Part shown: positions 1 through 64,000 of the stretch, in pieces
Position numbering within the stretch: the first letter of the stretch is position 1
Layout: each line of letters opens with the position of its first letter
IMG/VR virus record: IMGVR_UViG_3300045988_123515
Coordinates: 1 to 64,000 of that record
Reading direction: 5' to 3' (one strand)
DNA length: 64,000 bases
Source of the DNA: a virus
Made by a program: the position numbers and the translations under genes
Notes under the pieces: model-generated
The model's database searches: none
The model's input: the letters and a program-made list of their open reading frames with translations, nothing else
What the model was told of the DNA's origin: nothing

Positions 1-327
1 ATAAGAGAACAGAAGAAAGACATCCCGGAGATGGTAACCGTGTCATGTGATGAAATGGAACAGATTTTTGGATATTGCGGAGTTCCAGACGAGAAGTTGT
101 CGGATTTCAAAGAAAAGTGGGAAATGTATTTCAGCAATGAGCCTGTTGCTCTTGACAATATTCATAATTCAAAAACTGCAAAAATTGTAACAACAGATGC
201 AACAATCTGCATTCAGCCAGATAAAATCGCTCTGATTGAATTGAAAGAAATAAACGGCGTTCCATCTCTTGTGATTCCGGTAAATGGAGAGCTGAAAATC
301 AATGGAATTGAAGTTAAATTAAGATAA
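1..327 (+). CDS. hypothetical protein, 5' end outside window
   Basis: Frame is open from nt 1 through the listed Met (31) to the stop at 325-327. No motif recognised. Confidence 0.4.
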   Translation: MREQKKDIPEMVTVSCDEMEQIFGYCGVPDEKLSDFKEKWEMYFSNEPVALDNIHNSKTAKIVTTDATICIQPDKIALIELKEINGVPSLVIPVNGELKINGIEVKLR

Positions 328-369
328 ACACTTCTGAAAACACCCAAGACGGGAGATTGGATTAAAATA

Positions 370-870
370 TTGGCACAAAAAAGAATGTTTACAATGAAAA
401 TTGTTGATAGCGATCAATTTTTAAATATGTCAGTTGAGGCGCAATGTACATATTTCCATTTGTGTCTACGCTCAGATGATGATGGATATTTAAGAAGTTG
501 GAAACGCATAATTAGAATAATAGATGTAAAAGAAGAAACTATACATGAACTAATACATAATGGATATTTGGAAGAAAAATCTGAAAATGTGTATAAATTA
601 CCTCTATTCAGAGAAACAACAGGGTATGGTGAAAAATACAAACAAAGGCACACTAAAGAATACAAAAAATGGAGAAAAGATGTACTTAAAAGAGACAATT
701 ATATCTGTCAAATGTGTGGAAAATCAAATTCCAACATTGTACATCATAAAGTGAGGTTCAGAGACTGTTATGACGATAAAAATCTTGTTTATGATACAGA
801 AAACGGAGTTTGCTTGTGCAAAAGATGCCACAAAATAGCACATGGAGGAGGCAATTACATTAATGGCTAA
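370..870 (+). CDS. HNH endonuclease with N-terminal replication-protein-like domain
   Basis: TTG start. C-terminal CQMCG..HH..N..CLCKRCH matches the HNH beta-beta-alpha metal motif. The N-terminus (AQCTYFHLCLRSDDDGYL) resembles the wHTH N-termini of phage replication proteins. Confidence 0.7.
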   Translation: MAQKRMFTMKIVDSDQFLNMSVEAQCTYFHLCLRSDDDGYLRSWKRIIRIIDVKEETIHELIHNGYLEEKSENVYKLPLFRETTGYGEKYKQRHTKEYKKWRKDVLKRDNYICQMCGKSNSNIVHHKVRFRDCYDDKNLVYDTENGVCLCKRCHKIAHGGGNYING

Positions 871-1771
871 AGTAAGCTGGATTAAAATTGAGATTGAAAT
901 GTTTAGCAATCGAAAAATTAAGCAAATAAGGAAAATGCCAGAAGGAAACAATATTGTTCTTATTTGGGTAATGCTTTTGACAATGGCCGGTAGATGTAAT
1001 TCAAATGGAATTATTTTTCTCACCGAAAATATTCCATACACAACAAAAATGCTTGCAGATGAATTGGATTTTGAGGAAAGCATTATTCAATTAGCACTAA
1101 CAGTTCTGGAAAAGTTCGGGATGATTACCAGAGATTCTGAATTACTTTCTATTCCCGTCTGGGAAGAACATCAAAGTGCAGACGAATTAGAGAAAATACG
1201 AGATCAAAACAGAAAAAGGGTTGCGGAATATCGTGAACGTCAAAAAAATAAGGCCGCATTGCTTTGCAAGAAAGATGATGTAACGTTACAGAAACGTTAC
1301 AGTAACATTACTGTAACGGAACAGAATAAGAATAAAGATAAAGATTTAGAATTAGATTTAGAAAAAGAATTAGATATAGAGAAAGAAAAAAAAGTAAATG
1401 ATTTAATAGTATCTAAAGATACTATTTGTCAAAATGACATCCAACAAATAATCACCGAATGGAACAAACTGGAAGAATTTGGAATTGCACCTGTAAAGAG
1501 AATGACATCAAAACGTGAGCAGGCAGCGAAAGCCAGAATCCGTCAGAACCAGATGGAAGATATCTTAGAAGCCATTGAAAATATCCGGCACAGTAGTTTT
1601 CTGCAAGGGCAGAATAAGGATGGTTGGATGATTACATTTGACTGGTTTTTAAAACCTGGTAACTTTGCAAAAGTATTTGAAGGCAATTATCTGGATAAAT
1701 CTGGAAATAAGCCACAAAGCTACATGGAGAAAATCCAGAACAGGATAAGTGAGGTGGATAGCTGGGTATGA
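842..1771 (+). CDS. phage replisome organizer (origin-binding, SPP1 G38P-like)
   Basis: VSWIKIEIEMFSNRKIKQIR..GNNIVLIWVMLLTMAGR matches the replisome-organizer N-terminal domain. The likely true start is Met 863. The stop overlaps the next start (ATGA). Confidence 0.7.
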   Translation: MEEAITLMAKVSWIKIEIEMFSNRKIKQIRKMPEGNNIVLIWVMLLTMAGRCNSNGIIFLTENIPYTTKMLADELDFEESIIQLALTVLEKFGMITRDSELLSIPVWEEHQSADELEKIRDQNRKRVAEYRERQKNKAALLCKKDDVTLQKRYSNITVTEQNKNKDKDLELDLEKELDIEKEKKVNDLIVSKDTICQNDIQQIITEWNKLEEFGIAPVKRMTSKREQAAKARIRQNQMEDILEAIENIRHSSFLQGQNKDGWMITFDWFLKPGNFAKVFEGNYLDKSGNKPQSYMEKIQNRISEVDSWV

Positions 1772-2331
1772 CAAGGGAAGAATGGGGAATATTAGTAAAA
1801 GCGATGAAAGCCGTATACACTTCTCCGGCGTTTTTGCCGGATCAAGATGCCTTTGATACCTGGTATGGGCTTTTGAAAGACTTAGACTATAAATTACTTA
1901 GCTTTGGTCTGAAAAAGTACATGCAGACGGAAGAGAGAGAACCGACTATAGCTGCACTCAGAAGATGTGCTCAAAGTTTAATGCCCCAAAACAACGAGCT
2001 GAACGAAACGGAGGCATGGCACTTGGTATCAGTGGCAATCCGAAACTCTAGTTATCACGCAGAAGAGGAATTTGCAAAGTTACCACGGATACTACAGAAG
2101 ACTGTATCAAGTCCCGGCCAGTTAAGAGAATGGGCAACATCCGAAAATATAGATGGTTCTTGGATGAGTGTTACGCAGTCGAATTTCCAGAGAGCATACC
2201 GGGCAGAAGTACAAAGAGAGCGTGAACGGCAGAAACTTAGCCCGGATATATTGAAAATCATAGACCGGGCAAGAAAAGGAATTGAAAATCAAAACTCAAA
2301 TATGATTGAGGGGGGAATAGTAAATGATTGA
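1768..2331 (+). CDS. G39P-like helicase loader (putative)
   Basis: Lies directly after the replisome organizer. The N-terminal EEWGILVKAMKAVY..F..W pattern resembles the loader/inhibitor of G40P family. Confidence 0.5.
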   Translation: MTREEWGILVKAMKAVYTSPAFLPDQDAFDTWYGLLKDLDYKLLSFGLKKYMQTEEREPTIAALRRCAQSLMPQNNELNETEAWHLVSVAIRNSSYHAEEEFAKLPRILQKTVSSPGQLREWATSENIDGSWMSVTQSNFQRAYRAEVQRERERQKLSPDILKIIDRARKGIENQNSNMIEGGIVND

Positions 2332-2464
2332 GATAATCGGTGAAATTGGCCGTCCGGCCACAAAAGAAGAGATAAAACACTTTCTGCATGAGGATGCAGA
2401 TTGTGGAAAGAAGAATTGCGAGGAATCATGCGTATGCGCGAACGCAAGGCATGGGCAGAATTAA
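2324..2464 (+). CDS. small Cys-rich ORF (46 aa), below ORF-track cutoff
   Basis: The ATG overlaps the upstream stop (ATGATTGA). Translates to MIEIIGEIGRPATKEEIKHFLHEDADCGKKNCEESCVCANARHGQN. Competes with the 5' end of ORF 2401. Confidence 0.3.
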   Translation: MIEIIGEIGRPATKEEIKHFLHEDADCGKKNCEESCVCANARHGQN

Positions 2465-2694
2465 GACAGGCAGAAGTTGCTGCATTAAAGCGAAAACAAT
2501 GTTGTAAATGTGCGTACTTTTCGAGAAATGGAACTACAGATTTACTAAATGCTACGTGTGATTACATTTTGGATGAAGTGCGTAACCCAAAAGGGCATAG
2601 ACGACCATGTGAACCAAGGGATTGCGTTGAAAAAGGCGTATTCATCCCGAAGAAGAAAGATAAAAGAAAGCGGAGGAAGAAGATTGCAATATGA
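2401..2694 (+). CDS. hypothetical Cys-containing basic protein
   Basis: ORF track. The likely real start is ATG 2428 or 2434, after GAGGAA. Has a K/R-rich C-terminus. Confidence 0.45.
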   Translation: MWKEELRGIMRMRERKAWAELRQAEVAALKRKQCCKCAYFSRNGTTDLLNATCDYILDEVRNPKGHRRPCEPRDCVEKGVFIPKKKDKRKRRKKIAI

Positions 2695-2906
2695 TGAAGA
2701 TTGCAGAAATGTATAAACGGTCAGGCGGTACTGATTATACTCACAGATGTTTAGAATGCAGATCGTTTTTGCAAGGAAAGAAAGCCACCTGCTTGAAATA
2801 TCCAGGAGAAATACTGTGGAAGGGAACCTATACAGCGTGTAGGTTTTTTGAAACAGAGGATGAAGAACAGTTGAGAGGGCAAATGAATATTTTTGATTTG
2901 CTGTGA
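2691..2906 (+). CDS. hypothetical small Cys-containing protein
   Basis: ORF track; ATGA overlap with the upstream gene. Confidence 0.45.
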   Translation: MMKIAEMYKRSGGTDYTHRCLECRSFLQGKKATCLKYPGEILWKGTYTACRFFETEDEEQLRGQMNIFDLL

Positions 2907-3023
2907 ATTAAAGTAATTGATTGCGCAAAAACTTCCAGAATCAATTTTAATCGGTTAAGTGGACAACTGTTAGGGAAGCATTAAAAGAACGCAAATTAGA
3001 CCCAAATATCAAAGGAGAATCAC

Positions 3024-3131
3024 ATGGAGAAAGTTGTGTTATATGTCATCAACGAAAGATTGTACCGACTTGGACTTGTTGATGAGAAAACCAGAGATAA
3101 AATTAAAGCGGAAATAAATGTAAAAAAGTAG
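3024..3131 (+). CDS. small ORF (35 aa) upstream of serine recombinase
   Basis: An AAAGGAGA RBS sits 6 nt before the ATG. Translates to MEKVVLYVINERLYRLGLVDEKTRDKIKAEINVKK. Function unknown. Confidence 0.35.
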   Translation: MEKVVLYVINERLYRLGLVDEKTRDKIKAEINVKK

Positions 3132-3176
3132 AATAATAATGTTGAGTGGAGTTGTGCTGAGGTGGTATACTTAACA

Positions 3177-3189
3177 TGATTCCACTCCC
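3177..3189. repeat. left arm of 13-bp perfect inverted repeat bracketing the serine recombinase gene
   Basis: TGATTCCACTCCC is the exact reverse complement of GGGAGTGGAATCA at 4930-4942. Confidence 0.8.
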
Positions 3190-3210
3190 TTATCAATAGG
3201 GGGAAATAAA

Positions 3211-4920
3211 ATGAATATTTATTACGCTAGGGAACAATTAAGGAATTGCTCAATTTACGATCTAAAAATGAATGTGGCTTATTATGCCAGGGTTTCTACT
3301 GAAAAAATAGAACAGCAGGTTTCAATCAAACACCAGGAAGAACATTTTGAAGAATTGATTCGTAATAATCATCAATGGTTTTTGGCCGGAGCCTACATTG
3401 ACGATGGTATTTCAGGAATCCATACGGAAAAGCGAGAAGAGTTTCAACGGATGCTTCGAGATGCTAAGCTAGGTAAAATCGACATGATAATCACGAAAGA
3501 GATATCAAGATTTGCCAGAAACACTCTTGATAGTATTCAGTACACCAGGGAATTGTTGTCTTATGGTGTATGTGTATGGTTCCAAAATGACGGAATTAAT
3601 ACTATTGACGAAGATAGCGAACTCAGATTGACAATTATGGCTGGAGTGGCACAGGATGAAATCAGAAAGCTATCCTCAAGAATAAAATTCGGTCATGCGC
3701 AGTCAATCAAAAATGGTGTTGTACTTGGACACCGGATGTACGGATACTCAAACGATAAGGGGAAACTTTCTATTGTTCCAGAGGAAGCTGATATGGTGAG
3801 AATGATATTCCGTGATTATGCTTCCGGGATAACAACTCCACAGATTGAAAAAAAGCTGTGGGATATGGGGTATCGAAGCTTAAAAGGCAAAAAGATAGAC
3901 CGAAACGTTATTAAAAGCATCATCAAAAATCCAAAGTACAAAGGTTATTTTTGCGGCGGAAAGGTCAAAATTGTTGACATGTTTACCAAAAAGCAAGAAT
4001 TTTTACCTCAATCCGAATGGGTCATGTTTAAAGATGATGGATCCAGAGTGCCACAGATTATTGATGAGAGAACCTGGGAAAAGGCAAACACCTACATGCG
4101 AGAGCGTGGCGATGCAATAAGATCCAGAAAAACATCTTTTAAGCAGGAGAATATATTTACTGGGAAATTAATATGTGCCAATGATGGAGCGCATTACTGG
4201 CTGAAACGTCATTGTATTCACAAAAAAGAAGATGCTAGGTGGGTGTGTAGCCACAAAATAAGGAATGGAGCAAATTCCTGCAATTCTTTTGGCCTGTCAG
4301 AAGCGGAATTGCAAGTAATTATTGCAAATCTGATAAACAAGTCAATTGAAAATATAGACCAGATTCTCCAAAAATATTTTGAAATTCTGAAATCCATTAT
4401 AGACAATCGACCCGATAATCTGGATGAAATAAAACGGCTCGAAAGGCAAATTGACACGTTGAAACTAAAGCGTGAAAAAATACTTGAGTACAATTTGAGT
4501 GGAGACATATCTGATGGTGAATTTGTTTCCAGGAACAAAGAGTATGTAAATCAAATCAAGGAAACCGAAAAGCGTATTTTTGATTTGCAAAATGCCAAGG
4601 AACCAGAGCCGATTGACAATCAGATTGATGCTATAAAAAAGCAGTTGGAAAAGTTCAAAGGCATTGTTCCTGACGATGTAAACAGGTTGGTTGTCGATGA
4701 ACTTTTCGATAAAATTTTGGTTGAGCCGTTGGATGGATCATGCCTCTTGTCGTTTTATTTGAAAGACGGAAGCGTTGAAAAATGGGGGTTTCCCTTGCGT
4801 TGTTCCGATAGTATGAAATTAAATATATTCCCAGAACAACACACGATATTTAGTAGAAATAATTGCATTAAGACACAAGATGTTGTATTGTATAATTATA
4901 CGTACAAATTAGCACTGTAA
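3211..4920 (+). CDS. large serine recombinase (integrase-type)
   Basis: The N-terminal resolvase domain is present (YARVSTEKIEQQ.. with the catalytic Ser, DDGISG, SRFARN). It is followed by a recombinase domain, a Cys cluster (CANDG..C..C..C) and a coiled coil. Length 569 aa. Confidence 0.9.
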   Translation: MNIYYAREQLRNCSIYDLKMNVAYYARVSTEKIEQQVSIKHQEEHFEELIRNNHQWFLAGAYIDDGISGIHTEKREEFQRMLRDAKLGKIDMIITKEISRFARNTLDSIQYTRELLSYGVCVWFQNDGINTIDEDSELRLTIMAGVAQDEIRKLSSRIKFGHAQSIKNGVVLGHRMYGYSNDKGKLSIVPEEADMVRMIFRDYASGITTPQIEKKLWDMGYRSLKGKKIDRNVIKSIIKNPKYKGYFCGGKVKIVDMFTKKQEFLPQSEWVMFKDDGSRVPQIIDERTWEKANTYMRERGDAIRSRKTSFKQENIFTGKLICANDGAHYWLKRHCIHKKEDARWVCSHKIRNGANSCNSFGLSEAELQVIIANLINKSIENIDQILQKYFEILKSIIDNRPDNLDEIKRLERQIDTLKLKREKILEYNLSGDISDGEFVSRNKEYVNQIKETEKRIFDLQNAKEPEPIDNQIDAIKKQLEKFKGIVPDDVNRLVVDELFDKILVEPLDGSCLLSFYLKDGSVEKWGFPLRCSDSMKLNIFPEQHTIFSRNNCIKTQDVVLYNYTYKLAL

Positions 4921-4929
4921 ATGAATTTT

Positions 4930-4942
4930 GGGAGTGGAATCA
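4930..4942. repeat. right arm of 13-bp inverted repeat
   Basis: GGGAGTGGAATCA. It also serves as the RBS region of the DUF4417 gene. Confidence 0.8.
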
Positions 4943-5593
4943 ATGATACACACAGCTTATGACGTAATGAAAGAGTTTTTGATAACAGATTCAGAGCCGG
5001 CAGGACAGTACAATATTCCTAAAATTCCAAGAACATACATCACACCTGGAATAGATACTGTGGACTTTGCCGAAAGCTTCAGTAAGAAAATTAAGAACCA
5101 CCGAGAACTGGATGTGAATTTTTATATTGATGATGTACAATTTCAAAGGGTGTGGAATTATCCGGATAAATACCTGGAACATTTAAAGTGTTTCCATGCG
5201 GTAATTATGCCGGATTTTAGCATATCTGTAGGTAATAATGGAATGCCGCTTGCAATGTGCTTATGGAACAAATATCGTAATCATGCACTGGCACATTATA
5301 TGATCCTGAACGGCATACAGGTTATTCCAAGTGTGAATATACTACCAGAGTATTGTTGGGATTGGTGCTTTGATGGTTTGCCGGAAAGAAGTACAGTTGC
5401 CTGCTGCACAAACGGAAGAATAAAGAGCAAAGCATCACGCATAGAATTTTGCCAAGGTTTCAAGGAAATGGAATACAGATTAAAGCCAATCAGAGTTATT
5501 ATTGTTGGAAGAGTACCGGAAGAATTAGAAACAGATGTAGAAATTATTAATTTCAAGACCAGGAATCAGAAAATAAATGATGGAGGTATATAG
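4943..5593 (+). CDS. DUF4417-family protein
   Basis: FYIDDVQFQRVWNYPDKY..PDFS..MPLAMCLWNKYRN..NGIQVIP..CFDGLPERSTVA matches my recollection of the DUF4417 signature. ATG 4943 follows GGGAGTGGA; the ORF track uses TTG 4928. Confidence 0.7.
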   Translation: MIHTAYDVMKEFLITDSEPAGQYNIPKIPRTYITPGIDTVDFAESFSKKIKNHRELDVNFYIDDVQFQRVWNYPDKYLEHLKCFHAVIMPDFSISVGNNGMPLAMCLWNKYRNHALAHYMILNGIQVIPSVNILPEYCWDWCFDGLPERSTVACCTNGRIKSKASRIEFCQGFKEMEYRLKPIRVIIVGRVPEELETDVEIINFKTRNQKINDGGI

Positions 5594-5739
5594 ATGGGAA
5601 CAACAACTGACAATTATCAGAGGAAGAAGAAACTCTCAAAGTCACAGATTGAGCGAACAGAGCGATTAATGAAATCTTCTCAGAGGAGAAGATACGGAAC
5701 CAGGAAGAAAGATGGAATTAATAAATTGTAAATTTTCAC

Positions 5740-6700
5740 GATTCAGAACTTTACGCTACAGAAATATTTGTGTAAAAATTCGTTTTCAAAATGGGAGGGA
5801 AAAATCGGCATGTGTTTTTCTACTCCCTAATTTTTTATCTTGCCCTTGCGTTCTGTGTTTTCGCCGGTTTGAATCTCGATTTTACACTTGTTGTAAATGT
5901 CCGGGGCATTGCTGGCACTTGCATTAATTGAGCGCTAAAAACTTGATATATCACCAGGCAGCAGACCACCGGCAACAATACCACCACCGGGAACGCTGGC
6001 AGAGTGCAAACAAGCTAAAAAGCAGCTACAAAAACCGGATCAGAACCGCAACCGGGCACAATTTTACACCCCTGTACATATGCGCCAGCTTCAGCGAGCC
6101 ACCAGGCGCACGGATAGAACGCACGCACCCCGAGAACAACCCCGGAAGCTGCAAGCGATCAACAACGGCATTATTACATACATGCATAATAATATATACC
6201 AGGACGCGCACAAAATGCAATTATAACGCTTTCAGATGTTGGAGCAATAAATATTACATACACGCATACCGGTAGCCGTAAAACGCCAATTACAAGCCCA
6301 CAAAGGCAATAAACCGGCACCAGCTGCACAAACTACCAGAAAAACAGCGTGTAAAAACGGTACACAAATAAAACCGCCCGAAGCGATCCAGAATAAATGC
6401 AGCCGCAAACCTGGACAGAATCCAAGCTAAAGCTGGACGATGATATATATAATCATCATACCGCTATTATAACGTGCCGTCAATCCCTTGTTATTGATTG
6501 CTCAAAATTAATTTAAACGGTCTAAAAATGTGCAATCGGTAAAATATACCATCAAGGCATAAAAAGCCAATAAAACCATTATAAGTGCTTATAAATCGTT
6601 ATGTAGTTGCCAAAGTGCAATATGCCAGGGCACAATATACCCGGCAAGCCCTGCACGGGTCACGAACCACCGCCGCCCGGAGCGGATGCAGGGCAGCAAG
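5740..6700. other. about 1-kb non-coding region with strand-asymmetric (A+C-rich on + strand) composition
   Basis: No credible ORF in any frame; the track ORFs at 5712, 5928 and 6026 translate to low-complexity nonsense. A GC-rich hairpin GCCCTGCA(6648-6655)/TGCAGGGC(6687-6694) abuts the stop of the leftward gene. Confidence 0.5.
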
Positions 6701-7117
6701 TCAAAAAATAATTTCCTTTAATTTTTGTGGTGTAATATTATCAAGTATATCATAGATATATGTTTTTAATAAAATAGTATGTTCACTTAAAAAATAATCT
6801 GCGAAGCTTTCTAAATCTTCGCCGAATGATTTTTTATTAATATTATAAAACTGGTCTATTAAAGTGTTTTCCAGTTCGCCCGCTAAGTCATCATATACAG
6901 ATATATCATATTTTCCAACACCTTGTATATAATCATGCTGGCCTGTATATAGTGAGCCTAATACAATATTTTTTGGATCTTCGGCCGATAACTTACTTAT
7001 ACATTGCATAATGTCAACTTTTTTGCCGGAATCGTCAAAGACTGCATAAGTATTAAAATAGTTGTATATCTCTTTTTTTACAACATTTTCCCATTCGTTA
7101 ATATTTATTTTTTCCAT
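6701..7117 (-). CDS. hypothetical acidic protein
   Basis: ORF track. D/E-rich with no TM segment. It is the last gene of the leftward cassette. Confidence 0.55.
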   Translation of the reverse strand: MEKININEWENVVKKEIYNYFNTYAVFDDSGKKVDIMQCISKLSAEDPKNIVLGSLYTGQHDYIQGVGKYDISVYDDLAGELENTLIDQFYNINKKSFGEDLESFADYFLSEHTILLKTYIYDILDNITPQKLKEIIF

Positions 7118-7223
7118 TTTTTATGTCCTCCATTTTACTATTACTAATGTAACATTTTAAAACAAAAATATAAAGTTTTTTAAATAAAACAAGCGCAGGG
7201 CACGACAAAAAGAGCAGCGTTTT

Positions 7224-7604
7224 TTACTGCTCTAAATAATTTATATTCGCAATCCGGGGCAAGTCCCGGAAGAACTCCCGGAAGCCGTCAGTTATATTAT
7301 ACTGCCGGTCTGATGTTGGAATTACACGCCCGTCTTTTATCTCCATGCAAGACAGTTGCAAAAAGCCGGGATTTTTAGTTGATCTATGCAGGGCATACCG
7401 TAGGAACGACACAGCCCCAGACTGACAGCGAACCGGCGGCAAGTCGTACCAGATCAGCGGAACGGAACCGGAAGCAACGGCATTAAATACTTGTCTAGCG
7501 TCCTTTTCTGCTGATTCTTCAATTTTATCAACTTCGGAGAAGTCGCCGCTTTTTATGGCTTCAATAGTCTGTTTTGGCGTTGGTTTTATAATTCTATCTA
7601 TCAT
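7224..7604 (-). CDS. hypothetical protein
   Basis: ORF track; same strand and spacing as its neighbours. Confidence 0.5.
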   Translation of the reverse strand: MIDRIIKPTPKQTIEAIKSGDFSEVDKIEESAEKDARQVFNAVASGSVPLIWYDLPPVRCQSGAVSFLRYALHRSTKNPGFLQLSCMEIKDGRVIPTSDRQYNITDGFREFFRDLPRIANINYLEQ

Positions 7605-7664
7605 ATAAAAGCCCCTTTCTGATTAGAAAAACAGGCGGGAAAGCCCCGCCCGGAATTGTTTTAT

Positions 7665-7868
7665 TTAGTTCAAACAAGCATTTATTTCTTTTTTCAGATG
7701 TGGAAACGCTTCACAGATTTCTTGCACGCTGTCAGCGTAATAATCACCAACCATTTTACCGAAAATTCTAATATTACCAGAATAAAAACAGCCTAAATCA
7801 TTAAACTGAATATCTAGCCCGGTTGCTTGCTCTTTTTTATTATTGTACCACATGTCTATTTTAATCAT
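7665..7868 (-). CDS. hypothetical small protein
   Basis: ORF track; a GGAGGGC RBS lies upstream on the - strand. Confidence 0.45.
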   Translation of the reverse strand: MIKIDMWYNNKKEQATGLDIQFNDLGCFYSGNIRIFGKMVGDYYADSVQEICEAFPHLKKEINACLN

Positions 7869-7921
7869 TGTATAGCCCTCCTTTTTTATGCAGCTATTGA
7901 AAAATATTGCGTGGTCTCCTG

Positions 7922-8329
7922 TTATTTTGCTGCATTCTTTTCTAGTTCTCTATACAGAAGATAAACGGATCTTTTTTCTGCCTGTTCGTCTGTAAAACGC
8001 TGCTTTTCTTCTTCGGTTTCGTCCAGAAGATCGCCCAGGAAATCAACGGCACTATGTAAAAAAATATCATCAGCAACCGGAAAAGCTGTCGGCAGTCCCT
8101 GCATCCAATCCATAAATAAATCTGCTTTGCTAATACGTCCGGCTTTATATCTGTTATCAAGATGCAATTTTTCAATGTAAAACATGTTTAAAATATCTTT
8201 ACAAATTTCATTATATTCTGTTTTCATTGCGCCGCCGTCAAATGTATAATATTCCTCAGCTGCTTCATAACTGTCCATGATAACCTTTTTAATTTTATTC
8301 ATAACTTCTTTTGAATTTGTTTTTAACAT
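7922..8329 (-). CDS. hypothetical protein
   Basis: ORF track; first gene of the leftward cassette. The overlapping 7942..8175 ORF is taken as a shadow. Confidence 0.5.
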   Translation of the reverse strand: MLKTNSKEVMNKIKKVIMDSYEAAEEYYTFDGGAMKTEYNEICKDILNMFYIEKLHLDNRYKAGRISKADLFMDWMQGLPTAFPVADDIFLHSAVDFLGDLLDETEEEKQRFTDEQAEKRSVYLLYRELEKNAAK

Positions 8330-8462
8330 TGCTTTTTACCTTTGCCCCTGTTATAATGGGGCTACCTTTCATTTTTTTTGTTAGGTGCCGGTTGTGCGTC
8401 TTGGTAGGATTACAACCGGCTTTTTTATTTCCTCTTTACAGTTATTATAATACATTAATTTT

Positions 8463-8540
8463 AATGTAAATGCAATATACAAATACACCAAATATAATGT
8501 AATTTACAATATGGTAATTTGTGCATTATTTCTAATGTAA
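8463..8540. promoter_or_regulatory. three direct AATGTAA boxes upstream of HTH gene
   Basis: AATGTAA occurs at 8463, 8496 and 8534. Further copies lie after the gene at 8839, 8860 (inverted, TTACATT) and 8873 (variant). Confidence 0.4.
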
Positions 8541-8612
8541 AAATACTTGCAAAATGAAAGATCTAAATATATAATGAAAATATATAAGTAAGCCAAAAGG
8601 AGGAAAAAATAA

Positions 8613-8825
8613 ATGCTGGTATATAAAATAGATGTTCTCGAAACATTGAAAGAAGCTGGATATAATACCGGAAAATTGAGAAAAGAAAAATTACTAGGGG
8701 AAAACGCAATTCAGGCATTACGAAAAAATGAAATGGTAGGGATTAAGGCATTAGATAAGATCTGTACTATATTAGACATACAGCCGGGAAACGTGATTAA
8801 ATATGTAGAGACAGAAAAAAGATAA
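8613..8825 (+). CDS. small HTH DNA-binding protein (XRE/YozG-like)
   Basis: 70 aa. LKEAGYNTGKLRKEKLLGENAIQALRKNEMVGIKALDKICTILDIQPGNV looks like an HTH_26-type motif. Strong AAAGGAGG RBS. Confidence 0.65.
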   Translation: MLVYKIDVLETLKEAGYNTGKLRKEKLLGENAIQALRKNEMVGIKALDKICTILDIQPGNVIKYVETEKR

Positions 8826-8853
8826 AAACATTGAAAATAATGTAAAAATAGTG

Positions 8854-8882
8854 TTGACATTACATTATAAATAATGTATAAT
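8854..8882 (+). promoter_or_regulatory. consensus sigma-70-type promoter
   Basis: TTGACA (8854-8859), a 17-nt spacer, then TATAAT (8877-8882). It lies upstream of gene 8945. Confidence 0.6.
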
Positions 8883-8944
8883 AAAGACAGTTAAAGAAGA
8901 CAAGCACAAAGCCCCAGACGGGGCGGATCAGGAGGAAAAAGAAC

Positions 8945-9160
8945 ATGGAAAGATTTGAATTGAAACAAGTAGCAAAGAACGATCCCGAGGCTATAGGGAC
9001 GGCAGTAATAACAACCGCTTCCTTGAGCGGGACGGATGCCCAGAAAGATGCTTTTGTGTCTTCTCTGGGGGCTGACTGGGAGCCGATCCCGGAAGAACTG
9101 TTGAGCGGGCAGAATTTTATTAATTTTGCTAGAGCATGCGAAGGGGGAAATCAAAAATGA
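8945..9160 (+). CDS. hypothetical protein
   Basis: ORF track; GGAGGAAAAAG RBS. Confidence 0.5.
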   Translation: MERFELKQVAKNDPEAIGTAVITTASLSGTDAQKDAFVSSLGADWEPIPEELLSGQNFINFARACEGGNQK

Positions 9161-16844: not shown

Positions 16845-16983
16845 CGATGAATGTTCCAAATGCGGGAATATCCTTGAATGCGAATTATTCCGACAAGGAC
16901 ATGGAATAAAGCAGGAACGTGAGAATGTAGCAAAGATGATCGAGTGCCAGATGAAGCACAGGGAGGAAAGAGAAAATGAATAA
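16828..16983 (+). CDS. small Cys-containing protein (51 aa)
   Basis: Internal Met of track ORF 16735 (MGKEINDECSKCGNILECELF..). The part of that ORF upstream of this Met overlaps the 16683 gene in another frame. Confidence 0.4.
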   Translation: MGKEINDECSKCGNILECELFRQGHGIKQERENVAKMIECQMKHREERENE

Positions 16984-17683
16984 ACCGGAAGTTTTTAAAA
17001 ATGCAGAATTAGGTTCTGTACGTGTAGTGATGGTTGAGGAAGTGCCATATTTCGTTGGAAAAGACGTTGCAGAAATATTGGGATATAAAGATACATCAGA
17101 TGCAATAAAGAGACATGTGGATGATGAAGATAAGCTGACAAGGCGTTTCACCGACTCAGGTCAAAGCCGTGAAATGTACATCGTTAATGAATCTGGTCTT
17201 TACAGCCTTATTCTTTCGAGCAAGCTTCCGTCCGCTAAACATTTTAAAAAGTGGGTAACATCGGAAGTGTTACCGTCAATCCGCAAACACGGCATATATG
17301 CCACTGATAACGTGATTGATAACATTCTGAACAATCCAGACTTCGGCATCGAGCTTCTGACTAAACTAAAAGAAGAACGTGCTGCAAGAGTAGAATCCGA
17401 AAGGAGGAATGCTATTCTGATGCACGTAAACAAAACTTATACCATTACCGAGATTGCAAAGGAACTGGGACTGAAATCAGCGATGCAGCTCAACCGGATT
17501 CTGGCAGAGAAAAAGATACAGTATCAGGTGAACGGTACGTGGTTGATGTACTCCAATTACAGTGACTGCGGATATGAAGAAATCAAACAGGAAGTGTTGG
17601 ATTCAGGAAAGGTAATCTACCATAGACGGATTACACAAATGGGACGGGAGTTCATTCTTGGATTATTTGAGAAGACGGATTGA
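16976..17683 (+). CDS. antirepressor, Bro-N domain + KilAC-type C-terminal domain
   Basis: FKNAELGSVRVVMVEEVPYFVGKDVAEILGY..SDAIKRHVD..ESGLYSLILSSKLPSAKHFKKWVTSEVLPSIRKHG is a classic BRO-N sequence. The C-terminus (TITEIAKELGLKSAMQLNRIL) is KilAC-like. Confidence 0.8.
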   Translation: MNKPEVFKNAELGSVRVVMVEEVPYFVGKDVAEILGYKDTSDAIKRHVDDEDKLTRRFTDSGQSREMYIVNESGLYSLILSSKLPSAKHFKKWVTSEVLPSIRKHGIYATDNVIDNILNNPDFGIELLTKLKEERAARVESERRNAILMHVNKTYTITEIAKELGLKSAMQLNRILAEKKIQYQVNGTWLMYSNYSDCGYEEIKQEVLDSGKVIYHRRITQMGREFILGLFEKTD

Positions 17684-17702
17684 GTGTGAATGGAGGATTG
17701 TT

Positions 17703-18044
17703 ATGAGAATTGAAGATTTGAAGAGTTGGACAGTAGATCAGTTGAAAGAAGAGGTTGTTCGATTGGCTGATGAGAGCGAAGCAAAGCAACATGAAATTCT
17801 GAACAAAAATAAGAAAATCAATGAGCTTCAGGCTAAACTGGATAATATGTGTGCTTATAATAACGAGTTAAAAAGACAGGCGGACGAAAAGACAGATACA
17901 CCATTTTACGACGAATCTATAGAAATCGCAAAATATCACAGACAGCATCAGTCCGATTGCATCACAATCAATCAGCTTCAGACTGCATTGGACGTAATAG
18001 TTGACCGATATGCAAATCTAAGAAAGATTCATGGGGTGAGCTGA
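17703..18044 (+). CDS. hypothetical coiled-coil protein
   Basis: Met 17703 follows GGAGG, within track ORF 17658. Confidence 0.45.
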   Translation: MRIEDLKSWTVDQLKEEVVRLADESEAKQHEILNKNKKINELQAKLDNMCAYNNELKRQADEKTDTPFYDESIEIAKYHRQHQSDCITINQLQTALDVIVDRYANLRKIHGVS

Positions 18045-18045
18045 T

Positions 18046-18351
18046 ATGGGCGAGAAAGACAAATCAAAGCTTTTCTTTATAGGCGATAAAGAGGTAGAAA
18101 TTTCTGGAATACCAGAATTTCCGGGAGATTTGATTGAGTGTTCACTACGATCTGTTGAAAAAGAAGATAATTTGCTTTTATGCGACGGAAAAGCAGTCAA
18201 ACTTGAAATGAAACATGCATTATCAAACAAAATATTGTATTCGTTAATTTTCCCAAATCGAATAAATCAGAATAATTTTCGCAGAATGCATGGAATCCCT
18301 ATGATACGTAGAGTTGCAGGACGAAAAGGAGTGAGAAAAAAGGAGCATTAA
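18046..18351 (+). CDS. hypothetical protein
   Basis: ORF track. Confidence 0.45.
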   Translation: MGEKDKSKLFFIGDKEVEISGIPEFPGDLIECSLRSVEKEDNLLLCDGKAVKLEMKHALSNKILYSLIFPNRINQNNFRRMHGIPMIRRVAGRKGVRKKEH

Positions 18352-18391
18352 ATCAGCATTTGAATCCGAAGGAATAAATTTTTCTGAATAC

Positions 18392-18574
18392 ATGAACCCA
18401 CCTGAGCTGTGGGACGGACGGGCATTAATAAAGAACATCAATGGCAAACTGTGGTATTGTTGCCCTTTTTGCGAGAAGAAAGCACTTCTGATTAGCCAAG
18501 AGACAAAAATTCGGCATCTTAAATTGAAATGCAAGGGTAGCAACTGCAAGAAAGAGTTTGAGGTGAATGTATGA
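18392..18574 (+). CDS. Cys-rich KTR-type zinc-ribbon protein
   Basis: CCPFCEKKALLISQETKIRHLKLKCKGSNCKKEFEVNV resembles the Cys_rich_KTR family pattern. Confidence 0.5.
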   Translation: MNPPELWDGRALIKNINGKLWYCCPFCEKKALLISQETKIRHLKLKCKGSNCKKEFEVNV

Positions 18575-18593
18575 AACTTGGAGGAAGTATTAA

Positions 18594-19229
18594 ATGCAGA
18601 GTATTAGGCTAATTGATAGAGATACAGACATTTCCAAATTAAAAATGCGTCAAATGGACTGGGACACAGTAATTAATAGGAAACCGTATTTTGTCGTTTT
18701 AATAGAAGGTTATATACATACAATCGGTGGAAAATACGGAAATAACAATTTATGGGCTTATCCAAGAAATGAAAAACCAAGTTGTGAGAATCTTGTTCAA
18801 TTCAATGGAGAGCCTGTATGTTGGGGCATAAATTATGCGCCTTACAATCATGCAAGATACAGACACGATGAATTTGAAGCAATAACAATTGGAAACGTGT
18901 TTATAACCAGAAACGGTGAAAAATTCTGTGATGTAAGAGGCAGTATTGAACGTGCGAAGTGCATGATTAATGATTTTTTAGATCACCCAATGAATTTGAA
19001 TGAAATTGATTTTGATAAAAATGTTATCGGAAGAAAAGTTTGGTGGCGTAGCGAACCAGCCGTTGTAACAAGATATATTTCTGGACAGGCGTGTGTCATA
19101 TTGGAACCAGATGGAATACCACAATTTACAACACCGGCAGAATTTGCAGGTGATGGGTGTGAATATTATGTTGATGGTGATGTAAAAGCAGATATTCTTG
19201 ATAAACATATTTGGTGGTTTAGAAAATAA
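18594..19229 (+). CDS. hypothetical protein
   Basis: ORF track. Confidence 0.5.
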   Translation: MQSIRLIDRDTDISKLKMRQMDWDTVINRKPYFVVLIEGYIHTIGGKYGNNNLWAYPRNEKPSCENLVQFNGEPVCWGINYAPYNHARYRHDEFEAITIGNVFITRNGEKFCDVRGSIERAKCMINDFLDHPMNLNEIDFDKNVIGRKVWWRSEPAVVTRYISGQACVILEPDGIPQFTTPAEFAGDGCEYYVDGDVKADILDKHIWWFRK

Positions 19230-19253
19230 TGTAAATTTATTCGAGGTGAATGT

Positions 19254-19532
19254 ATGATATGGAACGAAGAAATATCCTTTGATGGCTTTCAAAAGAAGAT
19301 TGATGAGTGGTACAAGGATAAAGACTTTGAGCTGTGCGACCCACCTATCAGTGCTCAGTTTGCTTTAGACTTAATTTTCAAGACATTAGTAGATGATAGA
19401 GAAGATTATCCGTATCTCACAACTATGTCAGAAAACACAGAACAAACAAATAGCATCATGCTTGATTTGATTCTTCGGAAATACAGTCGTAAATATAGAA
19501 AATACTTGAAATTAAAAAAGAAAAATAAATAA
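19254..19532 (+). CDS. hypothetical protein
   Basis: ORF track. Confidence 0.5.
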   Translation: MIWNEEISFDGFQKKIDEWYKDKDFELCDPPISAQFALDLIFKTLVDDREDYPYLTTMSENTEQTNSIMLDLILRKYSRKYRKYLKLKKKNK

Positions 19533-19552
19533 ACCAGTCAAAGAGCCACATG

Positions 19553-19598
19553 AGAGCCAGACTAAATCCTAAAAGAAAGGAGGTCTGGCTCTATTTTT
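19553..19598 (+). terminator. 10-bp hairpin + T-run immediately upstream of terL start
   Basis: Stem AGAGCCAGAC/GTCTGGCTCT with the terL RBS (AAAGGAGG) in its loop and 3' shoulder. ATTTTT follows, then ATG 19599. Confidence 0.5.
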
Positions 19599-21287
19599 AT
19601 GCAAAAATTCACAGAAGGTTCGCTTGAATGGTATCGGGCAGTCTTAAATCAAATCATCAGTGGTGATATGACAATCTTACAGAATCAGAAGGATTGCCTT
19701 GATTTACTTCTGAATATGAATATTGACCTTCCTTTTAAGGAAAACCTGGATGCACGGAACATGGCAATGAAAGTAAGCAAGTATGCTCATAATACAGCCG
19801 CAAGGCAAGCTGCATTGACGGGAAGTGGCAATTTTGACGATATTTACTGGCAGTATTTATTGATGGAAGCACCATGGCTGTTCGAGAGTTATCTGTACTA
19901 CATGGAAAAGAACAGACAGCCACGCAGAAAATTCTATGAGCCGAGAAAAAAGACGTTGAAAGTTCTCGTGCAGGACTTGCAGGACTTAGAAGACAGGAAG
20001 ATTGAATTTCTGGGTGTATCAATGCCACCCCGAACGGCTAAATCCACTACATGTATTTTCTTCTTGTCCTGGATAATGGGAAAAAGACCAAACAGCCATA
20101 ACGCTATGAGTGGGCATAGTGGAATCCTTGCCGATGGTTTCTATGGGGAAATCCAGAATCTGATTTCAACACCAGAATATACATTTAGTGAAATTTTTCC
20201 AACATCAACATTGGAAAGAAAGTCAGCGGATAAAAAAGAAATCAACTTAGGAGCACCAGACCGATTTTCAACTCTTACTTGCCGTGGTATTGATGGAACA
20301 TGGACAGGTTCCGTAGATATATCTTCGGACGGATATCTTTATGTCGATGACCTTGTTCGCGACAGAACCGAATCTTTAAGCCCTACTCGATTGGAAAACC
20401 GGTATCAGGATTATCTGAACGTTCTGGTTGACCGTAAAAATGACGGTTCAAGAGAATTGATGGTTGGTACTCGATGGAACGTTATGGATCCTCTTGGGAG
20501 AGTAGAAACAGAGAATCAAAGCAATCCATTATACCGATTTAGAAAGATTCCAGCATTGAACGAAGATGGAGAATCTAATTTTGATTACGATTACGGAGTT
20601 GGCTTTTCTACAAAGTATTACGTAGATATGAAAGCCAGACTGGATTCAAATGAATGGCAAGCTAAATATCAGCAGAATCCGTTTATCCGTGAAGGGCTTC
20701 TGTTTCCAACTGATGAACTTAGATTATACAATGGTGTTCTTCCTGATGGAGATAGCAGAGTAGTTACCGCTTGCGACGTTGCATGGGGTGGTGGAGATAG
20801 TCTTTCAATGCCTATTGGGCGAGAATACGAAAATGGAGATGTTTATATTTTTGATTGGGTATTCAATAAAGGCACAAAAGAAACAACACTTCCAATAGTT
20901 GCCGGAAAAATCATGGGAAATGAAATACGGCAGATTAACTTTGAGGCCAATAATGGTGGAGATATGTACAAGATGTACATTGATGAGAAATTAAAGGAAC
21001 AGAAGTATAAATGTAGTTGCACTTCAAGCAGAGCACCTGGGAATATGGAAAAAATGTCAAAGATTATCGCATATTCAGATGATATAAAAAGAAACTTTAT
21101 TTTTTTGGATGCTGAGCATCGGAGCAAAGAGTATCAAGCAGCAATGGATGAACTTACCTTCTTTGTCCAACTCGGAAAGAACACTCATGACGACTCCCCA
21201 GACTCGCTCACTCAGCTTCAAATGTTTATTGAAAAAGGAAATGGATCAGTTGTAAAAGCAGTTCAAAATCCTTTGTGGAGAAGATAA
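19599..21287 (+). CDS. terL: terminase large subunit
   Basis: P-loop-like PPRTAKST, Walker B-like LYVDDLV, and C-terminal nuclease motifs (ACDVAWGGGDS, HDDSPDS). Length 562 aa; lies upstream of the portal gene. Confidence 0.85.
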   Translation: MQKFTEGSLEWYRAVLNQIISGDMTILQNQKDCLDLLLNMNIDLPFKENLDARNMAMKVSKYAHNTAARQAALTGSGNFDDIYWQYLLMEAPWLFESYLYYMEKNRQPRRKFYEPRKKTLKVLVQDLQDLEDRKIEFLGVSMPPRTAKSTTCIFFLSWIMGKRPNSHNAMSGHSGILADGFYGEIQNLISTPEYTFSEIFPTSTLERKSADKKEINLGAPDRFSTLTCRGIDGTWTGSVDISSDGYLYVDDLVRDRTESLSPTRLENRYQDYLNVLVDRKNDGSRELMVGTRWNVMDPLGRVETENQSNPLYRFRKIPALNEDGESNFDYDYGVGFSTKYYVDMKARLDSNEWQAKYQQNPFIREGLLFPTDELRLYNGVLPDGDSRVVTACDVAWGGGDSLSMPIGREYENGDVYIFDWVFNKGTKETTLPIVAGKIMGNEIRQINFEANNGGDMYKMYIDEKLKEQKYKCSCTSSRAPGNMEKMSKIIAYSDDIKRNFIFLDAEHRSKEYQAAMDELTFFVQLGKNTHDDSPDSLTQLQMFIEKGNGSVVKAVQNPLWRR

Positions 21288-21859
21288 TTATGGTAAATAC
21301 ATTGAACAAGCCAGAAGAAGTCGAGTTTAACGGAAAAACATATCGACTTATGGGAGCAAGAAAATACTATCTTTCTTCGTCTACTAAAAACGAAGAACGC
21401 AGACATGCAAAAGGACTTCATGTAGCCATATGGGAATTTTATCATAATCAAAAAGTGCCAACAGAATGCTGCATCCATCACAAAGACGGAAATCCTTTTA
21501 ATAATGATATTAATAACTTGGAATGCGTGAATAAGTCTGAGCATTTTTCTAAACATTCTTTAAATAATTGGAAAAACCCAGAGTTCCGAAAACTTGGCGT
21601 AATAAGCCTAAATAATATACGCAATAAAGCGTCTGAATGGCATAAATCGCCAGAAGGATTGAAATGGCATCAGAAAAATAAAGAAAATTATTCTAAGCCA
21701 GTTGATATGTTTGACACAAACGGAAATAAATTGAATTCTTTTGCAAGCTTGACTGATGCGTCAAGAGAAACAGGAATATCATATTCCGGAATTGCTAAAT
21801 GTGCAAAAGGTGACCTGAAAACATCTGGTGGATTTGTTTGGAAATATAGTAAAAATTGA
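21275..21859 (+). CDS. HNH homing-type endonuclease with C-terminal IENR1/NUMOD-like HTH
   Basis: HHKDGNPFNNDINNLECVNKSEHFSKH (HNH_3-like). C-terminal FASLTDASRETGISYSGIAKCAKG. Overlaps the terL 3' end. Confidence 0.75.
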   Translation: MEKIIMVNTLNKPEEVEFNGKTYRLMGARKYYLSSSTKNEERRHAKGLHVAIWEFYHNQKVPTECCIHHKDGNPFNNDINNLECVNKSEHFSKHSLNNWKNPEFRKLGVISLNNIRNKASEWHKSPEGLKWHQKNKENYSKPVDMFDTNGNKLNSFASLTDASRETGISYSGIAKCAKGDLKTSGGFVWKYSKN

Positions 21860-21882
21860 TTCTTTGGGGAAGGAGATAAGAT

Positions 21883-22302
21883 ATGACAACTCGTCAATAT
21901 TTAAGCCAGATTGAAAAATATGACAATTTGATTCACAACAAAATAATTGAAGAAGAACAACTTAATATCTTATCCATGAGTGTAAAATCCGTCCCGATTG
22001 GAGAAAAAGTGCAGACTTCTTCAAAACAAGACCCAATGGGAGATATGGTTGCAAAGATTATTGATTTACGAGAAGAGATTTCAAAAATGGCAACAGATTT
22101 CTTGGAGCAAAAGCAAGAAATTATCAGAACGATAGAAACGGTAGAAGACCCGATTTTGTACGATGTTCTTTTCAAACGTTATGTGGAATACAAAACGCTT
22201 CTCAATATCGCAGATGAACTTGGATATTCCGAAGTGACTATCAAACGATTACATCTAAAGGCGGTAAAAGCAATAAAAAACATAAAAGGTTTTGAAAGTT
22301 GA
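21883..22302 (+). CDS. DUF1492-type phage transcriptional regulator (sigma-70 region-4-like)
   Basis: YLSQIEKYDNLI..KIIDLREEI..PILYDVLFKRYVEYKTLLNIADELGYSEVTIKRLHLKAVKAI fits the DUF1492 family pattern. Confidence 0.65.
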   Translation: MTTRQYLSQIEKYDNLIHNKIIEEEQLNILSMSVKSVPIGEKVQTSSKQDPMGDMVAKIIDLREEISKMATDFLEQKQEIIRTIETVEDPILYDVLFKRYVEYKTLLNIADELGYSEVTIKRLHLKAVKAIKNIKGFES

Positions 22303-22388
22303 TACCTTTTGATACTGAATGATACTTACCAAATATGTATAATGTAAAGTAAAGCATTGGGCACAAAAACCTGATGCTTTTTTTATTT
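22298..22388 (+). promoter_or_regulatory. late cassette copy 1: GATAC boxes, -10, hairpin + T-run
   Basis: GTTGATAC-N5-GATACTGAATGATAC-N12-TATAAT (22338-22343), then stem AAGCAT/ATGCTT plus T8. Lies upstream of the portal gene. Confidence 0.6.
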
Positions 22389-22411
22389 AATGAAAGGAGT
22401 GTGTAGGTTTA

Positions 22412-23848
22412 TTGGCGAATAAAAGTAATTTCATAAATTTATGCCGTGGGGATTTTGGCAGGAAGATAGCCTACACAGGCATTGAGCAAATTACTTCCGA
22501 CAATGTGGTAAAAGTCGTTTCAGATACTATTGGTACACACAACAGAAACCGAACCATGATTGATTATCTGTACAGGTACTACAAGGGCGATCAGCCTATC
22601 TTGTATCGTGAAAAGCTAGTACGTCCGGAAGTCAATAATAAGGTTTCTGAAAATCATGCACTTGAAACAGTCAAATTCAAGGCAGGACAGATATATGGCG
22701 AACCAATTCAGTTTGTCTGTAAAAAGAAGAATACAAATGCAGAAACTAATGAACAAGTTGATTTGTTGAATGATTATCTGGATGAAGCCAATGCAGATGC
22801 CAGAAACATCCAGCTTGGAATTTACCAAAGTGCAATAGGAACTGCTTATAAAGCCATACTCAGAGAAGACGATTGGACGGAAGACAGCGATATGCCCCCA
22901 TTCAGAATTTTTATTCCATATCCGGGCGATTGCTACATTGTGTATTCCAGAAAAAATGGTAAAGCAATGCTATCCGTACAAGTCCTCAAAGACGAAAACG
23001 AAGAGCAATATTACTTATGCTATTCCAAGAATCAGTTTTATGAAATACAGAATGGAAAAGTAAAAAGGGTTGGAATTAATGGTTTTGGTGGAATTCCAAT
23101 CATCGAATATCCGAACAACCATGACAGGCTATCTGATATTGAAATTGCAATCACATTGTTTGATGCAATTAACAAGTATCAGTCTGATAGGCTGAATGGT
23201 GTTGAGCAATTTGTACAGGCATTCATGAAATTCAAGAACTGCGAGATAGATGAGAATGAATTTCTCAAGATGGTAAAACTTGGCGCTATTTCCGTGAAAG
23301 ATACTGGAAGTGGTTGCCAGTCAGATGTTGAATTAATGACTGCCGAGTTGAATCAGTCTGAAAGCCAGGTTGCCAAAGATGATATATACAACAATATGCT
23401 GATTGTCGAAGCAATGCCAAATAGGCAGAGTAACACAGGAGGCGATACTGGAAACGCAGTGTATCTCAGGAATGGATGGGATTTTGCTGAACGTGATGCA
23501 AAGCTGGTAGAAGCATTTACCAAAGAAGCCGAGAAAGCATCAGTTAGGATTATTCTTAATATCATCCGCAAAACTACCAAAGATATTAAAATAACCACAA
23601 GAGACTTTGATGTAAAAATTACCAGAAACCCAACAGACAACATGCTCGTGAAAGCACAGGCGCTGGATTATCTGGTTAAAAACAAAATACATCCACTCAT
23701 TGCATTGATTACTTGCGGATTATTTAGTGATCCGCAGAAAGTATATGAAATGAGTTTCCCATACATGCAGTCTTTGTATGAGAATCCAGAAGAGGAAGTG
23801 CAGAAAGCACAAGCTCTACTTTCCGGTAAGGATGTGAAAGAAGAATGA
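22412..23848 (+). CDS. portal protein (SPP1 gp6-like)
   Basis: TTG start. Length 478 aa, positioned after terL. YLYRYYKGDQPILYR is a typical N-terminal portal motif. Confidence 0.85.
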   Translation: MANKSNFINLCRGDFGRKIAYTGIEQITSDNVVKVVSDTIGTHNRNRTMIDYLYRYYKGDQPILYREKLVRPEVNNKVSENHALETVKFKAGQIYGEPIQFVCKKKNTNAETNEQVDLLNDYLDEANADARNIQLGIYQSAIGTAYKAILREDDWTEDSDMPPFRIFIPYPGDCYIVYSRKNGKAMLSVQVLKDENEEQYYLCYSKNQFYEIQNGKVKRVGINGFGGIPIIEYPNNHDRLSDIEIAITLFDAINKYQSDRLNGVEQFVQAFMKFKNCEIDENEFLKMVKLGAISVKDTGSGCQSDVELMTAELNQSESQVAKDDIYNNMLIVEAMPNRQSNTGGDTGNAVYLRNGWDFAERDAKLVEAFTKEAEKASVRIILNIIRKTTKDIKITTRDFDVKITRNPTDNMLVKAQALDYLVKNKIHPLIALITCGLFSDPQKVYEMSFPYMQSLYENPEEEVQKAQALLSGKDVKEE

Positions 23849-24480
23849 GTGCAATAACTAACTTTGATGAAATAAATGCACTTGATCAATCCAGACGGAG
23901 TGAGCCATACGAAGAGTATTTTGACAAGATGTCTATTTCTGATAAGCAAAAGAAATTAAGGATAACTTTTTCTGAACGAATGGAAGAAGTTATCCTTTAT
24001 GTTTTGTCACTCATAGACACGATGGTTGAAAATGAAGAGGTTGACCAAGAATATATAGAGAACAGCTTGTACGATGAGTATATCGCAATAGTGGCTGTGT
24101 ATTTCACAGTTGATAGCTACATATCGGGTTATGTTAGGCAGTTCTCACATGATGTTGTCCAATCAACATTCGATCACATTAAAGAAGAATATTATCTTTC
24201 CAGAGACAGAGCAATGTTTATTTCCGAATGCGAAGCCAATACTTCCTTAAATTACAAGGAATATACGGACGCAATCAAAGCAGGAAAAACGCATAAAACA
24301 TGGAAAGACATTGGAGACAGAAGGGAGCGCAGAACACACCTTGAAGTTGGTGGGACAACGATTCCTATAAGAGAGTTATTTGTGGTAGGAAACAGTTTAA
24401 TGCTCTTTCCAAAAGACAATTCCCACAATCCAAGCGCAAAAGAGGTCGTGAACTGCCGATGCTCAATTCAATACAGCTAA
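23845..24480 (+). CDS. minor head / head morphogenesis protein (SPP1 gp7 / Mu F-like)
   Basis: C-terminal RRERRTHLEVGGTTIP..NCRCSIQY motif; positioned after the portal gene. Confidence 0.75.
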   Translation: MSAITNFDEINALDQSRRSEPYEEYFDKMSISDKQKKLRITFSERMEEVILYVLSLIDTMVENEEVDQEYIENSLYDEYIAIVAVYFTVDSYISGYVRQFSHDVVQSTFDHIKEEYYLSRDRAMFISECEANTSLNYKEYTDAIKAGKTHKTWKDIGDRRERRTHLEVGGTTIPIRELFVVGNSLMLFPKDNSHNPSAKEVVNCRCSIQYS

Positions 24481-24482
24481 TC

Positions 24483-24507
24483 AGAGACGAGAAATCGTCT
24501 CTTTTTT
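24483..24507 (+). terminator. intrinsic terminator
   Basis: AGAGACGA-GAAA-TCGTCTCT followed by T5. Confidence 0.7.
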
Positions 24508-24606
24508 AATACATAAAAATAAAATGCATCCCGATAGCGTAATCATGGGAGACACCTTGTGCTGAGCGAACAGCGTTAAAAAGCGTACTGGTGATAGGAG
24601 ATTTCA

Positions 24607-25233
24607 ATGACAAGAGAAGATGTAAAGAAGATTTTTCCAGATGCAACCGATGAACAAATTAGTTCGTTTTTGAATCAGTCCAACTCTGATGTGGCTAGAG
24701 AAAAAGCAAAAGCCCAGAAGCTGAAAGAGGATGCCGACAAGGCAAAAGCACTGGAAGAAGAACTGGAAGAACTGAAAAAGCAAAACATGAGTGAAGCGGA
24801 AAAAGCTGAATTAGAACGCCAGAAAGAGAAAGCTGCAAATGAAAAAAGAATTTCTGATCTTGAAGCAGCACTTGCGACTTCACAAAAAGAAGCGCTCACA
24901 GGAAAAATCACTTCCATTTTTGCAAACGCAGGAATGAAAGGTGATGCCTATGCAGGAGCAATTAAAGCATTTTCAAACATGAATGCAGAAGACGCTCTCA
25001 AAGAAGCCCAGTCTTTTGTTGATGGAATTTCCGAAGTAAATAAAAGCACTCTTGAAACCGCAAAGGCAACATGGGAAAAAGAAGCCCTTGAAAATACGCC
25101 TAATCCAGGCGGTGGATCCGGCGATAACAAGCCAGATAAGAAGAGTGATGCATCTGAATATGCAAAAGCGTACTCAGCAAGAATGAATCCAGAAACCAAA
25201 CCGGCGAACGATAACGCCCCAGTAAATATTTAA
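24607..25233 (+). CDS. scaffolding protein
   Basis: Charged coiled-coil, A/E/K-rich. The position before the capsid gene fits a DUF4355-like scaffold. Confidence 0.65.
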   Translation: MTREDVKKIFPDATDEQISSFLNQSNSDVAREKAKAQKLKEDADKAKALEEELEELKKQNMSEAEKAELERQKEKAANEKRISDLEAALATSQKEALTGKITSIFANAGMKGDAYAGAIKAFSNMNAEDALKEAQSFVDGISEVNKSTLETAKATWEKEALENTPNPGGGSGDNKPDKKSDASEYAKAYSARMNPETKPANDNAPVNI

Positions 25234-25255
25234 TTTTAGTAAAGGAGAAAAAGAT

Positions 25256-25600
25256 ATGGCTTTTATGAAAACCGAGCAGTATGAATCCACCCATAATATC
25301 CTTGAATCTGAGGTTGGATTGGTACTCAAAACTTACACAGCAAATCAGACCAATGCTGAAACAGTTGGAACCAAGAAAATTATCAAAGCAGGGTCTGTAT
25401 ATCCGACAAATGCAACCGGTGCAATCGGCATCGTGTTTGAGGATGTTGATATGACAGATGATGCTAAGAGACCAATTTCTGTGATTGTTGCAGGGCGTGT
25501 TCTTGAGAAAAGACTTCCAGTAACAGTTGATACAACTGCAAAAACAGAACTTGAGAAATCAGGAATCGTTTTTGTAACCACAGAAGACCCAGTATTTTAA
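25256..25600 (+). CDS. hypothetical head protein (possible decoration protein)
   Basis: 114 aa, between the scaffold and capsid genes. No firm motif. Confidence 0.3.
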   Translation: MAFMKTEQYESTHNILESEVGLVLKTYTANQTNAETVGTKKIIKAGSVYPTNATGAIGIVFEDVDMTDDAKRPISVIVAGRVLEKRLPVTVDTTAKTELEKSGIVFVTTEDPVF

Positions 25601-25615
25601 GGAGGTATAGGAAAT

Positions 25616-26650
25616 ATGCCATTTAATATTTTAGAATCAATCACCCAAGAAGAAAGACTTAACTTTTCTCAGGATTTCAGCGTTAAAAGACCAGGTATCC
25701 TTGATACTATTTTCCCGGATACAAAAACACAGTACTTGAAAGCAGAGTATTACAGGCTTATGGCTGGACAGAATCTGCCAGAGGTTGCATTCGTCCACGC
25801 TCTTGATAGCGAAGCAGAAATCGGCACAAGACCTGGATTTGAAAAAGTCCTGACTGAAAAGCTTTTTATTAAGAGAAAAATCAATCAGTCCGAAAACTTA
25901 CGGCAGGCAATTGAAAACGGTGTGCCGGATAATGAAGCGCTGAAAAACTTTGTATTTGATGATGCAGCCAGACTGTTCGAGGGCGTTGTTACAAGAGCAA
26001 ATGTTATGAAAGGACAGTTCCTTTCCACCGGCGCTGTAACAATCAAAGAGAACCATGTTGACATGGGAATTGACTATGGCGTTCCAGCAAGTGCAAAAGT
26101 AACGCTTACTGATTGGTCTGCACCAGATGCAGATATCATGGGCGATATCCAGAAAATGGTAGCTGTAGCAGAAGGCAATGGTTATGTAGTGAACAAGGCT
26201 GTTACTTCTCTTAAAATGATTAACTACATGCGGAACAACACTGCAATGCAGACAGCTGTTCTGGGTGCTGCAAATAAAAGGCTTCTCACAAAGCAGGAGC
26301 TTGCCAATCTGCTTATGCAGGAATATGAAATCACAATTGATCGTTGTGATGAGAACTTTAATTTCAGAAAAGCAGATGGAACCCTGAAAACAGCCAGATA
26401 CTTCAAAGAGGATGTATTTACTCTGTATGAAGCAGATGCTAACGGTTCTTTCGGTGTTGGCCTCTGGGGTGTGACACCTGAGGAACTTGAATACAGACAG
26501 TTTATCCAGGAAGAGAACCGTTCTTTCGTAACCCTTTCCATGTGGGCTACGCAGGATCCGGTTGCAGTATGGACAAAAGCATCCGGTATGTTCGTTCCAG
26601 TTGTGCCGAAAGCTAATGGCGGTATCGTAATCGGTACAAAGGGGGAATAA
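25616..26650 (+). CDS. major capsid protein
   Basis: 344 aa, positioned after the scaffold gene. Resembles the phage major capsid protein E-like family. The large antisense ORF 25898..26806 is a shadow. Confidence 0.8.
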   Translation: MPFNILESITQEERLNFSQDFSVKRPGILDTIFPDTKTQYLKAEYYRLMAGQNLPEVAFVHALDSEAEIGTRPGFEKVLTEKLFIKRKINQSENLRQAIENGVPDNEALKNFVFDDAARLFEGVVTRANVMKGQFLSTGAVTIKENHVDMGIDYGVPASAKVTLTDWSAPDADIMGDIQKMVAVAEGNGYVVNKAVTSLKMINYMRNNTAMQTAVLGAANKRLLTKQELANLLMQEYEITIDRCDENFNFRKADGTLKTARYFKEDVFTLYEADANGSFGVGLWGVTPEELEYRQFIQEENRSFVTLSMWATQDPVAVWTKASGMFVPVVPKANGGIVIGTKGE

Positions 26651-26850
26651 ACGGGCATAGTCTTGATGAGAACAGCCAGTCACCAACTGTAGCAAGTGTT
26701 GATGATACATCAAAACATAAATATACAGAAAGCGAGCTGTCCAGTATGACTGTACCACAGTTAAGACAGCTTGCAAGTGACAATGGCTATGCCCTGACAG
26801 CAACAAACAAGGCTGGAATAATCTCAGAGATCTTATCTCAGCAAGGGTAG
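26641..26850 (+). CDS. -1 frame extension of capsid ORF (69 codons) carrying a Rho_N/SAP-like motif
   Basis: This frame has no ATG/GTG/TTG start before Met 26746, yet it is open from inside the capsid gene. The slip heptamer A_AAG_GGG (26638-26644) lies in the correct zero-frame register, 1 codon before the stop. The frame encodes ..YTESELSSMTVPQLRQLASDNGYALTATNKAGIISEILSQQG. Confidence 0.45.
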   Translation, partial: GGINGHSLDENSQSPTVASVDDTSKHKYTESELSSMTVPQLRQLASDNGYALTATNKAGIISEILSQQG

Positions 26851-26858
26851 GTGAGTAA

Positions 26859-27179
26859 ATGGACGAACAGCTTGTAGAAGATTTAAAGAACTATATTGAT
26901 AACGACATTGAAACAGCAAGAATGATTCCACTGTCTGCAAAAAGGGCAGTTCGTTCATTTAAAAAGAAGCGAAACTACCCGTCAGGATACACAGAAGAGC
27001 AAATAAACAGCGATATGGAGAAATGCTATGATTGTATTTTTGATTTGGCTCTTTACTTTCTAGTAAAGCAGGGGGCTGAATTTCAAGGTTCTCACTCTGA
27101 AAACTCTGTTAGTAGAAATTGGGATTCAGAGACCGAAATCTATGTCAATCATGGTGTTTTTCCCTTTGCTGGATTTTAA
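26859..27179 (+). CDS. head-tail connector (gp6-like, putative)
   Basis: 106 aa, positioned after the capsid gene, with an N-terminal LVEDLKNYI pattern. Confidence 0.4.
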   Translation: MDEQLVEDLKNYIDNDIETARMIPLSAKRAVRSFKKKRNYPSGYTEEQINSDMEKCYDCIFDLALYFLVKQGAEFQGSHSENSVSRNWDSETEIYVNHGVFPFAGF

Positions 27180-27281
27180 AGATGGTAGCGTGCGTGCTAT
27201 ATTGCCTCCCGTATGGCGCAGGGATGCTTTAAAAAGGTGGGTAAAAGCATAACATTATCAAGGGAGAGAAAGGTATTCAGT

Positions 27282-27593
27282 GTGGGATGTGAACACGATT
27301 GCTTTAATGAACACCGATTAGCAGAACTTGAAAAAGAATTTCATGAAATTCAAGAGAAGCAATCGGAAAGACATAGAGAATTTTATAACCGCATTGGTTT
27401 GCTGGAACAAAAGACAGCATTATACAGCAATGACCTGAATCATATTAAAGATACCGTAGATGAAATGAATAATAATTTAAAGTCACTTATGGAAAAACCT
27501 GGTAAAAGATGGGACGCTGTTGTGATCTATATTATTACGGCTATTATCGGAATCATTGTAGGATTCGCTCTGAAAGGAGTTTTTCCAATGTAA
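27282..27593 (+). CDS. XhlA-like membrane protein
   Basis: GTG start after AGGGAGAGAAAGG. Coiled coil plus a C-terminal TM segment (WDAVVIYIITAIIGIIVGFAL), as in PBSX XhlA. The track ORF starts at 27213. Confidence 0.5.
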   Translation: MGCEHDCFNEHRLAELEKEFHEIQEKQSERHREFYNRIGLLEQKTALYSNDLNHIKDTVDEMNNNLKSLMEKPGKRWDAVVIYIITAIIGIIVGFALKGVFPM

Positions 27594-27621
27594 TATTAGT
27601 TCCACTAGGGAGGACGGTGGA

Positions 27622-27879
27622 ATGGACAATTATAAAGATTTCACAGAAGACGAAAGAATCTTTTATTTGATTGAGGCTGGATTTGATTCCAGGGAGAAAC
27701 AGTTATTCCGATTGCGTGTCTACGAAGAAAAAACGCTTGCAGAAGCATCTGAAATAATGGGGTATAGTCCAAGAACCGTAGACCGCATTAATCAAAAATT
27801 AAAGAAAAAGATTGTTAAAGTTGCCCCGATGTATTATCGGGGCTTTTCTTTGTATTGTGGCGAAAATACGGCGAAATAG
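27622..27879 (+). CDS. small sigma-70 region-4-like HTH protein
   Basis: REKQLFRLRVYEEKTLAEASEIMGYSPRTVDRINQKLKKKI. Confidence 0.5.
   Translation: MDNYKDFTEDERIFYLIEAGFDSREKQLFRLRVYEEKTLAEASEIMGYSPRTVDRINQKLKKKIVKVAPMYYRGFSLYCGENTAK
27823..27851 (+). terminator. intrinsic terminator (inside 3' end of ORF 27622)
   Basis: GCCCCGAT-GTATT-ATCGGGGC followed by TTTTCTTT. Confidence 0.65.
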
Positions 27880-27958
27880 TGACGTTTAAATACAATGCCT
27901 TTCTTATTATAATATAATCAAGACGAAAGAATCTTGTAATATAATTGGAGGAATGCAT

Positions 27959-28465
27959 ATGGCAGGTTATCCGTATTACCCACAACAACCGATGATAAAT
28001 AATGCATATGGGCAGATACAGCCATATCAAGACAGGCTAGCCCAATTGCAAAGCAATTACCAACAGACAATGCCATACGGACAAATGCAAATGCAACAGG
28101 CAATGCAACAAATGCCACAAGTCCCAATGATACAGGGGCAAATGGTTGATGGCGTTGATACTGTAAAAGCAAAAGATGTAGATATGTCCGGCAATCCTGT
28201 TTACTATCCAAAGACAGATGGGACAGAAATTTATAAAAAACAGCTTCAATCCGATGGAAGAAGTAGAATCTTTGTTTACCGACTTGTGAATCCAGACGAA
28301 CAGCAACCAAAGCAAGAAGAAAAACAAATTGATTTTGAAGCAATGTTCAATCAGCTTCGGAACGATGTTTGTTCTGAGATTTCCGGAATAAAAGATTTGC
28401 TACCGACACAAATGTCGGTCACAAATGATTCCCCAAGACAGCAGAACGGAGGTAAGCAGAAATGA
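27959..28465 (+). CDS. Gln/Pro/Tyr-rich protein
   Basis: GGAGGA RBS. The N-terminal 65 aa are about half Q/P/M/Y (YPYYPQQP..MQMQQAMQQMPQVPMIQGQ). A globular segment follows. Confidence 0.55.
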   Translation: MAGYPYYPQQPMINNAYGQIQPYQDRLAQLQSNYQQTMPYGQMQMQQAMQQMPQVPMIQGQMVDGVDTVKAKDVDMSGNPVYYPKTDGTEIYKKQLQSDGRSRIFVYRLVNPDEQQPKQEEKQIDFEAMFNQLRNDVCSEISGIKDLLPTQMSVTNDSPRQQNGGKQK

Positions 28466-28707
28466 ATTTCAATCCCAATGCCATTATGAAAAAACAATTT
28501 GAAAAAATGATTTCTCAGAGGTTCGGAAGTGTTGATAACATGATGAACGATATGAGCAAATTTGCAGGTAACAATCCAACATTAAAGAATGCTTTGGATT
28601 TATACAAGAAAGGTGATGCAGACCAATTACATCAAATACAGCAAAATGTATTTAATGAAAAACACTTATCACCAGATGGAATTATCCAGAAATTCCTTGG
28701 ATTATAA
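28462..28707 (+). CDS. hypothetical protein
   Basis: ORF track; ATGA overlap with the upstream gene. Confidence 0.5.
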   Translation: MNFNPNAIMKKQFEKMISQRFGSVDNMMNDMSKFAGNNPTLKNALDLYKKGDADQLHQIQQNVFNEKHLSPDGIIQKFLGL

Positions 28708-28803
28708 CATTTCCCCATAATTGGGTGATTCATAATCGCTACAATTAGGGATGGCAGCCGCGGATGTCTCCTATTGTAAATAAAATTTAAGGAGACTAAA
28801 AAC

Positions 28804-29613
28804 ATGATGAATGGTTCTAATTACAGTCTTAGCGACATTGCCGCCGCTACAGGCTCTAATAACCGCGCCAATGACATGTGGGGCGGTGATGGCTTTTCCC
28901 TTATCTGGCTTGTCCTGATCTTTGCTATCTTCGGATGGGGAGGATTTGGTGGCTGGGGCGGCGGCTTCGGTGGTAACGGTGGAAACGGCACAAATGGTGC
29001 AGGTTTCCAAGGATGGGCAACCCGTTCAGATATTAGCGAGAGTTTTGCACTTAATGATATTCAGAACGGTATCAGAGGCATTCAGCAGGGTATCTGCGAT
29101 AGCACATATGCTCTCAACAATACCATGCAAAGTGGTTTTAATGGCGTGAATGTTGGAATGCTTCAGGGCTTCAACGGCATTCAGCAGGCAATTAATGCCG
29201 ATACTGTAGCTGGTATGCAGAACACAAATGCATTGCAGTCTCAGTTAGCAAGCTGTTGCTGTGAAACAAGAGAAGCTATCCAGGGCATCAACTACAACCT
29301 TGCTACCAACACTTGTGCTCTCCAGAACACAATGAATAACAACACCAGAGACCTCATCGAAAATCAGAACAGTAATGCTAGAGCACTGTTAGATTTTATG
29401 GTAAATGATAAGATTGCAACATTACAGGCAGAGAACTCTGATCTGAAACGTGCTGCATCTCAGGATCGCCAGTCCGCACTGCTTACAACTGCTATGGCTT
29501 CACAGACACAGCAGTTGATCAATGCAATTAATCCAGCGGCTGTTCCGGCATATGTTGTTCCTAATCCAAACACCTATTATGGTGGATGTGGATGCAACAG
29601 TGGTTGTTGCTAA
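28804..29613 (+). CDS. single-pass membrane protein with Gly/Trp-rich tract, Q/N-rich repeats and Cys-rich C-terminus
   Basis: TM segment FSLIWLVLIFAIFGW, then GGFGGWGGGFGGNGGNGTNG. Repeated ..ALxNTM.. motifs. Ends YYGGCGCNSGCC. AAGGAGA RBS. Confidence 0.6.
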   Translation: MMNGSNYSLSDIAAATGSNNRANDMWGGDGFSLIWLVLIFAIFGWGGFGGWGGGFGGNGGNGTNGAGFQGWATRSDISESFALNDIQNGIRGIQQGICDSTYALNNTMQSGFNGVNVGMLQGFNGIQQAINADTVAGMQNTNALQSQLASCCCETREAIQGINYNLATNTCALQNTMNNNTRDLIENQNSNARALLDFMVNDKIATLQAENSDLKRAASQDRQSALLTTAMASQTQQLINAINPAAVPAYVVPNPNTYYGGCGCNSGCC

Positions 29614-29644
29614 GTAACTCACCCTTAGAGGTTGACTAAATTCT

Positions 29645-29674
29645 AAGAGGTGGGTTGCGGCTCACCTCTTATTT
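29645..29674 (+). terminator. hairpin terminator (weak T-run)
   Basis: AAGAGGTG/CACCTCTT followed by ATTTG. Confidence 0.4.
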
Positions 29675-29691
29675 GATTGAGAGGTAGAAAT

Positions 29692-30117
29692 ATGAGTTGT
29701 AAAAATGTTTGTAAGCTCTGCAACCATCTTGTGATAAGCCAGTCTGTATCGTTTACTGGGGGCAATCTTGTGGTTACACTCCCCGCAGGCAGTTATTCCA
29801 ATGGAGAAAGGTATTGCATTGTGATCGCACAAAGTATACCAGAAGCCACCACAATCACTGCCCCGGTAATGATTCAGATAGGAACAGGAACAACTTTATA
29901 TCCGCTAGAGAATCGTTGCTGTGCACAGGTTACAGCTTGTGGCGTAAGAACCAGAACAAAGTACGCAACCAGAGTAGCTACAAGTGCAACTGGTGGAGTA
30001 TTCAAGATGTTAGGAAATCCGGCTTGTAGTCCGAGTAACAATTTGACAGCAATTAATGGTACAGCCCCAACGACAGACACACCTGTTACACAGGCTGTTA
30101 GAAAGGGGGCAATGTAA
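29692..30117 (+). CDS. Cys-rich hypothetical protein
   Basis: Met 29692 follows GAGAGGTAG. Contains MSCKNVCKLCNH.., RCCAQVTACG and ACSPS. Confidence 0.55.
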   Translation: MSCKNVCKLCNHLVISQSVSFTGGNLVVTLPAGSYSNGERYCIVIAQSIPEATTITAPVMIQIGTGTTLYPLENRCCAQVTACGVRTRTKYATRVATSATGGVFKMLGNPACSPSNNLTAINGTAPTTDTPVTQAVRKGAM

Positions 30118-30743
30118 TGCATAAAGTTGCAATGGAAATGGGGAAATGGGCCATGGAAAAAGCCAAGGCACATGGCTTCGACAATCTCAGTGCTCAAGAC
30201 TGGGACGATCTGAAAGACTGTATGGAATCCGTAAAGTGTGCGATTTGTGCAGATAAGGATTACAGAATCGTAGAAGCTATGGACGAATGCGAACAGGAAG
30301 AAAAGTATCTTGGACGCATGGGATATGACAGGTATCGTTACGCAAACGGCAGGTTTGCCCCAAAAGGCAGAGGAAGCCGTATGGGATATAAACCATATCT
30401 GTATATGGAAGATGATGACTGGATGGAAGAATATCTGAACAATCCAGAATATGAACGTAACATGTACCGCATGGGATATCATCCAGACCGTAGTGATATG
30501 AAAATGGATGGAATGAACCATAAGCAGTCCAGATATGGCGAAACCTACGACAGATACAGTGAAAATCGCAGACATTATCGAGATTCCAAAGATGCTGAAT
30601 CAAAGAGAAAAATGGATGATTCCATGAAAGAGTATACAGAAGATATTATTCGTAATATGAAAGAAATGTGGGATGATGCAGACGCATCAATCAGACAGCA
30701 GATGAAAACTGACTTGACACGTTTCATTCAGCAGATGAATTAA
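30117..30743 (+). CDS. Tyr/Met/Asp-rich protein with three RMGY repeats
   Basis: TAATG overlap with the upstream gene. Repeats are GRMGYDRYRY, SRMGYKPYLY and YRMGYHPDRS. Confidence 0.55.
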   Translation: MHKVAMEMGKWAMEKAKAHGFDNLSAQDWDDLKDCMESVKCAICADKDYRIVEAMDECEQEEKYLGRMGYDRYRYANGRFAPKGRGSRMGYKPYLYMEDDDWMEEYLNNPEYERNMYRMGYHPDRSDMKMDGMNHKQSRYGETYDRYSENRRHYRDSKDAESKRKMDDSMKEYTEDIIRNMKEMWDDADASIRQQMKTDLTRFIQQMN

Positions 30744-30758
30744 AATAAGAATTAAATT

Positions 30759-30797
30759 AAGTCCTTGTTACAGAAATGTGGCAGGGACTTTTTATTT
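30759..30797 (+). terminator. intrinsic terminator
   Basis: AAGTCCTTG..CAGGGACTT followed by TTTTATTT. Confidence 0.6.
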
Positions 30798-30821
30798 GAG
30801 AAAAAAGGATGGTGATAAACC

Positions 30822-31208
30822 ATGCTAAGACAATTTTATATGAACGGGGATTTATGGCAAGTCCGCTTTGTTTCACCTCATGCCGATGTTCTGATTGATC
30901 GTACAGGCAATAGAACACTTGGAGTATCGGATTATTCCACCCATATTATTTCAATTGCAAATAACCTTCACGGAGAGCTTCTGAACCGTGTGTTTATTCA
31001 TGAGTTAGGGCATTGCGTGATGTTCAGTTATGGTTTGTTGCCAGAACTCCACCGCATGGTCAAGAAGCGGTATTGGGTGGATGCAGAGGAATTTGTGTGC
31101 AATATGCTTGCCGATTACGGATGCTTTGTAATTGGCGTTGCAAAAGATATTTTAGGAAACCGATTTACATATGTAGCTCCTATTGGGGCAGAAAGGATGA
31201 TTGCATAG
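30822..31208 (+). CDS. putative Zn-metallopeptidase (HExxH)
   Basis: FIHELGHCVMF motif in a 128-aa protein. Confidence 0.5.
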   Translation: MLRQFYMNGDLWQVRFVSPHADVLIDRTGNRTLGVSDYSTHIISIANNLHGELLNRVFIHELGHCVMFSYGLLPELHRMVKKRYWVDAEEFVCNMLADYGCFVIGVAKDILGNRFTYVAPIGAERMIA

Positions 31209-32159
31209 ATGGCAAAAGCAGAAAACACAGTTATTATTGATGGTCAGAAATACAATCCAGGTGATACACTTCCAGACTTCAAAAGTATCACATGCGTTGA
31301 TACGAGAGAACCAAGAAAATATCAGGGATTATCCACGGATCTTTCTGTCCTGAATAATGTTATTGCAAAATACGCTTCGGGCGGGGCATCCTGTTTTATG
31401 TCCGATACGGGAGAATACTATGAGTATGACCGTGAAGAAAAGACATGGAAACTTATCACCAATATTACAGAGCGTGGATTTGATTCTGAAAAAGCATATG
31501 GTGCTTTAAAACATATGTTTGAAAATGTTGTAAGTGATGATAAGATAAAGAGTGCTGTCACGGATTATTTGACATTAAACCCGGTGCTTTCTGGAGCCAC
31601 GGCAGAACAGGCACAGCAGATCGAGCAGAATAAGACTGATGTTGCTTCACTGAAAGAGGAAACTGGTTCACTAAAGGAAGATTTAGGTGATTTAGATGGC
31701 GCAGTCTTTAATGTAATACAAGAACCTAAAGATTGTACATCTGATGCTACTATTCTATCTGATAAATTTGCGTGTATGTTTACAGGTACAGATAAGAGGC
31801 TCTTGCTTTCCATAAATGATGGGAAAGACATCTGTGATTGTTATGTAATCTCTGTAAATGAGAATGACAAATTCCAAGTAAAAGGGCGTGTTTTTAATGA
31901 TAATCTATATTATCCACTGATAGTAATGTCGAGTGCTTCTTTTTCTGATAATAGCATCGAACAAGGTTCACTTGTTACTGCTGAAAATGGAAATTATAAT
32001 TATTGGGGAACTGGAACCGAAACGGAAATTTATGAATTTGTAATTCCGAAAGGAGTAAAAACACTATTTGTAAATAAGTTTTCTAGCGGGTCTGAATTTT
32101 TGCTGAAAAAGTATGTTGATGTTAAAAAAGTAAAATCCCAACAAAAATTAGTGAGTTAG
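31209..32159 (+). CDS. fibre-like structural protein (putative)
   Basis: Central coiled-coil segment (AEQAQQIEQNKTDVASLKEETGSLKEDLGDL) followed by a beta-rich C-terminal domain. Confidence 0.4.
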   Translation: MAKAENTVIIDGQKYNPGDTLPDFKSITCVDTREPRKYQGLSTDLSVLNNVIAKYASGGASCFMSDTGEYYEYDREEKTWKLITNITERGFDSEKAYGALKHMFENVVSDDKIKSAVTDYLTLNPVLSGATAEQAQQIEQNKTDVASLKEETGSLKEDLGDLDGAVFNVIQEPKDCTSDATILSDKFACMFTGTDKRLLLSINDGKDICDCYVISVNENDKFQVKGRVFNDNLYYPLIVMSSASFSDNSIEQGSLVTAENGNYNYWGTGTETEIYEFVIPKGVKTLFVNKFSSGSEFLLKKYVDVKKVKSQQKLVS

Positions 32160-32188
32160 AAAACGACACTCTTTTTCTTAGCAACGAA

Positions 32189-33433
32189 ATGTATGCCCCT
32201 GAGTACAATATTTATACTGGGCAAATAAGAGGCTCAGACGATTATTTGCCTGTTTATGATGTAAAAGATGATGGTGCATATCAGGTTACTGAGATGATAC
32301 CTGTATCAAAAGGGGATAAGATATATTACAGCGGTAATTTCTATTCATTCCCAGCAGTAGCTCTTTATGATGAATTAGGAACATTTGTGTCTGATTTGTC
32401 TAAAAATCTTAAAATATATACTACATATAATGACATGGAAGTTGGAGAAGTAACACATGATGGCTTTGTGGCGGCTTATTCATACAAGCAAATTGGTGGA
32501 AATAATGTAAAACTGGCTCTAAATGTGTATGGGAACAAAGCCAAAAACGAAGTAAAAAGTTGTTATAGGATGAACTACTTATATGTGGCAACCACTGGAA
32601 ATGATGAATCAGGAGATGGAAGTGCAAGTAATCCATTCTCAAGCATTTACCATGCTAATGAAATTATCCATTCAAACTCTCCCAGAAATAGATTTACTAT
32701 CATTGTAAAAAATGGCACTTACACGGACTTACAAGAAAGATATTCAGGCATTGGTTCAAGTGGTGTTTATCAAGGAGTGAGAACAAAGCCCTATGTGTAT
32801 TATCAGAGCGAAACACCTGAAAGACCGGATTTGTGCGTAATCAAGTGGAATGGCGCAACTGGATTAACTACACCATGTGTTCTTTCAGACGTGAGCGAAA
32901 AAGCACCATTTCATGTGTGTGGTGAATTATTGCCATTCTGTATGCACACGAAAATTAGAGGCTTTACTTTTGACTGCAAAAATACAAGATATTCTGTGCA
33001 TATCGAAATGGCTGGTGCTACTTTGGAAAATGAATGGGCGTTTGAAAATTGCATTTTTAAATTTGAAGGTCGTCCAGATATAACAGATGATAGCAATAAA
33101 ACTGCACCCGTTGTTGGAATTGGAAGCGGATTTTCAGAGAACGGAATGTTTAGGAATTGTGTCTTTGAGAACCTACAAAAAGGATATAACCAAGCTATAA
33201 ATGTTCATGATAACGAGTTCATGCAACTTGATATTGCACCATACATGCTAAAAGGATTTACATATGTCATAGATGGATGCTTATTCAAATCGTGCAATTT
33301 GATTGAAATGGGTTCAATTCATCAAGCAGAAAATCATTATGATATTGATAACATATTATATCTTAAACAGTGTAGTGGTGTAGATACGGTCAACGCTAAT
33401 GAAAATATGAAATACAAATTTATTGACATCTAA
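32189..33433 (+). CDS. right-handed beta-helix (pectate-lyase/DUF1565-like) protein, possible depolymerase
   Basis: YVATTGNDESGDGSASNPFSSIYHANEII..IIVKNGTY matches the DUF1565/pectin-lyase-fold entry motif. By eye, the N-terminal domain resembles the C-terminus of the 31209 product. Confidence 0.5.
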   Translation: MYAPEYNIYTGQIRGSDDYLPVYDVKDDGAYQVTEMIPVSKGDKIYYSGNFYSFPAVALYDELGTFVSDLSKNLKIYTTYNDMEVGEVTHDGFVAAYSYKQIGGNNVKLALNVYGNKAKNEVKSCYRMNYLYVATTGNDESGDGSASNPFSSIYHANEIIHSNSPRNRFTIIVKNGTYTDLQERYSGIGSSGVYQGVRTKPYVYYQSETPERPDLCVIKWNGATGLTTPCVLSDVSEKAPFHVCGELLPFCMHTKIRGFTFDCKNTRYSVHIEMAGATLENEWAFENCIFKFEGRPDITDDSNKTAPVVGIGSGFSENGMFRNCVFENLQKGYNQAINVHDNEFMQLDIAPYMLKGFTYVIDGCLFKSCNLIEMGSIHQAENHYDIDNILYLKQCSGVDTVNANENMKYKFIDI

Positions 33434-33462
33434 TTAGCTAAAGAGGGGCTTGGAGGAAGCAT

Positions 33463-33855
33463 ATGAGAGGATTAAAACGTCAAAAGCAAACAATATACTG
33501 GTCTAGGATAGTCGAAGAACTTGACGGTATAGATACTAAACCAAAATATCAAAACCCAGAATTACACAAATTTTCCGTATCAGCAACAGCAGGGACAAGT
33601 GAAGAACTGGCATCGGGTTATGTGCCTGAATACGATAGGTACATCACAAGTTTTGATCGAAATTTTAATCCGCAGGAATCAGATGTTTTCTGGATTGATA
33701 AAATTCCAGAAATCAATGAGGATGGTTCTTTGGTTCTTGATGAATCCGGAAAGCCAACCGTTCCACCAGATTATGTTTTGGTTAAAATTATAAACAGCCA
33801 AAAGTCAAATGTGGCACGATACGGAATTTCAAAAATAGGTTCAGAAAATGGCTAG
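33463..33855 (+). CDS. head-tail joining protein (putative)
   Basis: Called on position and size only. Confidence 0.3.
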   Translation: MRGLKRQKQTIYWSRIVEELDGIDTKPKYQNPELHKFSVSATAGTSEELASGYVPEYDRYITSFDRNFNPQESDVFWIDKIPEINEDGSLVLDESGKPTVPPDYVLVKIINSQKSNVARYGISKIGSENG

Positions 33856-34363
33856 AAAAATTATTAAATGTAAGCTGAATGAAAAATCAATCCAGAGTGC
33901 AATTGATGAATTGAACAAGTATAAGGAAAACCTTATACGAAAGAACAAAATATTCGTTGATAAGCTTGCGGAAATTGGGTTGAATGTTGTACAAGTCACA
34001 ATGGAATCAATACCTGATGAGGAAAAAGGTTCTTATTATACCGAAACCATAAATAACAGTAGTGGCGATATAGTTGGTGTTGGTATTAGGCTTACAGGGG
34101 AAAATGTTCTTTTCATCGAGTTTTCGGCAGGTATTACTTATGGAACAGACACATATCCATTGCCCTCTGGCGAGCCGTATGGAGTTGGTACGTATCCTGG
34201 TCAAACACATGCTTATGACCCAAACGGATGGTGGTACATTGATAAAAGTGGACAGAAGCATCATTCCTATGGTAACAGGGCTTACATGCCTATGTATCAT
34301 GCAGAAGAAGCTATTGTTTTGGCTGTTCATTCGGTTGCAAAAGAAGTATTTTCTGGTTCGTAA
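33848..34363 (+). CDS. HK97 gp10-like tail/neck component (putative)
   Basis: N-terminal IQSAIDELNKYKENL..LAEIG pattern, plus position. Confidence 0.4.
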   Translation: MARKIIKCKLNEKSIQSAIDELNKYKENLIRKNKIFVDKLAEIGLNVVQVTMESIPDEEKGSYYTETINNSSGDIVGVGIRLTGENVLFIEFSAGITYGTDTYPLPSGEPYGVGTYPGQTHAYDPNGWWYIDKSGQKHHSYGNRAYMPMYHAEEAIVLAVHSVAKEVFSGS

Positions 34364-34364
34364 A

Positions 34365-34452
34365 GTTGATACTAGATGATACTGAATGATACGGATATCT
34401 TTGGTATAATGTAATGTATAAAAGCATCTACCTGATTGGTGGGTGCTTTTTT
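34365..34452 (+). promoter_or_regulatory. late cassette copy 2
   Basis: GTTGATAC-N5-GATACTGAATGATAC-N12-TATAAT (34405-34410), then stem AAGCATC/GGTGCTT plus T6. Confidence 0.6.
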
Positions 34453-34470
34453 CGTACTCAAAATGAGGTG

Positions 34471-34884
34471 ATGCAAATGCTAGATACAGTAAAAAATCCA
34501 GTATCGGATACTTTTTCTTATTGGGGGAAATCCGTTGAAAAAGTTGTTGGAAAAGGCAATTACTCAATGGATAGAAGTAAAACCTTAGCATCAAATAAAA
34601 CAGCATACGCAAGGCTTTATATGCTCGGAAATCCTACATCACGTAGCGACCTTGAGGGGAATGAATGTGCCACTACACCATCGTTTCAGGTGGATAGTTT
34701 TGCATCGGGAACAAAACCATTAACTAAGGTATACAAGATAGACGATGCAAGCCACAAAGCTATGGTTGATATGGGGTATCGTAGAACATATGGCCCGGAA
34801 TTAATGGAGAATGCTGATGGCAGTATAAAACGTGTTGTCAGCAGGTACAGCCGTGTATATGCAGGAAAATTATTAAACGAGTGA
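34471..34884 (+). CDS. tail completion / neck protein (putative)
   Basis: Start moved to ATG 34471 or 34477, after GAGGTG. Track start 34414 lies inside the leader hairpin. Confidence 0.35.
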   Translation: MQMLDTVKNPVSDTFSYWGKSVEKVVGKGNYSMDRSKTLASNKTAYARLYMLGNPTSRSDLEGNECATTPSFQVDSFASGTKPLTKVYKIDDASHKAMVDMGYRRTYGPELMENADGSIKRVVSRYSRVYAGKLLNE

Positions 34885-34925
34885 ACGCTTATGCGTTCTT
34901 TTTTTATGCTTAAAACGAAAGTGAG

Positions 34926-35228
34926 GTGAGAACTTTGGAGCAGATTTTGAATTATGTAAAACCAGAACTCCTGATTGTGGCAGTTGTGCTTTACTTCATT
35001 GGAATGGGAATCAAGAAATCTGAAACGATTTCTGACAAATACATTCCGGCAATCTTGGGTGTACTTGGAGTTTTGATTTGCGGAATATACGTTATTGCAA
35101 CATGCAGTATATCTGGTGGTCAGGAAATCGCAATGGCTATTTTTACCGCAATCACGCAGGGAATCCTTGTAGCAGGACTTAGTAATTACGTGAACCAGAT
35201 AATTAAGCAGGCAGGCAAAGAAGATTAG
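34926..35228 (+). CDS. holin (Hol44 / phage_holin_5-like)
   Basis: GTG start. LNYVKPELLIVAVVLYFIGMGIKK..DKYIPAILGVLGVL..AITQGILVAGLSNYVNQIIKQ matches the common Firmicutes phage holin family. Two to three TM segments. Confidence 0.7.
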   Translation: MRTLEQILNYVKPELLIVAVVLYFIGMGIKKSETISDKYIPAILGVLGVLICGIYVIATCSISGGQEIAMAIFTAITQGILVAGLSNYVNQIIKQAGKED

Positions 35229-35367
35229 AAAGGACGGTGATCCTTTACATCTCCCAGCACAGGGTTACGTGCAACAGTTCACTATTCACAATTATTGAAA
35301 TGGAAATGGCAGGTAAAATCCTGCCTTTTTTATTGCATAAAATTCTTTTGAAGAAAGGAGATAAATA

Positions 35368-35850
35368 ATGTCTAGACTTACAACCCTTGGGGTGACGTTT
35401 GGTTATGGAGTTGAAACAATTGCTGGAACCAAACCTACAAAATTTACACAACTTGAATTACCATCGTCCATTGGCGGTATTTCCCTTGATACAGAGCAGA
35501 TTGACGTTTCCGCTCTGGAAGATTTTATAACTCAGTATGCCGCAGGCAGACAGGATACAGGCGGTACATGGGAAGTCGAATTTATCATGGATCCAGACAA
35601 ATCTGTTAAGCAGATTAAGAAACTGTATGAAGAATCCAAAACCGCAAAAACTGGCGGTAAAGCAACATGGTTCCAGGTTAATTTCCCAGATATGACAGAT
35701 GCATTTTTTGTAATTGCAGAGTGTGGTAGGGAAATCCCGATGCCGGAAATTGGCCAGAATGAGGCTGCTACAATGTCTATTTCTCTTATCATTTCAGAGT
35801 ATAAGGGACTTGACACAAAAGTAGAGTGGACACCGGCAACAGACGTTTAA
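35368..35850 (+). CDS. major tail protein
   Basis: 160 aa, immediately before the chaperone pair and tape measure. N-terminus LTTLGVTFGYGVET. Confidence 0.7.
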   Translation: MSRLTTLGVTFGYGVETIAGTKPTKFTQLELPSSIGGISLDTEQIDVSALEDFITQYAAGRQDTGGTWEVEFIMDPDKSVKQIKKLYEESKTAKTGGKATWFQVNFPDMTDAFFVIAECGREIPMPEIGQNEAATMSISLIISEYKGLDTKVEWTPATDV

Positions 35851-35876
35851 TATCATGAATTTCAGGGAGGCTAAAC

Positions 35877-36287
35877 ATGATAACTTTAAAAGTAAATGGC
35901 AAAGATTACAAACTTGTATTTGGATACGGAGCACTGTTAAAAACAGATATTCTGGACAGAATCCAGAACTCAAACAAAGAAGGACTGAAAGGGGCAATTT
36001 CATTACTTCCAGAATTACTTCTTGTTGGTCTGCAAAAAAGACACAAAGATGAATTTGGATGGGAAACAGAATCTGAAAAAGAAGTTGCTCTTGATAAGGT
36101 ATACGACCTTCTGGATGAGTACGAAAGCGAAAGTACAGAGGATAATCCGCAGGATGGATTTATGCTTCTTCAACAAATGAATGATGAACTTGGTAAAAAT
36201 GGTTTTTTATCCAGAATCATGAAGATAGCGGAAGCAGAGAGCCAGAATGCGACCAAGATTCCGCAGGATCACAAGAAGAAATCCTAA
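35877..36287 (+). CDS. tail assembly chaperone (G-like)
   Basis: Position between the major tail protein and tape measure; acidic. Confidence 0.75.
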   Translation: MITLKVNGKDYKLVFGYGALLKTDILDRIQNSNKEGLKGAISLLPELLLVGLQKRHKDEFGWETESEKEVALDKVYDLLDEYESESTEDNPQDGFMLLQQMNDELGKNGFLSRIMKIAEAESQNATKIPQDHKKKS

Positions 36288-36694
36288 CTTTTCATGATGC
36301 TGTTTATCAGCACATTCTTCCATTGTACTTGTCTTTAGGGGTTTCAAAAGCTGAGTTTATGGATTCCACGCCATCGGAGTTGAAACCTTATTTGGATGCT
36401 GAAAAGCTACGCCAGGAACGCAAAGACGCAGAATTGTGGCAGGCAGGTATTTATACTACGTCTGCTACTTTTACAGCAGTAGCCAATGCTCTTATGGGTA
36501 AAAAGTCCAAAGCCAAGTATTATGAGAAGCCACTATTGGAACAAGCGGAAGAAAAGAAAAGAGAAGAGGATGGGATTCTTTCTGAAGAAGAAAAGAAAAA
36601 GAGAAGAAATGCACTTCTTACAAGCCTACAGCTTATGCAGGCGAACTTTGAATTGAATCATAGTGATGATGAAAAGGGCAGGCAGGATGAATAG
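36206..36694 (+). CDS. -1 frame T-extension of tail assembly chaperone (GT product)
   Basis: The slippery heptamer T_TTT_TTA at 36203-36209 is in the zero-frame register. The -1 frame is open from 36185 to the stop at 36692-36694. Track ORF 36323..36694 is its distal part. Confidence 0.7.
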   Translation, partial: FIQNHEDSGSREPECDQDSAGSQEEILTFHDAVYQHILPLYLSLGVSKAEFMDSTPSELKPYLDAEKLRQERKDAELWQAGIYTTSATFTAVANALMGKKSKAKYYEKPLLEQAEEKKREEDGILSEEEKKKRRNALLTSLQLMQANFELNHSDDEKGRQDE

Positions 36695-36734
36695 TCTTGT
36701 CTGCCCTTATTTTTGATGAAAGGAGGGAGAATAC

Positions 36735-39700
36735 ATGGCTGAAAATACCATTGATACCCTTGAACTACAAATTAGTAGTACAGCGGATGCGGCAGTCAAA
36801 TCCATTAATAATATGTCCAGGGCATTGCAGAGTGTAAACAATACCATTACTGGTTTGAATTCTCATGGCTTACGTAGCTACGCAAAAGGTATTGGACAAG
36901 TTACCGCAGCTATTCAATCCCTTAATTCTGTAAATACCGGAAACATTGCCAAAGCGGTAACACAGCTTAAAGCACTAAGCAATATAGATTTTAGTAAATT
37001 TGAAAATAAGAAACTGAAAATAGATGTTGAGATTTCTGGTGGTGATGCTGCAAAGAAAATGCAGTATGCCATTGAAAAATCTCTTGACCAAACCAAAATC
37101 GACACATCCAAAATTTCTGCACAGCTGATTAACGCTTTTGACTTAAAAGGTGGTGCTGCTTCCAGATTGAGAAAGCAGATGGAAACGCTGGCAGAACAGC
37201 TTACAGCTTCTTTTGATGGAAAATCGTCTTTTAATTCTGGCGAATGGGGAAAAACCTTAGACCAGATTGGAAATGATATTGTTAAAAGCGGTAAAACTGC
37301 AAGAAGTGAGTTGGGTAGTTATTTGGCAGGAGCGGAGCAGGAATGGATTGATTTTTATGATTTCTTCAAGAATAAGAAAATCTACGTTTCTGATATGCTT
37401 AAAAACGATGTCGGAAAGGGTGAATATCAGGATATTTTAAAGAACAATCTTGGTAATATCACAGTAGACCCACTTAAAGGAATTAATCTGGATAAATCAT
37501 GGAGTGAACTTGCTGATAAATTCCCAACCCTGATTTCACAAGACACAATTAATCAGGCAGATCAGCTTATTACAGTTCTTGAAACTTTAAAAAAAGTAAG
37601 AGATCAGATTAAGCCTATCAGCATTCAGGATTTATCCGGGGATGATTTATCATCTGCACAAAGCAAAGTATTTAGTCAGGTATCCGATACTGCAAGCCAG
37701 ATAGGTACAAATATTGCCAAAAACATTCAGGATGCAGCAAAAACAGCAGATGGTCAATTTCCAATTGATATTAAAATCAATCAAGATAAGATTGTGCATG
37801 ATATTAAAAGTGCGATCAGTAAAGCATCTTCAATTACTTATGACCCCGTAAAAGTAACCCTTGATGTCGATACGAAAGAAATTAAGGATTCGATCAGTCA
37901 AAAGTTAAACAGCATTGATGCAGGGCAACTTCCACAAGTATCAGATGGACTTGAAAAAATTAAAAACGCTTTGCAGTCAATGGCTGGATTGGATTTAAAG
38001 AGCACTGGAATCAATTCCACAATCAATGCTTTACAGAGGCTTGCCAGCACTGATTTGACGAATTTTGATACTGCTAAGATATCTGGTATTTCTGATGCTT
38101 TATCAAAATTTGCAAATATACCCGACATTTCATTAAGCGTAAATCGTTTAGTTTCCTCTTTGGCTAAATTATCTGCATCTGGTGGAAGCATCGGAACCGT
38201 AACATCTACTCTTCCTGTACTAGGCGATGCAGTCAGTAAGTTTGTGGCTAATGCATCAAATGCCGGAGCAGTTTCTGGACAATTAAATACATTTATTGCA
38301 TCGTTGGCCAAATTAGCAACTGCCGGAAATAAGACTGGGCAAACAGCATCTCAGTTAGATTCCTTGTCGCAAGCAACATTGAATTTCTTCAACGTGATGA
38401 AAAATGCGCCTGAAATAAGTGCGAATACATTACGAATGACAGAAGCACTTGCACAACTGGCAAATTCGGGAAGTAAAGCGAATACAGCTACTAATATGGT
38501 TGCAAGCGGATTTAACCGATTATCTAGTGCAGGCAGAGGAATTACCGGTATTGGCAGTAAAATTGCTTCTGCGGTTTCCGGAGCAAGTAATTCATTGCTT
38601 AGTTATGGTAATACTGCGACAGGCACAGCAAAGAAAACAGGTAATCTGGTATCACGGCTTACCAGTCTTTATATAAAATTTTTTACGCTTAGTCGAATTA
38701 TAAAATCTGTTTGGAAATCCGTTTCGTCTGCATCTGATTATGTTGAAACACTCAATTACTTCAACAGTGCTTTTGACCAAGTGACCGATGGCTTGGACAC
38801 AAGCGGATGGGAAGATGCAGGAGCAAAATCAGCAGAGGAATATGTAGGCTCTTTTGAGAAACGTGCAAAAGAATTAACAAAAAAGCTCACCGGATTTGAA
38901 GTATCCGACGCAGGTGATCTAATGCGTTCTCAAAGCGGTAGCCTTGGCTTAAACCCTAATGATACGATGAATTATCAAGCCACATACGCACAGATGGCAT
39001 CTTCCATGGGAGCCACTGCCGATAATGCCACAAAACTTTCACAGGTATTAACTGAGATTGGTGGTGACCTTGCGTCTGTAAAGAATCTTGACTTTAACGA
39101 TGTATGGCAAGACATGGCATCCGGTATTGTGGGCATGAGCCGGGCATTGGATAAATACGGAATTAATATCCGTGTCGCAAACTTGCAGCAGGAACTTTAC
39201 AATCTTGGAATTGATACAACTGTAGCAAAATTGAATCAGTCAGACAAGGCTATTTTAAGAACCATTGTAATCCTCAATAGTTCAAAATACGCCTGGGCGG
39301 ACTTAGCTGAAACGATAAATCAGCCCGCTAATCAAGTCCGTATGCTCAAATCAAATTTTGAAGCACTGGCACGCTCAATTGGTACACTATTATTGCCTAT
39401 TGTTGCAAAAGTGTTGCCATATTTGAACGGAATTACAATTGCAGTAGAACGAGTATTTTCTGGGATTGCAAGACTTTTAGGAATCAAACTTTCAGACTAT
39501 GTATCATCCACAAAAAGTGCATCTATAGACATGGATTCCATGGCAGATGCATCTGATAATGCGGCTTCTGGGCTTGGAAATGCAGACAAAAACGCAAAGA
39601 AATTAAAGAAGTCTCTGTCTGTCTTACCATTTGACGAACTGAATCAGCTGAATAGCGATAAAGATTCTAGTGGTAGTTCTTCATCTGGTTCCGGTGGTGC

Positions 39701-42700
39701 AACACCACATATTCCGGCACTTGATGATGCACTTGCCGATGCTATTTCAAACTATCAAAAGGTTTGGGATGAAGCATTTGGGGGTATGGAGAATAAGGCT
39801 CAACAGGTTGCCAATAAAATTACTGATGCTTTTGAAAAAATCAGAAAAGCAGCAAAACCTACAACCAATGCAATCAAAAAATTATGGAATGAGGGGCTTA
39901 GTAAGCTCGGTAATTTTTCTATTAATGCATTGAAAAATCTTTGGAAAAATTACTTAAAGCCAATGGGTAACTGGGTGCTTTCTGACAATTCAGGGCTTCC
40001 AAGATTCTTTAAAATTACTAACGACATCCTCAATAAAATCAATTGGTCAAAGCTTCAAACTGTTCTGAAAAATTTCTTTGAAATGCTTCAAAAACCAACG
40101 AAATTTGTCTGGACAGGACTTATGGATTTTTATGAAAATTTCTTAAAACCCATTTCTGCTTGGACAATGAATGAAGCTATTCCAAGACTTGTTGACGCAC
40201 TCACACGATTTGGAAACGCTATTCACTGGGATGAACTGAATGCAGCACTTTCAGATTTTTGGAGTGCGCTGGCACCGTTCGCTCAAAACGTAGGTGAGGG
40301 GCTTGTATCATTCTTTGAAAATCTTCTTAAAATAGGAGCGGATTTCATTAATGATAAGGTTCCGAATGGCTTAAAATCCATTTCCGAAGCGTTAAAGAAT
40401 ATTGATCCAGAAACAGCCAAACAAATCGGTGTAGGGCTTGTAAAAGTAGCTGTTGCAATCGCAGGATTTAAAGGCCTGACGTTTATCGGTAGCATAATTG
40501 GAAAAGATAGTCCTTTAGCAAAAGGTTTAGCATTACTATCTGGGCATCCGTATATCGCTATCGCATTTGGGTTGGCAGGTGTTGTGGCGGCATTGGATAA
40601 TTTTGGCATCATAGACGTTGATTGGGAGTGGCTTTCCGGAGAAATTGGCAAGGTCAAAGATGCTATTTCCAATTTTATTGATAAAGTTGATTGGGATGCA
40701 ATCGGTACATCAATCGGTAAATTTGCAGATGCATTTGCACCGTTTGCAGCAGGTTTTGCAGATAGTTTAATTGCTGGATTACAAGGGCTTCTTGATTTAG
40801 GTGCAGACCTCTTAAATGCAATCGGTAATGCAATTGGATGGCTGGGTGATGCCCTCGGAAAAGTTGATCCAGAAATACTTCAAAAGTTAGGAAATGCGCT
40901 TGGTGTATTCGTGGAAGTCAAATTGACTTTTGCTATCGTCAGCAAATTAACAGGGTTAGCTGGAGCAATTGTGACTTTTGGAAATTCTTTGGGAAACGGA
41001 AAAGTTGCTACCAATACTTCCACATTCGCAAAAACATTAACGCTTTTAAAGGGAGCAATTACTGGTTTGGCAGTTGGCATGGCTTTGACAGAAGAAACAG
41101 TGGGCGAAGCAAAGGATGCGGAAGGCTATGGACAGGACATGGAAAAAGGTTTTTCCTATTTGAGTGCAGCTGTGGAAGACCTTGGAGTAAAAGCAGGTGT
41201 TTCTGATGGACAAATGCAGCAATTGAATAGTCAACTTCAAAGTATGAAAGACCAAGGACTTATATACGATCCCTCCGCACTCCAAAATTTTGCAGATAAA
41301 TTATATGATGCAGGAATTAAAGCGGGAGATTTAAAAGATTCTGCTTTGAATACATCAGAAGTAGTTGACCAGTTGCGAATTAGCCTTGGAGATTCTGAAA
41401 AAGCAGCTAACTTTGTAGGGAAAAATGGATTCACGTATTTATCTGGTGCGTTAAATTTAATGTATCAAAAAGGTAAAATAAGTCTTGACCAGTACAAACA
41501 ATTGAATGAGTATCTAAACACAGAAGATGGTGCTAAAACTGCTGCCGAGAAATATAGGACGCTCTCTGATAAAATTTCAAAAATGGGAATAAATTCAGAT
41601 GAACTCTACAATAATATGCCAAGTACCATCGAGTCCGCACTCAATCTTGCTCAAACAAGTATTGACAATTTTAATGTATCTCCTGTAGTTGAAGGATTGC
41701 AATCGCTTACATCTGAGGCACAAAAAGTAGAATTTGCAAATCTTATAACGCAATCATCAAATGCCATTGACGGCATGGGCGGCATCTGGAAAAATGGAAA
41801 ACAAATCCTGGGTACTGATGCACTTGCTATACACAATGCCATTCAGGCCGGACTAGAGCCGGATAAAGATGGTTATTATGACCTTGGAAACGGTCAGATG
41901 GTACAATACGGTAAATCAATCAAGGACAATAAAGAACCAATCAAATCCACATTAGACGATACCTTGAAGTCAATACTTACAGACAAAGATCTGATGGGAG
42001 AGGGCTACAATCTTATGTATGATATATCCGGATATCATATTGACGGATATGTAGAAGGCATGGCAGGATTAGGATATAAAGAGGTTAAGAAAGCTTATGA
42101 AGCTGCCTTTAACATAGATCAAAATGTTAAAGATAACACCAAAAAAGATGGAGAATCACTCGCTCGAAATACCGTTGCAGGATATAACGATTATTTGAAA
42201 AAGGATGGAGTGACAAATACTTCTCTTGTTACAGAGCAGTGGGCTAAGCAAGGAATCACTGATCCGGCAGAAAACAAGCTGGAGATTCATTCTCCATCCA
42301 AACTTTTTGCCCGATATGCAGAATATGTCGAAAAAGGCTACTCTGATAAAATCAAGAGCCTTGCGACAATAACTGCTGCATCCATGAATACTTGGATTTT
42401 ACAGGGAATCCAGACACCAATAATTAGTAAACTGAGGATTGAAAAAGGTAGTTCCGGTCTGGCAAGTGATTATGGCACAGCTTTTGGAAAAGGGTTATCT
42501 TCTGGTATACTTGAAACCAAAGATAAAAATGAATCCGCTGTCGGCACAGTTCTCTCCGCATTGAAAACCAAGCTGAACACCTACAATACCTCATTTGAGA
42601 ATATTGGTGGAAAGTACATGAGAAAGCTTAATTCAGGAATCAATTCTGAAAAGAATGATCTTGAAAACAATGTAAAAAACATTACAGGAAGCGTTAAAAG

Positions 42701-43202
42701 TGCATTTGGTTCTATCCAAGATTCAATGTGGTCATATGGCCATAACGCAATCCAGAATTTTGCCAACGGTATCCAATCAGTGCATATCAACCTTCCACAC
42801 CTTAAAATGGATTATACTGATTGGCAGGATGGCGACAACCATAGATGGCGCTGGAACTCTTCTGTAGATTGGTATGCTAAAGGCGGTCTGTTTAATGGCG
42901 CACAAGTAATTGGTGTTGGTGAAGCCGGACGAGAAGCTGTTCTTCCTCTGGAAAACCGCCGTACCATGAACATGATTGCAGATAGCATTGTATCCAGTTC
43001 AGACAATACAATGGGATTGACCAAAGAAGAAATGGCACAAGCTGTAGCCCAAGGAGTTGCCATGGCAATGATGAACAACTCTGGAAATAACCCGAAATAT
43101 ATCATGAACAGTATAAATGTCAATGGACGAGAGATTATGAAAGCAGTGACCGAAGCTGAAAACGATGCTAATTATCGTTTGAATCCGTCACCAGCTTATT
43201 GA
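36735..43202 (+). CDS. tail tape measure protein
   Basis: 2155 aa, helical and repetitive, positioned after the chaperones. Confidence 0.9.
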   Translation: MAENTIDTLELQISSTADAAVKSINNMSRALQSVNNTITGLNSHGLRSYAKGIGQVTAAIQSLNSVNTGNIAKAVTQLKALSNIDFSKFENKKLKIDVEISGGDAAKKMQYAIEKSLDQTKIDTSKISAQLINAFDLKGGAASRLRKQMETLAEQLTASFDGKSSFNSGEWGKTLDQIGNDIVKSGKTARSELGSYLAGAEQEWIDFYDFFKNKKIYVSDMLKNDVGKGEYQDILKNNLGNITVDPLKGINLDKSWSELADKFPTLISQDTINQADQLITVLETLKKVRDQIKPISIQDLSGDDLSSAQSKVFSQVSDTASQIGTNIAKNIQDAAKTADGQFPIDIKINQDKIVHDIKSAISKASSITYDPVKVTLDVDTKEIKDSISQKLNSIDAGQLPQVSDGLEKIKNALQSMAGLDLKSTGINSTINALQRLASTDLTNFDTAKISGISDALSKFANIPDISLSVNRLVSSLAKLSASGGSIGTVTSTLPVLGDAVSKFVANASNAGAVSGQLNTFIASLAKLATAGNKTGQTASQLDSLSQATLNFFNVMKNAPEISANTLRMTEALAQLANSGSKANTATNMVASGFNRLSSAGRGITGIGSKIASAVSGASNSLLSYGNTATGTAKKTGNLVSRLTSLYIKFFTLSRIIKSVWKSVSSASDYVETLNYFNSAFDQVTDGLDTSGWEDAGAKSAEEYVGSFEKRAKELTKKLTGFEVSDAGDLMRSQSGSLGLNPNDTMNYQATYAQMASSMGATADNATKLSQVLTEIGGDLASVKNLDFNDVWQDMASGIVGMSRALDKYGINIRVANLQQELYNLGIDTTVAKLNQSDKAILRTIVILNSSKYAWADLAETINQPANQVRMLKSNFEALARSIGTLLLPIVAKVLPYLNGITIAVERVFSGIARLLGIKLSDYVSSTKSASIDMDSMADASDNAASGLGNADKNAKKLKKSLSVLPFDELNQLNSDKDSSGSSSSGSGGATPHIPALDDALADAISNYQKVWDEAFGGMENKAQQVANKITDAFEKIRKAAKPTTNAIKKLWNEGLSKLGNFSINALKNLWKNYLKPMGNWVLSDNSGLPRFFKITNDILNKINWSKLQTVLKNFFEMLQKPTKFVWTGLMDFYENFLKPISAWTMNEAIPRLVDALTRFGNAIHWDELNAALSDFWSALAPFAQNVGEGLVSFFENLLKIGADFINDKVPNGLKSISEALKNIDPETAKQIGVGLVKVAVAIAGFKGLTFIGSIIGKDSPLAKGLALLSGHPYIAIAFGLAGVVAALDNFGIIDVDWEWLSGEIGKVKDAISNFIDKVDWDAIGTSIGKFADAFAPFAAGFADSLIAGLQGLLDLGADLLNAIGNAIGWLGDALGKVDPEILQKLGNALGVFVEVKLTFAIVSKLTGLAGAIVTFGNSLGNGKVATNTSTFAKTLTLLKGAITGLAVGMALTEETVGEAKDAEGYGQDMEKGFSYLSAAVEDLGVKAGVSDGQMQQLNSQLQSMKDQGLIYDPSALQNFADKLYDAGIKAGDLKDSALNTSEVVDQLRISLGDSEKAANFVGKNGFTYLSGALNLMYQKGKISLDQYKQLNEYLNTEDGAKTAAEKYRTLSDKISKMGINSDELYNNMPSTIESALNLAQTSIDNFNVSPVVEGLQSLTSEAQKVEFANLITQSSNAIDGMGGIWKNGKQILGTDALAIHNAIQAGLEPDKDGYYDLGNGQMVQYGKSIKDNKEPIKSTLDDTLKSILTDKDLMGEGYNLMYDISGYHIDGYVEGMAGLGYKEVKKAYEAAFNIDQNVKDNTKKDGESLARNTVAGYNDYLKKDGVTNTSLVTEQWAKQGITDPAENKLEIHSPSKLFARYAEYVEKGYSDKIKSLATITAASMNTWILQGIQTPIISKLRIEKGSSGLASDYGTAFGKGLSSGILETKDKNESAVGTVLSALKTKLNTYNTSFENIGGKYMRKLNSGINSEKNDLENNVKNITGSVKSAFGSIQDSMWSYGHNAIQNFANGIQSVHINLPHLKMDYTDWQDGDNHRWRWNSSVDWYAKGGLFNGAQVIGVGEAGREAVLPLENRRTMNMIADSIVSSSDNTMGLTKEEMAQAVAQGVAMAMMNNSGNNPKYIMNSINVNGREIMKAVTEAENDANYRLNPSPAY

Positions 43203-43472
43203 TTTTCTCGTAACCGTGTGTTATTATATTAGCATATAAGAGGAGACACGGTTTGAAGTTTTGAGCCGCTGAGAAACTTAATATTTCTCTATTTGAGGAA
43301 TTTTTTGTTTACTTGGCGGCTCTTTTTATTTAACCGTTAATTTTGGTAAAACCAGTGGGATAGGGTAGCTCCCGAAAAGCGTAAACCTTGATACGCCTGT
43401 CCACTGTTTTTATAAATCAAGGATTCTGGCATATTACGGAGACGCCAACGACCAACAAGGAGGTTATCTATT

Positions 43473-44549
43473 ATGAGAAAAGAACAGTCTATTTCCGAAA
43501 AAAGAGAACGAGATTTCACGGGTGTTTTTATACCTTCACGATTATATCTTACGAATAAATTCAGCCCTAGAGAAAAATTTTTATTAGTAGAAATATATAG
43601 TCTTCGCAAGAAAGATAAAAATGGAGATTGTTTTGCAAGTAATCGGCATTTCGCGGATTTTATTGGTGTATCTGAGCGTACTGTCCAGTCAATGCTTAAT
43701 GGATTAAAAACAGAGGGATATGTAGAAGCATGGTATGAATATGAAAAAGAGAACCCGAAAGTTATTCATTGTAGACACCTTGTTTTGACAGAAAAATTTT
43801 ATGAAGAATTTATTAATGAACATGAGATAAAACAATCTTCTGAACAAGGTGAGAAAAAACACATGGGGGACGGTGAGGAAAAACGCACCTCCCGTGGTGA
43901 GGAAATCTGCATGTATAAGTATAACAAGAGAATAAGTATAACAGAAGAAAAGAATACAGATAAAAACTGTATTTTATCAAATACAGAAAAAGAGACTTTA
44001 CCAAGTGCTGGTAAAGACAATCAGACTTCTGCTCCTAATAATTATAATAAATTAAATATATATAATATACCCCCTAGAACAAAGGAGCAGAAAGCCAACC
44101 GTTATAATACCAGGAACCAATCATCCCTCTTTGATTATAAAGACGAGGATGTTGAGAATTTGGTAACCGAGATATACGAAAGTATTTACGGAGCCAAGGA
44201 GAATATTTTTGAAGACCACGACATTTGCCTGTCCATATTTTTGATTACAGAGTTTTTTAAGAAATATCAAAAGTACCGTGAAGAGAAACATCCGATGGTT
44301 ACGCAAAATCAAGCAGAAAATATTCTGAAAATGATTCGTAACCCAGATACAGACATGGCGAAAGATGATTTGGTGGACGATAAAGAAGAACCGCTGGTTT
44401 ATCTTGAAATGATGGAAGAACACTTTAAAACCAAGTGGGGGAAGAAAAATGGTGGTGATTTCAATTATCGTATTATGCTGTTTTTTAAGGATACCACGCA
44501 GAACCTGTTGTACCAAAGAGTGAAACATAAAAGGGAGGACGCACTATGA
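43473..44549 (+). CDS. wHTH (HTH_36-type) replication-initiator-like protein
   Basis: FIPSRLYLTNKFSPREKFLLVEIYSL..CFASNRHFADFIGVSERTVQSMLNGLKTEGYVE. Confidence 0.55.
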   Translation: MRKEQSISEKRERDFTGVFIPSRLYLTNKFSPREKFLLVEIYSLRKKDKNGDCFASNRHFADFIGVSERTVQSMLNGLKTEGYVEAWYEYEKENPKVIHCRHLVLTEKFYEEFINEHEIKQSSEQGEKKHMGDGEEKRTSRGEEICMYKYNKRISITEEKNTDKNCILSNTEKETLPSAGKDNQTSAPNNYNKLNIYNIPPRTKEQKANRYNTRNQSSLFDYKDEDVENLVTEIYESIYGAKENIFEDHDICLSIFLITEFFKKYQKYREEKHPMVTQNQAENILKMIRNPDTDMAKDDLVDDKEEPLVYLEMMEEHFKTKWGKKNGGDFNYRIMLFFKDTTQNLLYQRVKHKREDAL

Positions 44550-44687
44550 GGTATACGAGGGCAAGTAACAGACATAATAAAACGCTGAAATTTGATTTAA
44601 AATTTGCCACTTGATAAAATATAGGCACAGCCCAGAAAAACCGATTCTAGGCGAAAAATCATAAGCAATTGATGGAGAAGTGAACAA

Positions 44688-45020
44688 ATGAGTAGAGTAG
44701 GTAGAGAACTTCCGGCAGAATATTCTGATCGGTTTGACGAATTACGTCAAAACAGAGTAGAAATTAGTTATTACAAGTACGGTACTGCCAGAGATAACTT
44801 TGGTGAAAAGTTAGTAAATGCTCTGGAAACGCATGATATGTGCATAAAAAAATATCAGGAAACTGGAAACACCGAATATTTATGTGATGCTGCTAATTAC
44901 CTGATGTTTGAGTTTATGTACCCACAAAAGCATGGAGCATATTTTAAAGCTACCGACAGTGGGGGAAGTGCAGGTGTTGCCGGTACGCCAATAAATCAAT
45001 TGAGAGAAAAATGGTACTAA
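44688..45020 (+). CDS. hypothetical protein (possibly all-alpha NTP-pyrophosphohydrolase-like)
   Basis: Only a weak resemblance (GNTEYLCDAANYLMFEF). Confidence 0.3.
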   Translation: MSRVGRELPAEYSDRFDELRQNRVEISYYKYGTARDNFGEKLVNALETHDMCIKKYQETGNTEYLCDAANYLMFEFMYPQKHGAYFKATDSGGSAGVAGTPINQLREKWY

Positions 45021-45084
45021 AGTATTCCCTTAAATATCCTAATGTGGTACAATATATTTACCAATTTCAAGGGAGGAAAGGGAT

Positions 45085-45954
45085 ATGAAAAAAAGCAAAA
45101 AGTTATTATCAATTATGACTGTGTTGTTACTGATTGTGTGCATGGCAGTTCCTGTGTCCGCTGCAACAAAAATCAGTAAGAAAAAAGCAACATTAAAAGT
45201 CGGGCAAACATTGCAATTGAAAGTAACTGGAACGAAAAAGAAACCAAAATGGACAAGTAGCAAGAAGTCTGTGGCAACAGTATCTTCTAAAGGGCGAGTT
45301 AAAGCCAAGAAAAAAGGGACTGCCACAATTACTGCAAAAGTAGGCAAAAAGAAATACACTTGCAAAGTCACCGTGAAAAATGCAAAAAATAACACAAATA
45401 AAAAGCCACAGAATTATGGTGTGACATATTACACTGAATCTACAGACTATGGAGCTATAGCCATATTTGAAAACCACTATGATTACCCTGTGAGTTTAAG
45501 TGCAGAATTTGTATATTATCTAAATGGATACATGGTGGGAGCAGAAAGGGATACAAACTATGCGTTTGCGCCACATACAAAGTGTGCGCTTCAAGGGTGG
45601 AATTATGATAAGGAGTGGGATTCATACAAAATAAACCTCACAATCAAGAAAGCTGGATCAAACCTCATTTACAACAATTCCGGAATACGCTATAAAGCAA
45701 ATTTTGGCATGGGAAATGTTATGGTTCAGGTTGATAATAAGGGAAAGAAAAATTATTTTACAGAAATTGCGGTTGTATTTTATCAGAACGGAAGAATGGT
45801 TGGGTATGAGCATCGGTTTGCAGATGTAAAAACACCTGGCTCTACAGCGTATCTTGAATTTAGTTTTCCTCACGGGAGAGATTACAAAACTATAACACCA
45901 GACCGATACGAAGTGTACGTAAACAGTTCGTATACATATGATTGGATTAAATAA
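45085..45954 (+). CDS. secreted Big_2 (bacterial Ig-like) domain protein
   Basis: Signal peptide MKKSKKLLSIMTVLLLIVCMAVPVSA. Big_2 motif ATLKVGQTLQLKVTG..WTSSKKSVATVSSKGRVKAKKKGTATITAKV. Confidence 0.7.
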   Translation: MKKSKKLLSIMTVLLLIVCMAVPVSAATKISKKKATLKVGQTLQLKVTGTKKKPKWTSSKKSVATVSSKGRVKAKKKGTATITAKVGKKKYTCKVTVKNAKNNTNKKPQNYGVTYYTESTDYGAIAIFENHYDYPVSLSAEFVYYLNGYMVGAERDTNYAFAPHTKCALQGWNYDKEWDSYKINLTIKKAGSNLIYNNSGIRYKANFGMGNVMVQVDNKGKKNYFTEIAVVFYQNGRMVGYEHRFADVKTPGSTAYLEFSFPHGRDYKTITPDRYEVYVNSSYTYDWIK

Positions 45955-45991
45955 ACCAAAACAGCAAAAAGTCACGAAGCAAGAATATTAA

Positions 45992-46125
45992 TTGATACTT
46001 AAAGATACTGAATGATACTGCTGTTTTGTGATAAAATATAGAATCATAAAGCGTTTACCTGTACGGGTAGGCGCTTTTTTTATATCACGAAACTGTTTAA
46101 GGGAGCAAATGCTCTCTTTTTTTAT
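45992..46125 (+). promoter_or_regulatory. late cassette copy 3 (with two tandem hairpin/T-runs)
   Basis: TTGATAC-N5-GATACTGAATGATAC-N12-ATAAAA, then stem AAGCG..GCGCTT plus T7, then GAGCA/TGCTC plus T7. Confidence 0.55.
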
Positions 46126-46137
46126 GGAGAAAATCAC

Positions 46138-46503
46138 ATGGCAGCAGAAATAATGTTGAAAGTAAATGGTGTAGCGGTTAGATGCCCGTCAAAATTTGAG
46201 TGGGGCTTGCAAGATGTATCTGCATCTGAATCAGGGCGAACCGATGATGCTTTGATGCATAAAAACAGAGTTGCACAAAAAAGGAAAATAAGTCTTGGGT
46301 GGAACGGTCTTGGATGGGCTGAAACATCCAAAGTATTACAAGTGTTTAATCCTGAATACATAAGCGTAACATATCCCGATATGTTGTCTGGAAAATACGA
46401 AACCAGAACATTTTATGTTGGAGATCGTTCAGCACCAGTCAAATGGTGGTGGATTGGGAATCAAAGAACTGAATCTGTTGAATTTGATATTATTGAAAGG
46501 TAG
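46138..46503 (+). CDS. distal tail protein-like (putative)
   Basis: Sits at the head of the tail-tip operon. 121 aa. Confidence 0.35.
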   Translation: MAAEIMLKVNGVAVRCPSKFEWGLQDVSASESGRTDDALMHKNRVAQKRKISLGWNGLGWAETSKVLQVFNPEYISVTYPDMLSGKYETRTFYVGDRSAPVKWWWIGNQRTESVEFDIIER

Positions 46504-46506
46504 AAA

Positions 46507-49344
46507 ATGAGAAGTATTTCAAGCGATTTTAAAAATGAGCAAGATTCCGGGAATAGAAATTATCTAAAGTATGCAGATGTAACACTAATTGATGGAACAG
46601 TATTTAATTTCACAAATAAGGAATTATGGCAAAATGGTCTGTCGTTTGAAAGTGATACATCCAATTCAGGGAGTTTTGACATCGGGTCTGCAATGATAAG
46701 TAAGCTTACTTTGCAAATTAACAATTTTGATGGGACGTACTCAAAATATGATTTTAACAACGCTAAAGTTGTGGCATATGTTGGATTGCAACTCACGGAT
46801 AGAATAGAAAAAATAAAAATCTGTACAGCCACAGTAACAGATGCACCATATCAGAACAATGTAATCCTGTCGCTTACGTGCGAAGATAACATGGCAAAAT
46901 TTGACCGTGATTATTCTGAAAGCAAACTGATATATCCGGCAACCAGATTGCAGATTGTTCAGGATATTTGCTCTGTTTGTGGTGTTTCTTTGCAAACAAC
47001 ATCTTTTGCAAATAGTGATTATATCGTTCCTGAACGTCCAGAGGATGAAAACCTTACGTGCAGACAAGTTTTAGCATGGGTGGCGCAGATTGGATGCCAG
47101 TGGGCTAAATGTGATGCAGATGGAAAACTTAATATTGGATGGTACAAAACAGAACCACTTGATTCTGACTATATCAGCATTGAGCATACTAATGGCTTTA
47201 CACCATATTTGGATGATGTTGTAATTACAGGGATCCAGGTTACTGAATACCTGAAATCAAATTCATCTGAGAAAAAAGCAAAATCATACCTATATGGAAA
47301 AACAGGATACGTGCTGAGCATCAGTGATAATAAATTAATTCCAGAGGGCACTGGCGAAACAGTAGCATCTATGATTGGCCAGAAATGTATTGGAATGTCT
47401 TTTAGACCGTTTACAGCCCAATGCTTGACAGATATATCACTGGAAGAGGGAGATCCGGTAAAAATCATATCCAGAGATGGAACAGAATACAAAAGTTATC
47501 TTACATCTGTTAGATTACAGCCTGGTACATTTGAGGACATATCTTGTGAAGCCAAAAGTCCGGCAAGGAACAGCCGAAAGCAATACTCGTTACTATCACA
47601 AGCAATGGTAGAAGCTAGGCAATCCGTACACCAGGAAAAGACAGCAAGAGAACTAGCAATTGAACAGCTTGGACAAAAAATAGAAGAATCATCTGGTGTG
47701 TATACAACTGTTGTAAAACCAGAAACAGGCGGTAATATCTATTATTTGCACAATAGACCCAAACTAGAAGATTCTGATATGGTGTGGAAAATGACCGCAG
47801 AAGCATGGGGAGTGTCTACTTCTAAAGATTCAGACGGTAATTTTATCTGGAATGCCGGAATGACAGTGGATGGAGATACCATTGTTCGTATTTTGACTGC
47901 AACCGGAGTAAATGCAGACTGGATTAACGCAGGTGAAATCCTTGTGAAGGACAATAACGGTAATACTATTTTCTCTGTCAATATGGACACAAAATCCGTA
48001 TATATTGATGGTTCTTCCGTGACTATCGGTGGGAAGCCTCTTGAGCAGACGTTATCCGAACTTAACAGCAAAATTTCTGACAGTTTGCCAATAGCAATGT
48101 CTTTAACCTGTGATTTTAAAGGGATTACAGTAGATGCAGATGGAAATTATGAAACATTTCCAGACGGGATTTCAACTTCCCCAATAGTGGTTTTAGGGGC
48201 ACAGGATATTACAGCAAATTGTGCTTATACAATCACAAAATCAGATTCAATTACTGGAACATGGAACAATGCTACAAGAACATACACGGTTACTGGATTG
48301 ACTGCTGATGATGGATGGGTGGATATCAGGGCAACATATCTGACCAATATTATTATCACAAAACGTTTTTCGGTATCTAAGGTGTACAGTGGGCAGAGCG
48401 GCGTAACATACGGATTAATGACTTCAAGCCCAATTATCAAAAAAACGTCACAATCAGAACTAACACCAACATATGTTGATTTTACGGCATATTACACAAT
48501 TGGAAAAGACATGACAAAATATTTTCTCAATGGCCGGTTTGTTATTGAAGAAGTATTGAATGATGATGGTGTATGGAGAACGGTATACACCAGTACACAG
48601 GATGAATCAGAAGTGCGCCGGTCGCTGTATACGGTTCTGACTACCAAGGATGGAAAAGTCCCTGTAACAAAAGACGGAAAATATGCGCTTGGATATTCCC
48701 GGAATGTTACCTCTATCAGATGCAGGTTCTATGCAGCAGGCGGTACAACTCAGCTTCTGGGAGAACAGACATGTGCTGTTGTAGCAGATGCAACCGCTCA
48801 GCTGTCACAGTCAGATATCGTTGAGATATTAAGTGATGGCGGTAGGTGGAACGGACTGTATTACATTGATGGCAAGTTGTATATTTCATTCAGTGCGATG
48901 CTTGGTGGGGCACTTACACTTGGTGGAGCTAATAACGGAAACGGTCTGTTAAGACTATTAGATGAAAATGGAGATACAATAGCTACATTGGATTCTTCAG
49001 GTGCAAGTTTTACAGGACAATTCGTAAATAGAAAAGGCAAAGAATGGATAAAAATTCTGGATTCTATCATAACATCAGGATATGACGAATATGTAGATGG
49101 TCGTATTGATCTATCAGCACAGTATGGGGATGGGACAAGAAAAGTAGTTTTGGAATCTCTGACAAGTGATCTTGTGCTGAAAAGCGCAAGTGGGAAAATT
49201 CTCACAGGCGATGGAAGGGCTCTGATTGGAACAGATGTTTCAGGAGTGTATATATCAGAAATAAGCTATATGGATGATGTTGAAACAGGAGAAAGAAGCA
49301 TAATTTTTACATTTAGTGATGGAACAGTAAAAACTCTTGCATAA
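46507..49344 (+). CDS. tail-associated (Tal-like) / baseplate hub protein
   Basis: 945 aa, positioned after the Dit-like gene. The N-terminus resembles the prophage tail endopeptidase family by eye. Confidence 0.6.
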   Translation: MRSISSDFKNEQDSGNRNYLKYADVTLIDGTVFNFTNKELWQNGLSFESDTSNSGSFDIGSAMISKLTLQINNFDGTYSKYDFNNAKVVAYVGLQLTDRIEKIKICTATVTDAPYQNNVILSLTCEDNMAKFDRDYSESKLIYPATRLQIVQDICSVCGVSLQTTSFANSDYIVPERPEDENLTCRQVLAWVAQIGCQWAKCDADGKLNIGWYKTEPLDSDYISIEHTNGFTPYLDDVVITGIQVTEYLKSNSSEKKAKSYLYGKTGYVLSISDNKLIPEGTGETVASMIGQKCIGMSFRPFTAQCLTDISLEEGDPVKIISRDGTEYKSYLTSVRLQPGTFEDISCEAKSPARNSRKQYSLLSQAMVEARQSVHQEKTARELAIEQLGQKIEESSGVYTTVVKPETGGNIYYLHNRPKLEDSDMVWKMTAEAWGVSTSKDSDGNFIWNAGMTVDGDTIVRILTATGVNADWINAGEILVKDNNGNTIFSVNMDTKSVYIDGSSVTIGGKPLEQTLSELNSKISDSLPIAMSLTCDFKGITVDADGNYETFPDGISTSPIVVLGAQDITANCAYTITKSDSITGTWNNATRTYTVTGLTADDGWVDIRATYLTNIIITKRFSVSKVYSGQSGVTYGLMTSSPIIKKTSQSELTPTYVDFTAYYTIGKDMTKYFLNGRFVIEEVLNDDGVWRTVYTSTQDESEVRRSLYTVLTTKDGKVPVTKDGKYALGYSRNVTSIRCRFYAAGGTTQLLGEQTCAVVADATAQLSQSDIVEILSDGGRWNGLYYIDGKLYISFSAMLGGALTLGGANNGNGLLRLLDENGDTIATLDSSGASFTGQFVNRKGKEWIKILDSIITSGYDEYVDGRIDLSAQYGDGTRKVVLESLTSDLVLKSASGKILTGDGRALIGTDVSGVYISEISYMDDVETGERSIIFTFSDGTVKTLA

Positions 49345-49367
49345 TTAATTAAAGGAGGCACAGAACA

Positions 49368-49868
49368 ATGGCAACAAGCTTTGAACCAATTAAATTTGCA
49401 AATTTGACAGAAAAGACAACCGCACCGTCTGATGCAGACATTATTGTGATCGAGGATTCCACGGCAACCAAGAAAGCAAAATGGAGCAACCTGATAAGCT
49501 GGATTAAAACCAAACTAAATATCGGGTCAGCTGATATTTCCAGTATTGGTGACGGAACAGTGACAGGAGCAATAAATACGCTAAACACGAAGATAGACCT
49601 AAAAGGAACTTATCGGGCAAATGTGCCTGCCGTTGTTGCAGGAAACTTTGTGGGATTTCCATTTATTTCAATTCCTAACGCCAATTTATATAATATTGAG
49701 ATCACGGAAATCGCTATATTCGGCGGTGCTGATAAACCACATTTCGGTTGGAATATCTCCAAAAGTAAATTAGGGATTGGAATTGAAACAAACAATTCTG
49801 ATGCTGCGTTCTATTTTGGTACAACGCATCCGAATTGTTTTTGGACATTAACAATTAAGATATCATAG
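49368..49868 (+). CDS. tail fibre / receptor-binding protein, current orientation (constant N-terminus + variable C-terminus V1)
   Basis: 166 aa, the last tail gene. The inverted repeat lies at codons 72-76 (..NTKI). Confidence 0.55.
   Translation: MATSFEPIKFANLTEKTTAPSDADIIVIEDSTATKKAKWSNLISWIKTKLNIGSADISSIGDGTVTGAINTLNTKIDLKGTYRANVPAVVAGNFVGFPFISIPNANLYNIEITEIAIFGGADKPHFGWNISKSKLGIGIETNNSDAAFYFGTTHPNCFWTLTIKIS
49583..49595. repeat. IR-left of invertible segment
   Basis: AAACACGAAGATA. Confidence 0.85.
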
Positions 49869-49870
49869 TG

Positions 49871-50170
49871 TTATTGAACCCCATATACAGTTATCTGCCG
49901 CCCAGAACCACCGATATATAATCCGACCTGTATGTCGCTATTATAACAAGCATAACATTTGATTGTATCGTACTCACTTAACATTGCAGTGCGGTTTGTA
50001 CTATTACAAGTTTTAAAAATGCTGATCGGATAGATCGCGGGTGGGAATTGAGACATATTTCCGTCATTGATGCAGAATATAATGTATCTGTACTGCGTTA
50101 ATGATGGAACATTAAAATTCATCCATGCGCCAGCAGTAGTTGTGGCAACTAACTGTACCATAGACGCATT
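49871..50170 (-). CDS. silent alternative fibre C-terminal cassette V2 (no own promoter/RBS expected)
   Basis: The frame is open right up to IR-right. After inversion it reads ..NTLNTKI-NASMVQLVATTTAGAWMNFNVPS.. in frame with the fibre N-terminus. Confidence 0.6.
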   Translation of the reverse strand, partial: NASMVQLVATTTAGAWMNFNVPSLTQYRYIIFCINDGNMSQFPPAIYPISIFKTCNSTNRTAMLSEYDTIKCYACYNSDIQVGLYIGGSGRQITVYGVQ

Positions 50171-50183
50171 TATCTTCGTGTTT
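50171..50183. repeat. IR-right of invertible segment
   Basis: TATCTTCGTGTTT, the exact reverse complement of 49583-49595. Confidence 0.85.
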
Positions 50184-50238
50184 TGTGAATTAACAAACCA
50201 CCTCCTACATTCTAAAATGTTTGTGGGAGGTGATCTTT

Positions 50239-51240
50239 ATGACAGACATACGAAACACAATAATTAATAACGTGCTACAGGCGGTACAGCCATTGCTAGA
50301 TAGTCAGCAATTACAGGCTGTACAGGACGCACTCTGCATCCAGCTTGGCAATTGTGAAGTGCAGGAAAGGCACACGGAAATAACTGTAACAGATAATACG
50401 CCAGATGCAATGCTGGCCAGATATGTTGCCACAAAACGGATAGAGGGCAAGGCGGAATCTACTATCAAACGGTATCGTGATATCTGTTATATGATGATAC
50501 ATACCATATGCAAGCCTTTGCATGAGATTACAACCTATGATCTCAGATTCTATTTGGCAACTTATAAAGAGCACAGAAAAGTAAGCAACTGCACACTGGA
50601 TGGAATGCGAAGATGTTTCGGCAGCTTCTTTTCATGGTTGTCTGCTGAGGGAATGATCGGAAGGAATCCATGTGCAGCGCTGACACAGATCAAGTACACA
50701 AAAATAATGAAAAAGCCGTACTCTGCCCCTGAAATGGAGCGCCTGAAACAGGCATGTACATCCATCAGAGATCTTGCATTGATAGATTTCCTGTACGCTT
50801 CCGGATGCAGGGTATCAGAGGTAGTGCGACTTAACAGGACAGATATTAATTTCCAGACGCAAGATGCAGTAGTTTTGGGCAAAGGAAACAAAGAGAGGAA
50901 AATCTATCTCACTCCTGTAGCACTTATGCATCTGCAAGATTATCTGAATACACGGACGGATACGGATCCGTGCCTATTTGCAAGCCTGAGAGCACCGCAT
51001 AAGCGATTGTCAAAAGCAGGGATTGAGAGAACGCTAAAGAAGCTTGGGGAGAGCGCTAAAGTTACAAACGTACATCCTCACAGGTACAGGAGGACACTGG
51101 CAACCAATCTGTTAGACCGGGGAGCCAACATACAAGATGTGGCATCAGTCCTTGGCCATGCCGATCTTAAGACTACTCAAGTATATTGCTATATCAGTCA
51201 GAGCAACGTGAGAGCATCGTACAATAGATATACTGCATAA
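50239..51240 (+). CDS. tyrosine recombinase (XerC/D-like), candidate invertase
   Basis: Catalytic pattern ASGCRVSEV (R), GKGNKER (K), HPHRYRRT (HxxR), LGH and VYCY (Y). ATG 50239 follows GGGAGGTGA. The RBS can pair with the upstream CACCTCC. Confidence 0.85.
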   Translation: MTDIRNTIINNVLQAVQPLLDSQQLQAVQDALCIQLGNCEVQERHTEITVTDNTPDAMLARYVATKRIEGKAESTIKRYRDICYMMIHTICKPLHEITTYDLRFYLATYKEHRKVSNCTLDGMRRCFGSFFSWLSAEGMIGRNPCAALTQIKYTKIMKKPYSAPEMERLKQACTSIRDLALIDFLYASGCRVSEVVRLNRTDINFQTQDAVVLGKGNKERKIYLTPVALMHLQDYLNTRTDTDPCLFASLRAPHKRLSKAGIERTLKKLGESAKVTNVHPHRYRRTLATNLLDRGANIQDVASVLGHADLKTTQVYCYISQSNVRASYNRYTA

Positions 51241-51346
51241 CATACAAATCCAATTTTTACTCTGGGGAGTGCTCCAGAGTTGTTGTTGTGCCTGAAAATA
51301 GAAAACGAATGTTGATGCAAGAACAACGAGAAAAGAGGTATCTAAC

Positions 51347-52768
51347 TTGGAAATAAAAGGAATTGATGTGTCAAGCTATCAAAAGAAACCAGACTGGAAG
51401 AAAGTGAAACAATCAGGTGTGAAATTTGCAATATTGCGGATTCATCAACGCTCAGGGATTGATGCTAGCTTTGAGCACAATTACAAAGGGTGCTGTGATA
51501 ATGGTATTCTGGTTGGTGGTTATAAACTAAGCTATGCAACCACTGTCGCAGAAGCTGAAAAAGAAGCCAATGAAACTTTGGCAGTATTAAAAGGACGAAA
51601 ACTTGATTTTCCTATCTTTTATGACCTGGAATGGGAAACACAAAGAAAATTTAGCAAGTCCAAACTTGAAGCAATTACTTTAGCATTTTTACGTAAAATC
51701 CATTCTGCCGGATACAGGGTGGGAATTTACAGTAACGTAGATTGGTTCAATAATTTGTTCACACCAGCAATGAGGGATTATGATTGCTGGATTGCAAGGT
51801 ATCCGGCAACTGATAATGGCAAAATCGTTGAACGCCTTAGACCAGCGCAAGGAATTGGCTGGCAGTATTCCAGTAAAGGAAAAGTCCCAGGAATTGATGG
51901 TAATGTTGATATGGATGTATTTTACAAAGACTACAGGGATACAGAAACGAAAGGGGATGTAAGTGAAATGACAAAGAAAGAAGCGATTAATAAAGTGTTG
52001 TCTGTCGCAAAAGCAGAGATCGGATATCTCGAAAAGAAAAGCAACAGTCAGCTTGACAGCAAGACTGCCAACGCCGGAAGTAGAAATTACACCAAATATT
52101 GGCGTGATGTAAAGCCGTCCTATCAGGGACAGCCTTGGTGTGCATGTTTTGTCTCATGGTGCTTTATGAAAGCATTTGAGCAAGATAAAGCAAAGAAATT
52201 ATTGAGACATTGGCCATATGTTTATTGTCCAACATTAGGGAACCTTTTTGTAAAGAATGCTAATCCGAAAGTTGGTGATATTGTCATTTTTTACCACGGT
52301 GGAAGATTTACTCATACTGGAATTGTAACATCGGTAAACGGTGACAAATTTTCAACAGTTGAGGGCAATACTTCCGGGGCATCAGGAATTATCCCGAATG
52401 GCGGTGGTGTCTGTGCAAAAAGCTATTTAAACAGCAAATTGCCGGGAACAAAATTCTGTACGCCGGATTGGAGTATTGTAGCCGATACATCTACGGATAA
52501 TTCAGGAAATACAGCGGCTACAAAAGAAGATTCTAAACCGTCTAAAACGCCTAAGTTTGTCGGTAAGGTTACTGCTAATTCCCTTAATGTCCGTACATGG
52601 GCAGGAACAGAAAACGCAAAGCTTAAAAGCTATCCTATGCTTGCAAAAGGGAATCTGATTGATGTATGCGATACAGTTAAATCCAAAGACGGGAATCCTT
52701 GGTACTACATCCGTATTGCCGGAAAGTATTTCGGATTTGTATCTGCAAAATATATTAAAAAAGCGTAA
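51347..52768 (+). CDS. endolysin: GH25 muramidase + CHAP + SH3 domains
   Basis: TTG start. GIDVSSYQKKPDWKKVK..FAILR indicates GH25. QPWCACFVSWCF..H.GIV indicates CHAP. The C-terminal NVRTWAGTE..NPWYYIRIAGKYFGFVSAKYI is SH3-like. Confidence 0.85.
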   Translation: MEIKGIDVSSYQKKPDWKKVKQSGVKFAILRIHQRSGIDASFEHNYKGCCDNGILVGGYKLSYATTVAEAEKEANETLAVLKGRKLDFPIFYDLEWETQRKFSKSKLEAITLAFLRKIHSAGYRVGIYSNVDWFNNLFTPAMRDYDCWIARYPATDNGKIVERLRPAQGIGWQYSSKGKVPGIDGNVDMDVFYKDYRDTETKGDVSEMTKKEAINKVLSVAKAEIGYLEKKSNSQLDSKTANAGSRNYTKYWRDVKPSYQGQPWCACFVSWCFMKAFEQDKAKKLLRHWPYVYCPTLGNLFVKNANPKVGDIVIFYHGGRFTHTGIVTSVNGDKFSTVEGNTSGASGIIPNGGGVCAKSYLNSKLPGTKFCTPDWSIVADTSTDNSGNTAATKEDSKPSKTPKFVGKVTANSLNVRTWAGTENAKLKSYPMLAKGNLIDVCDTVKSKDGNPWYYIRIAGKYFGFVSAKYIKKA

Positions 52769-52773
52769 AATTT

Positions 52774-52805
52774 AAGCCCCTTGGAGTTAATCCTTGGGGC
52801 TTTTT
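52774..52805 (+). terminator. intrinsic terminator
   Basis: AAGCCCC..GGGGCTT followed by T5. Confidence 0.6.
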
Positions 52806-52839
52806 GCCATGCCAAGTCTTAAAAAAGTTAAAATAATAG

Positions 52840-52894
52840 TTGACTTCTAAATGACTTCATAGTATATTATAAGTAAGAAGTCAATATGACTTCA
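52840..52894 (+). promoter_or_regulatory. promoter with GACTTC operator-like repeats
   Basis: TTGACT (52840-52845), 17 nt, TATATT (52863-52868). TTGACTTCT and AGAAGTCAA form an inverted pair, and ATGACTTCA occurs twice. Confidence 0.5.
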
Positions 52895-52911
52895 AGAAAG
52901 GGGAAGTGCTA

Positions 52912-53109
52912 ATGATGAGTATCAAAACATTTACGTTAAGACTGACAGAAGAACAACTTGATTTTGTCGGTGAGAAGGCAAAAGAAATGGGGGTGAGCAA
53001 AAACGATTATATTCGCAGATTAATTGATGGAGATATTCGTGCGGACAAAGAGGATAAAATTTTACAGGAAATTATCGAAATCAAGAATATGTTAAAAGCA
53101 AATAAATAA
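52912..53109 (+). CDS. ribbon-helix-helix repressor (Arc/Mnt-like)
   Basis: IKTFTLRLTEEQLDFVGEKAKEMGVSKNDYIRRLI. Confidence 0.6.
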   Translation: MMSIKTFTLRLTEEQLDFVGEKAKEMGVSKNDYIRRLIDGDIRADKEDKILQEIIEIKNMLKANK

Positions 53110-53230
53110 AAAAGGATTCCTGCACCCTGGAAAAGTCGGAACCCTTTAAGCACTCAACGCACCGAGGTGGTCGGTATTGTCATTATATCTCCCTTCGGTG
53201 CATTTGTAAACACTGAAAGGAGATTTTTTT

Positions 53231-54037
53231 ATGGCAGATTTAAAGGTTATCGAAAATGAATTAGTTCCTGTGTACGAGACAAGTACAGGAGAAAAAGTTG
53301 TGTATGGTTCAGAATTACATAAAGTATTAGAAGTAAAAAGCCGTTATCGTGAATGGATTGAAAGAAGATTCGCTGATATTGAAGCCACAGAGAATGAAGA
53401 TTTTCAAGCCGCCGAAATTTCGGCACCTTCTGGACAGACCAAGAAAGATCACATTATCAAACTTGACACCGCAAAAGAAATGGCAATGCTTGAGCGCAAC
53501 GACAAAGGGAAACAGGTTCGCAAGTATTTCATCCAAGTGGAAGAGAAATATAAACAGACAGCAATTAATATCAATCAGCTGTCCCCAGAATTGCAAATGT
53601 TCAATCAGATTTTTCAGCAAGTAGCTAAGACTGAACTGGAACAGAAAAAACTTGCGGAACGTGCCGACCAACAAGAGAAGAATATGAAAACCATCATTGA
53701 TACTTTCAAGGGGACGGATTCTGATGTTGGCACAGAAAAGTGGGTGAACAGATGTATTTCAAAGATTGCCGAGAGTGACGATTTCTCTTACTCGTTCGGA
53801 AATAAATACGCCGCCGCCAGAAATGAAAGCTATCGCAGACTGACAGACAGAGCTGGTTGCCGTTTAGATCAGCAACTTAGAAATGCGATTTCAAGAGCCG
53901 AGGAAAGAGGTTGCACTAAAGCACAGACCAGCCAGATTAACAAGTTGTCTGTGATTATGCAGAATAAGCGGTTGAAAGATATTTATGTTAGTGTGATTAA
54001 AGAAATGATGATTGCATACAGAGTAGAAATTGCATAA
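53231..54037 (+). CDS. antirepressor (AntA N-terminal domain + ORF6C-like C-terminal domain)
   Basis: SELHKVLEVKSRYREWIERRF..ENEDF..LDTAKEMAMLERNDKGKQVRKYFIQVEEKY. The C-terminus is paralogous to that of the 55532 product (RAGC.L...LRN....E.GCTK). Confidence 0.65.
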   Translation: MADLKVIENELVPVYETSTGEKVVYGSELHKVLEVKSRYREWIERRFADIEATENEDFQAAEISAPSGQTKKDHIIKLDTAKEMAMLERNDKGKQVRKYFIQVEEKYKQTAININQLSPELQMFNQIFQQVAKTELEQKKLAERADQQEKNMKTIIDTFKGTDSDVGTEKWVNRCISKIAESDDFSYSFGNKYAAARNESYRRLTDRAGCRLDQQLRNAISRAEERGCTKAQTSQINKLSVIMQNKRLKDIYVSVIKEMMIAYRVEIA

Positions 54038-54108
54038 TTTAAAAAAATATAGAAAAATATACATCCATGGGTCAACTGTTTTTTTCTTAAATTGGAGGGA
54101 TTTTCTAT

Positions 54109-54423
54109 ATGAACGAAATCACAATTAACACAGCAAATCAGACACCTATTGAAACAGCACTTGGTATTGATGAAGAGGGAATGACTACCGCTGGTACACT
54201 CTTTGATTTTCTCAGAATGGATAGAAGCAATTTCTCAAGATGGTTTAGAACAAATATTATCGGTAATGGTTTTGCCGAGGAAAATACCGACTATTTTCTG
54301 TTCGTCATCAATGACGAGCAAGCGTTTGGTTCTATTCCCCACAAGTCAAGCATATACTGTTATCATAAATCATTGATCGGGAGGAGAAGCATATGGATTA
54401 CAAAAAGGAAATTATGGAGATGA
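54109..54423 (+). CDS. AntA-like domain protein, possibly truncated
   Basis: TLFDFLRMDRSNFSRWFRTNIIGNGFAEENTDYF is AntA-like. The remainder is unrelated and low-quality. Confidence 0.35.
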   Translation: MNEITINTANQTPIETALGIDEEGMTTAGTLFDFLRMDRSNFSRWFRTNIIGNGFAEENTDYFLFVINDEQAFGSIPHKSSIYCYHKSLIGRRSIWITKRKLWR

Positions 54424-54491
54424 TACAAAAGATACATAATGTCCGTTGGCTAAGGTCGATATACATTTTTGTTAAAACACTAATAGAATAG
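54393..54491 (+). CDS. small ORF (32 aa)
   Basis: GGGAGGAGAAGC RBS. Translates to MDYKKEIMEMIQKIHNVRWLRSIYIFVKTLIE. Confidence 0.35.
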   Translation: MDYKKEIMEMIQKIHNVRWLRSIYIFVKTLIE

Positions 54492-54544
54492 CATTACTAA
54501 GTAGAAAAAAGACAAGGGCTTGCGCATTACCCTTGTCTTTTCTG

Positions 54545-54910
54545 CTATGACTTCTTTGAAATTGTGTCTATGAGTTTTTCTAAGTTGTCCCATCCGGAAT
54601 CATCAAGCCTTGCTAAAGCATTTACGAGACGATATTTAAAATCGTCATCGTCAGCTTTTGTAACATATCCAAGTAATTTCGAAATTTCATCATTCCTTTT
54701 AGCTGGATAAAACATCTCGCCTTCGCCATCTTTAAGCCATTCTTCACGAACATTAAATTCTTTACAAACATCATCAATTGTTCGATCTGAAGGAACTTTG
54801 TTTCCTATTTCAATTTGCGCTACAAAATTCCTACTTATTTTCAGCTTATCTGCAAATTCTTGCTGAGTTACGTTCAATTTTTTTCGCAACTCTTTAAATC
54901 TGTCTTTCAA
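54545..54910 (-). CDS. CI-like repressor (XRE-family HTH)
   Basis: LNVTQQEFADKLKISRNFVAQIEIGNKVPSDRTI. TTG start 54910 follows AAAGGAGGAATTAAA; the track start is 54943. Confidence 0.75.
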   Translation of the reverse strand: MKDRFKELRKKLNVTQQEFADKLKISRNFVAQIEIGNKVPSDRTIDDVCKEFNVREEWLKDGEGEMFYPAKRNDEISKLLGYVTKADDDDFKYRLVNALARLDDSGWDNLEKLIDTISKKS

Positions 54911-54947
54911 TTTAATTCCTCCTTTCTGAAAATATAGTACCATAAAA

Positions 54948-55019
54948 TGTTTACAAAGTCAACAAAAAACTATTGACAAATGTTATCCCAGGGACTATAC
55001 TGTGTTTACAAGGTAAACA
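54948..55019. promoter_or_regulatory. genetic-switch region: two palindromic operators flanking a rightward promoter
   Basis: O1 is TGTTTAC-AAA-GTCAACA (54948-54964). The promoter is TTGACA (54973-54978), 17 nt, TATACT (54996-55001). O2 is the perfect palindrome TGTTTAC-AAG-GTAAACA (55003-55019). Confidence 0.6.
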
Positions 55020-55039
55020 AAGAAAGGAGGCAAGTTAAC

Positions 55040-55291
55040 GTGTTGAAAGGATTTTTAAAAAGAATATTCGTACCGCAGATTGTAAAAATTCCAGATAAAA
55101 CAAGAGTTATGTGCTTTTCTAAAGATGGGAACAAGTACTTAAAAGTATTTAATACCGAAAGCGGCGCGAACATCTGCTTCCAGGTGAAATCCATAGATTA
55201 TGAAAACAGTGATTTAAAGAATGAATATCACCCAGAAACGATGTTCTCAGATATTGAAAGCGATCAAAGCGTTACGATTTTGAACCAGTAA
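55040..55291 (+). CDS. first rightward early gene (Cro-position protein, no HTH recognised)
   Basis: GTG 55040 follows GAAAGGAGG. The track ORF starts at 54980, inside the operator region. Confidence 0.4.
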   Translation: MLKGFLKRIFVPQIVKIPDKTRVMCFSKDGNKYLKVFNTESGANICFQVKSIDYENSDLKNEYHPETMFSDIESDQSVTILNQ

Positions 55292-55470
55292 GTATAATCG
55301 TTACATTTTGAACACTTTGGAATGGTTTTACCGGACTTTACAGTTCTTTTTGAATTGCAATTACAACAAGTGAAAACAGTAGTTTCAGAAACTTTTTCAC
55401 CAGAACGGTAAAAACCATCCATGTAAGGAAGCAATATCAATTTCTTATCTCCTTTCAAGTTACTTGGCAT
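55264..55470 (-). CDS. zinc-ribbon protein (68 aa)
   Basis: CCNCNSK..18 aa..CSKCND. Internal Met 55470 is chosen because the track start 55572 overlaps the next gene. No clear RBS. Confidence 0.35.
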   Translation of the reverse strand: MPSNLKGDKKLILLPYMDGFYRSGEKVSETTVFTCCNCNSKRTVKSGKTIPKCSKCNDYTYWFKIVTL

Positions 55471-55531
55471 GGTAGTGCCTGTACTTACATTATAAAGAGA
55501 TAAGAAGTCAAACTCAACAGAAAGGAGACTA

Positions 55532-56341
55532 ATGGGCGGATTAATACACATCGGAAATTCAGATATTTCCATAAAAGAGTATAACGGTCAGCGAGTGGTT
55601 ACATTCAAAGACATTGATGCAGTTCACGGCAGACCAGACGGAACAGCAAGGAAGCGTTTTAATGATAATCGCAATCGTTTCATTGAGGGAGAGGATTTTT
55701 TCAAAATTAGCGCGTCCGAAATTCGGACAACCAAATTATTTGACATTCCAGACAAGGCAACTTCTGATTATGCCCTTATGACAGAACAAGGATATCTAAT
55801 GTTAGTAAAGTCTTTCACAGATGATTTAGCATGGGATGTTCAGAGACAGCTTGTGAATGGATATTTCAAAACCAGAGAAAAAGTAAAAAAGGCATTGTCA
55901 CCGGAACTTCAAATGTTACAGGGACTACTTTCACAAATGGTAGAGAAAGAACTTGCTGACAAGGAAAGAGACCGGCAGATTTTAATTGCCAAAGAAACAG
56001 CAGATAAAGCTGTTGCAACTACAGAGAATATTAAAGAAGCAGTCAAACCAGTATTTGATAACTGGCGTTCAGAAATCAATTTGAAATTCAATCGTATACA
56101 GAAATGTGCAGGAGCAGAGTTCAAAACGCTCCGGTCAGAAATGTATCAAGAATTGGAATATCGGGCTGGATGTGATTTGAGTACCAGGTTGAGAAACAAA
56201 CGTAATCGCATGGTGGAAAACGGATGCACAAAGACGGCGGTTAATGCACTCAACAAAATGGATATCATTGACGATGATAAAAAGTTACGAGAGATTTTCT
56301 CGAAGATTGTAACTGAATATGAAATTAAATATTGTGCGTAG
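55532..56341 (+). CDS. antirepressor (ORF6N / KilA-N-related N-terminus + ORF6C C-terminus)
   Basis: IKEYNGQRVVTFKDIDAVHGRPDGTARKRFNDNRNRFIEGEDFF..MTEQGYLMLVKSF. Confidence 0.65.
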   Translation: MGGLIHIGNSDISIKEYNGQRVVTFKDIDAVHGRPDGTARKRFNDNRNRFIEGEDFFKISASEIRTTKLFDIPDKATSDYALMTEQGYLMLVKSFTDDLAWDVQRQLVNGYFKTREKVKKALSPELQMLQGLLSQMVEKELADKERDRQILIAKETADKAVATTENIKEAVKPVFDNWRSEINLKFNRIQKCAGAEFKTLRSEMYQELEYRAGCDLSTRLRNKRNRMVENGCTKTAVNALNKMDIIDDDKKLREIFSKIVTEYEIKYCA

Positions 56342-56356
56342 AAAGGAAGTGAGAAA

Positions 56357-56506
56357 ATGTCAGAAAAAGAAAAACGTATTGTCGAGAAGCTTAAAGATGC
56401 CATTCCGAAAATGTCTGATTTTGATAAAGGTTACATTCTCGGAAAAGTAGAAAGCCTTTCTTCTGATAAGAAAGACGATGATTCTGATAAGAAAGAAAGT
56501 TCTTAA
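56357..56506 (+). CDS. small acidic ORF (49 aa)
   Basis: GGAAGTGAG RBS. Translates to MSEKEKRIVEKLKDAIPKMSDFDKGYILGKVESL.. Confidence 0.4.
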   Translation: MSEKEKRIVEKLKDAIPKMSDFDKGYILGKVESLSSDKKDDDSDKKESS

Positions 56507-56524
56507 CTGAAAGGAGGTAATCAA

Positions 56525-56608
56525 ATGGATTTGTACGATGTAGCACTTTTGTTTTCGATTGCAGCAATTATTCTAAATATAATCACTTTTTTCTTAAATC
56601 GAAAGTAA
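56525..56608 (+). CDS. 27-aa hydrophobic peptide, holin-like-toxin (type I toxin) candidate
   Basis: AAAGGAGG RBS 8 nt upstream. Translates to MDLYDVALLFSIAAIILNIITFFLNRK. Its 3' end overlaps the convergent gene 56594 by 15 nt. Confidence 0.45.
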   Translation: MDLYDVALLFSIAAIILNIITFFLNRK

Positions 56609-57133
56609 ATCTTTACTTTCTTTTGGTACTTGAAGAGTATATATTTTATTCTTCTTGTTTGTGATTATTTTTAATGTGATAAAATCTTTGCTCAATTTAA
56701 TATTAGCAGGAATGTCAAACAAGACAATTTCAAATATTCCTTGTGATGGTTGCAAAGAGATCGGAAAATCCGCACTGAATATTCTTTCAGTGATGGGAAT
56801 ATCTGTTTCGTTGTACTTTGGATAATAACGTTCAGCAACCCATCTATGGGTTAGAACACATGAATACGAAGCGCGATGATTCAAAAGTAAAGAAACTCTG
56901 GTAATAATTATAGGAGAAGATGAATTGTTCTGAAAGATTAAACCTAGTTTGATAGACTGTTCGTTTTCTGCATTTAAAGTGCACAGTGTTTCCAATGAAA
57001 CAGAAATATTTGTCCGTTTACTCCAAAGTGAATGAATGAATTGAAATAGAGAAAGAACAAATCCTGCAATCGCAATAACGGTTGTAAGCAAAGACTTGTT
57101 TTCTGCAACAAATTTAACAATGGTACTCAGCAT
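56594..57133 (-). CDS. N-terminally anchored membrane protein, unknown function
   Basis: TM segment LLTTVIAIAGFVLSLFQFI, then a beta-rich domain. AT-rich. Met 57133 is chosen. Confidence 0.5.
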   Translation of the reverse strand: MLSTIVKFVAENKSLLTTVIAIAGFVLSLFQFIHSLWSKRTNISVSLETLCTLNAENEQSIKLGLIFQNNSSSPIIITRVSLLLNHRASYSCVLTHRWVAERYYPKYNETDIPITERIFSADFPISLQPSQGIFEIVLFDIPANIKLSKDFITLKIITNKKNKIYTLQVPKESKDLLSI

Positions 57134-57184
57134 AATTAAAACCTCCATTTTTTTAATTAGAGTATACCACAGAAAGGAAATGAT

Positions 57185-57385
57185 ATGTTGGAAGAAACAA
57201 ATGCATTACTCGAGCAGATTTTGGAAGAACTTAAAGCCATTCGGAAAGAAGTCACCCCTACGAGAACAAAAAAAGTAACGCACACGGCAAATATTGACGG
57301 GGAGACAATTGTCGAATGCGTTACAGATGGAATTCAAAACGCCTTATACGGGAAACGAGCGTTTAATCCGAAAGATTCTGAATAG
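57185..57385 (+). CDS. hypothetical protein
   Basis: ORF track. Confidence 0.45.
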   Translation: MLEETNALLEQILEELKAIRKEVTPTRTKKVTHTANIDGETIVECVTDGIQNALYGKRAFNPKDSE

Positions 57386-57539
57386 CAAAATCATATGCAC
57401 GTTTTAAATATTGAATTTCGTCATTTGACATAGAAGTATTTCCAGCCAATGGAGCTTCTCTTTTATCAAGAACGTATTCATTTAATTTAGACTTTGCATA
57501 AGTAATTGCTAAATCATGAATTATTTGTTCTTTATTCAT
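57363..57539 (-). CDS. hypothetical protein (58 aa)
   Basis: Met 57539 follows GGGAGGTG on the - strand. The track start is 57626. Confidence 0.45.
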   Translation of the reverse strand: MNKEQIIHDLAITYAKSKLNEYVLDKREAPLAGNTSMSNDEIQYLKRAYDFAIQNLSD

Positions 57540-57731
57540 AATACACACCTCCCTTCGAGGAAAATTATACCACAAAAAAAGGAGGCGAATCAAAATCAAA
57601 GACTTCATATATGAATTATTTTTCAAGAAAAGATATTCAATAGTGGATATATTAAGCAGGGTTATTGGAATTATTATTGGACTTTATATTTTCAGCAGAT
57701 ATATTTTACCAATGATGTAAGAAAGGAGAAA

Positions 57732-57956
57732 ATGCAAATGGAACTTGAGGAATACTTATCTCAAAAGCTATCGAGCCGTGAAGGACAACGGTATTTGGAA
57801 TTTAGAAGAAGGAACGGACAGAAAGCAGATGATCTTTACAAAAAGGTAAAAGATGAAATTGCTGAATGCCATCTGTCCGTTACCGAAGCAAAAGGTTTTT
57901 TGGATTTTATGAAGTTGGTTGTTGAAGAAGCTTCATATATTCCAATTAAGAAATGA
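57732..57956 (+). CDS. hypothetical protein
   Basis: ORF track; AAAGGAGA RBS. Confidence 0.5.
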   Translation: MQMELEEYLSQKLSSREGQRYLEFRRRNGQKADDLYKKVKDEIAECHLSVTEAKGFLDFMKLVVEEASYIPIKK

Positions 57957-58360
57957 CAGAAGTAGTAATGCAGAAGCATATTTACACCCCCTTTTCCTAC
58001 AGAAAAGTATACCACGAAAACGAGGGGTGTGAGAAATATAAAAAATTATCAAATCAAGGAGGAAAAAATATCATGATTAGTTGCAACAAAGGAAATGTAA
58101 AACTCGAGGGAACAGTATCAAGGCTCTACGCAGAACTTGCAACCATAGTGCATTGTTTAAAGGAATCTGCTCTTGAGAAAGGAATTGAAGATAAAGAAGC
58201 TGATAAAGACCTTCTGTCTGCATTTGAATCCGGCCTTAAAACAGAGCAGGAACTCAATGAAGAGCTCAAAAAGAAAATAAAACAACTTGATGGTCTTATC
58301 CCAGACCTTATCATGGATGGCATTGCAACTACATTAAAAGCTAATGACAAGGAGGACTAG
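57953..58360 (+). CDS. hypothetical protein
   Basis: ORF track; start uncertain. Confidence 0.45.
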   Translation: MTEVVMQKHIYTPFSYRKVYHENEGCEKYKKLSNQGGKNIMISCNKGNVKLEGTVSRLYAELATIVHCLKESALEKGIEDKEADKDLLSAFESGLKTEQELNEELKKKIKQLDGLIPDLIMDGIATTLKANDKED

Positions 58361-58362
58361 GC

Positions 58363-58542
58363 ATGGAGGAAAACAAGAGTACGGATTTCGTTCCCGAAAA
58401 TTCAAATGAGGAATACGCAATGCTCATTGGCAGACTAAAAGCATTTGAGGCATGGGCAAGAAATGTATCTGAATTTGACTTCAAAAAGGATATGTGTTTC
58501 AGAATGCTGGGATTAGAAATTGATGATCCGGAAGAAGAATAA
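58363..58542 (+). CDS. hypothetical acidic protein (59 aa), below ORF-track cutoff
   Basis: AAGGAGGA RBS. Translates to MEENKSTDFVPENSNEEYAMLIGRLKAFEAWARN.. Confidence 0.45.
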   Translation: MEENKSTDFVPENSNEEYAMLIGRLKAFEAWARNVSEFDFKKDMCFRMLGLEIDDPEEE

Positions 58543-58668
58543 AAAAGTTGCCCTGGACGGTGCTGGAACACCAACCAGAGCAGAATTTAACTAAGGCAGT
58601 TAAATACAGGGTAATTATAACATATCCTCCTGTATTTGACAAACAAAAATACAACAGGAGGAATTTTT

Positions 58669-58812
58669 ATGCGAAAAAACAAAGGAAATGAGCCACTTTC
58701 CAGTGAAATTATCGCAAATCTGGAAGAAAAAGTGGTGTTACGGAACGTATGGATTGTCATTATGATAACAGCTTTGATTGTGGTGTTAATCAAGAAAGAG
58801 AGGACAAAATGA
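58669..58812 (+). CDS. small single-TM protein (47 aa)
   Basis: CAGGAGGA RBS. TM segment VWIVIMITALIVVLI. Confidence 0.4.
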   Translation: MRKNKGNEPLSSEIIANLEEKVVLRNVWIVIMITALIVVLIKKERTK

Positions 58813-58982
58813 AATTAGTAGCAGAACTTCTTGTATTTACTGGGATGTTAACCTTGATATTCTTCGGATTATGGTTTTTCACAGCCAAGGATTTGTTGGA
58901 AATATTTGTATTATCCAGTTTCGGGGCATTCTTTGTAGCAATCCCTGTAATGATATATTTGGAGGAAAAATTAAATGGGTGA
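58809..58982 (+). CDS. small two-TM protein (57 aa)
   Basis: ATGA overlap with the upstream gene. Translates to MKLVAELLVFTGMLTLIFFGLWFF..SSFGAFFVAIPVMIY. The track ORF extends to 58749. Confidence 0.45.
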   Translation: MKLVAELLVFTGMLTLIFFGLWFFTAKDLLEIFVLSSFGAFFVAIPVMIYLEEKLNG

Positions 58983-59598
58983 GAACAAAATAGTAATTTC
59001 AGGTGTTGCATCAAGCGTAGCCTTTCATCATGAAGCATTCGGTATTTATTATTATCAAACATCTGTTGCAGTAACAAGAAGAAGTGGGAATATTGATTAC
59101 CTTGACGTAGTTGCAAGTGATGAAACTTTCGGGGCTTATGATTACGAGGGAAAAAAAGTTGTGGTGCATGGTGCAATTCGCTCAAGGATTGAGAAGAAAC
59201 AGGCGAGAGAAGCATATGTTGCAGCGGACAATATAGAAATATTGGATGCCCCTGTTGCAGGCGGAGATTTAAACAAGGTTGAGGTAGAGGGATTCATTTG
59301 TAACAAAAACATTGAGGGAAAATATACGCCGGTAACAAGAAGATATATTCTCAATCTGTTCTTGGCAATTCACAGAAATAATAAGAGGAACGGAAGAGCA
59401 GATTATATTCCCTGCTGCATTTGGGGGGAAAACGCAAAAGAAATTGAGAAACAAGTTGAGCAAGGCTCAAAAATTAAAATAACAGGAATGCTCCTTTCCA
59501 GGGAGTTATACAAAAATGGCGAATTTGTAAGTGTATCTGAGATTTCAGTAAATTCAGTGGAGGTATTGGATGAAAACAATAGAGTTAAAAAGAATTGA
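58975..59598 (+). CDS. tandem OB-fold single-stranded DNA-binding protein
   Basis: Two SSB-like repeats: NKIVISGV..VAVTRRSGNIDYLDVVAS..GKKVVVHGAIRSR..ADNIEIL and NKVEVEGF..ADYIPCCIWGENA..GSKIKITGML..VNSVEVL. Confidence 0.55.
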   Translation: MGENKIVISGVASSVAFHHEAFGIYYYQTSVAVTRRSGNIDYLDVVASDETFGAYDYEGKKVVVHGAIRSRIEKKQAREAYVAADNIEILDAPVAGGDLNKVEVEGFICNKNIEGKYTPVTRRYILNLFLAIHRNNKRNGRADYIPCCIWGENAKEIEKQVEQGSKIKITGMLLSRELYKNGEFVSVSEISVNSVEVLDENNRVKKN

Positions 59599-61546
59599 GC
59601 TTGAGAACTATAAAAAGTATTCCAGCAAAACAGTTGAGTTATATAAAAAGACCAAGATTTCAGGACGCAATAAAGCAGGAAAATCCACGCTGATGGATGC
59701 GTATTTTGATACGCTAACAGGAAAATTAGCTGATGGTACATTGCCAAATGAAGTAAGAAAAAAAGACAATGGAGTTGAAGTTGATAATCCAGTAGTCCGT
59801 GAGATTACGCTTTCTGTTGACGGTCAGGAAATGGTTATTCGAAAAGAAATCAAAAAAGGCAAGAACAATAACACAACTTCCTATGAAATTGATGGTTTCA
59901 AAAGCAATAAAACGAAGTTTGAAGAGTTTTTAAAAGAGAATATTGCTGATCCGGATACGCTTCTGATGTGTAGTAATGCCCGGGCATTTATCAATGAAAT
60001 CTCAAAATCTACAGCTGATGCAAGAAAGACTTTATCAGATATTTCTGGATTTGATGAAAAGCAGATTGAAGGCTATGCAGATATTCAGAATATCACAAAA
60101 GGGCATCCGGTTGAGGAAGTTTTGAGGACATTGAGGGGTAATTTACGGAAGCAGGATAAAGCCGTTTCTAATAAGAAAGCAGTTATTAATAATGCAGAGG
60201 AAGAACTTTCAAAGATAAGTTCAGAATCTGTTGCAGATAAAGAATCCTTGCTGAAAGATAAAGCAATTATTGATGAAAAAGAAGCTAAAATCGCCGATTT
60301 ATCAAAAGCCTATGAAACAGCCCAGGGTGAAATCGAAAGTCTTAAAAAAGCAAGAAATGATTTTGAAAGAGCATCCGGTGAACAGCTTGGAAAGAAACAT
60401 TCTGAAATTTTAAACATCGTTTCTGATAGAAAAATCAAGTTACAGGCTGACCAGAACGATTTAAGAACTGCCAGAACAATCTTGTCCAACATGGAATCAG
60501 ATGATGATTTAAAAAATAACGTTACAGATTTACAGGCACAGTATAAAGCAGTTTTTTCATCTGCATGGAATGATTCTGCATTAAAAGCTATCGAAGTAGA
60601 AGAATTTAATGAAGCAGAAGCCGTATGCCCGACTTGTGGACAGAAGTTGCTCCCAGAACAGGTTGAAAAATTAAAGGTAACATTTGAAGAAAACAAGCAG
60701 AAGAGAATCACTGAACAGTTTGAAGCAAAAGCTAAATTCGAACAGGACAAGAAACTCACTCTTGAAGAAATTACCAAAAGAGGAAATGAAGCCGTTAAAC
60801 ACAGAAAACAATGTTCAGAAGATCGCACAAAGCTGGAATCTGATATTTTAGAGATTGAGAAGCGTATTGCAACTCTGACGGAAGAAATTCAGGCAAAAGA
60901 GAATGAATTGGAAGAAATTCCTACAAAAGTTGATTTATCTGCAAATGCTGAGTATCAGCAGATTCTGGCAGATATACAGAAGAAAGAAACTGAGCTTGCT
61001 GGGCTGAATAATTATTTTAAAGAGAGACAGGAAATCGCAAATAAGAAACTGGAACTTGCTAAAAAGATTGCGGAAATCGAAACCACGGAGAAACTTATAA
61101 AAAAGCAGAAAGCAGACAAGCAGCAGTCAATTGCCAGTATGAAAGAAGAATTAAAAACATTAGGGCAGCAGTCAGCTGATATTCAAGGACAGATTGACAA
61201 GGTGATGAATTTTTCAATTCTGAAAAACAAGTTACTTGCCGAAAAGATTAATCCTTATTTCAAGCATTTCCAGTTTAAATTCCTGGATTACACATCGGAT
61301 AATGAACCGATTGAAACTTGCCGGATGATCTGCAATGGCATTGATTATATGAATGGCTTGAACCACTCTGATCAGATTTTGTGCAACATTGATTTAGTGG
61401 CAGGATTGCAGGAATTGAACGGATTAAAACTTCCAATTTGGGTTGATGATGTGGAATCCGTGAACGAAGAAAGATTGCCGGAATTAGAACAGCAGGTTAT
61501 TTACTTGGAAGTATCAAAAGAAGAATTAAAAGTGGAGGAATTTTAA
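59570..61546 (+). CDS. SMC/SbcC/Rad50-like AAA ATPase
   Basis: N-terminal Walker A GRNKAGKST, a long coiled coil with a CPTCGQ hook-like motif, and a C-terminal LPIWVDDVES Walker B. Confidence 0.7.
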   Translation: MKTIELKRIELENYKKYSSKTVELYKKTKISGRNKAGKSTLMDAYFDTLTGKLADGTLPNEVRKKDNGVEVDNPVVREITLSVDGQEMVIRKEIKKGKNNNTTSYEIDGFKSNKTKFEEFLKENIADPDTLLMCSNARAFINEISKSTADARKTLSDISGFDEKQIEGYADIQNITKGHPVEEVLRTLRGNLRKQDKAVSNKKAVINNAEEELSKISSESVADKESLLKDKAIIDEKEAKIADLSKAYETAQGEIESLKKARNDFERASGEQLGKKHSEILNIVSDRKIKLQADQNDLRTARTILSNMESDDDLKNNVTDLQAQYKAVFSSAWNDSALKAIEVEEFNEAEAVCPTCGQKLLPEQVEKLKVTFEENKQKRITEQFEAKAKFEQDKKLTLEEITKRGNEAVKHRKQCSEDRTKLESDILEIEKRIATLTEEIQAKENELEEIPTKVDLSANAEYQQILADIQKKETELAGLNNYFKERQEIANKKLELAKKIAEIETTEKLIKKQKADKQQSIASMKEELKTLGQQSADIQGQIDKVMNFSILKNKLLAEKINPYFKHFQFKFLDYTSDNEPIETCRMICNGIDYMNGLNHSDQILCNIDLVAGLQELNGLKLPIWVDDVESVNEERLPELEQQVIYLEVSKEELKVEEF

Positions 61547-61780
61547 ATGGCTACTTATAACATTAAAGAAGCAATCAAAGCACAGGAACAGTATTGTGAA
61601 GAACATGAATTACCGCATTTTGCACCACGTAGCGGGGTTTGCTGGTCTTGTCATCAAAACATCTATTCAGAAAACGGATTCACAAGGTTTGGTGAGAAAA
61701 CGAGTGGAATTTCAGTTGAGGGAGCAGGAAGTCATATGATTACCGGATGCCCGTTCTGTTACAGAAGCTATTGTGATTAA
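61547..61780 (+). CDS. small Cys4 protein
   Basis: CWSCHQ..27 aa..CPFCYRSYC. The start abuts the upstream stop. Confidence 0.5.
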   Translation: MATYNIKEAIKAQEQYCEEHELPHFAPRSGVCWSCHQNIYSENGFTRFGEKTSGISVEGAGSHMITGCPFCYRSYCD

Positions 61781-62160
61781 GTAATTATTCTTTGCATGGC
61801 ATTGGAATTGAATAGAACTGTATAGGCATGGAATGGTAACGCACAGTAACGATTAGTGGTGAAAAGGCAAAGTAAAGATTAGCAGAGGAAGGGCAAGGCA
61901 ACGTAGCGACGGGAGATGAGCAGAAATGGAATTGAATAGCGCAGCACAGCCAAGGAACAGAACAGAACAGATTGGCTTAGTAATGCATGGGCAGTGAATA
62001 GTACCGCAAAGTAACGGAAACGCATTGTAGAGTTGAGCCATGCGCGGCAGAGGAGTTGATAGGTGATGCATGGCAATGTATTGGAAAAGCGTCGTCTGGC
62101 GCTGCGCCGGAGAAGCCTGGTTTAGAGCAGTATTAAAAAATAATAAAGGAGAAAATTGAG
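61781..62160. other. C-depleted purine-rich non-coding block A
   Basis: No + strand ORF. Contains repeated GCATGG and TGGAATTGAATAG (61803, 61927). The - strand ORFs here are artefacts of G-depletion. Confidence 0.5.
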
Positions 62161-62757
62161 ATGAAAGAAATGAAAGTTAGATTAACATTTTTAGAGGAAG
62201 TTTTGGGAACAGCAAATGCGGAAAAAGATATTCATGAGAAGTTTATTGCATCAAAAGCACCAGATGCACCTTCCAGAGAACAGGAAGTTGAAGCTTTAGG
62301 AATTGAAGAAGTTATCGAAAAAGGTCGAACAGTATTTCCGAAAGATGAAAATGGCAATCCGTTCCTTTGGGACTACCAGATCAGGGGATTCTTTAAGTCA
62401 GCTGCACAGGCCGGTTCCTATATCGGAGGAGCAAAGAAACTTGCAGCTTATAAGAAAAAAATTGACTTACTGGTATTTGTAAACGAACGCAAAATTCCGT
62501 TTATTCTTCCAGAAGGTACATTGCTTTCTGACTGTCAAAGGCCACTAAGAGCGCAGACAGCACAGGGCGAACGAATTTCGTTGGCAGATAGTGAAACAGT
62601 ACCAGCAGGATCAACAGTAGAATTTACAATCAGGGTACTTGATGATTCGCTCATGAAATATGTAATCGACTGGCTTGATTATGGAAGATACAACGGTATT
62701 GGTCAGTGGCGAAACTCAGGGAAAGGCCGATACACATGGACTGAAATCACCGAATAA
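62161..62757 (+). CDS. hypothetical protein
   Basis: AAAGGAGAAAATTGAG RBS. 198 aa with a Gly-rich C-terminal loop (NGIGQWRNSGKGRY). No family assigned. Confidence 0.55.
   Translation: MKEMKVRLTFLEEVLGTANAEKDIHEKFIASKAPDAPSREQEVEALGIEEVIEKGRTVFPKDENGNPFLWDYQIRGFFKSAAQAGSYIGGAKKLAAYKKKIDLLVFVNERKIPFILPEGTLLSDCQRPLRAQTAQGERISLADSETVPAGSTVEFTIRVLDDSLMKYVIDWLDYGRYNGIGQWRNSGKGRYTWTEITE

Positions 62758-64000: not shown

Follow-up and report, generated by a model that had tools for sequence, protein, structure and literature searches.

The window, a 64,000-nucleotide stretch of viral DNA (i.e., positions 1 to 64,000 of IMGVR_UViG_3300045988_123515, to which all coordinates refer), carries a putative tail fibre gene whose 3' end faces a silent alternative on the opposite strand. 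A Dit-like DUF6711 gene (46138-46503) precedes the gene for a 945-aa tail protein (46507..49344, + strand; phrog_6616 "tail protein", E = 8e-176). The fibre gene (ORF 49368..49868, + strand) follows directly, and its product in the window state has 166 aa. The constant 5' part (49368..49582) provides about 72 residues ahead of a crossover core, beyond which lies cassette a (49596..49868, + strand, including the stop codon at 49866-49868), which encodes the C-terminal domain expressed in the window state. Cassette b (49871..50170, - strand) encodes a silent alternative C-terminal domain and has no ribosome-binding site (RBS) of its own. The initial annotation described two convergent cassettes with stops 2 nt apart, the minus-strand one being open in frame; the sequence agrees on both points, and the frame of cassette b runs up to and through the repeat on its right.

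The repeat consists of AAACACGAAGATA at 49583-49595, within the fibre ORF (codons N-T-K-I), and its reverse complement TATCTTCGTGTTT at 50171-50183. Our check of the sequence found both elements at the positions initially annotated, and a search of the whole window returned these two exact copies and no others. They are the cores of a longer inverted repeat (21 nt, 18 matches) with 575 nt between its arms. The left arm (49575..49595) is recombination site s1, whose core codes for L-N-T-K-I and is the same as that of the rearranged sites of relatives, and the right arm (50171..50191) is the inverted site s2. Inversion of the 601-bp segment bracketed by the repeats, previously done by hand, gives the junction ..NTKI|NASMVQLVATTTAGAWMNF.., which is indeed in frame. 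Exact inverted repeats of 13 nt within 2 kb gave 10 matches (7 separate repeats) in the window, whereas 100 dinucleotide shuffles averaged 4.1 and reached at most 12; by itself, a repeat of this kind is within chance expectation. Its significance comes from its position and from comparative data, and it is the comparison of related sequences that decides the case for inversion.

To the right of s2 lies the gene for a 333-aa tyrosine recombinase (50239..51240, + strand; Pfam Phage_integrase, E = 4.5e-33, and Phage_int_SAM_4), which we propose to be the invertase. As initially annotated, the enzyme is Xer-like and adjoins the right repeat, its ATG at 50239 being 55 nt past it. All of the catalytic residues (i.e., R191, K218, H281, R284, H307, and Y316) are present. 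The nearest PDB chains are XerA, XerC-like, and XerD proteins, the XerA/XerD alignment spanning residues 57 to 331. Pfam and the PDB alignment revealed the Phage_integrase domain and a SAM-like core-binding domain, and no arm-binding domain. The top NCBIfam match was XerA-like and below the cutoff. A role as a XerC, XerD, or XerA chromosome dimer resolvase was rejected on the basis of scores under all three equivalog cutoffs (208.7 versus 220 bits for XerA, 166 versus 335 for XerC, and 158 versus 330 for XerD). Assignment to the serine invertases (Gin/Cin/Hin/Min) was likewise rejected, the protein having no Resolvase domain.

The Shine-Dalgarno sequence of the recombinase gene (GGAGG, 50226-50230) lies in a predicted RNA hairpin (50199..50232, + strand). 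The initial annotation had suggested that an upstream strand could sequester this RBS, and folding supports the suggestion: CACCTCCTACA (50199-50209) pairs with TGTGGGAGGTG (50222-50232) at a dG of -21.7 kcal/mol (z = -4.5). When 16 relatives were folded one by one, 14 had a hairpin covering the Shine-Dalgarno sequence, with different stem sequences. RNAalifold returned no consensus structure for this upstream region in the relatives, whose sequences have diverged too far for alignment. A terminator-like hairpin at 51259..51280 (+ strand), 3' of the recombinase gene, is conserved with compensating changes in our alignment of the window with related loci (A1). In the gene order, the recombinase sits between the tail genes and the lysis genes.

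The most informative relative (L056) has the same layout as the window (i.e., tail protein, fibre, parked cassette, recombinase, and GH25/CHAP endolysin, with two sites). It holds positions 49572-50183 of the window in reverse, at 99.2% identity and with breakpoints within the two repeats, while its flanks are collinear with the window (left, 96.4%; right, 91.8%). It is a relative (92 to 99% identical) and not the same clone, the two orientations being compared between assemblies and not within one culture. The predicted fusion of the constant N terminus with cassette b corresponds to a called gene in L056 (P0001; 175 aa, 97% identical), whose cluster comprises 14 sequences. Judged from these assemblies, the flipped state predicted for the window exists in nature. 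Cassette b also occupies the expression site in L034, and L057, in the same state as the window, matches it at 100% identity over 7,744 nt. Other tips occur as well: the close relative L038 (Blautia ammoniilytica) has both cassettes of the window parked on the far side of the recombinase and its fibre ends in a third cassette, and the fibres of L035 and L036 end in a fourth. Cassette a is parked, not expressed, in both L056 and L038. Among public proteins, the N-terminal 75 residues of the fibre (>90% identical) are joined to at least 12 unrelated C termini at L-N-T-K/N. An exact search of IMG/VR for the flipped junction did not find it, and blastn of positions 49000-51300 against GenBank phages gave no match.

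The core AAACACGAA recurs in approximately 45 related loci, drawn from viral contigs and from Lachnospiraceae genomes; in most of them, four sites are present and the array encloses the recombinase gene. Relatives of the recombinase are nearly always flanked by in-frame cassettes that start at the same core, each site leading in frame into a cassette of 75 to 200 aa. The cores are uniform inside a locus and differ among loci (AAACACGAA, AAACATGAA, AAACACGGA, and AAACACGGG). The logo of 83 distinct sites reads ATWAATnnRCW-AAACACGAA-nAT, with a conserved arm on the noncassette side only. Two loci (L004 and L028) align over 8,262 nt with 0 mismatches, yet their segment orders are A-X-R-Y-B and A-Y'-R-X'-B. 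The fibres of another pair, L002 and L006, read ..NALNTN|LSYLGSS.. and ..NALNTN|MAGIICT.., respectively. Homology of the window to the four-site relatives stops about 20 nt past the terminator-like hairpin, near 51300 and before the third site; by alignment A1 the third site (s3) is absent from the window, and the fourth is likewise lacking. The window holds a reduced, two-site (i.e., binary) version of a family whose members normally carry at least four sites. A candidate degenerate remnant of s3/s4 at 51299-51312 (GAAAACGAATG) was dropped because the alignment homology had already ended there. We also set aside two cultured Clostridia phages with a 31 to 33% identical "integrase" at the tail/lysis junction, in which we saw no convincing cassettes or sites.

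The fibre protein had no match in Pfam, PHROGs, or NCBIfam. As a query among viral contigs it retrieved no related locus, whereas the recombinase query did give relatives. As the initial annotation had suggested, we predicted the structures of both C termini. AlphaFold2 modelled fibre residues 78 to 166 (cassette a) with confidence (pLDDT, >90) as a beta-sandwich with one helix, and the variant-b model was of low confidence (pLDDT, 62 at best). No significant PDB hit came from a Foldseek search of the variant-a model (best E = 0.07); the best structural matches of the fibre are phage baseplate or tail proteins, including a modest match to a "baseplate component" (Foldseek BFVD, E = 3e-5). The loose pattern that had been perceived by eye in both C termini did not hold up, BLASTP giving an E value of 0.27 and a profile comparison aligning residues 1 to 76 only. 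In one related locus (L001), the same type of cassette forms the C terminus of a 1,016-aa fibre-like protein. This fusion, the gene position, and the modest structural match suggest that the product is a fibre or receptor-binding protein.

On the basis of these observations, we consider it probable (at roughly 0.8) that the locus is a programmed DNA inversion switch that exchanges the fibre tip, with the neighbouring tyrosine recombinase as the invertase. A switch of the fibre C terminus by an adjoining tyrosine invertase, as first proposed from the window itself, is supported by the L056 inversion, by the P0001 fusion gene, by the L004/L028 shuffling, and by the enzyme class. The recombinase would pair s1, inside the fibre gene, with s2, 55 nt before its own start codon; strand exchange within AAACACGAA(GATA), the core common to both, would turn over the intervening 575 bp. 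The fibre gene would retain its promoter, its RBS, and its first ~75 codons, while its last ~90 codons would be swapped for those of the silent cassette on the opposite strand. A lysogen or phage population could then produce virions bearing one of two unrelated fibre tips. In the wider family, convergent cassette pairs flank the recombinase gene, which is itself invertible. The hairpin over the recombinase RBS probably holds the enzyme level, and hence the switching rate, low. The protein encoded at 50239-51240 is the likely catalyst of the inversion, switching is probably still ongoing in the strain from which the window derives, and the variable domains presumably bind receptors and set host range.

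A different account would make the recombinase a phage integrase or a Xer-type dimer resolvase, and the inverted repeat a coincidence or the fossil of an old rearrangement. Its homologues are labelled "integrase" (phrog_1 and GenBank records), the enzyme resembles XerA/C/D, and a 13-nt inverted repeat is unremarkable by chance. We nevertheless regard this account as highly improbable, given the scores under the three Xer cutoffs, the in-frame cassettes that flank the recombinase at a conserved core in ~45 related loci, and the otherwise identical contigs that differ only in the shuffling of segments at the cores. Tail genes on one side and lysis genes on the other also place the gene away from the genome ends, and the window encodes a large serine recombinase (3211-4920; 569 aa), its sole serine recombinase. 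This protein, with integrase-type Recombinase and zinc-ribbon domains, has the predicted domain make-up of a large serine integrase. Neither an att site nor flanking host DNA can be seen in the window, and on sequence grounds some integration activity of the tyrosine recombinase is conceivable. It is also unlikely that the family inverts while the window copy, having lost s3, s4, and their cassettes, is a frozen remnant with no useful switching rate. The missing sites and the end of homology near 51300 would fit such a history, but the recombinase retains a complete ORF with its catalytic residues, both cores are identical over 13 nt, and L056, equally truncated to two sites, is in the opposite orientation, which implies at least one inversion after the truncation.

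The programmed inversion could, moreover, act on something other than a receptor-binding fibre (e.g., a decoration, immune evasion, or nonvirion protein). The 166-aa protein matches no family or solved structure, and the confidently modelled part is a generic beta-sandwich, as such a reading would allow. Against it stand the position of the gene, directly after the Dit-like and 945-aa tail protein genes and before lysis, the L001 fibre-like protein that ends in the same cassette type, and the baseplate and tail proteins among the top structural matches. All characterised analogues (i.e., Mu, P1, p15B, and Rin) also act on receptor-binding proteins (PMC6109161), and we hold a nonfibre target to be improbable.

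The Lachnospiraceae (i.e., Blautia and its relatives) are dominant human gut bacteria whose phages are barely characterised. With a built-in switch, one prophage can yield virions of differing specificities, which affects host range prediction, metagenomic phage-host networks, and strain tracking, the last because isomers assemble as different "strains." Because this recombinase is annotated as an "integrase" (phrog_1 and the GenBank homologues), a phage that carries such a gene would be scored as temperate, or as having two integrases, on mistaken grounds. The family also offers a natural catalogue of small (~90-aa) exchangeable fibre tip domains at a fixed L-N-T-K/N seam, and the compact recombinase with its ~23-bp site could be used for phage engineering and for inversion-based switches in Gram-positive anaerobes.

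The strategy is known from Mu, P1, and the Rin shufflon, but our literature searches turned up no account of the present, widespread Lachnospiraceae phage shufflon family, which appears to be undescribed. Taking the loci together, we lean towards a broader reading in which an undescribed, widespread family has its invertase gene embedded in the invertible array, bordered on each side by a site and by cassette pairs. Phages with different shafts (51 to 921 constant residues) would share a pool of at least 12 unrelated tips, the sites within a locus would fall into compatible sets according to their central dinucleotide (CG versus GT), as L004 and L028 suggest, and the conserved hairpin over the invertase RBS would set the switching rate. 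This combination seems to us somewhat better than an even bet.

The initial annotation drew parallels to Mu G, P1 C, and R64 Rci, which stand, and found no described counterpart, which does not: it missed the Rin shufflon of Bifidobacterium breve/longum prophages, in which a phage tyrosine invertase swaps the C termini of a receptor-binding protein (Mavrich et al. 2018, PMC6109161). The Rin shufflon, which has been reported from prophages of Eggerthella lenta clade 1 as well (PMC8778435), is the closest described system. Both systems have a phage-encoded Xer-like tyrosine recombinase (XerD-like in Rin) that lacks an arm-binding domain and lies beside the receptor-binding protein or fibre gene, a constant N-terminal part with promoterless and mutually dissimilar C-terminal cassettes, and a short asymmetric repeat (in Rin, the 11-bp rix) at the start of every cassette, with one copy within the expressed gene. 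Both also have a separate recombinase or integrase gene elsewhere (here the serine recombinase, a candidate integrase) and inversion variants with breakpoints in the repeats (here window/L056, L004/L028, and L002/L006, compared between assemblies). Unlike Rin, the present family occurs in Bacillota (Lachnospiraceae) rather than Actinomycetota, its core AAACACGAA is unrelated to rix (TTCCCTAACCC; PMC6109161), its cassettes form convergent pairs rather than a tandem series on one side, and in most relatives two sites of the array bracket the recombinase gene, whereas rin lies at one end; the window copy, with two sites, is binary. Among GenBank phages, tblastn with the recombinase yielded no hit in a Bifidobacterium record at E <= 1e-20, and the Rin prophages may lie outside that collection.

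The binary layout of the window is nearest to those of Mu and P1. As in Mu G/Gin, P1 C/Cin, and p15B Min, an inverted segment carries alternative tail fibre 3' ends, with the constant 5' part outside and the invertase adjoining. Gin, Cin, and Min belong to the small serine invertases and depend on Fis and an enhancer. In contrast, the enzyme here is a tyrosine recombinase, a distinction from the Mu/P1 type likewise drawn in PMC6109161. Mu and P1 co-invert a fibre assembly gene, whereas none is seen here.

The R64/IncI shufflon (Rci) similarly combines a tyrosine recombinase with multiple short sites and an in-frame swap of adhesin C-terminal segments. Its sfx sites are conserved on one side only, resembling the one-sided conservation of the sites described here. 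R64, in contrast, is a conjugative plasmid, and its shufflon varies the pilus adhesin PilV instead of a phage tail gene; rci lies outside the array, and the site sequences are unrelated. In the pneumococcal ivr (SpnD39III) hsdS shufflon, the gene for the PsrA/CreX tyrosine invertase lies between invertible target recognition cassettes, as in the four-site relatives of the window. PsrA inversions are the subject of PMC7096588. Unlike the present loci, ivr has longer repeats, acts on the specificity subunit of a restriction-modification system, and involves no phage structural gene.

On the basis of sequence comparisons, the invertible fibre segment of the window appears to be a reduced binary copy of a shufflon family found in phages of Lachnospiraceae. 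The initial annotation had proposed that inversion next to a tyrosine recombinase exchanges the fibre C-terminus; its observation is confirmed, and its interpretation as an inversion switch is supported by natural isomers, including one with the window's own layout (contig L056). The core AAACACGAAGATA occurs at positions 49583 to 49595, within the fibre gene (49368..49868, + strand; 166 aa), and its exact reverse complement occurs at 50171 to 50183; no further exact copy occurs in the 64 kb. Allowing mismatches, the complementarity covers 21 nt with 18 matches (i.e., 49575-49595 and 50171-50191), and 575 nt separate the arms. The fibre gene presently ends in cassette a (+ strand; stop codon at 49866-49868). 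Cassette b (49871..50170, - strand) has a reading frame that is open up to and through the repeat, and only 2 nt lie between the two stop codons. The flipped segment would encode ..TLNTKI|NASMVQLVATTTAGAWMNF.. with the frame preserved, and the recombinase ATG (50239) lies 55 nt past the right repeat. By itself, a 13-nt inverted repeat proves nothing, since such repeats are not rare: the window holds 10 exact 13-mer hits spaced by ≤2 kb (i.e., 7 separate repeats), and 100 dinucleotide shuffles averaged 4.1 hits, with at most 12 in one shuffle. Another exact 13-nt inverted repeat, TGATTCCACTCCC / GGGAGTGGAATCA (3177-3189 and 4930-4942), almost exactly frames the ORF of a large serine recombinase, the putative integrase (3211-4920; 569 aa; Resolvase, Recombinase, and zinc-ribbon domains), and it may mean nothing because about four such repeats per window are expected by chance.

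A search of IMG/VR with the recombinase (50239..51240, + strand; 333 aa) recovered 33 loci with 58 to 92% identity, and a genome scan recovered 17 Lachnospiraceae loci (Blautia ammoniilytica, 90%; then Parablautia, Acetatifactor, Roseburia, Petralouisia, and others). In nearly all of these relatives, four copies of a single core, (T/A)AAACACGAA, flank the recombinase gene, in the order s1(+), s2(-), recombinase, s3(+), s4(-). Every copy leads in frame into an ORF of 75 to 200 residues, and one copy per locus sits within a longer gene that provides a constant N-terminus (51 to 921 residues). The core is identical among the sites of one locus and varies from locus to locus (i.e., AAACACGAA in most, AAACATGAA in L001, AAACACGGA in L032 and L045, and AAACACGGG in L033, L049, and L051), as expected if partner sites have to match. 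In the logo from 83 distinct sites (ATWAATnnRCW-AAACACGAA-nAT), conservation is confined to the non-cassette side. Among viral contigs, L001 encodes the nearest relative of the recombinase (92% identical); all four of its sites (3277, 3934, 5098, and 5667) have changed to AAACATGAA, and its expressed cassette is joined to a 1016-aa fibre-like protein, compared with the 166-aa fibre in the window. The array of Acetatifactor muris (L049, 2957-8241; cassettes of ≤195 aa) is larger than the usual form because it has six AAACACGGG sites.

Isomers were found among these relatives. Contigs L002 and L006 share four blocks that are 100% identical and overlap by 11 to 12 nt at the cores, and their segment orders are A-X-R-Y-B and A-Y'-R-X'-B (R, recombinase segment; prime, inverted), with fibre products of ..GINALNTN|LSYLGSS.. 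(192 aa) and ..GINALNTN|MAGIICT.. (134 aa), respectively. The 8262-nt alignment of contigs L004 and L028 has 0 mismatches, and the two differ only in these same two arrangements. Their sites (about 2640, 3639, 3935, 5094, and 5612) fall into two core classes within one locus: AAACAGTAA marks s1 and s4 as well as an internal site, and AAACACGAA marks s2 and s3. Recombination of s1 with s4 and of s2 with s3 accounts exactly for the difference between L004 and L028. Tyrosine recombinases require spacer identity between partner sites, and an exchange confined to each core class fits that requirement. Segment R, which holds the recombinase gene, can also invert. Between L013 and L017, Y is inverted and nothing else. 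In L002-type relatives, the sequence flanking s4 on its outer side gives a short ORF start, MKIISRINTN (5612-5640, minus strand, in L002; 6389-6417 in L006), which reads into the resident cassette (91 and 149 aa, respectively). No strong RBS was seen at this start, which may serve as a second place from which a cassette is expressed, there lacking the N-terminal part of the fibre.

Within the window's own lineage, the constant s1 flank used as a metagenome query recovered four contigs, in which the fused cassette is a (L037, like the window), b (L034), or a fourth one (L035 and L036). The Blautia ammoniilytica genome (L038) joins a third cassette to a window-type fibre N-terminus and parks cassettes a and b, with the amino acid sequences of the window, beyond a recombinase oriented against the tail genes. 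At least 12 unrelated C-termini are joined to one fibre N-terminus at L-N-T-K/N. The hypothetical flipped product, used as a protein query, recovered P0001 (175 aa; 97% identical over its full length; cluster of 14). On the contig encoding P0001 (L056), window positions 49572 to 50183 map in reverse at 99.2% identity with breakpoints in both 13-nt cores, and the flanks are collinear (left, 96.4%; right, 91.8%). Its gene order (i.e., tail protein, fibre, parked 81-aa cassette, recombinase, and GH25/CHAP endolysin) is the reduced layout of the window. Sites s3 and s4 are absent from the window, whose homology to the four-site relatives stops about 20 nt past a terminator-like hairpin (51259-51280) conserved in relatives, ahead of their third site. 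L056 has the same truncation but the opposite orientation; therefore, at least one inversion occurred later than the truncation. The closer similarity of the invertible segment than of its flanks suggests that cassettes travel between phages or face stronger constraint. A contig from a different run (L057) matches window positions 46392 to 54135 at 100% identity, in the window's orientation.

In Pfam, the recombinase (50239-51240) matches Phage_integrase (4.5e-33) and a SAM-like core-binding domain. Among NCBIfam models, XerA, XerC, and XerD match best, each with a score under its equivalog cutoff, and residues 57 to 331 align with solved XerA/XerC-like and XerD structures. The catalytic residues are present (R191, K218, H281, R284, H307, and Y316), and no arm-binding domain was detectable by Pfam or structure alignment. 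The suggested sequestration of the recombinase RBS by upstream sequence agrees with the predicted pairing of CACCTCCTACA (50199-50209) and TGTGGGAGGTG (50222-50232), which buries GGAGG (dG, -21.7 kcal/mol; z, -4.5). A hairpin covers the SD in 14 of the 16 relatives folded, with different stem sequences and some G-U pairs; such a structure would limit translation of the putative invertase.

The fibre gene is preceded by a tape-measure ORF (2155 aa), a Dit-like gene (DUF6711), and a gene whose 945-aa product is a tail protein (phrog_6616; E, 8e-176), and a GH25/CHAP endolysin gene lies downstream of the recombinase. The 166-aa fibre protein had no family match in Pfam, PHROGs, or NCBIfam. AlphaFold2 (monomer) modeled residues 78 to 166 of variant a as a small beta-sandwich plus one helix (pLDDT, >90), with a poorly modeled N-terminus; the variant b model had a mean pLDDT of 62. 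A PDB fold search with the variant a model gave no significant match, and in BFVD the strongest match was to an uncharacterised siphovirus protein (E, 1e-6), followed by one to a "baseplate component" (E, 3e-5). The pattern said to be shared by the two C-termini did not hold up, as cassettes a and b lack significant sequence similarity; cassette a does have a detectable relationship to the cassette ending ..FGTLHPNRMWLVTYNV, the tip of the 1016-aa protein in L001. The putative receptor-binding role of the variable domains rests on gene position, the L001 fusion, and analogy.

Switching of fibre tips by inversion is a classical feature of Mu, P1, and p15B, whose invertases are small serine enzymes. 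The Rin shufflon of Bifidobacterium prophages, reported in 2018 and called the first phage-encoded tyrosine invertase, combines a constant part (Rc) with variable cassettes (Rv) and has rix sites of 11 bp, TTCCCTAACCC (PMC6109161); it was later reported in Eggerthella lenta prophages (PMC8778435). Phage tail genes are also among the targets in a systematic survey of programmed inversions (PMC9881135). The window system operates like Rin, and its cassettes are mutually dissimilar, as reported for those of Rin. However, the host phylum and site sequence differ, window-type cassettes form convergent pairs, and in most relatives the recombinase lies inside the array. No description of this Lachnospiraceae-phage family was found in the literature. 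Inversion of this kind is a familiar mechanism. The family occurs widely in an important, poorly studied group of gut phages and is built of unusually compact parts, and its recombinase is at present annotated as an integrase.

No GenBank phage had a recombinase more than 38% identical. Two cultured Clostridia phages, Terrisporobacter phage TPELB_ph1 (PP197244, 3420-4415; L060) and Clostridium phage phiCp-D (MW478291, 3333-4310; L061), encode a tyrosine recombinase (31 to 33% identical; annotated as "integrase") at the matching position, i.e., the junction of the last tail gene with holin/endolysin; a check of both loci for cassettes and sites gave nothing convincing. TPELB_ph1 encodes a second, larger "integrase," and the phiCp-D recombinase RBS is covered by a hairpin.

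The entire window looks like phage DNA, with a GC content of 35 to 41% all along, no long internal repeats, and no host flank or att site visible in the 64 kb. It encodes a replisome organiser (842-1771), AntA (53231-54037), an SSB (58975-59598), and an AAA ATPase (59570-61546), and four tRNA genes (Gln-TTG, Met-CAT, Arg-CCT, and Cys-ACA; 13526-16544) lie inside the phage region. The ORF at 43473-44549 encodes 358 aa, including an HTH_36 domain, and its PHROG matches are replication-initiator-like (phrog_270); it falls between the tape-measure and distal tail genes, an unusual site for such a gene.
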